Positions 1-64,000 of a stretch of DNA of 64,000 bases are shown here, one piece after another. The position numbers were made by a program, and so were the translations under genes. The first letter of the stretch is position 1. Each line of letters opens with the position of its first letter. The notes under the pieces were generated by a model. The model had not been told where the DNA came from and made no database searches. It was given only the letters and a program-made list of their open reading frames with translations. This DNA is from an uncultured Methanosarcinaceae archaeon (GTDB lineage: Archaea > Halobacteriota > Methanosarcinia > Methanosarcinales > Methanosarcinaceae), in assembly GCA_963733675.1 (NCBI GenBank), contig CAVTET010000004.1:544001-608000 (forward strand), given 5' to 3'.

Positions 1-288
1 TCATTCAGTCTGACTTAATATTACTTATATTAATCACTCTATTTGAGATTCGAAAACAGCTTTTATGAGTAGTCCCATGAAACCATTTTTAATTTATCAA
101 AGCGAAATATATCCTAGTCAATTGTTTTTGGGACCGGATAGTCCTTTCCGAATTGATTTTATTGCAACATGATCCAGCAATTTAGAATTAACAACGAAAT
201 TAGAGAGGATTTCGATAATCTCCTAAATATTGAGATTAGATTGAGATTTTTCGCTTAGATATATTTAAAGTTTTCTTTGGTTCCAGCC

Positions 289-328
289 CTGCACCTAAAG
301 TCCTATTTTAGCTCGACTTTAGGTGCAG
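289..328. repeat. Perfect 14-bp inverted repeat (CTGCACCTAAAGTC / GACTTTAGGTGCAG) with further degenerate TTAGGTG copies downstream
   Basis: Arms at 289-302 and 315-328 read directly; similar half-sites near 336-348 and 353-364; CTTTGGTTCCA direct repeat at 275-285 and 370-380. Confidence 0.8.
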
Positions 329-555
329 AAATTAGACATTAGGTGCAAAATGTACTTTAGGTGAACAGCCTTTGGTTCCATTAATTTCGAATTTTCATCA
401 GTTCTGAGATCATTTCCAAAAATTAGAAGAATATCTAAAAATTATTTTAATGTAATGAAGTAGTTGATTATAATGACGAAAAATGACTCACACCTGGTAT
501 AATACCTTCAGTTTACTCTATATACCTCTTAATGATTTAGTATCGTTGATATAAC

Positions 556-694
556 CGATATTCTACAGATGTACACATATTTGGAATTTGTTTGCCTATT
601 TGCCAACTATTAATTTATGGAAGTTAAATTAATTTTTAAGCTGCGGTTATATTGAGAAAAGATATGGCATCCTTGTGCGCATCCGCAGAAAGTA
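556..694. mobile_element. MITE family A copy (TIR core CTGCAGATGTACACA), degenerate
   Basis: Alignable along its length with 14888-15025 and, reversed, with 6327-6460; terminal inverted repeats; no convincing ORF. Confidence 0.65.
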
Positions 695-739
695 GGATTA
701 AAGAAAGATATGGTAAAAATCAAAATTTCAGTGGCATAC

Positions 740-1030
740 CCTCATTGCAAGCAGCTGGGAATGTTCACAATGCAGCTCTGGATATAAGGAATTTATTCAG
801 AATCAAATTTTTTAATTTACTTCTATTGATACTTTCACACCATTGTTCCCTGATTTCAAATATTTTTTAATGAACCGAAGGTTGTACGATCACCAACATT
901 CCAATATAACCTCTATGACCTCCAAAGGCTAACTACACTAAATCTTTTTTGATCTCAGACCATTCTTTAAAGATTTGTCTTGCTGTGATAATTCTCATAG
1001 TATGTATCTATCATCTCCCTCGATTTCATT
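740..1030 (-). pseudogene. IS200/IS605 TnpA (Y1 transposase) remnant, 3' part
   Basis: Shares blocks (gctctggatataa..attcagaatcaaa; caccaacattccaatat) with the tnpA remnants at 46.1 and 46.9 kb; many stops; ends approximate. Confidence 0.55.
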
Positions 1031-1906
1031 AGTAATTTAGAAATCTAAATAATTCAGGAGTCTTTCAGGATTTTATAACAAAGTCTAACATTAATTCGAT
1101 ATCTTAAACAAACTTCAGAAAATATTTGAGTCAAAAAAATAAATAAACGAAAGGAATCTATAAAATTTTATTAAAAAGAGTTAAAAATGATATCTAAAAA
1201 GGGGGACTTGAACTTATTAAACATTTCATAGGTTTGTAATTTAATTAGTCAAAGATGATAATAATACGCTTAATTAAGATATAATATACTCCAATATCCA
1301 ATCAAAATAAACTTTTATTTCGTAATATTATATAAGTAGGAGTTATAATATCCTAAAAAGAACTAAAACAGAAATATTTTAGAAATAGATATTCAAGATA
1401 ATAAGTAGTTCCTATAAAATCCTCAAAAACTACTATTTGTAAGAAAAACTAATTCTATAGACTTTATATAATTTAATATATATAGTTAGATATAGTCACT
1501 GGCAAGCAAAAATTAGACTTTTATGGGTCAAAACAAAGAAAGAATGCCAGATAATTTAGCAAAAAAATGCTTAAGTTATATAACTTGAGGGGGGTATTAT
1601 AAGAAGCATTATCTGCAAACATTTCTTGAAGACTTAAGGAGTGTAGTTCAGCAAAGGATACACAAAATAAGCATGGAAGGAAAATAAATAAGGAAGGAAC
1701 ATAAATAAGCACGAAAAAACCAGACGTGCGGAGGGATAATATGTTTACCTTCAATATAAAGATGAATCAATTGTTTAATACAGCAACAGCACACGATCTA
1801 GCACTCAGATTCCATATTTAATCTTAATTACTAACAGTTAAAATTCAGTTGAGCAATTAGCACATAAAAATTACATGAGCGACAACCTAAAGGGGGGAAA
1901 ATTTAA

Positions 1907-1990
1907 ATGACTTATTTGGGTTTCAATTTTCAGTGCCTTAAAACGAAGCTTGATATGACAAGAGCCAGAGTTATTCAGAGTACGGACTGA
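1907..1990 (+). CDS. 27-aa microprotein, array copy 1 (MTYLGFNFQCLKTKLDMTRARVIQSTD)
   Basis: Translated by hand; GGGGGG RBS-like motif upstream; synonymous-biased differences to sister copies. Confidence 0.7.
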   Translation: MTYLGFNFQCLKTKLDMTRARVIQSTD

Positions 1991-2127
1991 TAAAGCTACA
2001 AAAGCCATTCAGGGAAATCAGTTTAAGAAGAGCTACCAGAAACAGAAGTTCAAACATTAACACTGATAGTATAGTTCTCAAACATAAGGAAAAAACTAAC
2101 TAGAAATACAATATGGGGGAAATTTAA

Positions 2128-2211
2128 ATGACTTATCTAGGTTTTAATTTTCAGTGCCTTAAAACGAAGCTTGATATGACAAGAGCCAGAGTAATTCAGA
2201 GTTGCGACTAA
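2128..2211 (+). CDS. 27-aa microprotein, array copy 2 (MTYLGFNFQCLKTKLDMTRARVIQSCD)
   Basis: Translated by hand; GGGGG motif upstream; TAA stop. Confidence 0.7.
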   Translation: MTYLGFNFQCLKTKLDMTRARVIQSCD

Positions 2212-2348
2212 ACCCACAAAAGCCATTGAGAAAAATCAGTGTAAGAAGAGTTACCATAAACATAAATTCAAGCCTTAACACTGAGAGAATAGCTCTCAAA
2301 CATAAAGAAATGTTGACAGAGACGCACTAAGAGACGGGGGAAATTTAA

Positions 2349-2432
2349 ATGACTTATCTAGGTTTTAATTTTCAGTGCCTTAAAACGAAGCTTGATATGA
2401 CAAGAGCCAGAGTAATTCAGAGTTGCGACTAA
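2349..2432 (+). CDS. 27-aa microprotein, array copy 3 (identical to copy 2)
   Basis: Translated by hand; GGGGG motif upstream. Confidence 0.7.
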   Translation: MTYLGFNFQCLKTKLDMTRARVIQSCD

Positions 2433-2575
2433 ACCCACAAAAGCCATTGAGAAAAATCAGTGTAAGAAAAGTTGCCAGAAACGTAAATTTAAGGCTTAAT
2501 ACTGATTGTAGACGTCTCAAACATAAGGAAAAGATGGACAGAGACGCACTAAAAGAGAGAAGGGGGAAAATTTAA

Positions 2576-2659
2576 ATGACTTATTTAGGTTTTAATTTTC
2601 AGTGCCTTAAAACGAAGCTTGATATGACAAGAGCCAGAGTCATTCAGAGTACGGACTGA
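2576..2659 (+). CDS. 27-aa microprotein, array copy 4 (same peptide as copy 1)
   Basis: Translated by hand; differs from copy 1 only at synonymous sites (Leu4 TTA, Phe6 TTT, Val22 GTC). Confidence 0.7.
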   Translation: MTYLGFNFQCLKTKLDMTRARVIQSTD

Positions 2660-2795
2660 TAAAGCTACAAAAGCCATTCAGGGAAATCAGTTTAAGAAGA
2701 GTTACTAGAAACATAAGTTCAAAGCTTAACACTGATTGTAGAGGTATGAAACATAAGGAAAGATAAATCAGAAATACAAGACGGGGGAAATTTAA

Positions 2796-2879
2796 ATGAC
2801 TTATTTAGGTTTTAATTTTCAGTGCCTTAAAACGAAGCTTGATATGACGAGAGCCAGAGTAATTCAGAGTTGCGACTAA
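2796..2879 (+). CDS. 27-aa microprotein, array copy 5 (same peptide as copy 2)
   Basis: Translated by hand; differs from copy 2 only at synonymous sites (Leu4 TTA, Thr18 ACG). Confidence 0.7.
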   Translation: MTYLGFNFQCLKTKLDMTRARVIQSCD

Positions 2880-2926
2880 ACCCACAAAAGCCATTGAGAG
2901 AAATCTATGTCAGGGATTTACTGGAA

Positions 2927-3044
2927 TAGGACTTACGCACTAGAAATATAAATTTAAGTACAATATACATTTTGATTTGAAGCATATTTCAGACAATTGA
3001 AGGTTTAATGCTATTAATTTACAAGTTTAACTGCGTGAGTCCTA
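2927..3044. mobile_element. MITE family B (118 bp, TIR TAGGACTTACGCA / TGCGTGAGTCCTA) inserted in array spacer 5
   Basis: 13-bp TIR with 1 mismatch; flanks ctggaa/caggaa resemble a target duplication; absent from spacers 1-4. Confidence 0.8.
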
Positions 3045-3136
3045 CAGGAACATAAGTTCAAAACCTAACCCTGATTTTTGACGGCTGAAGAATAAAAAGG
3101 ATAAAAAGAGATGCATTAAAAAGAGGGGGAATTTAA

Positions 3137-3220
3137 ATGGATTTGACGTTTTTTGATTCTTTGAACCTTAAAAATATTAATAATCTAAACAATGTCATTG
3201 GCCGCCAATGGGGTTACTGA
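3137..3220 (+). CDS. 27-aa microprotein, diverged array copy 6 (MDLTFFDSLNLKNINNLNNVIGRQWGY)
   Basis: Same GGGGGAATTTAAATG head, exactly the same 84-nt length, same post-stop acccacaaaa context. Confidence 0.6.
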   Translation: MDLTFFDSLNLKNINNLNNVIGRQWGY

Positions 3221-3269
3221 ACCCACAAAAACAATTGAGAGAATTTGGTGTCGACATATTTGCTAGAGA

Positions 3270-3385
3270 TACCACTTATGCATTAGTAATATAAATTAAG
3301 GTACAACTTACGTTTTAATTTGAAACATATTTCTGAAGGTTGAAGGTCAAGGCTATAATTTTCACGTTTAATTGTGTAAGTTCTA
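3270..3385. mobile_element. MITE family B, degenerate copy in array spacer 6
   Basis: Colinear with 2927-3044 (cacttatgca...tgtgtaagttcta), at the same position within the unit. Confidence 0.7.
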
Positions 3386-3479
3386 TAGAAACATAAATTT
3401 AAAATGTGACCCTGATTGTAGACGACTGAAAAATAAAGAAAAGATGAAAAGAGATACATTAAAAGAAGAGAAAATTTCA

Positions 3480-3578
3480 ATGTACTTCCTATCTCTTGAT
3501 TTTTTTGAACCTAAAAGTCATCTTGATCTGATAAAATTCAGAGTGTCATTAAGTGAGCTAAATAAGGCCAAAAATTAA
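3480..3578 (+). CDS. 32-aa microprotein, diverged array copy 7 (MYFLSLDFFEPKSHLDLIKFRVSLSELNKAKN)
   Basis: 3' part of track ORF 3372..3578; ungapped alignment to copies 1-5 with M1, L4, F8, K12, L15, D16, R21, V22, S25 identical. Confidence 0.55.
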   Translation: MYFLSLDFFEPKSHLDLIKFRVSLSELNKAKN

Positions 3579-3629
3579 CATTAAAGAAGTCAATATAAAA
3601 GTATATATAAAAATTGATCGAACGTATTC

Positions 3630-3652
3630 AGTTGCCTGCAGAGCAGGCAACT
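3630..3652 (+). terminator. 10-bp perfect hairpin downstream of the microprotein array; possible terminator or 3' stem
   Basis: AGTTGCCTGC-AGA-GCAGGCAACT followed by T-rich sequence, ~50 nt after the last ORF; function inferred. Confidence 0.4.
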
Positions 3653-3959
3653 TTAAATTTCCATTTACTATACCAGATTCGTGACACTAAAGACAACATT
3701 TATTGTAATTTGTACTTCACTAACTAGTAGTCGATAATTCCAAAAGCAGATCTACTTCTTTTAATCCATTAAACGATGATATTCGACATAACTAACTGTA
3801 TTCTGCTTCAGTAAATGGAATAATGACTCCTTAAAAATCCCCTCTAGATTGGTCTTATAAGGTTAAATTCGAATCTAAAAACTCGAGTCTACAAGCTTAA
3901 TTAAAAGTTATTTGCATCTCATAAATAAGAGGATTTCTACAGAGCCAAAAGATATAAAG

Positions 3960-4500
3960 GAATGATTCGAAATAAGATCTTTTCATTTTAGATGCTTCAT
4001 TTTCTTCCTGATTTCTCTGATTTTCAATATAGTTTTGAAAGTTCGTCGGGAGTTGTAACATTGCCAACGATTCAAATGCAACTTCAATCACCACACAGTT
4101 CGCTATTAATAACTGTTTTTCAATCTCATATTATTTTTTAAAGATCTTCCTTGCTTGATACTTTTTATAATCTACCTTACTCTTGAAGGGGGATATTTTA
4201 ATCCAGCACAAACGTAAAAATGTACATGACCAACATCATTAAAAATTGCATAGACTCAAAAAAATATATTACCAATTTCAAAGCATATAAACTTCAATAG
4301 TTGATGATGTCATTGTCTAGAAGAAATTTTTTATGATACAACATATCGAAAACCATTTGATATCCTATTTAATAGGCACGATGATTTGTATGATTTATTC
4401 CATTTTAGAGCACAAAAATAGTTTAAATATGAATCCGTGATTTAATAAAGGTTCTCTGAAAAGTTTCTATCTCCGCAGCAAGCTTCTGGATATTCAACTG
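3960..4500 (-). pseudogene. IS200/IS605 TnpA remnant
   Basis: Minus strand retains NYIENQRNQEE tail and an HVHF (HUH-like) motif; end hairpin remnant ccgcagcaagcttctgg at ~4473. Confidence 0.6.
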
Positions 4501-5000
4501 GAACCAAGATGGGAGAATAGAGTTATCAAAATAGTATGTGTCAAGTGAAAATGAATTATGACACATGAAAAATGAGTCAAGGTTACAACTTTAAGATACA
4601 AACTTCCAGTAAAATTATTCCTGAATTATGAATAAAATTCAACTAAGAAAGAAATCTAACGCTTCAAGTCAATTAATAGATACATAAACTCTAAAAATAT
4701 AATCAAAAAAATCACAACGTGGTTTATTGGCGACTATACATAATTTCTACGTCATAACCCTACAACATTGAATTTTTTAGAGAAATTTATAAAAAAATAA
4801 GATTGAGAGATATGAACCAAGTTTTTTCGTGTCACTATTGAAGGAAAAATATAATTAATAAGAGGAATCATTCTAAGCTACAACAAATCAAACCTGCCGA
4901 AAATTGAGCATCTGAAGTAATTAAAAGTTAGACAGGTCAATGAAATCGCAGCACAACTATAAGGAACAGCTAGAGATGATATATTTAAATACTTCAACCC

Positions 5001-6245
5001 TCAAGAAAACATTTTGCTAAAAATTGATGCTTTAAAATCTACCAGGAGCTTGAGCCTGTAATCCTCAAGAAGCACCTTGCGAGTGTTTTCTAGGGGAACG
5101 CTGAGAGAAATCTCTTTTGTCCGGCCATAACGACCTTTGCTTACGACCACTGCGTTGACTATTCCCAGCATATCAAGTTCAGACATCAGGTCAGTAACCC
5201 TGCGTTGTGTAAGGATATCTACGTCAATGTGATGACAGAGTTGGCGATATACATTATACATTTCTCCTGTTGTAACATTTTTACCCTCTCGGCCTCGATT
5301 TCGCAGCAAGATAATACTATATAGCACGAGTTTAGACTGCGTGGGGAGAGTCCTTACGACTTCCACTACACGATCGATTTCAATCTTTTCCTGAGCACGT
5401 CTGACATGCTCTTCAAGAACCTTGGGCTGGTCTTCCCTTTCTGCAATTTCCCCTGACACACGTAAAAGGTCCAGTGCGCGACGAGCATCACCGTGTTCCT
5501 GGGCTGCAAAAGCAGCACATAGTGGAATTACCATCTCGCCCAGTACACCATCATTGTAAGCCATTTTTGCCCTTTGTTTCAAGATGTCACTGATTTGCTC
5601 AGCATCATAAGGAGGAAAAATTAATTCCTCCTCACCCAGGGAACTTTTAACCCTTGGATCCAGAAACTCAGTGAATTTTAGATCGTTTGAGACCCCGATC
5701 ATACTCACCTTGGCTTTCTGCAAATCTGTATTAATTCTGGAAAGGTTATAGAGGACATCATCACCTTTTTTGATCAGCTTGTCGATCTCATCCAGAATTA
5801 TGATAACAACCTGCTCTCTGTAATCAATTGCTTCCTTAAACTTAGTGAAGACCTGATCAGTTGGCCAGCCAGTCATAGGAACATCTTCTTCGAACTGTCT
5901 AGCAAGATTGGCAAGTAGTCGATATTGAGTATCAATAACTTCGCAATTGATGTACACAACAGAGCAAAAAATTGATTTATCTTCACTTACCCTCTCAAGT
6001 TCCTTTCCCACATAGCGAGTAACAGCGGTCTTCCCTGTCCCTGTTTTACCATAGATCAGCACATTAGAAGGTGTTTCACCCCTTAGTGCAGAAACCAGTA
6101 TCGTTGCAAGGCCATTGATCTGCTCATTCCGGTGTAATAAAAGGTCAGGCGTGTAGGAAGGCCGAAGAACTTCTTTATTTTTAAAAATTGATTTCCCGTC
6201 AAGCAATTTTTCGAATAAGCCATCTAAAGATTGAGTTTTTATCAT
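5001..6245 (-). CDS. cdc6: Orc1/Cdc6 replication initiator
   Basis: Walker A GKTGTGKT, Walker B ILDEID, HGDARRALDLLR, winged-helix end GRYGRTKEI. Confidence 0.98.
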   Translation of the reverse strand: MIKTQSLDGLFEKLLDGKSIFKNKEVLRPSYTPDLLLHRNEQINGLATILVSALRGETPSNVLIYGKTGTGKTAVTRYVGKELERVSEDKSIFCSVVYINCEVIDTQYRLLANLARQFEEDVPMTGWPTDQVFTKFKEAIDYREQVVIIILDEIDKLIKKGDDVLYNLSRINTDLQKAKVSMIGVSNDLKFTEFLDPRVKSSLGEEELIFPPYDAEQISDILKQRAKMAYNDGVLGEMVIPLCAAFAAQEHGDARRALDLLRVSGEIAEREDQPKVLEEHVRRAQEKIEIDRVVEVVRTLPTQSKLVLYSIILLRNRGREGKNVTTGEMYNVYRQLCHHIDVDILTQRRVTDLMSELDMLGIVNAVVVSKGRYGRTKEISLSVPLENTRKVLLEDYRLKLLVDFKASIFSKMFS

Positions 6246-6326
6246 GAACGACCCTCTAAAGGTTAATGAAATAAGAGACCTAATGAATTAAGACAATTGA
6301 TTTAAATTTGATATTTATAATGTAAT

Positions 6327-6460
6327 CCATTTTCTGCAGATGTACACAAGAATGCCATTCATTTTCTCAATATGATAGCAGTTTAAAATTAATCTAACTT
6401 CCAATGAATAATAATCTGGAACATACAAACAAATTTATACATTTAAATATACAGCAGAAT
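6327..6460. mobile_element. MITE family A copy (reverse orientation) in the cdc6 upstream region
   Basis: Begins ccattttctgcagatgtacacaagaatgccatt, the reverse complement of the end of the 14888-15025 copy. Confidence 0.65.
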
Positions 6461-7264
6461 GTAAAATGTAAATAACTTATATTGAATTTTAATTAACAAT
6501 TGCCATCACAAGTTTAATTAATTGAAAATCTTGTTTAGAATTTCTTGTTTATGGGATAGGGGACTCTTCATATATTTAGGTCGATATACAGCTACTATTA
6601 ATATGTTTATTAATACATTATTTATTTGGAAAGGTATACTATCATATTTTTCAGACTCTCAGCTGCAGAATGAACCTACAAATTTTAATTTCAAATTTGC
6701 AGGATTTTTGGAAATCAAATTTCCTACAAAGATAATCTTTAAATAAATATCTTTAAACTTTACCTGCTTCCCGAAGCCATGTAAAGTCCCTTCAGACTGC
6801 CATGAATCCATAGCTATAGAATGTACTTCTTTACATAACTTTTTGTTCAAATATTTTTAGACGATGAAAATCAAATTTTTCGACAATCTAAAGTTATAGT
6901 AGCTGGGGGGATTTTGCTAAACCTCTGATTTTCACGAATTAATTATATATTATTCATAAATATATGACAAAATTGAGGAGGTTATCTAAATTCTCCTAGA
7001 ATAATACAATAGCTTTTTCTGCATGACTTTCCAATAGTTAATTTGCCACACATGGTTACTTAAAATTCATATAGTTATAACATTAGAATATATATAGGGA
7101 TGAAATGTTATACACCTTAAAGCGCTACCAGGACTTGATAAAACCCGTATTACATATTTTCTTTTATCAAATCTTTAGATGAAACTGATATATCAGCTCA
7201 TAATTTTAATCTATAATTGCAGTAGATGCAATGGAAGTACACCGTATTAATAGTTATGGTAATG

Positions 7265-7287
7265 ACCCGTCTATTTCCACTGGAAAG
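7265..7287 (-). promoter_or_regulatory. ORB (origin recognition box); candidate oriC upstream of cdc6
   Basis: Minus strand CTTTCCAGTGGAAATAGACGGGT matches archaeal ORB core TTCCAGTGGAAA plus G-string; ~1 kb upstream of cdc6 in AT-rich noncoding DNA; weaker ORB-like sites near 7396 and 8920. Confidence 0.7.
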
Positions 7288-8399
7288 CACCTTTGATTTA
7301 AAAAATTACTAAATAATCACACTCTAGAGAGAAGTAGACATATAAAATAATGGATCGTAATTCCAAAAATATTGAAAATCTAATTTAAACCTACATTTCT
7401 AATGGAAATGAATATAACATTTTTCGGTTTTATTACTCCGATTCAAAGAATAAAATTTTTTACCGAAACTATAGCTGATTTTACATAGCTCAATTTCTTT
7501 ATTTAGATTTAAAGATTTTGAGTCTTTTCTATATTATTTAGTTATTGCAGCCAATTGCTAGTGTAACTAATGGTAAATTTTTACGATCCCCGAAGATACT
7601 AACAAGTCTCAAGATTCAACACTTTATCTAGACAATCAACGTTCCGAAGGAAAATTATGTAGTCACTCACAAGGCAGTTACCTGAATAGGTACGAACCCC
7701 CTATTCCATCCATCACAGATTGACAGTTACCTTTTCCCTAAGTTCCTATGTCCTTTGTACCATCGATTTCTTCACATATTTCCCCTTTTTGGATTAAAAA
7801 GAGACAAATCGGGCTTACCAAGTGTGATATCATAAATAATTGTACGTGCCTCAGATACTATCTATATATAAGGAGGCTTCTACCCATTTGCTGCAGTGAG
7901 TAACGAACCAGACAGCTATTTTTCCTACCTACTTGTCCAAGAACTTAATTCCGATTTCGATTATTCAACTTAAGAGCCTTATCAAATTTTAAAAAATTTT
8001 CCTTCATGATATTTTCATCATGTCAAATAATCCGAATTAGACTTCTAAATTTTTCTACGCTGTCATATGAGCTTGAAATATCAGCATCAATGCCAATGCA
8101 CTTTAAAGTAGGATTACTACAAATGGGAAAAGTGACACACAAGCAATTCATAGTATAATTTATTGGCAACCCATTAAATATTTGATTTTTATGATTAAAT
8201 GTCCATCTTGATAAATGCTTTCGTTTTCACGAGTTGGAACATGTCTGCTCTAACCTCACATAAGTGCGGAATATTTAGAATAAATTAAACTATTTTTATT
8301 GCAACTTTAATATATTGTGTAGCTAGTTTCTAATATTATTCAGATAACTTGAAAATAAAGAGTATTACTTGAGTTTTTTAAATCTTAATTGAATACAAC

Positions 8400-8660
8400 A
8401 GGTATTTTAAACATAATGATTACTTCAGCTTCAGGCTTGCCTCAGAAAACTTTTTTGTTAAAATATATGGGCTCAAAAATAATACGAAGAGATTTCAATC
8501 AATTGAGAAATCAATTTTTGTAAATTGATCTACAACTGACTGCAGAAGTTTGTATTATTCGTTGAGACCAAAATCAGTAAAATTTTTCACGAGTAAAAAT
8601 TAATGTTAATATATTAAAAGGTCTCCAATGCTCAAATGCATAGGAGTTCATCGAAATTCT
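8400..8660 (-). mobile_element. IS5-family element remnant (5' end)
   Basis: Colinear with 33905-34160 and 57930-58190; ends in TIR-like gagttcatcgaaattctc. Confidence 0.65.
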
Positions 8661-9950
8661 CTTGAATTTTTTCTTTGCAATCATCACTGTACTTATTCAT
8701 TTCTGTTAGAAACTGATTTATCTCTATAGCTCATCGCTGTTTATCTTCTCTTCAATCCCATTAAGCTCTCTGAAATGAGATTACAAAAAGTGTAAACATA
8801 TTAATAAATGACGCAGGCTTTTCACCCTCACGAACTGCTATTCCTTTAGAGTCGGAAGAAATTCCATAGCTTTCATTGTTTTAGACCCCCTTTTTGGATG
8901 AGAAAGATAACATTTGTATTTGCCATTGGAAGCTACATGGAGTTAATACCCTTCTCGCTTAATTTTCATACCTACTTCATCACAATAGACAATATACTAA
9001 AATATCAACTGTTCCCTTATCATATTTTCAAATTATTCTAAATTCCAAATAAACTATCTTCCTGCTATAATTATGATAGCATAACATATGTTTGTTCACA
9101 CAAAATCATTAAAAAATTCATATAATATTTCATAGAACATAAACTAGTAGTTTTTGCAGTAATTTCTGAAGCTAAAATATTTGAACCAAACTGGATTGGA
9201 TATTTTATTGATTCAGGAAAAACAGCTTTATTTAATCCTACACTGTAAGGAAGATTCTTCATCTGGCTTCGATATTATGTGAAAATAAGATTTCGGTGAA
9301 ATATCTAAAACTTCGTCTTTTCCCATAAGCTTCAATTTCAACATCCTTACAAAAATATCCGTATTCTCCGCATTCATTCAAAGAACGATATATTAGCCAA
9401 TTAGAATCATTAACCATTTCAAAAGTCATTTTTGGATGAACTTCTTAACCTCAAGATATCCAGTCACACTTTTTGTAGCAACTCTTGGAATTAGGATTCT
9501 TTTTGACAAAAAAAATAAGTCGAAGAAGATTTGCTACTGTTATAAATGTTATGATTTTAAGCAAGATTTTTATAAGAGAAATCCTCAGTGATTTCTTCAA
9601 TTTGAGATTCAAGACTTTCATATAAGAAATAACCTTATTGTCTGAAGCACACATAGCAAGAATCTCTTCATGGTTCATCAGCAAAAAAAATAAATCATTT
9701 TACATCCAATTTTTCATCGTTCCGATGAAAAATTTTATAGTCCCTTATAGGCTATTTAATAGTTACGAAATTACTTTAAATTAATTATAAAATAATTAGT
9801 TTTGCATCAAAATATATTTTCACAGCAAAAGGTTCAAAGATGAAATAGCACTGTAGATGAGATTTACTATTAGCCATAATGTCTTAAAAATCCCATATGG
9901 CACAAAAATTAAGTACAAGGATTAATCTATAAGTAAAAGCTTAAATGTGC

Positions 9951-10023
9951 AGTCCTGTAGGGTAGTGGTCAATCCTTCGGGCCTTTGGAGCCCGGGACAG
10001 CGGTTCGAATCCGCTCAGGACTA
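9951..10023 (+). tRNA. tRNA-Gln (TTG)
   Basis: Acceptor AGTCCTG/CAGGACT, anticodon arm CGGGC-CTTTGGA-GCCCG, T-loop GGTTCGAATCC. Confidence 0.97.
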
Positions 10024-10059
10024 TAAAAATATTTATGGCAGCCAGAATCAAATATTATT

Positions 10060-10620
10060 TCTCAATTATTGTTTGCGCTATTGTCACTGTGTAAAAGTAG
10101 GGAATAGCGAGAAACCTTTTTTTCTCAAAATATATTAACTGTCTGAATATATTCAACCAAAAATGTATTCTTTCCACTACCAACCTTCTTGCCCACAATA
10201 TGATACCTCTTTTTTTCTTATGTTTTCTCTCTACGTCTCCGAATATGAGCAGCATGTCCAGAATCGTCAACCAATTATCTAATATCATGAAAATCTTATC
10301 CTTGTTCATACATATATTCTAAATTATGACATCCTTATGAGATTTTTCAACTATTATGGCATTAAGAGTTCCTTAAAAATATTTTATCATGAAGATTGGC
10401 TCCATCCAACAGAACAGAAAGTGGAATGCTTTTACTATCTGTTAACATCTTCTTTTTTGTGGCTTTTTTGCCACGATTAGTGGAATCAGCTCCTTTTCCA
10501 GTTCCACCTAATGGTACTTTTGCCATGCTATATCACTTGCTTGTCATTCCCACTATAATCCTTTGTCATTATCATCTCATTAAGACCAGCTTTACACATG
10601 TTATCAAATAATCCTGATCT
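10060..10620 (-). pseudogene. IS5-family transposase remnant (IS427/IS1031-like)
   Basis: Minus strand fragments KVPLGGTGKG..RGKKATK..IPLSVLLDGAN and RRLVVERIHFWLNIFR match motifs typical of this group; frameshifted. Confidence 0.7.
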
Positions 10621-11351
10621 TTATCATTCCTGAAATCTATCATGTATGGTACTTGGAGCTCCATAAATCACGCTTTCCATTGGCAGCCAGTAAAGAACCA
10701 GAAAAAGTGGTTTTTTTCAAGACGATCTCAATAGATCAAAAGATGGCAATTTTAAAAAATAGAACTCAAAATGATTTTCAGAAACGTACTTTCCTACCAA
10801 GAAATTGTTTGACTAGATAAAATGTCAGTCGCTTGTATCTCCATAACATACATAATTCTAAAAATATATTTCCTGGCAAATGCAGGAAGTAAATATGAAA
10901 CAAAATAAATATATGACTGAAATTATTATCCTCTAAAGGAATTCTTATCATTGGGATTCTTGATCTAAGATAGTTACTTGCAGATTAAAGATAATTTGTA
11001 GAAGATGATGCAGCACTGAATAAAACATTCGGGCCTTCTTGATGGTTATAATTTGATCCATCCAGTAAAGTAATCATAAGACAAAATTATGACATTAACG
11101 ATACAATATAATTCAGAATGTACAGACAATAAACCGACTGTGGCCACACTATAGGGGGTCAGTTTTCATTGTCAGAATCAACGACTTCATCAACTTCAGT
11201 AAGTATCTCGATTTTATTTCAACTGATAAAAATAGTCTCACAACTGGCGAGATTCATAGATACTTAATTAAGGCATAGAGCTATGTATTCTAAAAAATAC
11301 TAGCATACATATATATCCAAGTGTTAATTCAGATGTAATTATGGAGAAAAT

Positions 11352-12029
11352 ATGCAAGAAACCGAAACCAAACCAATAAAAATTCTGGGAATATCGGGAA
11401 GTCCCAGAAATATGGCAACTGACTTTTTGGTTCAGGAAGCTTTACAGATCACAAAACAAAAATATGGTGCAGAAACAGATTACTTTTCCTCCAAAGGAAA
11501 GAAGCTGAACTTTTGCATTCATTGCGATTTTTGTGTAAGGACAAAAGAAGGCTGTGTTCATAAGGATGACATTTCTGCCGAGCTGTACGACAAAATGATC
11601 TGGGCAGATGCCTGGATTATAGGGACTCCTGTATATCAGGGAACAGTTAGTGCACAAACAAAAACGATCATGGATCGCTGTAGAGCTATTGTTGCCAGAG
11701 ACCAGAAAATCTTTTTAAACAAAGTCGGGATGGGAATCGCAGATGGTGGAGACCGAATAGGCGGGCAGGAACCAGCCATCCAGACCATTCTAAACTTTTA
11801 TGTAATCAATGAAATGATCCCTATTGGAGGTGGCTCCTTCGGAGCAAATCTGGGAGGAACATTCTGGTCAAAGGATAACGGAGCAGAAGGGGTTTCCGAA
11901 GATTTGGAAGGCATGAAAAGCCTTAGAAAAACCCTGACGAAACTTATCCAGACAACTCATATGGTAAAAAAGGCTGCAGAAAACTCAATCTCAGAAACCC
12001 AAATTGTTGAGAAGGAGGACAAGAAGTAA
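11352..12029 (+). CDS. Iron-sulfur flavoprotein (Isf-like, NADPH-dependent FMN reductase fold)
   Basis: GISGSPR FMN loop, CIHCDFC-x5-C motif, GTPVY. Confidence 0.92.
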   Translation: MQETETKPIKILGISGSPRNMATDFLVQEALQITKQKYGAETDYFSSKGKKLNFCIHCDFCVRTKEGCVHKDDISAELYDKMIWADAWIIGTPVYQGTVSAQTKTIMDRCRAIVARDQKIFLNKVGMGIADGGDRIGGQEPAIQTILNFYVINEMIPIGGGSFGANLGGTFWSKDNGAEGVSEDLEGMKSLRKTLTKLIQTTHMVKKAAENSISETQIVEKEDKK

Positions 12030-12576
12030 ATCTAAGAGAGGTTCAAAGGATCTTTGAGTTTCAGAAATGGGATTAAAATCGAATTAATCAGGATCCTAAG
12101 TCAATTCAAAGTTCAGATTTAAACTTTCAAATGAGTGAGTTATTTTGGTCGAAAAGATAACAAAAAAATCAAGCGCATAGAAGAGGAAACTATAAGTTAA
12201 GAGGACCAGATGATTGGGGTGCATAGCATTCTGATGGATATTAAGAGCTAAACAGGTATTGAAGAGATGGTTTTCCTGTAAAAGAAGGCGAAAAAGTGAT
12301 GAAATTGTATCGTCTATTGGACAAAAGCCTGATGAACTTTGAGACTCATATTACTTTTCTAAAAATTGAATAAAAAGTATATTTTTGCTAATTTTGAAAA
12401 TAGCAATACTTAATTGTAACAAAAATAGGTGACATTCGAGATAGTATATAATAACATACTATACATTCATAATTTTTATTAAATTAACTAAAATAATTTA
12501 ACCGAAAGAATACTTGTTGTCACATTCCCAAATACTTATTAATACATCTGCACATACAATGAGCAGGGTGAATAGC

Positions 12577-12861
12577 TTGTTATCTAAAATACCTGTAGAC
12601 CTTCAGGACATATCCGACGAAAATATTGACAAAGAAATCCTAAGAGTAGCGATTATCGCAGAGCTTGATGCCATAAACCTTTACGAGCAGATGGCCAGCC
12701 TGACTAAAAAAAGGGATATCAAAACAATCCTCATGGATGTTGCAAAGGAAGAAAAAACACATGTTGGAGAATTTCAGGCACTTTTACTTCGATTTGACAC
12801 TCAGCAAAAAAAAGAACTTGAAGCTGGGGCTGAAGAGGTGGAGGAGGAATTATCCAAATAA
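12577..12861 (+). CDS. Short ferritin-like/rubrerythrin-like protein (EncFtn/Flp type)
   Basis: ELDAINLYEQ...EEKTHVGE di-iron ligands; start moved to TTG 12577 after GGGTGA RBS (track start 12514). Confidence 0.85.
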   Translation: MLSKIPVDLQDISDENIDKEILRVAIIAELDAINLYEQMASLTKKRDIKTILMDVAKEEKTHVGEFQALLLRFDTQQKKELEAGAEEVEEELSK

Positions 12862-13613
12862 TTCCTATAACTCGAATTCCGAAATTTTCTTGGATGATTT
12901 GCGAAAAAACTCGATTATTAGTCCTATTTTGCTGTAGTTCAGAATGACTACTTTATTTTTTTACAACTTTTCCTCAAGAGTTTACAAGAAAAAATTTCAT
13001 CCGCACATCTCATATTCCATTTTTTGCAATCGCCTCTAAAGAATTCGATATTAGAGAGTCCTGAAGTAGAAATTATGCATAGTCTCCACTAAATAATTGT
13101 ATAATTTTTTTGAGTGTTTTTTTGAATATATTTTTGAGTTTACTCATCTATTAAAAAAGCACAAAAAGCTAGATTTTTTTCCAGATTGAATTTCATTAAG
13201 CAATTCAAAAGTAATTTCACTTGAATATTTTATGATGTCTCAATTCCATCTGTTACTAGTATAATAATATCCTGACTGAGTACTTATTTCATTTGATATG
13301 CTGTAATCTCAAAAACCTACTTTAACACATTAAAATGTCATGCATTATAGATTGTTTTAGAAAAATAATATCCTCGCAAAGGATAACTTGGAACATGTTA
13401 ACATCTTAAAATAATTTTGTATTTCAGATACAATTTCTATGTTTGAGCCTTATGCGCCAATAAAATTGGTCAGAAAAAAATCTTTTTTTTGATAAGATAT
13501 TTTTCAGGCCATATCATAAGTATACAGATTTATTTCTGTGAATATGAATAATGAATGTAAAAAATATAATCAACTCATTTACATTAGTGTTTAGGTTAAC
13601 AAAACATATATAG

Positions 13614-13640
13614 TAATACTTACAATGAGTTAAAGTATTA
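13614..13640. promoter_or_regulatory. Candidate NikR operator TAATAC-N15-GTATTA next to a TATA-like element upstream of nikR
   Basis: Inverted repeat TAATACTT/AAGTATTA directly after catatata, ~35 bp before the nikR ATG; binding is inferred. Confidence 0.4.
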
Positions 13641-13674
13641 TTTTATAGATAAATCTAGATCACTTGGTGGTACG

Positions 13675-14097
13675 ATGGAAACAGAACTTATGAGGATAGG
13701 GGTTTCCCTTCCTGATACCCTTCTAAGTAAATTTGATGAAATCATCGGAAAAAGAGGTTATTCTTCCCGTTCAGAAGGCATACGCGACGCCATCAGAAGT
13801 TATATTTCCTACTACGAGTGGATGGGTGATATTAAAGGGCATCGTATAGGAACCGTTGCAGTTATTTACGACCATACAAAAAGAGGTCTTTCAAATGCCC
13901 TTGCAGATATCCAGCACCACTACTCTAAACTAATAAAGTCCTCAGTGCATATTCACCTCGATCATGACAATTGTTTTGAAGTAATCGTTCTGGAAGGGGA
14001 CGGCGAAGAAATCAAAGAGCTTTCAGAAGCCATAATGGCCCTTAAAGGGGTAAAATTCTCAAAACTCACAACTGTACCATCAAATGAAAAAATTTGA
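13675..14097 (+). CDS. nikR: Nickel-responsive transcriptional regulator NikR
   Basis: RHH N-terminus [17 protein letters not shown]; Ni site [11 protein letters not shown]. Confidence 0.97.
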
Positions 14098-14887
14098 CCA
14101 TCAAGATAATTGTGCGAATCAATAATTCAGAGACGCTTTGATACCTTGTGGGATCCTGAAATTAACATTAATTCTACTAACGATTGATTGTAATAGGTGA
14201 AAAATAAAAAATATAGGAAGTCTCATAATTCAGAGTATTGAAAATTCAAGCATGAGAAATAGAACAAAATTTTCCGTTTGCCCCGATTCAAGACCCAAAA
14301 GAACACTTTTCAACATATTTCAAGGATAACCTCCAGAATCTGTGAAATCGTAGCTCTGAAATTTTGTCCGATTCACAAGTTCACCATATTTTTTGAGATT
14401 TTAAGTGGTAGTAAAGTACATATGGTTCTGGTTTATAACTTCCACAAGGAAACATATGCATAGGCGCTGAATTTTGAGAATGGAGCGTATTTCCAAGTTA
14501 TTGAACAAGAACCATCAATATTAATAATTTTTTTAAATTAGATATAAATAGTCACTTTCCCACCATTATTGAGTTTTTTGGATTCTTTTGTTTCCGAATT
14601 CGATTTTTTATCTTTAGAGAATCATGAGGTTTAATGAAGTTATATCACGTTTGGAATATATCCAAATTTCAGTAATTCACCCAATGCAACCAAAGGTTAT
14701 AATATCTCAACAGCGCTTGATGTAAAGAAATTATTCAAAATCAAATATTTTCATTGGCTTAAATGCCTCTTTTTCCTGTTTTCAATATAATTTTAATGAC
14801 TCGAAAGTCGTACCATCATCAACAGTTCCAATGAAATTAAAAAATATTTTTAAAATCAGGGTAGACAGAACGAAAAAAAAACATTCA

Positions 14888-15025
14888 CCACCTGCAGACG
14901 TACACAGAAGTAGAAATTGTTTGCCTATTTGCTCACTATTATTCATTGAAAAAATATATTAATTTTCAAGCTACTGCCGTATTGAGAAAATAAATGGCGT
15001 TCTTGTGTACATCTGCAGAAAGTGG
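14888..15025. mobile_element. MITE family A copy immediately downstream of echF
   Basis: TIR ctgcagacgtacaca / tgtgtacatctgcag; homologous to 556-694. Confidence 0.7.
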
Positions 15026-15029
15026 GCTC

Positions 15030-15359
15030 TTATTTGAGAGCTACCATTTTGATATGCTCTTTAGGACCAGTTTTTGCTCTTTCATTGGATATTACTATAC
15101 ATTCTTTTGGGCAACTGGTAACGCATTCAGTGCACATAATACATCTAAATACATTAAGTTCCCACGTTTTTTCGTCTTTGGTAACTGTTATTGCATCAGG
15201 AGGACATTTCTTTTGACATATCCCGCAATAAATACAGTTTTCAGGACTGAAAATGATTCTCCCCTTAAAACTTTCATAAGGTGTCTTTATATCGAAAGGG
15301 TAAAGCCTGGTAGGAGGTTTACGAGAAACATTTGACAAAACAAGGTTTAACATACCCAT
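15030..15359 (-). CDS. echF: Ech hydrogenase subunit F (2x[4Fe-4S])
   Basis: CIYCGICQKKCP and CIMCTECVTSCP; start moved to MGML after GGTGAT RBS; last gene of the operon. Confidence 0.93.
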   Translation of the reverse strand: MGMLNLVLSNVSRKPPTRLYPFDIKTPYESFKGRIIFSPENCIYCGICQKKCPPDAITVTKDEKTWELNVFRCIMCTECVTSCPKECIVISNERAKTGPKEHIKMVALK

Positions 15360-15372
15360 TATATCACCTTTA

Positions 15373-16455
15373 TTATCTTTCAGTGCAACTAATACATGGG
15401 TCGACAGTAAGTACAACTACAGGAACATCAGCAAGTTTGATGCCTGGTAGCATCTGTAACAGTGCAGGTATATTTGCAAAGGTGGGTGTCCTTATTTTAA
15501 GTCTTTCCAGATTTTTAGTACCATTACCTTTGACATAATATACAACTTCACCTCTAGGCTGCTCTGATCTTGAAATAGCTTCAGTTCCTGCTGCAGGAGA
15601 ACCCTTTACAGGTATTGAAATTTCACCTTCAGGCAATTTGGAGATCGCATTCCTTATTAACTTAAAGCATTCGTATAACTCATAAATTCTTACTTTAGTT
15701 CTGGCATAGCAATCTCCATCATTTTCAACAACTGCTTTAAAATTAAGATCTTTATAAATACTCCAGCTAGATGATTCTCTTATGTCACTGTGAACCCCAC
15801 TTCCTCTCAGTGTAGGACCAACAGCTCCAACATCATATGCAAGTTGTTTTGATAATACACCTAATCCCACCAGTCTTTTCTTTACGGTGTAATTATTTAC
15901 GAATACTTTTTCGAGATTTTTGACCTGAGGTTCCAAGTCATCAATTGCTTTTAGAATTATATTAATATGTTCTTTAGACAAATCTTTGGTAGTTCCTCCA
16001 ACTTTACACATTGAAGTTATCACTCTGTTTCCCGTGGTCATCTCCATTATATCCATTACTGCTTCTCGATACTTCCAGCATTCCATGAAGAGACTTTCGA
16101 ATCCGAAACCATCAGCAAATAAACCAAGCCAAAGGAGATGACTCTGAACTCTTGCGAGTTCACTCCATATCACTCTTAAATATTCTGCTCTTTCAGGGAT
16201 CTCGACATTCATTAGTTGTTCGATCCCCCGTGCATAAGTTATAGAATGGATGGCGCTGCAGATCCCACATATTCTTTCACAAATATAGAGTGTTTGATTA
16301 TAGTCCTTTGTGTCGATAAATTTCTCAAGCCCTCTGTGCACATAACCTAGTGAGGGAAGTGCTCCAACAACAACATCATTGTCCAGTTCAAGTTTTAACT
16401 GTACAGGTTCAGGTAAAACCGGATGTTGAGGACCAAAAGGTATTACAGTTGTCAT
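15373..16455 (-). CDS. echE: Ech hydrogenase large [NiFe] subunit E
   Basis: ERICGIC and DPCISCTER motifs, no C-terminal extension. Confidence 0.97.
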   Translation of the reverse strand: MTTVIPFGPQHPVLPEPVQLKLELDNDVVVGALPSLGYVHRGLEKFIDTKDYNQTLYICERICGICSAIHSITYARGIEQLMNVEIPERAEYLRVIWSELARVQSHLLWLGLFADGFGFESLFMECWKYREAVMDIMEMTTGNRVITSMCKVGGTTKDLSKEHINIILKAIDDLEPQVKNLEKVFVNNYTVKKRLVGLGVLSKQLAYDVGAVGPTLRGSGVHSDIRESSSWSIYKDLNFKAVVENDGDCYARTKVRIYELYECFKLIRNAISKLPEGEISIPVKGSPAAGTEAISRSEQPRGEVVYYVKGNGTKNLERLKIRTPTFANIPALLQMLPGIKLADVPVVVLTVDPCISCTER

Positions 16456-16478
16456 AATAATTCTCCTCTCAAATTGCT

Positions 16479-16820
16479 TTAAGCTAATGGAGTTTTTGGA
16501 CTGTTTGGTGTCAAATAAAGGTGACCTTTAAAGTCTATTGCCAAACCTTCAAAAGTTAATCCAAACAGATCCTGGTATTCATTCTCGATCAAAAGTGCGC
16601 ATAAATAAATACCTGACATACTCTTTGGATTCTCAGATGGCTTCACAAAATATCTTAGAGTTTTTAGAGCGTAACCTTTGTCTAAAACGTATATAAATTC
16701 ATGACCATCGTTAGCTTTCAAGCATATCATTGTAGCATATCGATAACCATCATTTTTTAATTCCTGAACAGTTTTTAGCAGTTCTGAGCTGCTTTTTATT
16801 TCTACGTTATTCTCAAGCAT
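16479..16820 (-). CDS. echD: Ech hydrogenase subunit D (NuoC-like)
   Basis: IENEYQDLFGLTF motif and operon position. Confidence 0.92.
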   Translation of the reverse strand: MLENNVEIKSSSELLKTVQELKNDGYRYATMICLKANDGHEFIYVLDKGYALKTLRYFVKPSENPKSMSGIYLCALLIENEYQDLFGLTFEGLAIDFKGHLYLTPNSPKTPLA

Positions 16821-17283
16821 TTGATGGCACCTCGTTTCCCTTGAGTTTTACATCTTTTCCTTTGATTTTTCCTTGGCTCTTGCTTTCAAGTACTGAAAGT
16901 GCTGCAACCACTCCATCGAGTATAGCTTCAGGTCTGGGACAACATCCTGGAACATATGCATCTACAGGTATTACCTGATCCACCCCACCTATTACATTAT
17001 AGCAGTCATGGAAAATTCCGCCTGTAGATGCACAAGCGCCTACAGCTAAAACAACTTTGGGATCAGGAATTTGGTTATAGATGTTCTTAAGCACATTCAC
17101 ATTTTTATAATTTATCGAACCCGTAACCACCATTATATCAGCTTGCTTAGGAGTACCGATGTTTAAAACACCAAATCTTTCAGCATCATATAGAGGAGTA
17201 AGACAAGCCAATACTTCAATATCACAGCCATTACAACTGTTGCAATTCACGTGTATGATCCATGGGGACTTTGCCAATGCCAT
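16813..17283 (-). CDS. echC: Ech hydrogenase small subunit C
   Basis: CNGCDIE, GACASTGG, PGCCPRPEAI. Confidence 0.97.
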   Translation of the reverse strand: MALAKSPWIIHVNCNSCNGCDIEVLACLTPLYDAERFGVLNIGTPKQADIMVVTGSINYKNVNVLKNIYNQIPDPKVVLAVGACASTGGIFHDCYNVIGGVDQVIPVDAYVPGCCPRPEAILDGVVAALSVLESKSQGKIKGKDVKLKGNEVPSNA

Positions 17284-17296
17284 AAATATCCCTCTT

Positions 17297-18166
17297 TTAA
17301 ATTAACTTAATCTTAGCAACGTACAGATATAGTACATTTACGACCGAAATTATCAATAAAATTGTCCAACTTACTTTGAGCATCCATTGCCAGTATACTC
17401 TTGCAGTGATATTGTCCATTATAATTACAAACAAGAAAGCAATCAATGCTATAAGCAAACCAATTATTATGTTCACTTTCCAGAATAGGAACATAAGTCC
17501 TAACAAAAATACGTATTCATAGAAATGCCCAATCTCAATTCCAGCTAATCCTGGTCCTGAATATTCGGTAAGCATACCTTTAACCAATTCCTGATGAGCA
17601 TGGTGAGATGTTGAATAATCGAAGGGTGACTTTTTAAATTTAATATTCATAACAAACATCATTGAGATGAATATAAGTGGTATGTATATTAGGAGAGGAG
17701 TCGTTGTATTATTAAGCGCAGATAATTTAAAGGTACCAGTAAGCAAGTATATTGCAAGAGCATACAAGATTAAAATTGGCTCATATGACAATATAGCCAT
17801 AATTTCTCTCGAACTTCCGATCCTTGCATATGGAGAACCAGTGCTCATTCCTCCTACTATGAGAGCTACAGAAGATACTGTATAAACAAATACTATCATC
17901 AAAATATCTGCATCAAAGACTAACATTAAAAGACTCAAAATTACAAACGCTACGTAAATAACTACGTAGAGATTTTGAGATCCACTCACAATCATATTAT
18001 CTTTCTGGAAAAGTTTCATGACATCATAATAAGGTTGAAGAAGAGGTGGACCAACTCTCCCTTGCAATCTTGCCGTAAGTCTCCTGTCAATACCTGCAAG
18101 TAAACAGCCAAGGATAGGAGCACCAATCAAAACAAGAACAATTTTTGCAATATCTAAACTGTTCAT
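17297..18166 (-). CDS. echB: Ech hydrogenase membrane subunit B (NuoH-like)
   Basis: ARLQGRVGPP, PFD..E..G..TEYSG motifs, hydrophobic. Confidence 0.96.
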   Translation of the reverse strand: MNSLDIAKIVLVLIGAPILGCLLAGIDRRLTARLQGRVGPPLLQPYYDVMKLFQKDNMIVSGSQNLYVVIYVAFVILSLLMLVFDADILMIVFVYTVSSVALIVGGMSTGSPYARIGSSREIMAILSYEPILILYALAIYLLTGTFKLSALNNTTTPLLIYIPLIFISMMFVMNIKFKKSPFDYSTSHHAHQELVKGMLTEYSGPGLAGIEIGHFYEYVFLLGLMFLFWKVNIIIGLLIALIAFLFVIIMDNITARVYWQWMLKVSWTILLIISVVNVLYLYVAKIKLI

Positions 18167-20067
18167 AATACCACCACTTCTACTAATGCAATTACAATAA
18201 GCAATATGGAAACTAAGTATCCAAGTGTCGTAAGTTTGTTTTCTCCAAAAATATTTTGAAGATAAATGTTAGAGACACTACTTTTATCGTAACTGCCAAT
18301 TCCATTACGGAACATCAATTTATCCTTTTCAAGGTTATTTTCCCCACACATATAATAACCAGCTGGGCGGGGAGTAAACATGCTTTTAGCAGCGAAGTAG
18401 ATCAGAATGGCCAAAACGAGCACTATAAATATTAATGCATAAGCAAATGCTCCGATCTCCGATGAGAATTGGCCACCTTGCCCTGAAACAGTAGGGACAA
18501 TATTGAGCAAAGTCGCAACCTGAGGTTTAATGAAATAGTCATATATTGAGAATACAAGAATACTTGTAACTACAATTAATGACCCAAGTAAAGATAGCGG
18601 GAAATAGGTTTCTGGTTTCAAATGGTGAACCGCATTTTTATCCATAGAGGAGGATAATATTGTTCCAAGCCATTTAACATAATAAACTGTAGTAAGTGCA
18701 CTCCCAAGTATGAGGAATATCGATACAATAGGATTGCTTGAAGCTACCTCCATTGATACCCATTTTGTGAGTAAAACCCCAAAAGGAGGTAATAGCATGG
18801 ATATCATTCCTAGAGATGCAAGCATTGTAAGAAGAGGAGCCTTTTTTATCAATCCGGACATATCTTCAATATCTTTGCTTCCAATCGTGTGTTCAATTTC
18901 GCCTGTACAAAGGAACAACAAGGCTTTTGATATTGCATGAAATAAAATAAGCATAATGGCAGCAGCTACAGCTAAAGGTGTGCCTATTCCAGCACTCGCG
19001 ATAATTAATCCTAAATTTGCAATCGTAGAATACGCCAGCACTCTTTTAGCATTTCTTTGAGATAAGGCCAAAGCTGAACACATAACGAAAGAAAAACTTC
19101 CGTAAATAGCAATTGCTGTCCCGAGGGGTGTGTTCGCAAAAGCTGGCACAAGCTTGACAATTAAGAAAACACCTGCATTTACCATCGTGCTTGAGTGGAG
19201 TAAGGCGGAAACTGGAGTGGGAGCTACCATCGCACCTAATAGCCAACTTTGGAAAGGCATCTGGGCAGATTTTGCAAAACCTGCAATACATAGTAAGACA
19301 ACCGGAAGAGCCACAGCAGCTGCTGTTGAACTAGTTCCAACTGCCGAAAGAATGGATATATCAAATTTAGTACTTAGCAGAATTATAGCTAAAGAAAAAG
19401 TAATTCCACCAATCAAGTTTAGAGCTAGTGCTCTGAAACCATTATTTATGGATTCTTCATCCTGGTTGTATGCGATTAAAACGAATGAACAGAGCGTCGT
19501 GATTTCCCAGAACAGAAACAGCCACCCTAAGGTGTCAACCATGACTAGACCGTTCATAGCTGCTAAGAAAAAGCTCATTGTAAAGTAAAACGTTTTTTGT
19601 CTGTTTAGATGCCTGTGTTTTTCATAGTGATCCATGTATCCTGTTGCAAATAATATAATCGCAGTACCGATTATATTCACAATCAGTATCATGACCTGAG
19701 AAAATTGATCAATATTAAAAGAAACACTTTCAACTTTTGCAATAGTCAGGTAGGAATAAGCTGCTATAACTGTTTGAATTGCAATTAGTGCAAGTGTAGG
19801 CCAGCTTTTATGTTTTGCTGACACATAAAATACAAATAGTATTATAAGTACTTCAAGTATAAGAACAATGTTTTCTAATAGTGCAAAACTTGATCCAGCA
19901 ACCTCAACTTTTCCAGTTCCATCTAATACTAACATAATCGAAGAAACTGCTCCTACTATGAAAAAAGCCCAGGCGAGAAATTTGTATAACGATTTGCCAA
20001 GAGCTAAGAATAAAAAAGAAAAAAGTATAGGTGCTGCAATTAATAGCATAATGGTGGTCTTCAACAT
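18163..20067 (-). CDS. echA: Ech hydrogenase membrane subunit A (NuoL/MrpA-like)
   Basis: KSAQMPFQSWL..AMVAPTPVSALLHSSTMV. Confidence 0.97.
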   Translation of the reverse strand: MLKTTIMLLIAAPILFSFLFLALGKSLYKFLAWAFFIVGAVSSIMLVLDGTGKVEVAGSSFALLENIVLILEVLIILFVFYVSAKHKSWPTLALIAIQTVIAAYSYLTIAKVESVSFNIDQFSQVMILIVNIIGTAIILFATGYMDHYEKHRHLNRQKTFYFTMSFFLAAMNGLVMVDTLGWLFLFWEITTLCSFVLIAYNQDEESINNGFRALALNLIGGITFSLAIILLSTKFDISILSAVGTSSTAAAVALPVVLLCIAGFAKSAQMPFQSWLLGAMVAPTPVSALLHSSTMVNAGVFLIVKLVPAFANTPLGTAIAIYGSFSFVMCSALALSQRNAKRVLAYSTIANLGLIIASAGIGTPLAVAAAIMLILFHAISKALLFLCTGEIEHTIGSKDIEDMSGLIKKAPLLTMLASLGMISMLLPPFGVLLTKWVSMEVASSNPIVSIFLILGSALTTVYYVKWLGTILSSSMDKNAVHHLKPETYFPLSLLGSLIVVTSILVFSIYDYFIKPQVATLLNIVPTVSGQGGQFSSEIGAFAYALIFIVLVLAILIYFAAKSMFTPRPAGYYMCGENNLEKDKLMFRNGIGSYDKSSVSNIYLQNIFGENKLTTLGYLVSILLIVIALVEVVVL

Positions 20068-20167
20068 ATAATATATCCTCCAATCTACTGATTTCAGTCT
20101 ACTCCATAGATTTATTTTTCAAGTTGCATATATTCTGTCTAGTTTTATCCTCCAATTTATTAATAGG

Positions 20168-20283
20168 AGGACTTACGCAGCTGAAGGAAAAATTACCCTT
20201 AATAAAGCGCTGTGATTAGTTTGACATTTTAGATGTTTCAAGACTTTTTGAGATCAGTTTTCCATTTCAATTGCGTAATTCCT
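20168..20283. mobile_element. MITE with family B-type ends (AGGACTTACGCA / TGCGTAATTCCT) in the ech upstream region
   Basis: 12-bp TIR with 1 mismatch, 116 bp long, same TIR as 2927-3044. Confidence 0.7.
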
Positions 20284-20754
20284 GGGCAAATAAGAATATG
20301 GACTTAAATAGCCCACAAATTTGAAATAGAATTTCGATGAGCGCCGATTTTCGGTTGGTTGTTCATAAAGTATAAATGTAAGCAATTTGTTGACATCAAG
20401 GATCTATCGAAATTCTCTATCAATTCTTAAATCAAAATTACAAGAAATAATAATAATACGCAACTAGTATCGATATGATACCTACATGTTACAAATATAA
20501 CAAAGGCATATTTAAAGATAGTGATTTTTTTTCTATTTTTATATGATGCTCCCAAAATAGAGTTTTGATTTAAAAATCCATCCTTTTTCTCATCATTATG
20601 ATCGTTACTCTTTTTGTTTTATAAAGATAGATATAAATAATATAAAAATTGACCGCTTTTGTGACAAATGATACTATAATAAGATAGCCCTTTCCAAGAA
20701 CTAGATGTTATCAATAAATGATTGATGTTTAATAATATCCAAATAGCATAATTT

Positions 20755-22440
20755 TCGATAACTAGCACTCAGTTGGAGACTAAGTGGCTTGTTGGTTCAT
20801 TTATTCTCTTTGAGAACAAGTCCCCAAGTACATCCCCCGCATTCCATGAGTGTCAGATTCCAATTAGGTTTTGATCAATGAAAACTAATTTTTAGATATT
20901 AATTGCAGCATTAAATTGCAGCATTAACATCTCTATCATGTTTTGTCTTGCAATCAGGACATTTCTTATTCTCTATCTTTTAGTGTTAGCTCAGAGTTAT
21001 GATATCCACAAACACGACAGATCCTAGATGACGACTCAAATTCATCTATCATGAGAATGTTTTTTCCGGACTATTCTGAGTTATATTCCAATTTTGTTAC
21101 AAAACTACTCCACGCCGAATCACATATAGCCTGTGCTAAATTATAATTCGTAATCATGCATTTAATATTCAGAGTTCAACAGCTATTGCTTGGTTTTCGC
21201 TAACAGGTTTAAAAAAGAGAGTTTGTGTTGAAAATTATTTCTCTAATTTGTTATTTTTTCATGAAGTACAGAAAGTTTTTGTTTGGCTTTTTCTCTGTTT
21301 TCAGAACCGTCTGTTTTCGACTAACTCTTTTTTAGAGTACTTTAAGTCTCTTCAAAGAGTTTTTAAAGTACTTAGAATTTTCAACTTTTTCACTAGTTGA
21401 CATCAAGGTAAAATCTGTTATCTCAACGTCTACACTAATAGTCTTAGATTCAGAAAATACTTGTTTAACTGGAATTTATGTTACATCTTCCGCTATGAAT
21501 GTTGATAGAGTACTTTCCTATGCAAGACATCAAAATCTTAGCGGTTTTTAATTCACCTTCAAATGTTTTGTGAAGAACTGCTTTGATTTTCCCAATCTAA
21601 GGAAGCTTTAACAGTATTATTTTCAAAATCCAAATTGTAGTGTTGTAGTATCGATAATACTGAATTGGATTCTTCTGTGATTGATACTTAGAAAACCATT
21701 TTATTCTCTAAAAAATCTAGCGAATTCATATTCTACCTTTTAATCATACCCTGAAGTAATTGGGAATTTGCCTCCCCAAAAAAACTGAGTTCGCTTTTGT
21801 AGAGTCTGAATTTATTTTGTAAGTCAAACATAGAAATTAACTGCTTGATTTGCACATTTGTTTTTACTTTCTGATCAAGCGCCTAATTATAGATAACCAT
21901 ACAACTACAATATATTTATTAAGCTGATTAAATTGATCAATTTTTGGATATAGCCTAAAATAGAGTGGTTTTATGATAAAACACTTAAAACTCTTTATCA
22001 ATAGATTTACTGTTTGGTAAATAGAGAATATGAACGTAGAATCATAGCAAATTTTTGTTAATGCATCACATTATCTCTGTGTGAAAATATCGAAAAAAGA
22101 TACTAGAACAGATTTAAAAAACTTAGACATATAGTTCGACATTGAAAAGGAGGGCCGTTTTGGAATACCAAAAATTGAAACTGACAAAGCCCACATACAT
22201 TTAGTCATTCAGAGAAAGCCAACAGTCTACACATTGCGATCATTCGAAAACTGAAACACGAAGTGTATTCGAAAAAATACTATTGAAAAGAACATACACT
22301 GTAAAAGTACTGGATATTTCACATTTTCTATACGCAATTTTAGGAAAGAAGTAGCCAAAAATTACATACTGAATCAGGTTAAAGTTGACGTTTACATCCA
22401 CTTTTTGAAGACCCACTGATTTTACGCTTTGTCCTATGAA
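20755..22440. mobile_element. Decayed IS200/IS605 element: tnpB pseudogene (minus, ~20820-21900) and divergent tnpA pseudogene (plus, ~21930-22390)
   Basis: Minus strand fragments DSAWSSFVTKLEY, CRVCGYHNSELTLKDRE, CPDCKTKHDRDVNAA (TnpB zinc finger/RuvC); plus strand ETDKAHIHLVI (HUH); many stops. Confidence 0.85.
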
Positions 22441-23023
22441 TATGAATATTTACAAAAGCAATTAATTTAACATTAAAATTATGAAGTTATCCTCTTCAAG
22501 TACTCTCAAAGTTTTCTTTTTCCATAAGTTCGATTATTCCACTAATCAATCTTATAAATGGATTAAGGGAAAATTTTTCAGTCTTAACAATTTTTCCATC
22601 CTGAAGTTCTCCCTTTTGAGATCCTGTTTCATCGTCTTACGTCTCATCATTTGCAGAGAATTTCGATAAGCTTCTTATTTTCACGCGTCACTTAATATAC
22701 CAGTTATAAGTATATGACAAATTATTAGGATTTATCAAAATCATCTGTAGCAAGATACCATATAATTCTGGTACTTTCCTAGCCAGAACAATAATTGAAT
22801 TTAAATAAATTCGTTATGTCCAGATAGTGGTACGAACCTACACAGATGTTTGCACCTGGGTGTTCCATCGTGAATGCTATTTGAGCTTGTTATTTGAAGA
22901 TTCTATATTTGCTTTTAGCAAATAAATAATACAACAATTTACTAAAAATGAGAATAATTTTTGGTAATGTTAACAGAATAAATTTTAAAAAATGAAAAAA
23001 AATTGACTAAAGAAAAAAGAAGA

Positions 23024-23220
23024 TGGGGCTGGTGAGATTCGAACTCACGATCGACGGGTCTCTCCGAACAGCTAACTCTAACAGTTTTGGTTCTGGTTAG
23101 CAACTATCAGTGCTCCAACGGTTCCTCATTGTGTTTCTCCGTCGAGAAAAACTCAGTAGACCCGTTGTTCATCATTTATCCGCTGGAGCCCATCGCCATG
23201 CCGGACTAGGCCACAGCCCC
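23024..23220 (-). tRNA. tRNA-Trp (CCA) with a 123-nt intron at 37/38
   Basis: 5' exon GGGGCTG...GGGCTCCAG, 3' exon ACCCGTCG...GTTCGAATCTCACCAGCCCCA; intron 23060-23182. Confidence 0.96.
23060..23182 (-). ncRNA. Intron-encoded box C/D guide sRNA of pre-tRNA-Trp
   Basis: Box C ATGATGA, D' CTGA, C' ATGAGGA, D CTGA; guides ACGGGTCT and TTGGAGC are complementary to the tRNA positions 39 and 34 regions, as established for euryarchaeal tRNA-Trp introns. Confidence 0.9.
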
Positions 23221-23612
23221 TTGACAAGAATATTGAGATATTCGTTCTCTTTTAAATAGTTGACGGCAAAAAATAAGTTTTTACGGAACGTGATTCTTAT
23301 TTCATGAGCTTTTTTTCCTTAAAAACATTCCGATAATAGATCAGTTCTTAAGATCACCTATCTTATCAAGCGTAGTACTGCCTAATAAAATTATTTAAAT
23401 TAGATCATTTTTAAACACACAGAAGAATTTAAATAAATTCCTAAATTTTGTCATATGCTTACGAATTTTATAGAAATGACTTGAAGAAAGCAGAGGTTTA
23501 TCTAGATCCTCAATAATCTAGATTTTTATAAGTCCTATATTATATTGTGAGGTCAGCCTGAAATAAATCAAACAATAGTTTTTAGTAGGTTTCCGCACAA
23601 AATTACTTTGTT

Positions 23613-24749
23613 ATGAAAGCTGTGTGCATCTGTATGGGGGTACATCTGCCTTACAGTCCGAAGTGGTACTGGCCTGTAGAGGGTTTTTATGGAGTGCCCG
23701 AAATGGACCGTTATTTTGACAGAGAAAATATTTTCTCTAAATTTTTAAAAACAAGTCGACAATTTTTGCACCTTAATAATATAATTATGGAATCCGTTGA
23801 AAAGGGAGGAAGATATTCCTTTGATCTATCTGGTCCTTTCCTCGAACAATGCAGATGGGATCATGAACTCCTAGAGTCTTTTCACGAACTCCAAGAAAGC
23901 GGAAGCGTGGAATTTACAGGAAGCTGCAATTACCATTCACTTAGTTCCCTATACCCTGACCTATCTTGGTTTCATGAGGAAATCAGCATCTACAGAGAGA
24001 TTATCAGGGAACTGTTAGGTGTTACTCCCAAAACTTTCGTGAATACCGAACTTCTATACACGGAAAGAGCAGGAGGTATTCTCGCAGAGGCGGGGTTCGG
24101 ATGCTTAATTGCCGAAGGGTCAAGAAACCTCATAAAAGAATTTGATCCGGTAAATGTCTTCCAAAACCACCTTCCGACTCTCTTAAGACATATAAACCTT
24201 AGCGAAGACCTTGAACTACGTTTTTTGGAAAAAGACTTTGAAGGATACCATCTTATCCCTAAAAAGTTCGCAGACTGGATCAAAAGCATGGAAGGTGATG
24301 TCCTGACCCTTTATTTTAACTATACAAATCTCTGTGTTCACCACAGGAATGAGAATACAGTAGCCGATTTTATCCGGAATTTCCCCAGCGCTCTCAAAAT
24401 CAGAGACATTGAAATGCTCACACCGTCTGAAGCTGTGAAGAAATTCTCACATTCAAGTCTCCAAACACTTGGAACTGAGCAAACAATCCGTTATGGAATG
24501 CATAATGCAATAGGAAATAATGCACAGCAAATTTACATGCAAGAACTTTTAAGAATTGGAGAGGAGCTTTCAGAGCTTAAGGGAAGTAAAGATTACTGGA
24601 AACTGAAGCAGATATTTGGCTATCTTCAGCAGAGTGAAATATTTTTTTCCATGAATTCTGGAAGTATTAGGGAAGGTTATGAGAGAGCTGTGAATTATTT
24701 TTCTATCTTGTCTGACTTCAGGAGAGCTGTCCTGGAGGAAGCAAAATGA
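23613..24749 (+). CDS. Glycoside hydrolase family 57 protein (degenerate active site)
   Basis: Paralog of the next gene: YHSLSSL, NTELLY, LSEDL; HLP in place of HQP. Confidence 0.88.
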   Translation: MKAVCICMGVHLPYSPKWYWPVEGFYGVPEMDRYFDRENIFSKFLKTSRQFLHLNNIIMESVEKGGRYSFDLSGPFLEQCRWDHELLESFHELQESGSVEFTGSCNYHSLSSLYPDLSWFHEEISIYREIIRELLGVTPKTFVNTELLYTERAGGILAEAGFGCLIAEGSRNLIKEFDPVNVFQNHLPTLLRHINLSEDLELRFLEKDFEGYHLIPKKFADWIKSMEGDVLTLYFNYTNLCVHHRNENTVADFIRNFPSALKIRDIEMLTPSEAVKKFSHSSLQTLGTEQTIRYGMHNAIGNNAQQIYMQELLRIGEELSELKGSKDYWKLKQIFGYLQQSEIFFSMNSGSIREGYERAVNYFSILSDFRRAVLEEAK

Positions 24750-25942
24750 CATCTGTTTGCATATATTTTCAGGTGCATCAGCCATTTAGGTTGCGTAAGT
24801 TCTGGCCCGACAAAAGATCTGGCTTTTACCGTTATTTTGACGAGAAAGGAAACCGGGAAATCTTTGAAAGGGTAGCAAGAAAGTGCTATATCCCTGCAAA
24901 CAAAGTCCTTCTGAATTCTATTGATGAGCACGAAGGAAAGTTTAGATTTTCCCTTTCTGTTACTGGTACACTGCTAAAACAATGTGAATTATGGGGAACA
25001 GAAGTTCTAGAGGGCTTCCGACAAATGGCAGAAACAAAAGCTGTGGAATTCTTGGACGAAACTTATTATCATTCCCTTTCAAGTCTTTTTGAAAAAAAAG
25101 CCGAATTCATCGAAGAAATAAAGGAACATAGAGAACTGATGTCTACCCTCCTGGGGGTTGAACCTAAGGTATTTCGAAACACTGAACTGCTCTACAATAA
25201 TTCAATTGCAAAAATTGCTTTTGATTTGGGTTACAAGGCAATACTTACTGAAGGCGCAGATCACCTGCTTGAAGGTAGATCCTCTAACTTACTTTACAGA
25301 GCAAAAAATTTAAGTCTCCCAATCATCCTCAGGAACTACAAGCTGAGTGATGATATAGGATACCGTTTTTCAGCAAGGTGGTGGGAAGGCTATCCTTTGA
25401 CTGCGGAAAAATGGGCTTCTTGGATTTCAGGAATCAAAGAGGACTGCGTTAACATCTTTATTGACTATGAAACCTTTGGAGAACACCAGTGGGAAGAAAC
25501 CGGAATTTTTACCTTTCTGCGAGAACTGCCTGGAGAAGTTCTCAAGAAGCACCTTAATTTCAGCACTCCTTTTGAGATTGTCGAGAAATACTCACCTGTA
25601 GCTGAGATAGATGTAGGGGATTTCTCCACTATTTCCTGGGCTGATATGGAACGTGACACCAGTGCATGGCTTGGAAACGATATGCAAAGACGTTGTTTTG
25701 AGGAAATTAAGTTGCTTGAACCTTTTGTAAGAAAAACAGGAGACTCTGAGATTCTACGTATATGGAAGCATCTGCTAACTTCGGATCATTATTATTATAT
25801 GTGCACTAAATGGCTTGGGGATGGGGATGTACACTCTTATTTCAGTGTTTATTCTACACCCTTCGATGCAGCAGTCAATTTCATGGCAGTACTCATGGAT
25901 TTCAAAGCCCATGTATTCAGGAAACTTAGAGAGATAGCTTAA
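24746..25942 (+). CDS. GH57 alpha-amylase-like protein
   Basis: HQP, FRNTELLY, DYETFGEHQW, SWAD, TSDH motifs; ATGA overlap with the upstream gene. Confidence 0.94.
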   Translation: MTSVCIYFQVHQPFRLRKFWPDKRSGFYRYFDEKGNREIFERVARKCYIPANKVLLNSIDEHEGKFRFSLSVTGTLLKQCELWGTEVLEGFRQMAETKAVEFLDETYYHSLSSLFEKKAEFIEEIKEHRELMSTLLGVEPKVFRNTELLYNNSIAKIAFDLGYKAILTEGADHLLEGRSSNLLYRAKNLSLPIILRNYKLSDDIGYRFSARWWEGYPLTAEKWASWISGIKEDCVNIFIDYETFGEHQWEETGIFTFLRELPGEVLKKHLNFSTPFEIVEKYSPVAEIDVGDFSTISWADMERDTSAWLGNDMQRRCFEEIKLLEPFVRKTGDSEILRIWKHLLTSDHYYYMCTKWLGDGDVHSYFSVYSTPFDAAVNFMAVLMDFKAHVFRKLREIA

Positions 25943-25972
25943 TTTAATTTTACGCATACAAATCATAGGAGT

Positions 25973-26785
25973 TTGAGTAATATGGTCAAAGATTTATTCA
26001 TGTTTGCAGGCTTCAATGAAAATTCACAGATTGTATGGTTTAAAATTATTTATTCTAAAAAGCCTGGATCTTTATCCTTAATAACTGATTTTATTGAAAA
26101 AGAAAATGCATTCATTATGTTTGGTCATCTGGATAATATTACACAAAAATCGGGAGAATATTTGATATATACTGAACTTAATGAAAATATTAATCCTGAG
26201 GATCTTGCTCAAAGAATAGAAAGTATTGAAGTTGTAAGCGAAGTAGATTACGGAATTTCAAGATATGGGATGATTTATTCCGTAGACTTTCCTCTTAATG
26301 TAATAGGAGTCAGAGGAGTCATGGCAAGAGCACTCACGATTGTTGATATCATTAAAACTCTCAACCAAAGTGTGCCGCATGCAGAGGGACTTCTTACCGT
26401 TTCAGGCCTTAAAGGAGGAATTCACGCAGCAAAATACTTCAAGAGTATCATGCCTATTAATGACAGTAATTACGCAAGCGTTCTTGCGGAGCTCTACAGA
26501 GCTGTAGGGTGGGGAATCTTGGAAATTGAATGTGATCCAAAGACTTACGAAGGAAAAATCATTGTGAAAGACTCGTTTATAGCCGACGTTTATGGATCTG
26601 CTGACCAGCCTGTTTGTGCCTTTATGAGCGGCTACTTTGCAGGTTACCTGACCGATTATTTCGGGAAAAATATCAGTGTAAGGGAGATTAGCTGTAAAGT
26701 CACCGGAAAGAAGGTATGTGAACATGTAATTTCTTTAGCGCCCTCCAGCTTAAGCCAGGAATACGCTAAGGGGGACACACAGTGA
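25973..26785 (+). CDS. ACT-like + V4R domain protein
   Basis: KPGSLSLIT ACT-like start; GWG, PVC..SGYFAG, REISCKVTGKKVCEH V4R signature. Confidence 0.85.
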   Translation: MSNMVKDLFMFAGFNENSQIVWFKIIYSKKPGSLSLITDFIEKENAFIMFGHLDNITQKSGEYLIYTELNENINPEDLAQRIESIEVVSEVDYGISRYGMIYSVDFPLNVIGVRGVMARALTIVDIIKTLNQSVPHAEGLLTVSGLKGGIHAAKYFKSIMPINDSNYASVLAELYRAVGWGILEIECDPKTYEGKIIVKDSFIADVYGSADQPVCAFMSGYFAGYLTDYFGKNISVREISCKVTGKKVCEHVISLAPSSLSQEYAKGDTQ

Positions 26786-28803
26786 TCCGGCAACCTAATG
26801 TCATTCTAGGAAATGACGGACTGCTTGTGACAATGGGAAGAAAAGGAGATATATTGGGCTTATTTTACCCCCGCAGAGATCATGCTCAGCATGTAGAAGA
26901 ATCCCTTGCCTGCATCCACACAGGGGAAAAACTTCTCTGGACAAATGATAATGAATGGCATAGCATTCAGAACTATATCGAAGACACTAACATCGTATCC
27001 ACAAAACTTTACCATGACTCAGGAATTCGTATTTCGATTCTTGACCTTGTGCACTCAGAAGTACCTGTTCTCATCCGCAGGTTCAAGGTGCAGTCCCAGA
27101 AAAAAATTTCCGGGAAATTTTTTTACTACTCTAATTTCAATGTAGGAGAAACATCTAAAAAAAATTCTGGTTTTTGTGATATAGATGCTCGCTTGCTAGT
27201 ACAGTACTGGCAGAATTATTATATCGGGCTTCATTCCTTGCCCGAATTTACTGAATGGCAGATCGGAAAGGCAATGGACACCATATGGTGGACTAATTCC
27301 AAGTATGATATGGAAGATGGAAAACTCCAGCGAAATAAAGAAGATATTGGAAATATTAATAATGCTGCTGGCTGGGATCTGGAACTGGAAGCTAACGGAG
27401 CAAATGAATTTGTTATTCTGATAGGGGCTGCATCTTCCCGGAGCCTTCTTTACAAGAGAATGCATGAGCTTTCCAAAATGTCTCTGGAATACATTTTCGA
27501 AAAGACTCGAGAATACTGGGTTATGTGGCTCTCTAAAAAAAAGGTGCTAAAAATGCCAGGGCTCGGAGGACACGAGAACTTGCGCCAGGAACTGTTCAGC
27601 GCATACAACAGATCTCTTCTCATGCTTGACTTACTTCAAGACCGCGAACATGGATCTTTTGTGGCCGCTCCTGAGTTTGACTCGAATTTTGAGAAATGTG
27701 GAGGATACGGCTTTTGTTGGAACAGAGATACTGCCGAAATTGTACTTGCACTCAAACATTCAGGATATCCTGAGTATTGTGACATGTTTTTCAAATGGTC
27801 TATTCGGACCCAACTCCCGAATGGTTCCTGGTTTCAACGCTATTGGCTTAATGGGGATACAGCTCCCTCTTGGGGCAATTTTGATTACTCGACTCAAATA
27901 GACGAAACAGGGTCGACTCTCTATGCCATGGATGTGTATTACAGAATCCTCGAAGGTCTTAAAAAAATTGAATTTTTGGACGAAGTATGGGTTTCAGTAC
28001 TCAGAGCTGCCGAATATCTGATGAAGAAAACAAAGTCTGGGATTCATGAGAGTTGTATGGATCTATGGGAAACTTATTATGGAATTTTCACATACACAAA
28101 TGCTGCAATCTACGCTGGGCTTATGGGCGCGTCGAATCTAGCCGAAGAAAATGAGGAATCTGGTATGGCTAAGCGTTGGAAGAAAAGAGCGGAATTCATC
28201 AAGAAAGCTACAATTGATCGTCTATGGCTTCAAGAAGGCTACTTTGCAAAAGGAATCATCAACGATAAATTGGATAAAACCGTTGATGCAAGCATCCTGA
28301 GCTCTTATATCCCCTTTGGGATGCTGTCTCCAAAGGACCCTATAGAAAAGGATATGATCCTGTTTATGATAGAAAATATCAAGAAAAAACTCTCAGTGCC
28401 CATTAATAAAAGTTACGGGATCAAGAGATATGAAAACGACAGTTACATTGATGGAAACCCATGGATAGTAACCACTCTCTGGCTTTCGGAAGCGATGCTT
28501 GCCCTTGCCCTTGATATTCCTTCTGAAAAAGCCATTTTTTCCCCCACTCACGACGTTCCCTCTGAAAAAGAAAAGAGCGATATAGAAAACGTGGAAGATC
28601 TGACAAATGAAGGAATTAAATGCCTTAAATGGGCCCTTGCAGGTGCAACCAGTACAGGACTTCTCCCGGAGCAGGTTGATAAGTCGACAGGCAAACCTGC
28701 CTGGGCAATTCCTTTAGGATGGAGTGGATCCCTAATGATTGACAATATCTTACTTCTAGACAAGATATGTGTGAGAAAAGCAGGAAATACAGAAAAAAGC
28801 TAA
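26782..28803 (+). CDS. GH15 glucoamylase-like glycoside hydrolase
   Basis: YGFCWNRD, QIDETGS, DLWE, LLPEQVD..PLGWS. Confidence 0.93.
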   Translation: MIRQPNVILGNDGLLVTMGRKGDILGLFYPRRDHAQHVEESLACIHTGEKLLWTNDNEWHSIQNYIEDTNIVSTKLYHDSGIRISILDLVHSEVPVLIRRFKVQSQKKISGKFFYYSNFNVGETSKKNSGFCDIDARLLVQYWQNYYIGLHSLPEFTEWQIGKAMDTIWWTNSKYDMEDGKLQRNKEDIGNINNAAGWDLELEANGANEFVILIGAASSRSLLYKRMHELSKMSLEYIFEKTREYWVMWLSKKKVLKMPGLGGHENLRQELFSAYNRSLLMLDLLQDREHGSFVAAPEFDSNFEKCGGYGFCWNRDTAEIVLALKHSGYPEYCDMFFKWSIRTQLPNGSWFQRYWLNGDTAPSWGNFDYSTQIDETGSTLYAMDVYYRILEGLKKIEFLDEVWVSVLRAAEYLMKKTKSGIHESCMDLWETYYGIFTYTNAAIYAGLMGASNLAEENEESGMAKRWKKRAEFIKKATIDRLWLQEGYFAKGIINDKLDKTVDASILSSYIPFGMLSPKDPIEKDMILFMIENIKKKLSVPINKSYGIKRYENDSYIDGNPWIVTTLWLSEAMLALALDIPSEKAIFSPTHDVPSEKEKSDIENVEDLTNEGIKCLKWALAGATSTGLLPEQVDKSTGKPAWAIPLGWSGSLMIDNILLLDKICVRKAGNTEKS

Positions 28804-29402
28804 AGAAAAAAACTAATTTGATACTCAGAGTTTTGGTGGCGCATCCCGCTGCAAACACCTGGGTAGGTTCGTGTCACTGCTCTGGACATAAAGACATTAT
28901 TCAAATTCAATTATTGTTCCAGCAAGGAAATTACCAGAATTATGTGACATCTTATTACAAATAAAATATATATGAAGATGAAATAGGTGTTGAACGAGAA
29001 AAATCAGAAGAGGAAGATTATTGAGATTGAAGAATCCTCAGTTAACACACTTATAAAAACAATTAAATAAATAATCACAATTGTGAAAACATATATGGCG
29101 AGAGTACTTGAGAAACTAGTTTAATCACGTAATGCTATTTTAAATAAAAATATTGAGACATTTAAAGAGCAATAATATCAAATAGCGCCTCAAGAATTAG
29201 TGCCATACATATTCAATTTCCTTTTTCACGACTCAATAGCCATCTTTGTAAAGATTCGATGAGCAAATTTTGGTGGCCTGAATTTATTCAACTGCTAGCT
29301 ATATATAATTGTTATATATTTACATCAGTTAGTAATCAGAAGTATATTTCGCATCAGAATAGATATCTCCAGCGGATTGTCGGTAGACTGAATAGTTATT
29401 CT

Positions 29403-30581
29403 TCATATTTTTTTTTCGAAAAAGGCCTCCAATCTATCCATACCTTCTTTTATATTTTCAATGCTATTGGAATAGGAAAAACGCAGATATCCCTCTGCTC
29501 CGTTACCAAAGTCAATACCAGGAGTCACTGCAACGCCTACATCATTAAGAATACTGCGGCTTAATTCCAGAGAGTCGTTGCTGTATTTGCGAGCATCTGC
29601 AAGAACATAGAAAGCTCCAGTTGGCTCTTTGCGGACATCTAGTCCCATACCTAGAAGCCTCTTGAGCATATATTGGCGGCGTATATTATAGATCTGTATC
29701 ATATCAGTAACATGTTCCTGGGAACCTTGCAAGGCTGAAACTCCTGCTTCCTGGACAAAGGCATTGGCGCAGATAAAAAAATTCTGATGAATTTTCTGAA
29801 TCGTACGAACACATTCAGGTGGGCAGATAATGTAGCCGAGCCTCCAGCCAGTCATTGCATATAATTTAGAAAAGCCGTTAATGACAAAGGTATTGTTCGT
29901 ATATTCCAGGATAGTATGCTCTTCTCCACTGTAGATCAAACCCTGATAAATTTCATCTGAAACTATTGGAACTCCTCTTTCGTCAGCTACCGCAGCAAGG
30001 CCTTTCAAGTTTTCAGAAGACATTACATACCCACCAGGATTTGAAGGACTGTTGATGAGAATGGCCTTTGTATTGGGACTAACGTACTGCTCTACTGTTT
30101 CCGGCTCGAGGGTAAAGCCATTAGCATCATTCGTGTAGACATAGACAGGAACTCCTCCGAGGTATTTCACAAAATTTGGATAGCAGGCGTAGTGTGGGTT
30201 TGACATAATTACTTCGTCCAGTTTTTCTAGCAGAGCCATAAAAAGTAACAGGAGACCAGGGCTTGTCCCTGAAGTTACAATGACCTGATTTGGACTCAGG
30301 TCAATTCCAAATTTATGATAGTAAGAGTTAACTATTGCCTCCCTAAGAGGAAGAAATCCCTGGCTATGAGTGTACTTTGTAGATCCTCGAACAATAGCAT
30401 CATATGCAGCTTCACAGATATGAGGAGCAGTAGGGAAATCTGGCTCACCGACCTCTAGATGAATAATATTTCTACCCTCAGCTTCCATAGCCTGGGCACT
30501 TTCCAGCACTTCCATCACATAGAAGGGAGGTATATCGTCAGATTTTTTAGATAGGATGTATTCGGAGTTTATCGAGAGCAT
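29403..30581 (-). CDS. PLP-dependent aminotransferase class I/II (aspartate aminotransferase-like)
   Basis: GEPDF, NSPSNPGG, SDEIY, FSKLYAMTGWRLG; start moved to ATG 30581. Confidence 0.95.
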   Translation of the reverse strand: MLSINSEYILSKKSDDIPPFYVMEVLESAQAMEAEGRNIIHLEVGEPDFPTAPHICEAAYDAIVRGSTKYTHSQGFLPLREAIVNSYYHKFGIDLSPNQVIVTSGTSPGLLLLFMALLEKLDEVIMSNPHYACYPNFVKYLGGVPVYVYTNDANGFTLEPETVEQYVSPNTKAILINSPSNPGGYVMSSENLKGLAAVADERGVPIVSDEIYQGLIYSGEEHTILEYTNNTFVINGFSKLYAMTGWRLGYIICPPECVRTIQKIHQNFFICANAFVQEAGVSALQGSQEHVTDMIQIYNIRRQYMLKRLLGMGLDVRKEPTGAFYVLADARKYSNDSLELSRSILNDVGVAVTPGIDFGNGAEGYLRFSYSNSIENIKEGMDRLEAFFEKKI

Positions 30582-30682
30582 AGAAGACCTTCTGAAAAGC
30601 AAACATTTTGAAAAGAACTGATGTAGAAGCAAGTAACTTCGCTGAAGCTATATCTGAAAATTCGTATGCTTTCAATATTTAA

Positions 30683-30772
30683 GAGGATTTCGATAAATGC
30701 CTAAATTTCATCTTACGCTTATATAATAGTATATAAAAGACTCGAGAAAATCGTAGATTTATCGAAATCCTC
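30683..30772. mobile_element. MITE family C (90 bp, IS5-type TIR GAGGATTTCGATAAA), TTAA target duplication
   Basis: Perfect TIRs, TTAA on both flanks. Confidence 0.85.
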
Positions 30773-30803
30773 TTAAATATTCTATGGGAAAGAAATTTAG
30801 AAT

Positions 30804-31820
30804 CAGTCAACTACAAACGCCAAAGCTGTAGGGCTTGCAGTCTCCTCGGAGTTAACATTTAAATTCAGTAGACTCAAAGGATAATCTCAGTCTAGTTGAT
30901 CTGTTTACAATACCTCTATAGGTTCTCAGTTCCAGAATCAAATCATCGACTACTTTTCGGAGTATATTAATCGTTCCATTAATATCAGCATTGATTAACT
31001 GATATACATAAATTTTTGACTGTTTATATTTTAATTCCTCGTGATCTACATATTCAGATTTTTAAATCTGATCTATGTCAGAGAATCCACTTGATTTTTA
31101 TATGCTTCATCTACAAGTTGATACTTAATACAATGAAAGAAACATTTGCTTTCTAACATACATTTGAATGTACCAAATGGAATCGGCACAAAGTTTCGAT
31201 TATTACGTTTAATGTGACTGATTCCTTGTTTAATTCCGGTTAATTCTCAGATAAGAACATTGCCTAAATTATTTTCGAGATAGTGTTTAACCAGATAGTT
31301 GACTAACAAGTTCACGAATTCAGTAATTCTATTAAATCATCCGGTTAACATCCTTATTTGACGGTAGTTACATCTTTATTTTTCTGTAAATCTTTGATAC
31401 TCCGTAATCTAGCATTTTCCTTGTGATACCATTGGTTGAGAATTTATATATTTGCCACAAACGATTTAACCAGTTCCATCGGTATCGACACTACGTCCCA
31501 TTTCTTCGAGTAGATTTCCGTAAGTATATATTTTTGTGTCAGCTTCCGGAGCAAAATCAAAAAATTATGATGCATTGATAAAAAGAGCATTAAAAAACAT
31601 CCTCAGGGAATGATTGAGGTATTAAGAAACAGAAGGACTAGATAAAAAAATATTTGAAAAAACACTATTGTAAAGAACATACACTATAGATTGATGGATA
31701 TTTAGCATCTTCTATCGGCAAGGTTAGAAAAGAAGCAGCCGAAAATTGCGTACTGAACCAGGGTTGAAGTTGACGGTACATCTACTGGACTGAAGACCCC
31801 AGGTTTTACGCTTTGTCCTT
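30804..31820. mobile_element. Decayed IS200/IS605 element (tnpB remnant minus, tnpA 3' remnant plus)
   Basis: INADINGTINILRKV and FVPIPFG TnpB fragments; end motif gtcaactac...gggcttg; 31650-31820 colinear with 22270-22440. Confidence 0.75.
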
Positions 31821-32181
31821 ATAAATGAATTATTTTAAGGATAGCGTAAGCTATCGTTGAAACCAAAGAATAATGAACGATAGGAGAAAAATAAGATCAA
31901 ATACAGAAATCAGCAGGAAAGCTTTGGATGGAATTCCTCAAAGAAAAAGAATCAGAGAAATAATCCTCTGTAATTACATGCTACATATATTAATTTATCA
32001 ATTAATTGTAGTTAATGGTGTATGCAATACTTGTTTGTTAAAATTACGTTATTCATTTTATTTGATGTCCAGTTTGCCACATAAATAATCATATTTTTAA
32101 GGCATCTATGTAGCCATCACCGAAAATTCAAAGATTTTTGATTGGTTTGTAGACAATGCTATTGGATATATTATAGGGCTT

Positions 32182-32445
32182 TCATGAATTCATGAACTCT
32201 TTTACGGCCTTCATTAATTTGTGGTGGTGATGCATCTTGTGGTGGTGGTGATGCATCTTGTGGTGGTGATGATGGTGGTGAGGCCACTTGTAGATTTTAG
32301 TCTTCACATCTTTCAATATTATAATGGCTGTTTTCTTTTCCTTAACCATAACTGGTCCATGTGCACTTACTGTTGCAGCAGTCACGGATATTAAAAAACA
32401 AACTGCTAGCAAAATACCGATTGTCTTTTTCATTTGTTTTAACAT
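32182..32445 (-). CDS. Small exported His-rich protein (signal peptide + poly-His repeats)
   Basis: MKK-hydrophobic-VSA signal peptide; H7-KM-H5-KM-H4; GAGGT RBS upstream. Confidence 0.8.
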   Translation of the reverse strand: MLKQMKKTIGILLAVCFLISVTAATVSAHGPVMVKEKKTAIIILKDVKTKIYKWPHHHHHHHKMHHHHHKMHHHHKLMKAVKEFMNS

Positions 32446-33089
32446 CTTTTTACCTCATTTTAGATTTGTATTAAAATCATGCTTTTCCAGTAAATTCTGA
32501 TGTGATGATTGAATTTATATATCCTTTTTTGCCAATTGTTTTATGCGCCTTTTAAAGGTCTTCACAATACCTAAAAGTGCTTCTTGCAATTGTAAGTGAT
32601 CATATTGATTGATTTGAATAAATACTTACTTTCAACAATTGAGCGAATTAAAGAAACAGTTACTTTAAAAAATAAATTTATCTGGGTTATTAATTTTAAA
32701 ATAAAGCTTTTATAACTCATTTAAGACTTATTTTGATTATTAGAAAGCTTTTTATTAAACGGAAGAAGATTTCAATAAACGTCCAATTTTCATAAGTCAT
32801 TTAATATACAACTACAAGATTTTTAAAATACCTACACAAGTGTTTCGGCAATTGAAAGTGATGAAAATAATGACCTTAAATAAGTAGTTCATTATAAAAG
32901 TAAAATAATTTAAATACAACTTAAATTTTTAAAAAAAAGAGTTGAGCATTTAATTTTACAACAAAGCTTTCATAAATTGATTAAGACTTTTTTAACTATT
33001 AACAGAGTACTTTTATTAAATTAAATATAATTTCAACTTATCGCTAATTTTTTTGAGTAAATTCTATCCAAATTTTCCTCGGCAATTTC

Positions 33090-34160
33090 TGTATTTGACT
33101 CGATTTTTTTCGGATCCATTATTCTCTGATTTTAAAGGCAGCTTCCGTATCCTCAAAATACTCTTTTTATTTTCAGTTTTATCAACTGATAGAGATTAAA
33201 ACACAAAGCTTTACACGACATGTTCAGATTCGCTCTTCGAACGGTAATGACAAGAACTTTTCCTACTTTGAATATCTTTTTAGTTACTGCATAAACTCAT
33301 TCCTCTTAAATTCTTTAGAGCTAATTCTCTAGTTTCTTAATATATAAATAAGCTCCAGAAGATACTCTTTTGCTGCTCTTTTAATTGTTGCATCAGAACC
33401 TTTTGATTTTGCTTCAAAGTATCCTCTGTCTCTGTATCTGTAAAACCACTTCATTTTTCTGATTAAACCTACTTAAGAATCATGAGTGAAGAGTCGTTTT
33501 TTGAATCTTCCGATCAGCTCATAATCCCTGTATATTAAATGCACTGAAGTTTATATCTAATTGTGATTTACCACCCTTTTTGTCCAAGTTCCATCTATCT
33601 TCTCCTTGTTTTTGCTTCATTTTCTCGAGGGTAATCAGCTTTCGCATTTCAAGGATCTAAATGAATAAAAGTATAGCTGTCTGAATTATTCCCTTTTTTG
33701 TTTTCAGACCAAGTCAATAAGCTTGCTTTGCAACTGCCCCCATGTTTCTTCTTCGTAGTAGTTATCAATAATTTTTTTACTGAATGCCCAACATATGGTA
33801 CTGTCTGGTATGCACTCAGGAAAATCAAAATATTTTCTGAAAGAAGTTCAATCAATATGTTGTTTCTCAAGTTCGAACTCAAAAAGACCATTTAATTGTT
33901 GTAAAAAAGTATTTAAAACATAATGATTACTTCAGCTTCAGGCTTGCTTCAGTAAACTGTTTTGTTAAAATACATGGACTCAAAAATTATACGAAAAGAT
34001 TCCCCAACAATTAAGGAATCAATTTCACCAAGTTTGTTTCCAACTAACTGAAAAAGTTCGTATTCTCCTTTAAGAGCAAAATCAGTAAAAGTTTTCACGA
34101 GAAAAAACTGATGTTAAGAGATTGAAATTCTCAAATAACCGAATGTGAATGAGTTTATCG
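33090..34160 (-). mobile_element. IS5-family element, decayed, near full length
   Basis: Colinear with 57050-58190; FTDFALKGEY N-terminal motif; TIR-like gagtttatcgaaatt; ends approximate. Confidence 0.75.
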
Positions 34161-34202
34161 AAATTATCTTTACTCATTCTCTATAGCAAACGCCATTAGG
34201 TT

Positions 34203-34526
34203 TTAATCTAATCTTTTATAAGGATACCTCATTTCTTTCCCACAATGCTTGCAGAAGATAACGATATATCCTTCATTCAGTCTGTAGCGAGCATTGTTCC
34301 CAGGCACAAGGAAAGCATAGCAGTGTTTACATATCCTGCTTTTGATCTCCCTTGGGATACTAATCCTATTCCTCATAGAAATATTTCTGATGATCTGCAC
34401 ATAGCGTTCACTACGGTCAGGATGTTCTGCGTACTCCATTTCCGCAAGCTCAAAAAGTCGCCACATACGCTGAGTTGCGACATCTTTAATCAGATTTTTC
34501 TGTTGTTTCCTGGACACTCTAGACAT
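34203..34526 (-). CDS. rnp4: Ribonuclease P protein component 4 (Rpp21)
   Basis: ICKHCYAFLVPG..CKHCG..RYPY zinc ribbon. Confidence 0.95.
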   Translation of the reverse strand: MSRVSRKQQKNLIKDVATQRMWRLFELAEMEYAEHPDRSERYVQIIRNISMRNRISIPREIKSRICKHCYAFLVPGNNARYRLNEGYIVIFCKHCGKEMRYPYKRLD

Positions 34527-34594
34527 AGGTAGATTGATCCTGCACTTAGTTCAGTATCACAATTAGATCCCTGGACTTCCCCAAAAACTAGAAC

Positions 34595-35260
34595 TCAAGA
34601 ATCAAGAATAATCACTTTAATATCAGGGTTCTTGCCTTGCACAAAAGTTTTAAACTTTTCGGGATTTCCATTTGTACCCTCTAATTTTCCGTAATGCATT
34701 GGAATTGCAACCTTTGGGGATATGACTGCGACTGCACTGGCAGCCTCTTCCTCGTCCATAGTATAAGTTCCCCCGATGGGTAAAAGAGACACATCTGCCC
34801 TGATGCTCTTCATCTCAGGGAAAAAATCGCAGTCTCCTACATGATAGATCCGAATTTTCCCAAGTTCCACTACATAACCTACTCCAAAACCTCGTGGATG
34901 GTAAGGTTTATTGAGATTATAAGAAGGAAGTACCTCAATCCGGACCCCTTTAATTTCAACCCCTTCAGCAAAGATATCTCCCTCCACAACTCGCCTTGTA
35001 TAACCCCTGAATTTTAGAGAACAGCTTTCAGGGATCAGGGTAGTTGAGTCAGAGCGTTGTACTTTTTGAATATCTTCAGGGCTGCAATGGTCAAAGTGCT
35101 CATGAGTGATAAGGAGGATATCTGCCTTGTTATCAAAAGAAGGTTCTTTATTGATCTGAAACGGATCAATATAAATTTTGATATCTTGCCATCCAAGAAA
35201 AAAACCAGCGTGTCCTAGCCATCGAATGCAAACGTTGTCAATTGTTATACTATTCATATC
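34595..35260 (-). CDS. Metallo-beta-lactamase fold hydrolase
   Basis: WLGHAGF, THEHFDH, LPIGG, IPMHYG; start likely ATG 35260 (track start 35281). Confidence 0.92.
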   Translation of the reverse strand, partial: DMNSITIDNVCIRWLGHAGFFLGWQDIKIYIDPFQINKEPSFDNKADILLITHEHFDHCSPEDIQKVQRSDSTTLIPESCSLKFRGYTRRVVEGDIFAEGVEIKGVRIEVLPSYNLNKPYHPRGFGVGYVVELGKIRIYHVGDCDFFPEMKSIRADVSLLPIGGTYTMDEEEAASAVAVISPKVAIPMHYGKLEGTNGNPEKFKTFVQGKNPDIKVIILDS

Positions 35261-35862
35261 ATACACCTTTTTGATCTTCAAACTTATTTATGGAAAGGCC
35301 ATCTAACAGAATTGGTTAGAGATCGTATTGTTTAGGGATCGTATTAATAGTATCCTACACTTCGATTCTTTTATTAAAAGAAAAGAAGAACTCTTAAGAA
35401 CTCCCAGAAAACATGTAATTTTAAAGTTCGAAAATATAACCCTAACTTTCAAATAAATATAGAAGTTTTTGGCGTACAAAACAACCAGTTACATTTTTTA
35501 TCAATTGATATTTCGATAAAAGTCCCTATTAGATTTACTTTGAAGACAATTGGCCAAAAATTAGGGTTTATTGAAATCTTCATTATTTTACTCAAGCTGC
35601 TTACTTAGATTGAATAGTTATTCTCATTAAATTTCCAATGAGATTGAATCGGAAAATAAATTCCTAAATTTAGTATTAATTTAACAACATAAAGGAGTAA
35701 AATAGTTAGGATTTTACACATTGAGGATAAAAATAAAGCATTTGTAAACTCATAATCTGATATTATGACCTAGATTATTTGAGGCTTAATGCTGTTTTTT
35801 AACCGCTTAATTATGTAAATACTAAAATTGTGGGAATCCTTAATAATAAAAAAGGAAAGTGA

Positions 35863-36027
35863 ATGTTGAAACAACCTGTCAGTAGAATAAAAAGTACTAC
35901 TATTTTGCTGGCAGTTCTAGTTGTAATAACATTGACAGCAATGGCATCAAGCACTCGACCACATCATCACCACTACATCACCATCACAACCATTGATGGA
36001 ATCAACATTGGTATGATCATATGGTAG
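35863..36027 (+). pseudogene. Second signal-peptide His-rich microprotein, apparently frameshifted
   Basis: MLKQ..ILLAVLVVITLTAMASSTRPHHHH; the His run continues in a shifted frame (HHHHNH*WNQHWYDH). Confidence 0.55.
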
Positions 36028-36962
36028 CTTTTTGATGTGAAACCTTTACTACCAACAATGAGTATAGGGCTGTTGATGATAACGATAGCAAAAAATATAA
36101 AAATTAAAAAATGTAACTAAAATTAAGAGAAGTCTTGTGGATATTTCATTAAACTAAGAGTAAAACCTTTAACTTCATTAACTTTGCATTGTCAAATTAA
36201 CTCCTTATTGTAGTTTTTGCAATTCATTTCCACTCATATTTATTCCATTTTGAAAATATGTACCCTATGATTTTTTTCCACTTCTACCTTTTTCTTAATC
36301 AATATTTTCTATTATTGTAACCGTCCGAAATTTTACCTGTTGAAATTGCATGCTTACCAATAAACAGAGCAGCAATGAAGTTTTTCCAACATAAAATTAT
36401 GATGAATATCTCAATCTACTCACTCTTGCTCCCATTCTCAGCCCATTATCTTGATTTAAGATTTTTAAAATTTTCATAGTATCGAATATTTCTCTTTGGG
36501 TTCACTCTTAAACTAGATACCTATGTTCAACTAACAAAAAAACAATGAATACCTGATATTTGCCAATATATTTGTAAACTCAATCATTCAATATCATATA
36601 AGAATACACTTGTTATGCCCTATTAGTAGCAAAATAACTGCACAAAAACGTGGTTTGAAGATAAAAATTGCTTAAATATTTCCCATAGCTTATAATATTA
36701 ATTACTAAGATCCTACAAAAATATGATTTTCGAAAAGTCATAGATTTGATGGTCCATCAGTAATAAGTTGACATTTCCAAAAGTATTCACATATTCTGTT
36801 TCTGCTTTTATTTTCTGCCTTATTTACTCTTAATTTCCTGTGCACAATTAGGCTTAGAAAGCAGGTGAAAATGGAGAAGCATATTCAAAGATTAAATATT
36901 GACCAACTAATAGGGCTATACCGAATATTTTCATAAACAAAATTGCGTAAAAAAAAGTTAAT

Positions 36963-37037
36963 TGCTCCGATGGGGATTTGAACCCCAGTCTCAGGAGTGA
37001 GAGTCCTGAATGATTGGCCGAGCTACACTATCGGAGC
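36963..37037 (-). tRNA. tRNA-Glu (CTC)
   Basis: GCTCCGA/TCGGAGC acceptor, CAGGA-CTCTCAC-TCCTG anticodon arm. Confidence 0.97.
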
Positions 37038-37215
37038 ATATAATTAATATGCTTTACCTCTTATGCAGCATATTCCAAGTAATTAAGAAAATATAAACTT
37101 TTCGTCTAAGGTCTGAAAAATATATAAACTGCCGGTAAGCATTTTATCCTCTTCCAGCTCTACGGAATAAATCTTCCCTTAAACTTGAAGAATATCCCGC
37201 AGCTTCAAAAACCAG

Positions 37216-38457
37216 TTATACGAACATGGCATGAGGAATTGAAGGTTCCGGAACGTTTACGACCTTTTCATAGGCTTTCATGAAATCTGCCATTGTGATC
37301 TGTTTACCGCGTCTGCGCAGCACAAAGATTCCAGCTTCTTTAGTAATGACACTAATCTCTGCCCCGCTCATACCATTCATTACCTTTGCGAGTTTCTCAA
37401 AATCCACATCATTGGCAAGGTTCATCTTGCGAGTATGGATCTTAAGAATCTCAACCCTGCCCTTTTCATCAGGAAGCGGAATTTCAATAGAACGATCAAA
37501 TCTGCCAGGTCTCAGGAGAGCAGGATCGAGCAGATCAACTCTGTTGGTCGCAGCAACCACTTTTACGTTGCCTTTGGGATCGAAGCCATCCATCTCCGCA
37601 AGGAGCTGAAGCATTGTTCTATTAACCTCTGCAGAGCCGCTTGTTCCATCATAGGTCCTCATGCTACCAACAGCGTCGATTTCATCTATAAAAAGAATGC
37701 TGGGAGACTTATCTCTTGCAAGCTGGAAAATATCCTTGACTAGCCTAGACCCTTCGCCTACGAACTTCTGGACCAGATCAGAACCCGACATTCGGATGAA
37801 AGTTGCTTTTGCCTGAGAGGCTATAGCCTTTGCAATAAGGGTTTTTCCCGTACCAGGAGCACCGTGGAGCAGGACACCAGAAGGAGGTTCGATTCCCAGT
37901 TCTTCGAAAAGTTCGGGTTCTGTAAGAGGTAATTCAACGCTTTCACGAACTTCTTGAAGTACCTCATCGAGCCCGCCAATCATGCTATAATCCACACCAG
38001 GAGAGTTAATGAGTTCCATAACCTGAGCTCGGACGTCAGCAGCCCTGCTAACTATGGAGATAATTGAGTAAGCTCCATTTACTGCAACTCTCATTCCAGG
38101 TTCTATCTTCCCAAGGCACTCCTCTGGAATCTGAGTAAGTACCTCCTGGTTGTTCCCATGCTGCCTGATAAGAGAAATTTCACCATTTACCTCGAGAATA
38201 GTCGCAATAAAAAGAGGGGGCTCAGTAAGCTGCTCAAGATGAGCTTTTAACTTATTGATTTCCTGAAGGTGTCTACCAGTAGCCACACTCGCTTCAAGGA
38301 GCCGGGCCTTCATATTTTCATTCTGGATTCTCATGACTTCTATTTCAGTTAAAAGAGATTTCACATCTTCAGCAATGATCTCCCCGCATTCAAGCTGGAA
38401 TTCTACCCTGGTTTTAATATCTTCAATTGAAGACCCTATTGAACTATCTTCGGACAT
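37216..38457 (-). CDS. pan: Proteasome-activating nucleotidase
   Basis: Coiled coil + OB domain, GAPGTGKT, FIDEID, RPGRFDR, C-terminal MFV. Confidence 0.96.
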   Translation of the reverse strand: MSEDSSIGSSIEDIKTRVEFQLECGEIIAEDVKSLLTEIEVMRIQNENMKARLLEASVATGRHLQEINKLKAHLEQLTEPPLFIATILEVNGEISLIRQHGNNQEVLTQIPEECLGKIEPGMRVAVNGAYSIISIVSRAADVRAQVMELINSPGVDYSMIGGLDEVLQEVRESVELPLTEPELFEELGIEPPSGVLLHGAPGTGKTLIAKAIASQAKATFIRMSGSDLVQKFVGEGSRLVKDIFQLARDKSPSILFIDEIDAVGSMRTYDGTSGSAEVNRTMLQLLAEMDGFDPKGNVKVVAATNRVDLLDPALLRPGRFDRSIEIPLPDEKGRVEILKIHTRKMNLANDVDFEKLAKVMNGMSGAEISVITKEAGIFVLRRRGKQITMADFMKAYEKVVNVPEPSIPHAMFV

Positions 38458-39032
38458 TTGAAAACACCTGTATAATCATATAATATCTATTTTAATACCA
38501 TTGTTTGAGGGTAAATTTACTTTGAAATTATTTATTTGCAGAGTAGCTAATTTGAAGGTTGAAGGCTTTCAGTTTATTGAGATTTAGGCCTATAGTTAGC
38601 GAATTAATCGAACTTTAGACAATGGTTTGAGAATCTGGCTCCCGATCCTTTAGCAAATCTCAGGGATTAATTTTATACTTTAGGGACTTTTACAAAAGAA
38701 GTAAAAGACTAAAATGAAAAAATCAAGAAAAGAACATCTTTTCCGTAAAATCTCCCTGTAGGACAACTCACAATTTTGATAAACCTACGATTTCAACAAA
38801 TTGCCCATATACATTTTAAGCAATCAACCATAAATTGAGTTTATCAAAGTCCTCTTAACAATATAGAGTAAGATGCAAGAAAGTAGAATATATATAAATT
38901 ATATATATAAGTTCCTGCAACACGTGCAATCCATTTCTGATATTTATTAAATGCTTTTTGATATTCGCTTGGTATATATCCCTTTTGTTTATTCTTTTCA
39001 TACCTTAAATTTCATTTTTCGGGATCATCTTA

Positions 39033-39121
39033 GAATATTTCGAAAAACCTTTGATTTTTACGAGTCGTGTATATACCATTTATAAGCTTAAGACGAAATA
39101 TAGGGGTTTATCGAAATACTC
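39033..39121. mobile_element. MITE family C, degenerate
   Basis: gaatatttcgaaaaac...tttatcgaaatactc; interior similar to the other copies in reverse orientation. Confidence 0.65.
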
Positions 39122-39557
39122 CATAATTATCAAATTTTCAGATCTTGATAGATTCACCTAGAAATCAGACAGTAAAACAAGAAAGCAAAAAAATGCTGAA
39201 TTTAACATGACTCAGATCTGGAATGGTAAAGGATATAAACTTTGCCCAGACTAGAACTGAGAGTAGAAAGTAAAATTAGTTCCGATAGAGGCAATCCAAT
39301 AAAAAGATTGAAAAATCATCATCCGACATTTTATATAATTCTGGATATATCATTCATTACATAATAAAACATAATCTCCTTAGATCTGTAACGCGTAGAT
39401 ATTTAAAAGCCCATAAGTATAAGATTCTCGTTCTACAGGTCTGATATTGACTGTAATTTTCTTAAAATCTATTCTTCGAAACGCTGTCTATATACAATAA
39501 AAATCGCAACATTCGAAAGTTTTAAGATTATATTCTCCAATTTAGGAGCAAGAATTA

Positions 39558-40562
39558 ATGGAGGACTATAAAATTAAAGAAGAGATCTGGATCGAAAAAT
39601 ACAGGCCTTTTAGACTTGATCAGGTGGCAGGCCAGGAGGAAATCATAGAGCGCCTGAAGTCCTATGTTGCAACGAAAAAACTTCCTCATCTTCTCTTTTC
39701 CGGACCACCGGGTGTCGGGAAAACTGCTTCTGCGGTTTCGATTGCCAGGGAAATTTACGGGGAAAATAGCTGGCGGGAAAATTTTAACGAACTAAATGCA
39801 TCCGATGAGAGAGGGATTGATATTGTTCGAACAAAAATTAAAAACTTTGCAAAAACTGCTCCAATAGGAGGAGCTGAATTTAAAATTATTTTCCTGGACG
39901 AAGCCGATGCACTGACCTCAGATGCCCAGTCTGCACTTCGGAGAACTATGGAGCGTTTCAGCAGCAACTGTCGTTTCATCCTCTCCTGCAACTATTCTTC
40001 AAAGATTATTGAACCTATTCAATCCCGCTGTGCAGTCTATAGATTTAGGCGCCTTTCAGATGAGGCTATAAAAAAACGCCTTGAATATATCGCTAAAGAT
40101 CAACATTTGGCCATCACTGAAGATGGATATGAAGCTCTTATTTATGTAGCCCAAGGAGATATGCGAAAGGGCGTAAATTCTCTTCAGGCTTCAGCTTGTA
40201 TAGATCCGGAAAAACCTATATCCAGTAGGACAATTTATAGAACCACTGCAACCGCAAACCCTGAAGAAATCAAATCTCTGACAGAAACTGCGCTGAGGGG
40301 AAATTTTAGGGATGCCAGAAAAGAACTTAATAAATTGCTCTATGAAGAAGGACTCTCTGGTGGAGATATAGTCGGACAGATTTACAGGGCTATATCCGAA
40401 ATGGACAAGCGTATGGTTCTGGATCTCGGGCTTTCTGAAAGGCATATTGTCGAACTCATAGATATTATCGGTGAGATCGACTTCAGGCTCACAGAGGGTG
40501 CTAGTGAAAAAATCCAACTCGAGGCTTTACTCGCACATTTTGCACTTTCGAACGCAGATTGA
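39558..40562 (+). CDS. rfcS: Replication factor C small subunit
   Basis: WIEKYRP, GPPGVGKT, ELNASDERG, DEAD, SRC. Confidence 0.97.
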   Translation: MEDYKIKEEIWIEKYRPFRLDQVAGQEEIIERLKSYVATKKLPHLLFSGPPGVGKTASAVSIAREIYGENSWRENFNELNASDERGIDIVRTKIKNFAKTAPIGGAEFKIIFLDEADALTSDAQSALRRTMERFSSNCRFILSCNYSSKIIEPIQSRCAVYRFRRLSDEAIKKRLEYIAKDQHLAITEDGYEALIYVAQGDMRKGVNSLQASACIDPEKPISSRTIYRTTATANPEEIKSLTETALRGNFRDARKELNKLLYEEGLSGGDIVGQIYRAISEMDKRMVLDLGLSERHIVELIDIIGEIDFRLTEGASEKIQLEALLAHFALSNAD

Positions 40563-40858
40563 GGTACTTTCTCAGTATCATGCCTAATTTATCTGATTTT
40601 CTGGAATTAATTGCCTATAAAGCTCTTCGAAATCTTCATATATCGCGAAAATATCAAACGATATCATTGATAGAACAATATAGATATTTTTTATCATTGA
40701 TATCAAGTTCCTGCTTCCAGCATCTTGAATTTACCTTATTTGTCTGGAAATTTTCTGGAAGTGGTATAAAAGAAAATGAAGGTGTCTTCCTAACTTACGC
40801 TCTTAATACTTTTTTTCCATAACTGCGATATTCAATCAATTATTTTAATACTTGTATT

Positions 40859-41620
40859 AACTGAAGATATTTCAGTCTCAACAATAGTTCTCTTCTGAAT
40901 ATCCCTCTTTTGAAACCCAATTTCATCTTCTTCCATCTTATCATTTGTGATCAGATTCCATATTATTGTGGAAATTTTTTTATTAGAGCAATGATTGCCT
41001 TTGAATGTCCAATTGATTTCTTCTTCCGTTTAAAAAATATTTTAACTTAATCTTTTTCTTTCTTGCTGCTGTCAGAGCAATCTATGTTAGAATTAACATA
41101 AGCATCTTGACTCTTTTTTGTGACTCTCTAGTTGTAGAAATTATCTGCAGATTGGTATGCATTATAACTATTCCAAGCCATGAAGCAAACTTATCTGCGA
41201 AATAAAAATCCTTGGAATCGCCTATTCCAGTAATTAGAGTTGTTGTACCATTTTTCTTAATAACCATAAACTGCATTAAAGTTTCCATTTCACTTTTATG
41301 CTTTCCATAAGCATAGTCTGAAATTTATCTCTTTAAAGCTTTGGTTTCATCGTCACGATGTTTTATAAGATTCAGATATTTATGAAACCTAACTATATTG
41401 CTGAGAGAGATATTTATATCCAGAATCTCCTTTATCCGAACAGTTTTTCTACGAACATTTGGTAAAAGGTTTTCTATGATCTGATCAATTACCTGAAGAT
41501 ATTCCTGATAGAGTTTTTCTGCCATTCTCGCCAAAAACATGTGTTGCACATCATTTAAATTAAATGTTTAAAGTATAAAAATAGAGTGAGCTTTTTTGAA
41601 TCTGTCGTTTTTGTACAAAT
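40859..41620 (-). pseudogene. IS110-family transposase remnant, copy 1
   Basis: IGDSKDF..DKFASWLG and GHSKAIIAL..IIWNLITND motifs; frameshifts; near-identical to 48538-49250. Confidence 0.8.
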
Positions 41621-41937
41621 TTATGATGAAGCCAAACATAAAATCGAAACTTGATTTTTAGGGGAAACTCTTGATGGATGAATGATGTTATAGATGCAAA
41701 TTTTGCAATGAATTATGAATCTACATCTTCTTTTTATGGTTAAGAGCTTTCATATCTCGAGCATTTCCAACTATAACAGATATGATACTTTATCAATGAA
41801 GCATAAATAGAGCTCAATAGTTACTTGTTGATTCCATGCAGCAACATCTAGTTTTTTGATATTACCCAAGCTTTTAAAGCTAAAATTCCATCATCATCTT
41901 AGCGAAAAGTTGCAGCTTTTTTACCGGATATACTGAG

Positions 41938-42027
41938 GAGGATTTCGATAAACCCTAAAATTTTGTCATATACTTATAAATGATATATAATATGATTCAT
42001 GAAAATCAGAGATTTATCGAAATCCTC
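41938..42027. mobile_element. MITE family C (90 bp), TGAG target duplication
   Basis: Perfect GAGGATTTCGATAAA TIRs, tgag on both flanks. Confidence 0.85.
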
Positions 42028-42869
42028 TGAGGATATTAGTGATGAAAAAAATGTTTGTTAATATCTATACTACAAGATTTATTTACTATTTCTGCCAATT
42101 TAACCAACCAATTCGTTGGGCAGTAGAATTGTCTAAAAATCCAATTTAACATCCATGATCAAGATCACATTTGAGTTTTCAATGGCAATAAACTAATTAG
42201 TTTTGGAACGATTTTTTTAAAAACCAAATATAGGACAACCTTCCTACCAAGGTAATGATGAAATTAATAGTCAAAAAATATAGGTGAAAAGTACTTTTAT
42301 TTGTTTATGCTTGTTATTCAAGAAATTTCATGTTCATTTTGGAACTGAGTTTCATTATATCTTATGCTATAATGGTTTAAACACTGTGATTTTTCTTCCA
42401 ATATGCCTAAAAAATTTTGTAATTAATAGAATGATATTTTATTGTACCAAATTATAAACATTTAAATTTTTTTCGTTCATTGATATATTTTTAGGATTTT
42501 TTGGATTATAAATATCTGATTTAAAAAATATTAAATGAAAATATAAGACTGCAGTCGAAAGATTATTAACTGAAATTTGGAACCAGTATGTTAACCTTTA
42601 GGTACTTTTATTTATTTGTATCTGTTATTCGAAGAATCCCACTTTCGTTTTTGGATTCAGTCTTCAAACTAAAATTATTTTCAGGTCCTGAGGTCTATTT
42701 GTTTAAAAATATAACTTTGATTTCTATTGAAGTTTGGTGCAGAAATAAGTTCCTTATGAAAAAATAGATAATGAAGAAAAACAATTATAAATAGGGATTT
42801 GGGTTTTAAGCCTTAAAAATAGTTAAGAATTTACAAGCTCAAAAAGATAATTAATGGGGGATTAGTACA

Positions 42870-43034
42870 TTGAAAAAAAAAGTTCATATTTTATTGTTAG
42901 TTGGAGCTTTATTGCTGATAATGGGTGAGCTCCTGAATATTACAAAAGATCCACTTCTATGGAGCACAGGGACTGTTACTGCATTATTCATGATTTTGCT
43001 TTTCAGGATAGATCCCTTAAGTCCAAACGAGTAA
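42870..43034 (+). CDS. 54-aa two-helix membrane microprotein (MKKKVHILLLVGALLLIMGELLNITKDPLLWSTGTVTALFMILLFRIDPLSPNE)
   Basis: TTG start with GGGGGA upstream; basic N-terminus and two hydrophobic stretches; below the ORF-track cutoff. Confidence 0.5.
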   Translation: MKKKVHILLLVGALLLIMGELLNITKDPLLWSTGTVTALFMILLFRIDPLSPNE

Positions 43035-44466
43035 CATAAAGAAAAGAAGACTTTCCTTTTTCAAAATAGGAAGTTTGTTGAGACCAAGAAATTTTTGGTT
43101 GATACACATAGAAAAATAATTAGTGGGACAATCTTAATTTTTGGAAGAAGGAGATTAAGAGTACTTGACGCAGAAGCCTCAGATACTTTCATGCCAAACT
43201 CAATCATGAATTATTTAATGGAGTTTAATTGAAAAAAAATATAGTATGCACTCTTGATTAATAGTGATATAAACTCAAAAATATACTCCATACAAAATTA
43301 TGTTCGTTTTTTAAGAAAATATAGTCATTATAAGTCGAATGATGTTCGAATGCAACTACTTTAAGTTCTACATATAGCACGTGGATAGCATGTGAAAATG
43401 GATAAAGTTGAATGCAAAAATACATTCACCAGAGATATGGAATGACGTACTAAAAATGAGCATTAGAGGTTTACTGACATTTGGATTCTTTAAAAAAATC
43501 AAACTATAATCGTGAACTACTCAGTCAATTGCCGGTAAAATTAATAATAAATTTTGGCGATCCCAGAGATATTAAAAATTTCCTAATTTCTAACTCACTA
43601 GATTCATTATCTGAAAGGTTTCCATAAGAGGTATTCCTCGAAAATTCAGCTTACCCTTCATTTTGCTAAGATGCACCTCTGTTCGGGTCTCAATTGGTTT
43701 TAATGTAATGCGAGTTTCCATCATCACTTTATAGAACTTTTTCTTTCAATGGTTATGAGCTTTCTTCCTTTGTACTGATATCTTCGGAGTTAAGCATCAT
43801 GAAATTGTCAACCTGGATCTAAAATAAAAAGTTTTCAGTACTAGCTGTTAACTGCTTCCTAGTCAAGTTCATCAAACCTTTTCAAGTCCTCCAGTTAAGT
43901 CTGATCTTAATTTTAACTGATTATCCTTCCAATTTTTAAAAATTATTTTTACTGATAAAGTCTGAATAGGACTTTTGCACCTGAGAACGAAAATCAAGCG
44001 TAAGCAAGGTTATGGAAATCAGTACATTTATGATATTTTGATATATGATAATGCTAATTTAGAATTTAATTGGGCAAATGTTTCTACCAAAAATAAGGGT
44101 TAATTCTGAAGGTTAGGATCCATTCTTGAAAAGTTTTATTCTACTTAAATCCAATATTCTTGAAGTTGTTCATAACTTCTATTCGATAATTTTCACCATT
44201 TAAGGACTATTAGTTATAAATACTATTTTTCCTATGTACTATATAAATATCAAAGAAGATTGAAAATAACTTTTTTAAACCATAAATTAATATAAAGTAT
44301 TTCAAACATACCCTTAAGTTAAGCATTTAACAATAACTATCTAATAAAAGTTTCTAGTAATCGTCTTTTTCTGATGTAGAATCATATTGCGATTTAAGAA
44401 AGATAATTTGCATAATTGCATTGACTGAAAGCCTGATTAACGGAAGAAATAGAGGTAGTTTGGGGA

Positions 44467-45918
44467 ATGAAAAAATACGATGTAATTGTTGTTGGGGCGG
44501 GTGTAAGTGGGCTTCTAGCAGCTCTAACACTTTCCAAACATGGAAAAAAAGTCCTTGTTCTTGAAAAAAAAAAGTATCTTGGTGGGAACTGCAACAGCTA
44601 CATGGTAGAAGGCTACCAGGTGGACACAGGAGTACATGCGATAACCCACCTAATTGAAGGACCCCTGAAAAGACTAATGGATAATTATTTTGATTATTTG
44701 CCTGTATTTGAAGACTATGGGCATTACTACGTTAGGACTGAAAATGCCCTCGTTAAGGTTCCTTCCAATTTAAAAGATTTCGTGACTTTCGATGTGCTTC
44801 CAAGAAAAGATAGGGTTCTACTTTTTCAGATCCTCACGAAGGCCTTTACACTCTCCTCATTTGGAATAGATCTCTCTAACCAGTCTGTGTTTGATTTTCT
44901 GCCAAAAAACCTTTCAAAAGATACTTATGACTTTGTGGATACAATATCCACTTTCCTTTCTGGCAGGTCCATGAAAGAAACTTCAGCCCAACGTGTACTG
45001 TGGGGAAGTAGTCTTTTAAGGGACAGTGTTACTCAGGAGCAGTTTGATGCGATGATAGGAAGATCTGATCCCAAAAAGCTCCAGTCTACAGAGCTAATCC
45101 CTACCTCATTTCTCCCATCTCACCTCCATGCTTCCCTTCAGGCCAGGATGACCAAGGTAGCACAACCTTTTACATCCCTCGAAAGGCTGGCAACAAACGA
45201 CGTAAACGGCTCTCAAGGATACCCACGAAAAGGATTAAAAGCCCTTCTAAATTCCATCCTTTATTCCCTCCCAGAAACTGTCGAAATCAAAAAAGAGTGT
45301 GAGGTGAAATCTATTCTGATGCAAAATGAAAAGGTTTTGGGTGTAGAAGCCGACGAAATCTATACCTCTGACATCGTTATCTATACAGGCTTTGCAACTG
45401 AGCTCCCCAGACTTGTAGAATGTTTTCCCACTGATTATGTAGAAGATCTCAAAGGTATTGTGACCAGTAAAAGCCTGACTATTTGGCTTGGTCTAGAAAA
45501 GGAGCTTCCTGAGTTCAATTATACAGGTTCTGAGATCTGGTTTAAGGATTTTGCTTACTGGGCAATGCCTATAAGTAATTATGATCCTTCCCTTGCCCCC
45601 AATGATAAACAGCTCATAGGTTTTTCATTTGTGATCGACAATAAAGATGATGACCAGAAAATCAAAAAGGCTTATGACACGATTTTCCGCGCCCATCCTA
45701 ATATCGAAAAGCATATAGAGATGCACCACGAGCAGATTACAATTCCCGAAAAAGCCGCAGTCACAATTGACGGAAAATTTGCAGATATCCGAACTCCTGT
45801 CCGGAATCTCTATGTCGCAGGCACAGATACTGACAAGCGAAGTATGGGAATAACTCGAGCCTCATATTCGATCATTGAGCTTTTAAAAATACTTACCGAA
45901 GATGGAAATCTCAATTAA
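44467..45918 (+). CDS. Phytoene dehydrogenase-like FAD-dependent oxidoreductase
   Basis: GAGVSG..LEK..LGG..DTG Rossmann start; RTPVRNLYVAG C-terminal motif. Confidence 0.88.
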   Translation: MKKYDVIVVGAGVSGLLAALTLSKHGKKVLVLEKKKYLGGNCNSYMVEGYQVDTGVHAITHLIEGPLKRLMDNYFDYLPVFEDYGHYYVRTENALVKVPSNLKDFVTFDVLPRKDRVLLFQILTKAFTLSSFGIDLSNQSVFDFLPKNLSKDTYDFVDTISTFLSGRSMKETSAQRVLWGSSLLRDSVTQEQFDAMIGRSDPKKLQSTELIPTSFLPSHLHASLQARMTKVAQPFTSLERLATNDVNGSQGYPRKGLKALLNSILYSLPETVEIKKECEVKSILMQNEKVLGVEADEIYTSDIVIYTGFATELPRLVECFPTDYVEDLKGIVTSKSLTIWLGLEKELPEFNYTGSEIWFKDFAYWAMPISNYDPSLAPNDKQLIGFSFVIDNKDDDQKIKKAYDTIFRAHPNIEKHIEMHHEQITIPEKAAVTIDGKFADIRTPVRNLYVAGTDTDKRSMGITRASYSIIELLKILTEDGNLN

Positions 45919-46069
45919 AAAAATTCCGTTTAGCTATTGCATCAAAATAGATATCTTTCGACTGATTTTTAGTAGGCTGAGTAGTTACTCTGTATTTAAT
46001 ATCGTTAAATTCTGGTGCATAAAATTTATTAAAAATAACAAGACATAAAAAAGGTTAGGAGTTGCATCT

Positions 46070-46670
46070 CACTGAAGGAAATGATGCATTTTCATGCTAC
46101 CGCTCTGGATATAAAGGAATTATTCAGAATCAAATATTTTCATTAGCATACCTATACTCTTATTCTCCTGGTTTCTTTTATTTTCACCATAGTTTTTAAA
46201 TTACATCTGAAGTTCGATCTCACCAACAATTCCAATATGACCTCATCATTCCACAGCTTCTCACTTCATAATTTTTTTCCAATATATGAGTATTCTTTAA
46301 AAATTTATCTTGTTGTGATATTTTTTCTAATGTACATCACTTTGAAGGTGAATATTTAGGTTCAAAATCAACGAAAAGATGTGCTCGATCAATATCAACA
46401 CCTTTACATCAAAACTCCAATTAGTATATTTTACCAATTTCAAAGTATATTTATTTCAAATATTTGATAATTTGACTATCCAAAAGAATTTTTTTACGAT
46501 AGTCCATACAAAAACAATCAGTAGATATCCTATTTTGTCATCATAATGAGTTGCATGACGTAGTTCCATTTTTATAGTGCAAGTATAGCTTAAAATATAA
46601 ATCAGTTCGTTAAAACTGTTCGAGAGAAATTTCAATTCCCGGAGCAAGTTGCGGGGTATCCAGCTAAAAC
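46070..46670 (-). pseudogene. IS200/IS605 TnpA remnant
   Basis: MELRHATHY..KIGY N-terminus, EKLWNDEVILELL-like segment, end hairpin ccggagcaagttgcggggtatc. Confidence 0.65.
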
Positions 46671-46682
46671 AAAATAATTAAG

Positions 46683-46777
46683 CGGGCTCGCCGTGATTCG
46701 AACACGAGTTAATGGGTACCTTCGTAAAGGATTGTACTTCGAAGCCCATTAGGATATCCTGGCTACCCCACGAGCCC
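46683..46777 (-). tRNA. tRNA-Arg (TCG) with a 21-nt intron (46718-46738)
   Basis: GGGCTCG/CGAGCCC acceptor; ATGGG-CTTCGA|A-CCCAT; canonical bulge-helix-bulge (CTTC/GAAG central helix). Confidence 0.95.
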
Positions 46778-46972
46778 GCTGTGCATCAATAATGATAGGA
46801 ACAATCCATATTAAAGGTTTCTATCGAAACTAAGGCAAAATTAAGTCAGAGCATGAAAATCAAAATTTCGGCTGCTTACCCCGCAGCAATCAACTGTATC
46901 TGCTTTCGCCGTTGCTTTGGATATAAAGGAGTTGTTCAAAGTCAAATATTTTCATTTGCTTATATGTTTCTT

Positions 46973-47722
46973 TTTTCTAATTTCTCTATTTTCAACACCT
47001 TTTCTAAGCACATCGGAAGTCGTACATTAATTCACATTCCAATGTAACCTCAATAACTCCACAGTTCACCAGTCCATAAATGTTTTTTAATCTCATATTA
47101 TTTTTAACAATTTCCTTTACTTTGTTGCTTTTTTAGTCTTATCATTCTTGAAGGAGAATATTTTGTTTTATTACCAATGAAAAGATATACATGATCATCA
47201 TTATTACCGATTTCATCAAAATCAAAAACGGATATTTCCCAATTTCAAATCATGTATATTTCAAAATAATTGATGATATCATTCCCTAAAATAAATTTTT
47301 CATGGTACTTCGCACAAAAAACTGTAATATCTTATTTATAGATACAATTATTTGCATGAAGTGTTTTATATTATAGTGAAAAGGTAGCTTAAAATATAGA
47401 TCCATTAGTTAATAACGGTTCTCTCGAAAATTTCCATCCTGCAGCAAGCTGCAGGTTATCCGTTAGAATAATATGATTCAACTATCAAGAGTTTTTTAAA
47501 AAAGATCACAGATATTTTTTTAATTCATACTTTCGGCTTCTCTACATACTTGTACAAAAAAGACAGATTCAAAAAAGCCACTCTATTTTTTATACTTTAA
47601 ACATTTAATTTAAATTATGTGCAACACATGTTTTTGGCGAGAATGGCAGAAAAACTCTATCAGGAATAACTTCAGGTAATTGATCAGATCATAGAAAACC
47701 TTTCACCAAATGTTCGTAGAAA
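46973..47722. repeat. Left arm of a 750-bp inverted duplication (tnpA remnant + IS110 fragment)
   Basis: Reverse complement of 49078-49827 with only a few mismatches. Confidence 0.92.
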
Positions 47723-48537
47723 AACTGTTCGGATAAAGGAGATTCTGGTCAGAAATATAGACAGTATGCATAATTTTCTGTAAAATCTACTCTATATATA
47801 TCATTCTTTTTTTTGATTACTTTTCGATTACTATTCACTCTTATCCAGTCTTCATTCATGTCAATTATTATTGAGGCTAGCAGTTCAAATGTTCATCTTT
47901 GTTTAGGGGGAGAATTATCTACTATTTTACTTCTTTTTTTAAGTCCTTGTTAGCTCTTTCCATTATATTTGTTGTTCTTATTTTTTCCTTTTATTCTCTG
48001 AAAATTGTATATAGTTAATTATATCTTACTGGAAGTTTTAAAGCACTGATTATATGCCCTGAAATATATTAGAATACTATAAAGTTAAACCAACAAAGGA
48101 AGGTTATAGACATATTGTATAAACAAAAGAACAAAATAATATTATATGTTAAAAATATTATATAGGTTGTGAGCCTAGTATAATTTGCGTTCTCATCTGT
48201 TAAGACTATATATATCAAAGACCTATTCCACAAGAAATACTCCAGCGCCTACTCCGTAAAATCTACTTTATATGTGAAGGGATAAAATAAAAACTTGCAA
48301 CCCGTGAGTCCATCACCTAATCTCTTCCAAGCAAGGTCTCTTAAGTGCCGTTAGGAGCTTCTAGATTTTTTCGGATGAGAACGCGAGCAATATAACTTTA
48401 ATACTCTAAGTCACTTTAAAAACGTCAATGCTCAAATGTTGACATTAAAGTCAGCGACTAAACTGGTTAATCATACACGATATAGTTCTTTTCTCTATAA
48501 TTTCATTTTTTCCACTGTTTATAGTTATAATAGTGTC

Positions 48538-49250
48538 AACTGAAGATATTTCAGTCTCAACAATAGTTCTCTTCTGAATATCCCTCTTTTGAAACCCAAT
48601 TTCATCTTCTTCCATCTTATCATTTGTGATCAGATTCCATATTATTGTGGAAATTTTTTTTATTAGAGCAATGATTGCCTTTGAATGTCCAATTGATTTC
48701 TTCTTCCATTTAAAAAATATTTTAACTTAATCTTTTTCTTTCTTGCTGCTGTCAGAGCAATCTATGTTAGAATTAACATAAGCATCTTGACTCTTTTTTG
48801 TGACTCTCTAGTTGTAGAAATTATCTGCAGATTGGTATGCATTATAACTATTCCAAGCCATGAAGCAAACTTATCTGCGAAATAAAAATCCTTAGAATCG
48901 CCTATTCCAGTAATTAGAGTTGTTGTACCATTTTTCTTAATAACCATAAACTGCATTAAAGTTTCCATTTCACTTTTATGCTTTCCATAAGCATAGTCTG
49001 AAATTTATCTCTTTAAAGCTTTGGTTTCATCGTCACGATGTTTTATAAAATTCAGATATTTATGAAACCTAACTATATTTCTACGAACATTTGGTAAAAG
49101 GTTTTCTATGATCTGATCAATTACCTGAAGTTATTCCTGATAGAGTTTTTCTGCCATTCTCGCCAAAAACATGTGTTGCACATCATTTAAATTAAATGTT
49201 TAAAGTATAAAAAATAGAGTGGCTTTTTTGAATCTGTCTTTTTTGTACAA
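48538..49250 (-). pseudogene. IS110-family transposase remnant, copy 2
   Basis: Near-identical to 40859-41620 (identical 68-aa track ORF) except for a ~45-bp deletion. Confidence 0.8.
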
Positions 49251-49827
49251 GTATGTAGAGAAGCCGAAAGTATGAATTAAAAAAATATCTGTGATCTGTT
49301 TTAAAAAACTCTTGATAGTTGAATCATATTATTCTAACGGATAATCTGCAGCTTGCTGCAGGATGGAAATTTTCGAGAGAACCGTTATTAACTAATGGAT
49401 CTATATTTTAAGCTACCTTTTCACTATAATATAAAACACTTCATGCAAATAATTGTATCTATAAATAAGATATTACAGTTTTTTGTGCGAAGTACCATGA
49501 AAAATTTATTTTAGGGAATGATATCATCAATTATTTTGAAATATACATGATTTGAAATTGGGAAATATCCGTTTTTGATTTTGATGAAATCGGTAATAAT
49601 GATGATCATGTATATCTTTTCATTGGTAATGAAACAAAATATTCTCCTTCAAGAATGATAAGACTAAAAAAGCAACAAAGTAAAGGAAATTGTTAAAAAT
49701 AATATGAGATTAAAAAACATTTGTGGACTGGTGAACTGTGGAGTTATTGAGGTTACATTGGAATGTGAATTAATGTACGACTTCCGATGTGCTTAGAAAA
49801 GGTGTTGAAAATAGAGAAATTAGAAAA
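49078..49827. repeat. Right arm of the 750-bp inverted duplication; contains a tnpA remnant on the plus strand
   Basis: Reverse complement of 46973-47722; HLWTGELWSY*GYIG TnpA fragment. Confidence 0.92.
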
Positions 49828-50068
49828 GTAGTAATAATAATGATCTATTGCATCAAAATAGATATCTTTAAACTGATTTCCTGTGAACTGAATAGTTATA
49901 GAAACAGGTTAAAATAAGAATGGGAATTTATTTACTTAATATCTATGAATAAGTACCAGAACTTTCCTAAATAATTAGGAAGAATACTTAAACTCTTCCA
50001 TTTGATACTACCAAAAACAGATATCTATAACAAATGAGAGCAAAAATTATCGCTTCCATAAAAAGACC

Positions 50069-51079
50069 ATGAACGGAAAAAAAGTATTTTCAATCGGAGA
50101 GCGCGCTTTAATCCGTCGCCTATCTGAGATTTTCAAAGTCCCAGAAGGCAAGGAGAGAGAACAAAAAGGAATACTCATTGATGCAGGTTCAGATGACTGT
50201 GCAGTCCTTGATCTGAAAGGAGAAGACTGTCTTGTTTTTACCATAGACATGCTGCACAGAACCACAGATTTTCCAGAGGAAATGACGCCATGGCAGATGG
50301 GATGGATGTCTGCAGCAGTAAACCTGAGCGATATTGCAGCCATGGGTGCAGAACCCACCGGGCTCCTTATGGCAATCGGCATGCCTGAAGATACTGAAAT
50401 TGCTTTCGTCGAAGAACTTGCAAAAGGCATGCAAGCATGTGCCAAATTTTGTGGAACTGCAATCATCGGAGGTGACCTTGATACCCACACAGAACTGACA
50501 ATTACAGGAACAGCACTTGGTCGGGTAAAAAAAAGCCAGCTTCTTCGCCGTCGTGGAGCAAAACCAGGGAATTTGGTATGTGTTACAGGACATACAGGTT
50601 CTGCAGGAGCCGCTCTGAGGTCTATTAAGTCTAAAAAACCAATAAGTGAAACTATCCTTAAGACTCTTTTCGAACCTTTACCCCGCACTTCAGAAGCCCG
50701 GATATTGGCTCAGTCCGGAGCAGTTACATCCATGATAGATACGAGTGATGGCCTTGCCATGTCCCTTTACGACCTTGCCAGGGAAAGCCATGTGGGCTTT
50801 AGAATTCTGGAAAATAACCTCCCCATCATCAGGGAAGTAAGAGAATTCGTCTCAAGCTTTGAAGAATTAATGGAACTTTGCCTTTACACAGGTGGAGATT
50901 TCGAGCTTCTTATTACAATTGACCCGCAGCAGATCAAAAAAGTACAAAACTTATGCAATTTAGCTGTTATAGGAGAATGCACAGAGTATAAAAATGGTAT
51001 TGTATTAAAATCTCCTGGGTGCAGGCTGACAAACATAAAACAGAGAGGATACCAGCAACTAAAAGCTGAACACCATTAA
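50069..51079 (+). CDS. thiL: Thiamine-monophosphate kinase
   Basis: GERALI, DDCAV, NLSDIAAMGAEP, GGD, DTSDGL, GGDFELL. Confidence 0.96.
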   Translation: MNGKKVFSIGERALIRRLSEIFKVPEGKEREQKGILIDAGSDDCAVLDLKGEDCLVFTIDMLHRTTDFPEEMTPWQMGWMSAAVNLSDIAAMGAEPTGLLMAIGMPEDTEIAFVEELAKGMQACAKFCGTAIIGGDLDTHTELTITGTALGRVKKSQLLRRRGAKPGNLVCVTGHTGSAGAALRSIKSKKPISETILKTLFEPLPRTSEARILAQSGAVTSMIDTSDGLAMSLYDLARESHVGFRILENNLPIIREVREFVSSFEELMELCLYTGGDFELLITIDPQQIKKVQNLCNLAVIGECTEYKNGIVLKSPGCRLTNIKQRGYQQLKAEHH

Positions 51080-51746
51080 TAAATTTTCCTGTTACTATAC
51101 TAACTTACCTTCCAAAAAACTTATGGATTAGAGAGATGGTAAGAATTATTGGCTGGGAAACTCCACACAGATCACAAAAATTGAATAAACTGAGGATATC
51201 TAACATAAAATCAGAAGTTTATCGAAATCCTACTTTGTCATAAACAATAACTCAATTACCAGAAATAATTTTGTTGATATTATTCTGATTTGTAAAAATG
51301 TGCGTGGAATTAACAAGATTCGAAACTACATAATTAGAAAAATGGATTTATGGTCAAGAACATATATCTCTATACTAAATTTAAATGCAAAGTTGAACCA
51401 TGTGAAAAAAAAAGAATATAGAAGAAAAGGAATAAAAGAACCGTTTTTCAGCATATTTTTTACAGTGAAACATTGATCTTGATAGTTACATAGTCTCTAA
51501 AAGGTGATAATGTAGAACAAATATATTCTTTTAGCTTTAATTATATTTTAGAACTATATTCAGACTTAGATGGTATATAGAAATATGCAAGCTTTTTTAC
51601 CGCATATTAAGCCATATAAAAGCATATCTTAGGGGAAAGTGAAAAATAATGAATTATTGGAATTATATCAGGACTTTAAAAAACTATTATAAAGTTCTCT
51701 TGTTCGTTATTTAGATTATCCGTAATTTTCACATACGTTCTACATT

Positions 51747-51835
51747 AAAAAATTTTAATAAACATCTAAATATCGTTTATGCTTATAAATTATATATAAA
51801 TGACTCGTGAAAAACAGAGATTAATCAAAATCCTC
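51747..51835. mobile_element. MITE family C, degenerate
   Basis: Right end attaatcaaaatcctc; interior gcttataaa..tatata..gactcgtgaaaa. Confidence 0.55.
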
Positions 51836-52047
51836 TTTAGTACATATGTTTTAGCTTCATCAAAATTTTGCCATCTGCATTCTTTGTATTCTTTATGGCA
51901 ATTTTTTATTTAGCGTATATGTTTTTCTCAAAAATATATTTTAATGGCAAAATATATTTATAACATCCCATTATTTCTTAAATTATACGCAAATTTTCAT
52001 TTATCACATTCATATCCTAAATCTTACTAAATCTGTCGTGCTTATTA

Positions 52048-53045
52048 ATGCCAGGAAAACTTGAAAATAGTACTAAAACAACGATATACTCTGAAATTGT
52101 AGAAACTCTGCTTCAGGAGAGATGGAAAAAGATGGATATGCACGTACATTCTTCCTGCTCTTATGATGTGCCCCCCGCAAAAGCAATGCATCCGGGTGTT
52201 TTTTTAGAAAAGCAAGGGCTCAGAAGCTTGATTTTGTGACTTTTACAGATCATGACACTATCAAAGCTTACGACCTACTTGGCTGGGACAGAGAAGGACT
52301 GATTCCAGGAGTTGAAATTGCAATCAAAGATCCTGATAAAATAGGACATACTCTGCATGTTAACGTTTTTGAGCTTGATTCAGAAGAATTTGAAGAACTT
52401 GAGGCGATTGCAAACCAAGAATATAACTTCAAAAGCTTTATCCGTTACCTCAGAACTCACGATCTCCCGCACATATATAATCATCCCTACTTGTTTGCTA
52501 CTGGAGATCATCCTAATTTATGGGCTGTGTCAGAACTTATAAAATAGTTTCCTGTTATCGAATATAATATGCAGGACCGAATGTAAAAAAATTTCATAAT
52601 TATGACACTTGCGAGGAAATACGGAAAAAGGGTGGTTGCGACCACAGACAGCCATACAGGAGGCATGGGAGCTGTCTATACAATAGCGAAAGGGGAAACA
52701 TTCAAAGAATTCTTTGAAAATATCAAACGAGGGAAATCATATATTGTAGTTGAAGGAGGAACCAGAAGACACCTCACAAAAGAATTAAATTCATGGGTTG
52801 AGCTTGTATTTTCAATGGATATAAATACAAGGGATGAAATTAATTTCACTACGAATGTATGTAGCTTTGACAGAATAATAAGCATCATTGCAAACGAAAA
52901 AATGAAAGATTTCCCTAGAATTAACAGTTTAGCAATGAAATTTTTCCAGAATTTTTCCAGATCAGGACTCCCTGCCTACGTATACGTGAAGACTGAGAAA
53001 CCTCTGATTTCCAAGATAGAAAAAGTCGTGAATCTGATAGCATGA
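52048..53045 (+). pseudogene. PHP-domain protein pseudogene
   Basis: DMHVHS, TFTDHDT, GVE, NHP, TDSH motifs split over three ORFs: frameshift near 52200, in-frame TAG 52545 and TAA 52584. Confidence 0.85.
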
Positions 53046-53068
53046 ACCTTTTAATTGCTTAAAAGATT

Positions 53069-53155
53069 TAGGATTTTGAGAAGCTCTATATTTTGTCATA
53101 TGCTTATAAATGGTATATACTAGACTCTTAAAAATTAGAGGTTTATCAAAATTCT
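53069..53155. mobile_element. MITE family C, degenerate
   Basis: aggattttgagaa...tttatcaaaattct; interior matches 41938-42027. Confidence 0.6.
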
Positions 53156-53386
53156 TTATTATACAACCCTAATTTGATAATCTGATCTTTATGCTGAAAG
53201 CAGATTGTCATATTTTAGAGAAATGAAGAAGTAATATGGGGGTTGACAAATTTTTAACTTATCGTTTATGGAGCCCATCTGAGCAATTTGTTGAAACAGA
53301 TGTTTATAAAAATATTCAAAAAAAATAAAAAAAATAAAATTGAAGAAAAAATACTAAAAAGAACTTAAAATTAGAGTTTCAGCACC

Positions 53387-53794
53387 TCAGGCAATGACGT
53401 CCTTTCTCAGGATATAAGCAACCATCTCAGGATTAAGTTTACTATCCCTTGAGACTTTTTCCTCAATAGCTTCAGTTGATTTACCTTCAACTTTCAGTTC
53501 TTTTATTTCCTCAATTATTGACGAAGGAATGCGATAGTACTCGTTTATATCCTTCCTGTGTCCCCAGACGTCTCCTTCGATAAGCTGAATACGCTGCATT
53601 TCAAGGAACATTTCAATTGATTTTGAGACAGTTCTCCTGTAAGATTTTGGAAGCTGTATAACCTCAACCTTTGGACAGTTCTCGACCAATGAAAAAATAT
53701 CCTTGTTTGAAGGCCTGAAAGCCAGGTGCACTATCCTTTCATTCGGATTCAATGTAAAGATTTCTTCTCGCGAACTCACAACCCTTATTTTCAA
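53387..53794 (-). CDS. DUF1699 family protein
   Basis: KIRVVSSREEI..HLAFRPSNKD..GDVWGHRKD; TTG start after GGAGGA. Confidence 0.88.
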   Translation of the reverse strand: MKIRVVSSREEIFTLNPNERIVHLAFRPSNKDIFSLVENCPKVEVIQLPKSYRRTVSKSIEMFLEMQRIQLIEGDVWGHRKDINEYYRIPSSIIEEIKELKVEGKSTEAIEEKVSRDSKLNPEMVAYILRKDVIA

Positions 53795-55019
53795 AGTTAA
53801 TCCTCCAGATCTACTTATTTTTTCTTGTGATATAAAAATATTCTTCTTTAAATATATTTCCATAACAACATTAATTATTTAGACAGAACTGGTATTTATT
53901 TCTTTCTTTTTTTTGAGGAGAATTTCACCATGAATAACAACAAATAGCATGTATTACATTTACAGAAATGTATAAAGAGTCATGTTCTTAAGGTTTCAAT
54001 AACTTACATACATAACCAAATTTAGGAGATGGTCCTCGCAGTAAAAATTAATACTTTCAAAACTTAAAAAAATGGATTATCGTCAAGTGCATATATATCT
54101 CTACAAACCATATATAAAAGTTGAACAAGAAAGGTACTGAAAAAGTGAAAAGAAAAAAAGCTTCTTATTTTCATCCCTTCTTCCGTATCTTTCTTGATTA
54201 TACAAAGCCAGATAACTTAAACATAAATAATTAATCCAAAAATAACATAAATTCTTCGAATAACAGGCACAAACAAAGTACTTCTCAACTCACCTTTATT
54301 TACTATTGATTTCATCATTATCTTGGCTAGTAAGGTTGTCCCACATTTGATTTCTAAAAATAGTTCTAAAAATAATCAGTGGATTGCCATCGAAAACTCA
54401 AGTTTGACTTGATCATGGATACCAAATTGCCCTTTTAAGCAATTCAACTATCAAAATAAATATTATAGTCCAAATTGTCAGAAATAGTAACAATTTTTGT
54501 GGTTCAGACATCCATAAAAGTTTTTTCATTGCTATTATTCTCAGTATATCAAGAGAAAAATAGCAACAAAACAACGACAAAAAAATCTTGTTTTCATAAT
54601 GAAATCCACCTATTACCTCGAAATGAGTAGCAACTATAAGCAAGCAAGAAATTTTTCTTTCTATTCATTTTGAAAGAAATCCTTAAAACCTTTTCATCAA
54701 ATTCTTCTGCATCCTAGAAAAACAAAGAGCTGAAATTTTACCTAAACTCCTAAAGCATTCATGATATTTTTCATCCTTCGAAAACATTAGACACCTTTCA
54801 GGTAAGATTCAGCTGCAGCAGTTAAGATGACCTCTTCAATTATCGAACACTTCTCAAATAAATCTGTTTCAAGGGAAACTCAGGGAATTAACGCTTTAAT
54901 AATTCGAGTTCTCCATACTTAGTTTGGAGGATTTATATTCCACTAACTAAGATTGTCATGAGACCCATGTAGGGCGATTACACTGGCCAATTAAAGCAAT
55001 AATTAATCAAATTGGAATA

Positions 55020-55550
55020 CAATCACCCCAACCTAAAGAATTGGGGACGCCTAATGCTGCCTGATATGTTTGTTGAAACTTCGACATACGTAAGTATGTG
55101 TTTAAAAGGTTTCAGTATTCTAGATTAGTTAAACTTTTTTCCGGCTTCCTTTAAGATTTCTGAACTTACTTTTTATTGTGCCAATTGCCAAATTTCTTAC
55201 CGATTGATAAAACTTGACACCTACCACTAACTCACATCATAATATCGTTTCCCGGTTAAGAATAAAACCTAAAAAGTCGGTAAAAACAACCTCCTTTCAA
55301 GTATCTAACTACCTCTAATATCAAGTTGCATGAATGGAATTCCAAAAATAAATGAACTTTATATTCCATCACTTCCATATCATGAACTTGGTAACTTGCT
55401 TAGTGCAAATAGTTATAAAAATAGACATACAATTCTTTTTAATTTGCTTATTGTAGAATAATATTGTATCGATACTTAGGCACCAACGATACATGGAAGA
55501 TACTCAAACTGTGGCCATAACTAAAACTATTTAATTCCAATTTGAGTAGC
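55020..55550 (-). pseudogene. IS200-type TnpA remnant with terminal hairpin
   Basis: DMEVMEYKVHLFLEFH..EVVRYLKGG; hairpin ccccaac..ttgggg at ~55025. Confidence 0.7.
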
Positions 55551-56023
55551 ACAATTCGATCAGATAAGAGTGGTACCATCTATGACCATCGTGGCAAAAA
55601 TCGAACTCATTTTTCAACGGTTCGATGACTCAAAGAGTTAAACGAAAGCAAAAAAAGGCAAGGATTAACTTCATCTACGACCTAAAAAACAGATCATTCA
55701 TGATCCTAAGCACTTCATAAGTAATAAACATCCCAGAAGTTAAGCTCGCTACAAGTAAAAAAATTCATTGACATTAAAAAGCAACTTTCAAGCTAAAGAA
55801 ATGAAGAAAAGTTGGCAGTCTAAATTTGAGAAGAAGAAGAGATGATAAAGCAATTGAAAGAAATACTTATTGGCAAAGAGGAGAGGAATTTTCCAGGCTT
55901 AATGAGGGAAACAAAAAAATAAAGCATCAGCAAATAATCAGATGGTATAGGCAGACGAAGAAATGAAAGTTTCAAAAAATCAGTGAAAACACTGATAATT
56001 AGAATCAAGAGAATGGATACTAT

Positions 56024-56479
56024 TTAAAAATTATTTATTTTTGGGCTCTCTGGACTTGAAGTAAGAAACGAGCTATGAAGCAGATGAAGAATCATATCAG
56101 GGCTAATTTTCCTTAGACTTGTAATCTCATCGATTATTTCTTCCTCGGTCCTTCCCTGAACTTCAAATTCTTTTATCTTTTCAAGCACATAGGCTGGTAT
56201 TACAAAATAATTGTTAAGGTCATGCCAGTGTCCGCTAACATCTCCTTTTACCAGCCGAATTCCCGAAGAAGCAATGTACATTTTAATAAATTTAGATAGT
56301 GCATCATAGGAAGATGCAGGAAGCTGAAGCAATTTTATCCCAGGGCAAGTCTTGACCAAATTAAAGAGATCCCTATCTGAAGGCCTAAAAGCAAGATGTA
56401 CTGCCTTCTCTTCAGTTTCCAAGCCTAGAATTTCATCCCTACTTGTTACAACTCTAATGCGTATACTACTTGACCCCAT
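56024..56479 (-). CDS. DUF1699 family protein (paralog)
   Basis: IRVVTSRDEI..HLAFRPSDRD..GDVSGH. Confidence 0.88.
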   Translation of the reverse strand: MGSSSIRIRVVTSRDEILGLETEEKAVHLAFRPSDRDLFNLVKTCPGIKLLQLPASSYDALSKFIKMYIASSGIRLVKGDVSGHWHDLNNYFVIPAYVLEKIKEFEVQGRTEEEIIDEITSLRKISPDMILHLLHSSFLTSSPESPKINNF

Positions 56480-56604
56480 TTTATGCTCCCACTCTTATCT
56501 AAGCACGGATCATTTATTTAATTTTTGTATTTAATCTTCCTGATCAAATTTCAGTACAACGACAGATTATTACTTAAAAAAGGATGAAAAAAATAAAATT
56601 GAGT

Positions 56605-58300
56605 ACGAACACCCCACCTAAAAGAAGGGGGATGCATCAGGCCATCAATCTGTTTGTCAGACCTCAGAAATCATCGATTTTTTGTTGACAAAATTTATTG
56701 AACCTAGATGATTAAAACTCTGGTTTCAGCTTTCCTACATTTTTAGATATAGTGTTTTATTGTGTCAGCTGCCATATTTCCAACAGATCAATACATCTTG
56801 ACACTTGAACATAGACTCCCATCAAATTATCGTTTTATCAGTTAATGATGCAGCTTGAAAAATCTGTAACAATTAACTTCTTTCAAGCATTGAACTACCT
56901 CTGATAGAGAGTTGCTTGGACGAATTCCAGAAAATAAATGAATGTGATATTCCATCACTTCCATAGTATGAATTTAGTACCTTTCTCAGTGCAAATAACG
57001 GTAAAGATGACCACACATTCTTTTTAATTTGCTTATCTATAGATTATAGAAAATTACTATTTACCTTTGATTTTACTCTTCGCTTGAACCCTGCATAAAT
57101 ATTTATCTTGATTCATGTATTTAACCCAATTTTTTCTTTTCTGGTTCATTATTCTTTGATTTTAAAGATAGTTGAAGCTATCTTTAAAATACTCCTTTTA
57201 TTTTCGATGTCATCAAATGATGAAGATTACAACAAAAAGCTGTACACAACATCTTCATATTAACTCCATGAACAACAGTGAAAAGAACTTCTCTTGCTTT
57301 GAGTATCTTTTTAGTTACTGCATAAACTCATTTTTCTTATATTTTTTGAGCCAATATCTTGTTTCTTAACATATCATCCATTTCCAGAAGATGTTCTGTT
57401 ACTTTTTTTTTCATTGTTGTATCATAACCTTTTGATTTTGCTTCAAAGCACACTCTGTATCTGTAAAACCACTTCACCTTTTTGATTAAACCTACCTGAA
57501 AATCATGATTGAAGAGTAGTTGTTTTGAATCTCCTGATCAGCCTATAATCCCTGTATATTAAATGCAATGAAGTTTATATCCAATGTGTTATTTACTAAC
57601 TTTTTTCCCAGGTTCAGTCATTGATAACCCTTTTTTGCTTTATTTTCTCGAGGCTAATTTGCTTTTGCATTTCCAGTATTTGAATAAACAAGTGTAGCTT
57701 TTTGAATCGTTGTTTTTTTATTTTCACACCAGGCAATTAAGTTGCATTTACAGCTGTCCATATATTTTCTCTTCTTTGCACTTATCAATAATTCTTTTTA
57801 TGAATTATCAGAATTTGGTTCTTTATGAAATGTGACCAGAAAAACCAAGAAATTTCCTGAAAGAAATCCAATCAATACGTTGTTTCTCAAGTTCGAAGTT
57901 GGAAAGACCATGTAATCGCTATAAAAATGTATTTAAATATAATGACTACTTCAGCTTCATGTCTGCCTCAGAAAACTGTTTTATCAAAATATATGGACTC
58001 AAAAATGATAAGAAAAGGTTTCCAATCAATTAAGAATCAATTTCAGCAAGTTTGTCTTCAACTAACTGAAAAAGTTAGTATTCTCCTTTAAGAGCAAAAT
58101 CAGTAAAAATTTTCATGAGTAAAAATTATTGTTAAAAGATTTGACCTATTCAATACTCATAATGCCTAGAAGTTTGCTGAAATTCTATATTTTTGTATCC
58201 ATATTTAGGCACCAAACTATGTAGTAGGTGATCTGGTCATAGCCATAACTAAAGCAGTTTAATCCCAATGAGAGATAAAATCTCGATCAGAGTTAGATGG
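56605..58300 (-). mobile_element. IS200-type remnant interrupted by a nested decayed IS5 element (~57050-58190)
   Basis: 56605-57045 and 58200-58270 are colinear with consecutive parts of 55020-55550; the intervening DNA is colinear with 33090-34160. Confidence 0.75.
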
Positions 58301-58408
58301 CAACATCCTCTGACAGAGGAAAAATGAGAACATATAAACCGAAAATTTGAAATCTGTCCAAAATGAGCTAAACCTTACTTTTTTTCTCAAGAATAGAACA
58401 TCAATGAA

Positions 58409-60712
58409 TCAGGCTGTTATTTCAAGCTTTGTTTCTAGACATGCTGCAAGGGCCTGTCCGAAAGAAACACACCCATCTCCACAGGGAACTTGGCTATGAG
58501 TTAAAAATTCAAAACCTGCTTCTGTAACATTTCTTGCAATACAAGAAGTAATATGATCATTGTAGGCAACCCCACCACTCAAACCTATCTTTTCAAGGCC
58601 CCTCTTTGAGGCAAGAGAAACAGCAAGTTCCGAAATTCCATTTGCAAGGTTTTCCTCAACTCCAAAAGCCAGATCAGCATAAGAGTAATTTCCAAAAAGT
58701 TCATAAACTCCCAATAGAAGTTCAGTCGTATCAAGCACTGGAAGTCCTGATTTATCTCCTTTCGTGAAAACTATAGGAAGATCCACCATGTGAGTACTTT
58801 TCTTTGCAGCAGATTCTAATTTCATTGCAGGCTCTCCTTCATAAGTTCTTATTCCGCAAATTCCAAGCATTGAAGCTGCTGCATCAAGTACTCTTCCTGT
58901 ACTGCTACTTTGAAAAACATGTACTTCCTTTTCAAGCTGTTTCATAACCGATGAGAATTCTTGAGTTCCATGTGGAAAACTCAGAGGAAGCTTTTCCAGT
59001 TCTGCCCTTTCAAGTTTTTTGAAAAGGATACCCAGAACCATCCTTGAAGGCACCTTCGATGCATAGTCTCCACCAGGCATTGGCTGAGAGAGTAGATGTC
59101 CAAGGCGTTCATACCCAAAGTAAGAAGATTCAAAGAATTCTCCTCCCCATACTGTGCTGTCAGTGCCATATCCAACCCCATCAAGAGCAATTCCTAGCAT
59201 TCTGGAATCCTGTGGAAGGAAATTATCAGCCATGAGTGCCAGCATGTGAGCATGATGATGCTGGACCTGAAGTGTATTTTCCCTGCCCATATTCATTGCA
59301 AAACGCGTTGTGTTAAAAGCCGGGTGCAGATCGCAACCCCAGTGAAGAAGCTCTATTCCTGTAAGCTGGATAAGATGCTGAAAAACTTCGAAATGATACC
59401 TAAAAGTTTCTAAATTATTGGTATCCCCTATGTACTGAGATATATAGGCCAGTTTCCCTTTTGTCACAGTTATCGTGGAATTCATTTCAGCCCCTACCCC
59501 AATAGAAGCTTCCACTTCAAAAGGTAGCTCGATAGGCTCCGGCACAAAACCCCTGGAACGCCGAATAAAGGCTGTCTTTCCATTGACACTCCGGATAACC
59601 GTATCATCATTTCTGTTTGCAATAATCCTATCATGAAACAGGTGAAAATCTACAATCCCATTAAATTTATCAAGTGATTTGTTATTTTCAATAACCATGG
59701 GCATTCCTGGAATGTTTGCCGAAGTCATAACATATACTGAATTGGGCTCAAGGTCAAAAAGCAGATTTTGCGTGCCTGTATATGGAAGCATAACCCCTAT
59801 ATTATGCAAGCCAGGAGATGTAGATTCAGCAAGATTAAATTCTTTTGACTTCAGGAGCACGGCTATAGGCCGACGACGGGATGTGAGATACTCCATGCCT
59901 CTACCTCCAAGCTCTGCAAAGGATTCCACAACATCAACATTTTTTGCCATAACTGCGAAAGGTTGCTGTGGACGCTTCAAACGCCGTCGAAGCTCATTCA
60001 CATGCTCCTCCTCTCGGGCATTACAGGCAATATGGAACCCTCCAAATCCTTTGATGGAAAGAATTGAACCCTGTTGGATAAAGTCCGAAGCATCTGCAAT
60101 TGCTTCATAACCCTTGGACAGTACATTTCCTGCAGGATCTGAAAGCCAGATCTTTGGTCCACACTTCTGGCAGCAAACAGGTTGAGCATGATATCTTCGA
60201 TTAAGAGGATCACTATACTCTGATTTACACTTTGCACATAGAGGGAAATCTGCCATTGTTGTGTTTTCTCTGTCATAAGGAAGGGTTCTAACTGTTGTAT
60301 ATCTAGGACCACAGTTAGTGCAGACTGTAAAAGGATAATGATAATACCTAGATGAAGGATCAAAGATCTCAGACCTGCAATCCTCACAAATAGCAGTATC
60401 AGGAGGGATTATAGAATTTTCAAAAACTCCGGGTTCACTGGGTACTATAACAAATTTAGAGTAAGCTGAGAAAGGAACATTCTTTGATTTGATTTCGGCA
60501 ATCTTAGCAAGAGGAGGATTTTTTTCAGACAGATCTTGAATAAAATTTTCAAGATTTTTCCAATTTCCCTCTATATGAATCTCCACGTAATTTCCTTGAT
60601 TTTTCACGAATCCAAACAACCTATGGATTTTTGCGAGTTGATAGACAAAAGGACGAAAACCAACACCTTGCACCGTACCTGTTACATGGAGAAGTCTGGC
60701 TTCATTTTGCAT
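58409..60712 (-). CDS. hypF: Carbamoyltransferase HypF ([NiFe]-hydrogenase maturation)
   Basis: GTVQGVGFRPFVY acylphosphatase domain, two zinc fingers, QHHHAH, GDGCVSFGQ. Confidence 0.97.
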   Translation of the reverse strand: MQNEARLLHVTGTVQGVGFRPFVYQLAKIHRLFGFVKNQGNYVEIHIEGNWKNLENFIQDLSEKNPPLAKIAEIKSKNVPFSAYSKFVIVPSEPGVFENSIIPPDTAICEDCRSEIFDPSSRYYHYPFTVCTNCGPRYTTVRTLPYDRENTTMADFPLCAKCKSEYSDPLNRRYHAQPVCCQKCGPKIWLSDPAGNVLSKGYEAIADASDFIQQGSILSIKGFGGFHIACNAREEEHVNELRRRLKRPQQPFAVMAKNVDVVESFAELGGRGMEYLTSRRRPIAVLLKSKEFNLAESTSPGLHNIGVMLPYTGTQNLLFDLEPNSVYVMTSANIPGMPMVIENNKSLDKFNGIVDFHLFHDRIIANRNDDTVIRSVNGKTAFIRRSRGFVPEPIELPFEVEASIGVGAEMNSTITVTKGKLAYISQYIGDTNNLETFRYHFEVFQHLIQLTGIELLHWGCDLHPAFNTTRFAMNMGRENTLQVQHHHAHMLALMADNFLPQDSRMLGIALDGVGYGTDSTVWGGEFFESSYFGYERLGHLLSQPMPGGDYASKVPSRMVLGILFKKLERAELEKLPLSFPHGTQEFSSVMKQLEKEVHVFQSSSTGRVLDAAASMLGICGIRTYEGEPAMKLESAAKKSTHMVDLPIVFTKGDKSGLPVLDTTELLLGVYELFGNYSYADLAFGVEENLANGISELAVSLASKRGLEKIGLSGGVAYNDHITSCIARNVTEAGFEFLTHSQVPCGDGCVSFGQALAACLETKLEITA

Positions 60713-61063
60713 ATAAGATTAGGATTAATGTTCGTCGTTAAAATAGCTTTCTAATTTAAAGACAAAAATTTGAAAGCATTTGAATGAAGAAAAAAATGAT
60801 ATCAAAAAAGACAGGTTAAATCGAAAAAAGTAAAAAATTGTGATTGGACTTAGTATAAATAATCATTCTGAAGTCCACGTCACATAAAATTCGGTGAAAC
60901 CGTTTTTGCGGCAACAAAGATTCCCAAAATCATCATCAAAAGGGAAATTTTCCAGGCTGCCTGAATCAGACGAGCCTGATTTTCAGGTTCACCAAGTTTA
61001 AGTATTACTCTTTCAACCAAGTTCGGTCGATCCTCACAAGTTGCCATATGAAATTCAGCTTTA

Positions 61064-61687
61064 TTATTTCATTCTTGCCTTGATTCTCTTCAGCCGGAAT
61101 GTATTCTCCCTTTCCATCTCCTCAAGGACAAAACGGATGTACTTCATGGTGGCAATTTGCTCTGGAATAACTTTGAATTCGAGAGCATTCACACGCCTCT
61201 TTGTCTTCTCGATTTCATTAAGGAGCCTTTTCATTGTAGTTTCCAGCTCTGCTGCCTTGATAATCTTTTCTACCAAATCCTCATACGCATCTGCAGTTTC
61301 ATCGATGTACGTGTCTGTTCCGATGATACCGTAACCCCTCTCAGTGAGGGATTTGCGGACCGCAGTAGAACTGATCTTTGGTACCCTAACACCCATTATA
61401 TTGTGCCCAGAAAGCAGTATTTCAGGAGATTCCTTCGCTGTGAAGGCCGTTGATCTGACAGTAACCATTCCATCCACTGCAGAGGCGAGATTGATTTTTC
61501 CCACAGCTTTTGAGAAAGCAACGTCCAGCTCGGTTCTGACATTCCTTGCCTCTTTAAGGATCTTAAAGAACTCAAGAATAAGACCGTCTCTTTTCATTTT
61601 GAGGAGCTTGTGCCCACTTTGAGAGAGTTTGATTTTCTTCTTGAGCTGAATTAACTCCGACCGAGTTGGTTTTACATCTTGAGCCAT
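61064..61687 (-). CDS. atpD: A/V-type ATP synthase subunit D
   Basis: KPTRSEL, TKRRVNALEFKVIP; start MAQD. Confidence 0.96.
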   Translation of the reverse strand: MAQDVKPTRSELIQLKKKIKLSQSGHKLLKMKRDGLILEFFKILKEARNVRTELDVAFSKAVGKINLASAVDGMVTVRSTAFTAKESPEILLSGHNIMGVRVPKISSTAVRKSLTERGYGIIGTDTYIDETADAYEDLVEKIIKAAELETTMKRLLNEIEKTKRRVNALEFKVIPEQIATMKYIRFVLEEMERENTFRLKRIKARMK

Positions 61688-61692
61688 GATAA

Positions 61693-63075
61693 TCACTGAG
61701 CCTTTCTGTGTGCAGGATGGTATTTCTGGATATATTTGTTGTCAATTCTACCCAACTGGTTTATTGGCAGATGTGAGAGAATCTTCCAGCCAATGTCCAG
61801 AGTCTCTGCAATGGTTCTGTTTTCGTTTCTGCCCTGGCGGACGAAATTTTGTTCGAAAAGGTCAGCAAACTCAAGTAACTTCGTGTCTCTCTCTGATAGA
61901 GCTTCTTTACCTACAATAGCTACTAGACCTCTCAGATCACGCCCTTCCGCATAACCAGCAAACATTTGGTCGGAAACAGCCTTGTGATCTTCCCTTGTCT
62001 TGTCTGCTCCTATACCTGAGTTCATCAACCTTGACAGAGAAGGCAACACATTGATTGGCGGATAGATACCTTTCGTGTGCAGTTCTCTGGCAACCAATAT
62101 CTGGCCTTCAGTAATATACCCAGAAAGATCAGGAATCGGGTGTGTAACGTCGTCTCCAGGCATTGAAAGAATCGGAATCTGAGTAACTGATCCCTTGGCA
62201 CCTTTAACAATACCAGCACGCTCATAGAGAGTTGCAAGGTCAGTGTACATGTAACCAGGATATCCACGACGACCAGGTACTTCATTACGGGCAGCACCCA
62301 TTTGACGGAGAGCTTCTGCATAGTTAGTGATGTCAGTAAGGATGACGAGAACGTGCATTCCATGCTCGTATGCCAGGTACTCGGCTGCTGTCAAGGCCAT
62401 ACGCGGGGTAATAAGACGCTCGACAGCAGGGTCATCTGCAAGGTTAAGGAACACAACTGCCCTTTCCAAAGCGCCTGTCTTTTCGAAGTCACTCATGAAA
62501 TACTGAGCTTCTTCGTTGGTGATACCCATTGCAGCGAAAACCACTGCGAACGCTCCTTCAGACCCTGGCACAGAAGCCTGCCTTGCGATCTGCAGTGCAA
62601 TTTCATTATGTGGTAGACCTGATCCTGAAAAAAGAGGCAGTTTTTGCCCACGAACCAGGGTATTAGTCCCATCGATTGTGGATATACCGGTCTGGATGAA
62701 ATCCTTAGGAGGCAACCTAGCGTATGGATTCATTGCAGCCCCGCTGATATCCAGAAGCTGGTCTGGCACTATCCTGGGCCCACCATCTAGAGGGTCACCT
62801 GCACCTGATAGGATCCTACCCAGCAGATCAATGGATACGGGAAGCTTCAGGGTTTCACCTGTGAAAACTACCCCACATTCTTTGTTCAGACCACCAGTAC
62901 CTTCAAAAATCTGGACAACCACGATGTCTGCCGAAGAGTCCAGAACCTGGCCTCTGCGGGTGGTTCCATCAGGTAGATTGACACTAACGATTTCGTTGTA
63001 ACCTACCGGCTCTGTTTTTTCGACAAAGACAAGAGGTCCTGCAATCTGAGTGATTGTCTTATATTCTTTTACCAT
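61693..63075 (-). CDS. atpB: A/V-type ATP synthase subunit B
   Basis: [29 protein letters not shown]. Confidence 0.98.
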
Positions 63076-63081
63076 ACTTAC

Positions 63082-64000
63082 CTACCTCTGGGATGCAAAC
63101 TCCCCTCTAAGGGATGCAAACTCCTCATCCATCTTTGTCATAACAGCATTCATAGAAGCATCGAAGTTCTCCTCGAACTTAACTTTGGGAAGCTCATCCT
63201 TAGATTGAATTTTAACAATTTCCGAGACAGGAACACCTAATTTCAAAGCTTCCTGTGCAGCATCTGCAAACTTCATGATTGACTGCATGAGCCTGTACTG
63301 CTCAGAAAACGGACTGTAGGTATCTATTGGGTGGAACGCATTCTGCTGCAGGAAGATTTCCCTTATCATACGGGTAATTTCAAGAAGGAGCTGCTGCTCT
63401 TCCGGTAAAGCGTCGGAACCTACCAGCTGCACGATTTCATTAAGTTCGGATTCTACCTGAAGCATTTCCATTGCCCTTTCTCTAAGAGGAACATAATCAG
63501 GTGCCACGTTAGTAGTAAACCAATCATTGAGGGTTTCCTTGTACAGACTATAACTGGTCAGCCAATTGATAGCCGGAAAGTGCCTTCTCTGGGACAGTTT
63601 GGCGTCCAAAGCCCAGAAAACCTTCACGATACGCAGGGTATTCTGAGTAACAGGCTCTGAGAAATCACCGCCAGGAGGAGATACTGCTCCAATAACAGTA
63701 ATGGAGCCTGTTTGACCGCAAAGAGATTCTGCAACACCGGCACGCTCATAGAATTCTGCAAGTCTTGCAGACAGATATGCCGGATAGCCCTCTTCACCAG
63801 GCATTTCTTCCAGACGAGAGGAGATTTCTCTCATTGCTTCTGCCCACCTAGAGGTGGAGTCTGCCATAAGGGACACGTCGAATCCCATGTCACGGTAATA
63901 TTCAGCAATTGTGATACCTGTGTAAACAGATGCTTCCCTTGCTGCTACAGGCATGTTTGAAGTGTTGGCTATAAGGACAGTACGCTCCATGAGTGGCCTA
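63082..64000 (-). CDS. atpA: A/V-type ATP synthase subunit A (3' part; starts beyond the window)
   Basis: [43 protein letters not shown]. Confidence 0.98.

What the first reader, a model, noticed from the sequence alone, without database searches (positions are those of the whole stretch)
1891..3578. Hidden tandem array of seven microprotein genes with a purifying-selection signature, next to cdc6
Seen: five ~221-bp units each begin GGGGG-AAATTTAA-ATG and encode the 27-mer MTYLGFNFQCLKTKLDMTRARVIQS(T/C)D. Across the five ORFs the variable codons are Leu4 (TTG/CTA/TTA), Phe6 (TTC/TTT), Thr18 (ACA/ACG), Val22 (GTT/GTA/GTC) and the stop (TGA/TAA), all silent. The only replacement is codon 26 (ACG/TGC). 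The spacers carry many more substitutions and indels. Most unit lengths are not multiples of 3, so this is not one broken repeat protein. Inference: a dosage-amplified, probably polycistronic peptide cassette in an otherwise decaying, IS-littered neighbourhood. Possible roles include RiPP-like precursor with trans-encoded enzymes, signalling or antagonistic peptide, or a small regulator of replication given the convergent cdc6. I do not recognise the peptide and see no modifying enzyme or transporter in the window.
Basis: partly seen in the sequence, partly recalled or inferred. Interest (0 to 1): 0.92.

Follow-up and report, generated by a model that had tools for sequence, protein, structure and literature searches.

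The report
Tandem micropeptide gene array, peat Methanosarcina
A methane-producing archaeon from peat carries five back-to-back copies of a tiny 27-amino-acid gene that evolution protects at the protein level and that sits in RNA recovered from peat, but what the peptide does is still unknown.

Summary
Window 1892-2905 carries five ~221-bp units, each a G-run, an ATG 8-9 nt later and a 27-codon ORF (MTYLGFNFQCLKTKLDMTRARVIQS[T/C]D).

The same array occurs in 2 other Methanosarcina species genomes and on 9 metagenome contigs. In 33 units from 12 loci the ORF has no indel, stop or frameshift. dN/dS is 0.07-0.10. Its synonymous divergence (0.21) equals the neutral rate at cdc6 four-fold sites (0.21). 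Spacers differ six times more than the ORF and carry the indels. No RNA covariation was found.

Metatranscriptome contigs of one study cover about 1507-4089. They begin just downstream of a TATA-like run inside a promoter block that is nearly invariant across loci.

Best reading: a regulated polycistronic mRNA with five cistrons for one orphan micropeptide.

"Seven genes" is too many. Unit 6 keeps an open frame but evolves near neutrally (dN/dS 0.72), and the unit 7 frame is broken in relatives.

The peptide matches no family. It is not hydrophobic (not a type I toxin), not an amphipathic helix (not PSM-like) and lacks the PqqA motif. No modifying enzyme or exporter lies nearby. The cdc6 link is positional only.

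Function is inferred, and translation is not directly shown.

The parts
1395..1506 (+). Promoter block. It holds the inverted repeat AGTAGTT (1404-1410) / AACTACT (1428-1434) and a TATA-like run at 1463-1485.
   Evidence: Against the six other loci, 58-59 of 60 and 38 of 39 to 56 of 57 aligned bases are identical in the last two alignment bins. Further upstream the figure is 36-57 of 60. The sequence was read. The block is unique in the genome.
1507..1891 (+). 5' leader of the array RNA. It includes a 26-codon ORF at 1741-1821 that is not conserved.
   Evidence: RNA contigs of runs X8 and X12 begin at 1506/1507, and X8 has an adapter-like loose end there. W differs from G151 at 55 of 384 sites (0.143). 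The ORF at 1741 lacks its ATG and has an 11-nt deletion in L026, and has a stop in L031.
1892..1990 (+). Unit 1: G-run 1892-1897 (Shine-Dalgarno-like) and ORF-A copy 1 at 1907-1990 (...QSTD, stop TGA then TAA).
2115..2211 (+). Unit 2: G-run and ORF-A copy 2 at 2128-2211 (...QSCD).
2336..2432 (+). Unit 3: G-run and ORF-A copy 3 at 2349-2432 (...QSCD).
2562..2659 (+). Unit 4: G-run and ORF-A copy 4 at 2576-2659 (...QSTD).
   Evidence: Units 1 and 4 are 94% alike and units 2 and 3 are 92% alike, which fits the 447-bp super-period.
2783..2879 (+). Unit 5: G-run and ORF-A copy 5 at 2796-2879 (...QSCD).
2926..3044 (.). MITE-like dispersed repeat inserted in the spacer of unit 5. Its terminal inverted repeat is TAGGACTTACGCA / TGCGTGAGTCCTA.
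   Evidence: 42 hits in the own genome. It is present at this place in all 7 loci aligned. The nhmmer match to the unit is interrupted here.
3121..3220 (+). Unit 6: G-run and a diverged 27-codon ORF (sORF-B) at 3137-3220. Most likely a decaying or relaxed copy.
   Evidence: Its full length is kept in 4 of 7 loci: W, L032, L033 and L035. L026 has an in-frame 6-nt deletion, L031 has ATG changed to ATA with an in-frame ATG at codon 4, and L037 has a 1-nt insertion near the end. Codon-position diversity is 0.183/0.091/0.092. dN/dS is 0.72 on 4 sequences.
3269..3385 (.). Second copy of the MITE-like element, in the spacer of unit 6.
   Evidence: (D7)
3467..3578 (+). Unit 7 remnant. The 32-codon frame at 3480-3578 is specific to this genome.
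   Evidence: Relatives have one T fewer, which is a frameshift. L026 and L031 have ATA in place of ATG.
3630..3661 (+). Conserved G+C-rich hairpin followed by TTTAAATTT. A possible terminator or processing site.
   Evidence: RNA contigs nevertheless run on to 3981-4089.
5001..6245 (-). Origin-linked cdc6/orc1, convergent neighbour. Context only, not part of the unit.
   Evidence: Pfam Cdc6_C, Cdc6_lid and AAA. The same gene lies at about 1 kb from the start of two of five complete Methanosarcina genomes.

Best explanation
This is a clade-specific, tandemly amplified micropeptide operon. One regulated archaeal promoter (TATA-like run 1463-1485, start near 1507) drives an RNA of at least about 2.1-2.6 kb on the + strand. 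After a 400-nt leader the RNA carries five cistrons. Each has its own Shine-Dalgarno-like G-run 8-9 nt before the ATG, and all encode the same 27-residue, soluble, mildly basic peptide. Residues 1-25 are the functional part. Position 10 and the last 2-3 residues are free to vary.

Amplification by unequal crossing-over multiplies peptide output per transcript. Units 6 and 7, interrupted by or next to MITE-like insertions, are older copies drifting out of use.

What is shown: the array, its conservation, the protein-level constraint, and its presence in RNA libraries. What is inferred: the strand, the single transcript and translation. The mode of action is also inferred, and I put it at about 0.4. 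On that reading the peptide stays in the cell and acts in bulk by binding an abundant partner, as the characterised Methanosarcina mazei small proteins do. It is not exported or post-translationally tailored.
For: (1) Coding constraint. I compared 33 complete units from 12 loci, 28 of them distinct. Mean pairwise difference is 0.047 in codons 1-25, against 0.291 in spacers and 0.306 in the tail. By codon position it is 0.026/0.011/0.106. Gaps occur in 0 of 75 ORF columns and in 42 of 132 spacer columns.

(2) Only the reading frame explains the variants. Silent versus replacement counts are 14/6 in frame +0. The five other frames give 2/18, 3/17, 4/16, 10/10 and 5/15. In codons 10-25, which the search pattern did not constrain, the count is 9 silent to 5 replacement (P=5e-4), with 10 of 14 variants at position 3.

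(3) Rates by the Nei-Gojobori method (NG86). dN/dS is 0.07 for codons 1-25 and 0.105 for codons 10-25. Between this genome and G151, dS is 0.207 and dN 0.017. cdc6 four-fold sites differ by 0.212 (38 of 179). So silent sites run at the neutral rate and the constraint is on the protein, not on RNA or DNA.

(4) Translation signals. The 16S rRNA ends GGATCACCTCCT. GGGGG lies before 20 of 1408 long ORFs in this genome, mostly 7-10 nt from the ATG, where GGAGG lies before 52. The G-run and the ATG are the parts of the upstream region kept across loci, while the bases between them vary (AAATTTAA, AAATAA, ACATAA).

(5) RNA. In three metatranscriptome runs of one study, contigs cover the leader and the array. 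Positions 1614-1923 have contig depth 1086 in X8 and 1224 in X12. Positions 1721-1954 have depth 170 in X10. Positions 2819-3981 have depth 171 in X12, and 3393-4089 have depth 93 in X8. Contigs on cdc6 in the same runs have depth 22-44. Contig depth is a poor measure of level. Contigs in X8 and X12 begin at 1506/1507, about 22 nt after the TATA-like run.

(6) The promoter block 1395-1535 is nearly invariant across 7 loci.

(7) There is no RNA-structure signal. RNAalifold on 18 units gives -10.9 kcal/mol and 0 compensatory pairs. Rfam has no match in 1-10000 that overlaps the array.

(8) Synteny. The order DEAD-box helicase, 93-aa ORF, K+ channel, array is shared by G000, G133 and G151. cdc6 follows the array in G000 and G151. 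The G133 contig ends in the array.
Against: No ribosome-profiling or mass-spectrometry evidence exists, so translation rests on the substitution pattern.

Contigs cannot give the strand, the ends or a single-transcript proof. The high contig depths come from one study only. In the run from a second study (X20) the contigs on the array (depth 21-43) are no deeper than those on cdc6 (5-23).

RNA contigs run past the hairpin at 3630-3652, and their ends at 3981-4089 coincide with a dispersed 45-nt repeat. The 3' end is therefore not known.

The units are not independent samples. Several loci are near-identical populations and concerted evolution links copies, so the P values are rough. Codons 1-9 of the non-window copies were constrained by my search pattern.

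1 of 33 units has ATA in place of ATG (L037).

The intracellular-binder reading has no direct support. No partner is identified, and the peptide is too short for the folding tools here.
Confidence: 0.72

Rival explanations
1. The array encodes precursor or export-destined peptides. These could be a RiPP scaffold with enzymes encoded elsewhere, a leaderless bacteriocin, or a surfactant or signalling peptide. The many copies would be needed because each precursor is consumed once.
For: Multi-copy precursor genes are known. Methylophilaceae have 3-12 pqqA copies against single pqqB-G genes (PMC4109929, passage read). The N-terminal 25 residues are conserved while the C-terminal end varies (TD, CD, TCC), and 32 of 33 copies keep at least one Cys (one search list). 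The high contig depth would fit a product made in bulk.
Against: Pfam found no radical-SAM, YcaO, lanthipeptide or ABC-exporter gene. I scanned 20 of the window's 44 ORFs of 100 aa or more (the largest non-overlapping ones) and 19 ORFs flanking the array in G000, G151 and G133. The variable 'core' is only 2-3 residues and evolves at the spacer rate (0.306 against 0.291). The peptide has no Glu at all, so no E-x3-Y motif, and no C-terminal GVY (the GVY signature is recalled). It has no signal peptide-like or amphipathic-helix character: the helical moment is 0.18, reached by 1912 of 2000 shuffles. Pfam, NCBIfam, PADLOC, PHROGs and the PDB give no match.
Confidence: 0.15
2. The repeats act as RNA or DNA and the ORFs are not translated. 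Candidates are a repeated module of a long non-coding or sponge RNA, internal promoters (AAATTTAAAT read as a TATA box), or origin-associated protein-binding repeats beside cdc6.
For: The locus lies beside the origin-linked cdc6 in AT-rich, ORF-poor DNA. AAATTTAAAT resembles an archaeal TATA box (recalled consensus). The RNA evidence says nothing about translation.
Against: Silent sites diverge at the neutral rate while replacement sites are about 12 times slower, and variation has a 3-base period. No binding-site or RNA-structure model predicts that. There are no compensatory pairs and no Rfam match on the array. The TATA-like spacer is not kept in the G151/L031 lineage (AAATAA, ACATAA), whereas the G-run and ATG are. 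No indel occurs in 33 ORF copies, while spacers are full of them.
Confidence: 0.08
3. It is a type I toxin-antitoxin-like locus: tandemly duplicated small toxin ORFs, each held in check by an antisense RNA from the same repeat.
For: Tandem duplication of unannotated small ORFs with extended flanking similarity in long intergenic regions is a recognised hallmark of ibs-sib, ldr-rdl and zor-orz loci (PMC2887945, abstract and passages read). The palindromic AAATTTAAAT could serve a promoter on either strand.
Against: The peptide fails the hydrophobicity criterion used in that paper for proteins under 50 aa, which asks for at least 10 of 15 residues from I, V, L, F, C, M, A. The best window here has 7 of 15. 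The maximum Kyte-Doolittle 15-residue mean is 0.23. An antisense RNA could not be tested because the contigs are unstranded. The antisense ORFs take replacement changes.
Confidence: 0.03
4. The peptide regulates replication through Cdc6/Orc1, hence the conserved convergent arrangement.
For: The convergent arrangement with the origin-linked cdc6 is kept in G000 and G151.
Against: 56 of 59 Methanosarcina species genomes have no array. The five complete genomes I checked have a cdc6 that is 95-96% identical, but unrelated genes follow it. Adjacency alone is weak evidence. Origin proximity also simply raises gene dosage.
Confidence: 0.02

Closest known systems
Small ORF-encoded proteins of Methanosarcina mazei (sP26, sP36, MtrR/MtrI; Ribo-seq catalogue, PMC11456600, abstract and passages read)
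   Same: Same genus. Unannotated ORFs of about 20-60 codons, carried on abundant small or leader-bearing RNAs. Where studied, they act as intracellular modulators of large complexes.
   Different: Those are single-copy genes. In the passages I read, 'tandem', 'copies' and 'paralog' do not occur in that paper. This peptide has no homologue in 56 of 59 Methanosarcina species genomes. I could not check the paper's supplementary lists because supplements are closed.
psm-alpha operon of Staphylococcus and aureocin A70 (aurABCD): tandem unannotated peptide cistrons (recalled, not read here)
   Same: Several 20-30-codon cistrons in a row, each with its own ribosome-binding site, on one abundant transcript. 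They were missed by gene callers.
   Different: Those peptides are amphipathic alpha-helices exported by a dedicated ABC transporter. Here the helical moment is no better than shuffles, no exporter lies nearby, and the copies are nearly identical rather than paralogous.
Multi-copy pqqA (3-12 copies in Methylophilaceae; PMC4109929, passage read)
   Same: A peptide gene of roughly this size (size recalled) is multiplied while the rest of the pathway is single-copy. The rationale is dosage.
   Different: The peptide has no Glu and no E-x3-Y motif, no pqqB-E-like genes are present, and it is unrelated in sequence.
Type I toxin loci duplicated in tandem (ibs-sib, ldr-rdl, zor-orz; PMC2887945)
   Same: Tandem repeats of small ORFs plus conserved flanks in intergenic DNA.
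   Different: The peptide is not hydrophobic (7 of 15 against the required 10 of 15). No antisense RNA is shown.
polished rice / tarsal-less (pri/tal) of insects: a polycistronic mRNA with repeated 11-residue ORFs (recalled)
   Same: One RNA first taken for non-coding, with several near-identical tiny ORFs whose peptide sequence, not the spacers, is conserved.
   Different: That is a eukaryotic gene. It is an analogy of architecture only, with no homology.

Membership tests
Translated small-ORF (microprotein) gene | Start codon preceded by a ribosome-binding site that fits the organism's 16S rRNA 3' end | tested here: met
   A G-run lies 8-9 nt before the ATG in all 5 window copies. The 16S rRNA ends GGATCACCTCCT. 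GGGGG precedes 20 of 1408 long ORFs, mostly 7-10 nt from the ATG.
Translated small-ORF (microprotein) gene | Purifying selection on the amino-acid sequence across orthologues (dN/dS well below 1, no frameshifts) | tested here: met
   dN/dS is 0.07-0.105. 0 of 33 units have an indel or stop in codons 1-25. dS equals the neutral rate.
Translated small-ORF (microprotein) gene | Transcription of the sense strand | tested here: inconclusive
   Metatranscriptome contigs cover the array, but contigs carry no strand. The + strand is inferred from the promoter block, the contig start at 1507 and the purine skew.
Translated small-ORF (microprotein) gene | Ribosome occupancy or peptide detection | not testable with these tools
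   No Ribo-seq or proteome data for this uncultured lineage was available.
Type I toxin-antitoxin locus | Small hydrophobic, membrane-spanning toxin (for proteins under 50 aa, at least 10 of 15 residues from I, V, L, F, C, M, A; PMC2887945) | tested here: not met
   The best window has 7 of 15.
Type I toxin-antitoxin locus | Antisense or overlapping small RNA that represses the toxin mRNA | not testable with these tools
   Only unstranded contigs were available.
PqqA / peptide-derived cofactor precursor | Conserved Glu-x3-Y pair (cross-linked Glu and Tyr) and linked pqqB-E genes | tested here: not met
   The peptide has no Glu. No such genes were found in the 20 window ORFs or the neighbours scanned.
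RiPP precursor (general) | A modifying enzyme or RRE-domain protein and usually an exporter in the gene neighbourhood | tested here: not met
   None was found among the 20 largest window ORFs or the 19 flanking ORFs of three genomes. Genes acting from elsewhere in the genome were not tested.
Phenol-soluble-modulin-like or leaderless bacteriocin peptides | Amphipathic alpha-helix | tested here: not met
   The best 18-residue helical moment is 0.18, and 1912 of 2000 shuffles reach it.
Structured non-coding RNA repeat | Conserved secondary structure with compensatory changes, or an Rfam match | tested here: not met
   0 of 32 predicted pairs show compensatory change in 18 units. No Rfam hit overlaps the array at E up to 1.
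Origin recognition box (ORB) or origin repeats | Short dyad repeats whose conservation has no codon phase | tested here: not met
   The conserved segment is about 100 nt with 3-base periodic variation. Binding by Cdc6 is not testable here.

The most novel reading that the evidence does not exclude
A recently born orphan micropeptide gene was amplified to four or five cistrons. It is driven by a tightly conserved promoter next to the replication origin and is one of the strongly represented RNAs of a peat-dwelling Methanosarcina clade in situ. On this reading it is the first archaeal example of a polycistronic repeated-smORF gene, the architecture known from insect pri/tal. Its peptide would act in bulk as a habitat-specific effector, for example a stress or dormancy factor that titrates an abundant complex in cold, acidic, energy-poor peat.
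Probability: 0.3. Interest if true: 0.8.

Novelty: new variant of a known kind. Interest (0 to 1): 0.62.

Why it matters
Methanosarcina in peat and bog soils contribute to wetland methane emission, yet their small proteome is known only from the laboratory strain M. mazei.

This gene is invisible to gene callers. At 84 nt plus the stop it is short, and its product is not among about 15 billion predicted proteins. Even so, it shows one of the cleanest purifying-selection signatures a 27-codon ORF can give.

The array has been multiplied four- to five-fold and is present at high contig depth in peat metatranscriptomes. It is a concrete, testable candidate for a habitat-specific micropeptide function in an uncultured methanogen clade. 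It is also a natural example of dosage gain by tandem cistron amplification in archaea.

The array also breaks assemblies: the G133 contig ends inside it. Such loci are therefore likely under-reported.

Tried and rejected
Homology searches found nothing.
- Pfam, NCBIfam, PADLOC and PHROGs at E up to 10 gave 0 families for 4-5 peptides each.
- A PDB profile search gave only 4 chance-level matches (E 0.85-1.8).
- The exact-sequence look-up of 4 peptides found none in the collection.
- A full-text search for three peptide fragments found 0 papers.
- Literature searches for tandem or polycistronic small ORFs in archaea found no description of such an array among the papers listed.

Distribution.
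- A DNA search of a 121-genome family sample matched only the own genome. That sample did not include G133 or G151.
- The protein search of 59 genomes of the genus gave strong matches in 3. Six others had only E 0.8-1.64.
- The profile search of 284 genomes of the order gave strong matches in the same 3. Six others had partial hits at E 0.004-0.085, which I take as chance.
- Viral contigs held 0 matches.
- The regions downstream of cdc6 in five complete Methanosarcina genomes share no similarity with window 1-5000 beyond one 60-nt match at E 3e-4. They hold no K+ channel. I saw no ~220-bp array in the part of the TRF output that was printed; the print was cut within the first of the five loci.

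Lines that led nowhere.
- sORF-0 (1741-1821) looked like another family member but is broken in L026 and L031.
- The beta-strand hydrophobic moment (0.36 at 160 degrees) is reached by 306 of 5000 shuffles, so it is not significant.
- Whole-genome TRF found no second array of this kind. Most long-period repeats have periods that are multiples of 3. C1:1580-2531 is an AT-rich repeat without conserved ORFs.
- The promoter and leader have no second copy in the genome.

Read laying parts without cover. Bins 703-1404 and 4213-4914 had depth 0 or near 0 in X8, X10 and X12, and X10 had none on cdc6.

Tools that could not be used. Structure and complex prediction could not be run.

Full report
WHAT IS THERE

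Window 1892-2905 holds a head-to-tail array. TRF gives period 221 and 4.6 copies at 84% matches, plus a 447-bp super-period. Each of five units starts with a run of 5-6 G. AAA(A)TTTAA and an ATG follow, then a 27-codon ORF. The ORFs lie at 1907-1990, 2128-2211, 2349-2432, 2576-2659 and 2796-2879. The products are MTYLGFNFQCLKTKLDMTRARVIQSTD (units 1 and 4) and ...QSCD (units 2, 3 and 5).

Within the window there are six silent variants and no replacement in codons 2-25. Only 19.9% of possible single changes would be silent, which gives a binomial P of 6e-5.

Two longer units of about 341 bp follow. Each is a normal unit whose spacer carries a ~118-nt insert with a 13-bp terminal inverted repeat. 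That insert belongs to a dispersed family with 42 hits in this genome, so it is MITE-like.
- Unit 6 has its own G-run and a different 27-codon ORF at 3137-3220.
- Unit 7 has a 32-codon frame at 3480-3578 with no G-run.
- A G+C-rich hairpin with a T-rich tail lies at 3630-3661.

The unit occurs nowhere else in the 3.9-Mb genome.

RELATIVES

The window lies in a Methanosarcina genome of 15 contigs that is 92% complete. The genus name comes from the record titles of the relatives.

- Six-frame protein search of 59 species-level genomes of the genus: the peptide is in 3, the own genome, G133 and G151.
- Profile search of 284 genomes of the order: the same 3.
- Degenerate-pattern scan of 185,579 species genomes: only two other records. 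Their titles call them a bog Methanosarcina MAG and an uncultured Methanosarcinaceae MAG.
- The same pattern in metagenome contigs: 9 contigs.
- Viral contigs: none.

Arrays have 4-5 core copies wherever a contig spans them. G151 and L031 encode a 28-residue form (C10 changed to S or N, tail ...QSTCC). Other loci carry N10 or G10, K14N, M17K or T2N in single copies.

The whole layout is shared by the loci long enough to show it. It runs: leader, core units, a last core unit with the MITE-like insert, the unit 6 type, the unit 7 type, then the hairpin.

Synteny is DEAD-box helicase, 93-aa ORF, K+ channel (divergent), array. cdc6 follows, convergent, in G000 and G151. The G133 contig ends inside the array.

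In five complete Methanosarcina genomes the orthologous cdc6 is 95-96% identical. In two of them it lies about 1 kb from base 1, so it is the origin-linked copy. It is followed by unrelated genes. I saw no array of this period in the part of the TRF output that was printed, which was cut within the first locus.

IS IT CODING?

I collected units with a nucleotide HMM, so translation played no part in the choice. That gave 33 complete units from 12 loci, 28 of them distinct.

| Region | Mean pairwise difference |
|---|---|
| Codons 1-25 | 0.047 |
| Last 2-3 codons plus stop | 0.306 |
| Spacer | 0.291 |
| 14 nt before the ATG | 0.214 |
| Codon position 1 | 0.026 |
| Codon position 2 | 0.011 |
| Codon position 3 | 0.106 |

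None of the 75 ORF columns has a gap. 42 of 132 spacer columns do. None of the 33 copies has a stop or frameshift. One (L037) has ATA for ATG.

I then counted variant alleles against the consensus in all six frames. The ORF frame gives 14 silent to 6 replacement. The other five give 2/18, 3/17, 4/16, 10/10 and 5/15.

My database pattern forced codons 1-9 to be synonymous in at least one copy per locus, so I repeated the count on codons 10-25 only. That gives 9 silent to 5 replacement (P=5e-4), with three of the five replacements at codon 10, and 10 of 14 variants at position 3.

Nei-Gojobori estimates:
- Codons 1-25: dN 0.018, dS 0.254, ratio 0.07.
- Codons 10-25: ratio 0.105.
- Window copies against G151 copies: dN 0.017, dS 0.207.

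The neutral yardstick is cdc6 four-fold sites between the same two genomes. Of 179 such sites, 141 are identical, a difference of 0.212. Silent sites of the ORF therefore evolve at the neutral rate and replacement sites about twelve times more slowly. That pattern is what a translated peptide gives. A DNA-binding repeat, a promoter or an RNA structure does not give it.

RNAalifold on 18 units finds a weak fold (-10.9 kcal/mol over 238 columns) and no compensatory pair. Rfam has nothing on the array.

The rest of the RNA differs between the window and G151 by 0.13-0.34, close to neutral.

UNITS 6 AND 7

The unit 6 ORF stays open in most loci. G151 has an in-frame 6-nt deletion. L031 lost the ATG but has an in-frame ATG at codon 4. 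L037 has a 1-nt insertion near the end. Its variation is not codon-phased (0.183/0.091/0.092). Its dN/dS is 0.72 on the four gap-free sequences. Its G-run is eroded in G151 and L031.

The unit 7 frame exists only in this genome. Relatives are frameshifted or lack the ATG.

The 26-codon ORF in the leader (1741-1821) is likewise broken in G151 and L031.

So five genes carry the signature, not seven.

EXPRESSION

One index search found 20 public runs holding part of 1480-3680. Seven of them are RNA libraries of peat, soil or unlabelled metagenomes. I laid the contigs of four RNA runs on window 1-7000.

In the three runs of one study:
- Contigs on the unique leader and first ORF (1614-1923) have mean word depth 1086 in X8 and 1224 in X12. 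In X10, 1721-1954 has depth 170.
- Contigs over units 5-7 and beyond have depth 171 (2819-3981, X12), 141 (3004-3422, X8) and 93 (3393-4089, X8).
- Contigs on cdc6 have depth 44 and 40 in X12 and 22 in X8.

The tool warns that contig depth is one figure per contig and a poor measure of level. I therefore claim only two things. The array is present in RNA libraries. The unique leader contig is 25-50 times deeper than the cdc6 contigs of the same runs, which single-copy DNA carry-over would not produce.

In the run of the second study (X20) the contigs on the array (21-43) are no deeper than those on cdc6 (5-23).

In X8 and X12 a contig begins at 1506/1507 (distance-to-end values at 1554 and 1560). 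X8 shows an 8-letter adapter-like loose end there. Both runs are from one study, so this is a weak hint.

The start fits the sequence. A TATA-like run at 1463-1485 ends about 22 nt upstream. The block from about 1395 to 1535 is the best-conserved non-coding stretch of the locus. Its last two alignment bins are 58-59 of 60 and 38 of 39 to 56 of 57 identical against six other loci, where bins further upstream are 36-57 of 60. It contains an inverted repeat, AGTAGTT at 1404-1410 and AACTACT at 1428-1434, which could be an operator.

The + strand is purine-rich across the array (AT skew 0.24-0.32).

Strand, single-transcript status and the 3' end remain inferred. The RNA contig ends at 3981-4089 coincide with a dispersed 45-nt repeat, so they may be assembly breaks.

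TRANSLATION SIGNALS

The genome's 16S rRNA ends ...GGATCACCTCCT. GGGGG would pair with CCUCC through one G-U pair. GGGGG precedes 20 of 1408 long ORFs, mostly 7-10 nt from the ATG, where GGAGG precedes 52.

Across loci the G-run and the ATG are kept while the bases between them change (AAATTTAA, AAATTTTA, AAATAA, ACATAA). That speaks for a ribosome-binding site and against reading AAATTTAAAT as an internal TATA box.

WHAT THE PEPTIDE IS NOT

- It matches nothing in Pfam, NCBIfam, PADLOC, PHROGs or the PDB sequences.
- It is absent from a collection of about 15 billion predicted proteins.
- Its net charge is +2 and its GRAVY about -0.1 to -0.2. Its best 15-residue window has 7 hydrophobic residues. 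Fozo et al. required 10 for candidate type I toxins (PMC2887945, passages read).
- Its helical hydrophobic moment is no better than shuffles, so it is not PSM-like.
- It has no Glu, so it has no PqqA motif.
- Pfam found no radical-SAM, YcaO, lanthipeptide or ABC-exporter gene. I scanned the 20 largest non-overlapping of the window's 44 ORFs of 100 aa or more. Those encode FMN reductase, NikR, Ech-type hydrogenase subunits, GH57, GH15, an aminotransferase, an AAA ATPase, RFC, HypF, A-ATPase and others. I also scanned 19 flanking ORFs of three genomes.
- The variable tail (TD, CD, TCC) evolves like spacer.
- 32 of 33 copies keep at least one Cys, at position 10 or in the tail. That is suggestive but untested.

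HOW IT MOST LIKELY WORKS

Shown:
- A conserved, clade-specific tandem array.
- Protein-level purifying selection on residues 1-25.
- A conserved promoter block.
- Presence in RNA libraries.

Inferred:
- One regulated + strand mRNA starts near 1507.
- The five cistrons are translated independently from their own G-runs.
- Amplification arose by unequal crossing-over. Units 1 and 4 are 94% alike and units 2 and 3 are 92% alike, which points to a recent two-unit duplication. The copy number multiplies peptide yield.

Mode of action is the weakest step. I favour an intracellular, stoichiometric binder of an abundant partner, at about 0.4. There is no export signal or exporter, no modifying enzyme and no membrane character. 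Every characterised M. mazei small protein works this way, according to the abstracts listed. An exported or tailored peptide comes second, at about 0.15.

The cdc6 neighbourhood is best read as position only. It is origin-proximal, which gives high gene dosage, and it is a variable region rich in mobile elements.

NOVELTY AND LIMITS

Tandem peptide cistrons are known in bacteria. Examples are psm-alpha and aureocin A70 (recalled), multi-copy pqqA (PMC4109929) and duplicated type I toxins (PMC2887945). Small proteins are well studied in M. mazei (PMC11456600).

I found no description of a multi-cistron array of one micropeptide in archaea. This rests on searches, and on 'tandem', 'copies' and 'paralog' being absent from PMC11456600. 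Supplementary tables were closed. The peptide family itself is new. I therefore rate it a new variant of a known kind.

Limits:
- No direct evidence of translation.
- Unstranded contig-level RNA evidence, with the high depths from one study only.
- Non-independent copies: several loci are near-identical populations and concerted evolution links copies.
- A small clade of uncultured organisms.
- No structure or complex prediction was possible. The peptide is under the length limits and complex prediction was unreachable.

Noticed in passing
window 2926-3044 and 3269-3385: A ~118-nt MITE-like element with a 13-bp terminal inverted repeat sits at the same position in the spacers of units 5 and 6, and does so in all loci aligned. 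The family has 42 hits across the own genome. The arm mismatches are G-U compatible on the + strand.
   Followed up: partly
window 6300-6440 (+) and 585-700 (-): A second dispersed repeat family, with 40 hits listed in the own genome. One copy lies on each side of the array plus cdc6, as an inverted pair (95-nt arms, 71% complementary). RNA contigs from all four runs have many loose ends here, as expected for a multi-copy, expressed element.
   Followed up: partly
window 1395-1535: The promoter block is nearly invariant across 7 loci, far above the neutral level. It holds the inverted repeat AGTAGTT (1404-1410) / AACTACT (1428-1434) around a first TATA-like CTATAAAAT, and is a candidate operator for an unknown regulator.
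   Followed up: partly
L040 12569-13615 (G000:C4:542569-543615, just upstream of the window): The MthK-type K+ channel gene (Ion_trans_2 + TrkA_N + TrkA_C) is split into three ORFs of 87, 128 and 114 aa in this genome. It is intact (366 and 377 aa) in G151 and G133. It is either a pseudogene or an assembly error. An IS240-type DDE transposase lies next to it at L040 11084-11722.
   Followed up: partly
window 1741-1821: A 26-codon ORF with a GGAGGG ribosome-binding-like site lies in the leader. It is kept in the closer loci but broken in G151 (no ATG, 11-nt deletion) and in L031 (stop). It is probably not a gene.
   Followed up: yes
window 6246-11351: About 5 kb upstream of cdc6 has no ORF of 100 aa or more. 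It contains a sub-threshold PYLIS_5 match (9299-9399, minus strand, 54.6 bits against a gathering score of 60), a weak group II intron D1-D4 match (7999-8134, minus strand) and tRNA-Gln (9951-10023). It may include the replication origin. I did not analyse it.
   Followed up: no
window 3991-4035: A 45-nt segment matches some 20 other places in the genome at 84-89% identity. RNA contigs end around here, so the apparent 3' end of the array RNA may be an assembly break.
   Followed up: partly
G000:C1:1580-2531 and G000:C4:737485-737886 (outside the window): An AT-rich tandem repeat (TRF period 178, 5.4 copies; each period holds two ~88-nt subunits) lies at a contig start and has no conserved ORF. 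Four perfectly identical 100-nt tandem units lie elsewhere on the window's contig. Neither was explained.
   Followed up: no
L026 units (G151:C9:79722-80453): In the G151/L031 lineage, three of the four ORF copies in each of the two loci end in TAG, the pyrrolysine codon in Methanosarcina. If TAG were read through, the frame continues for many codons. This was not pursued.
   Followed up: no
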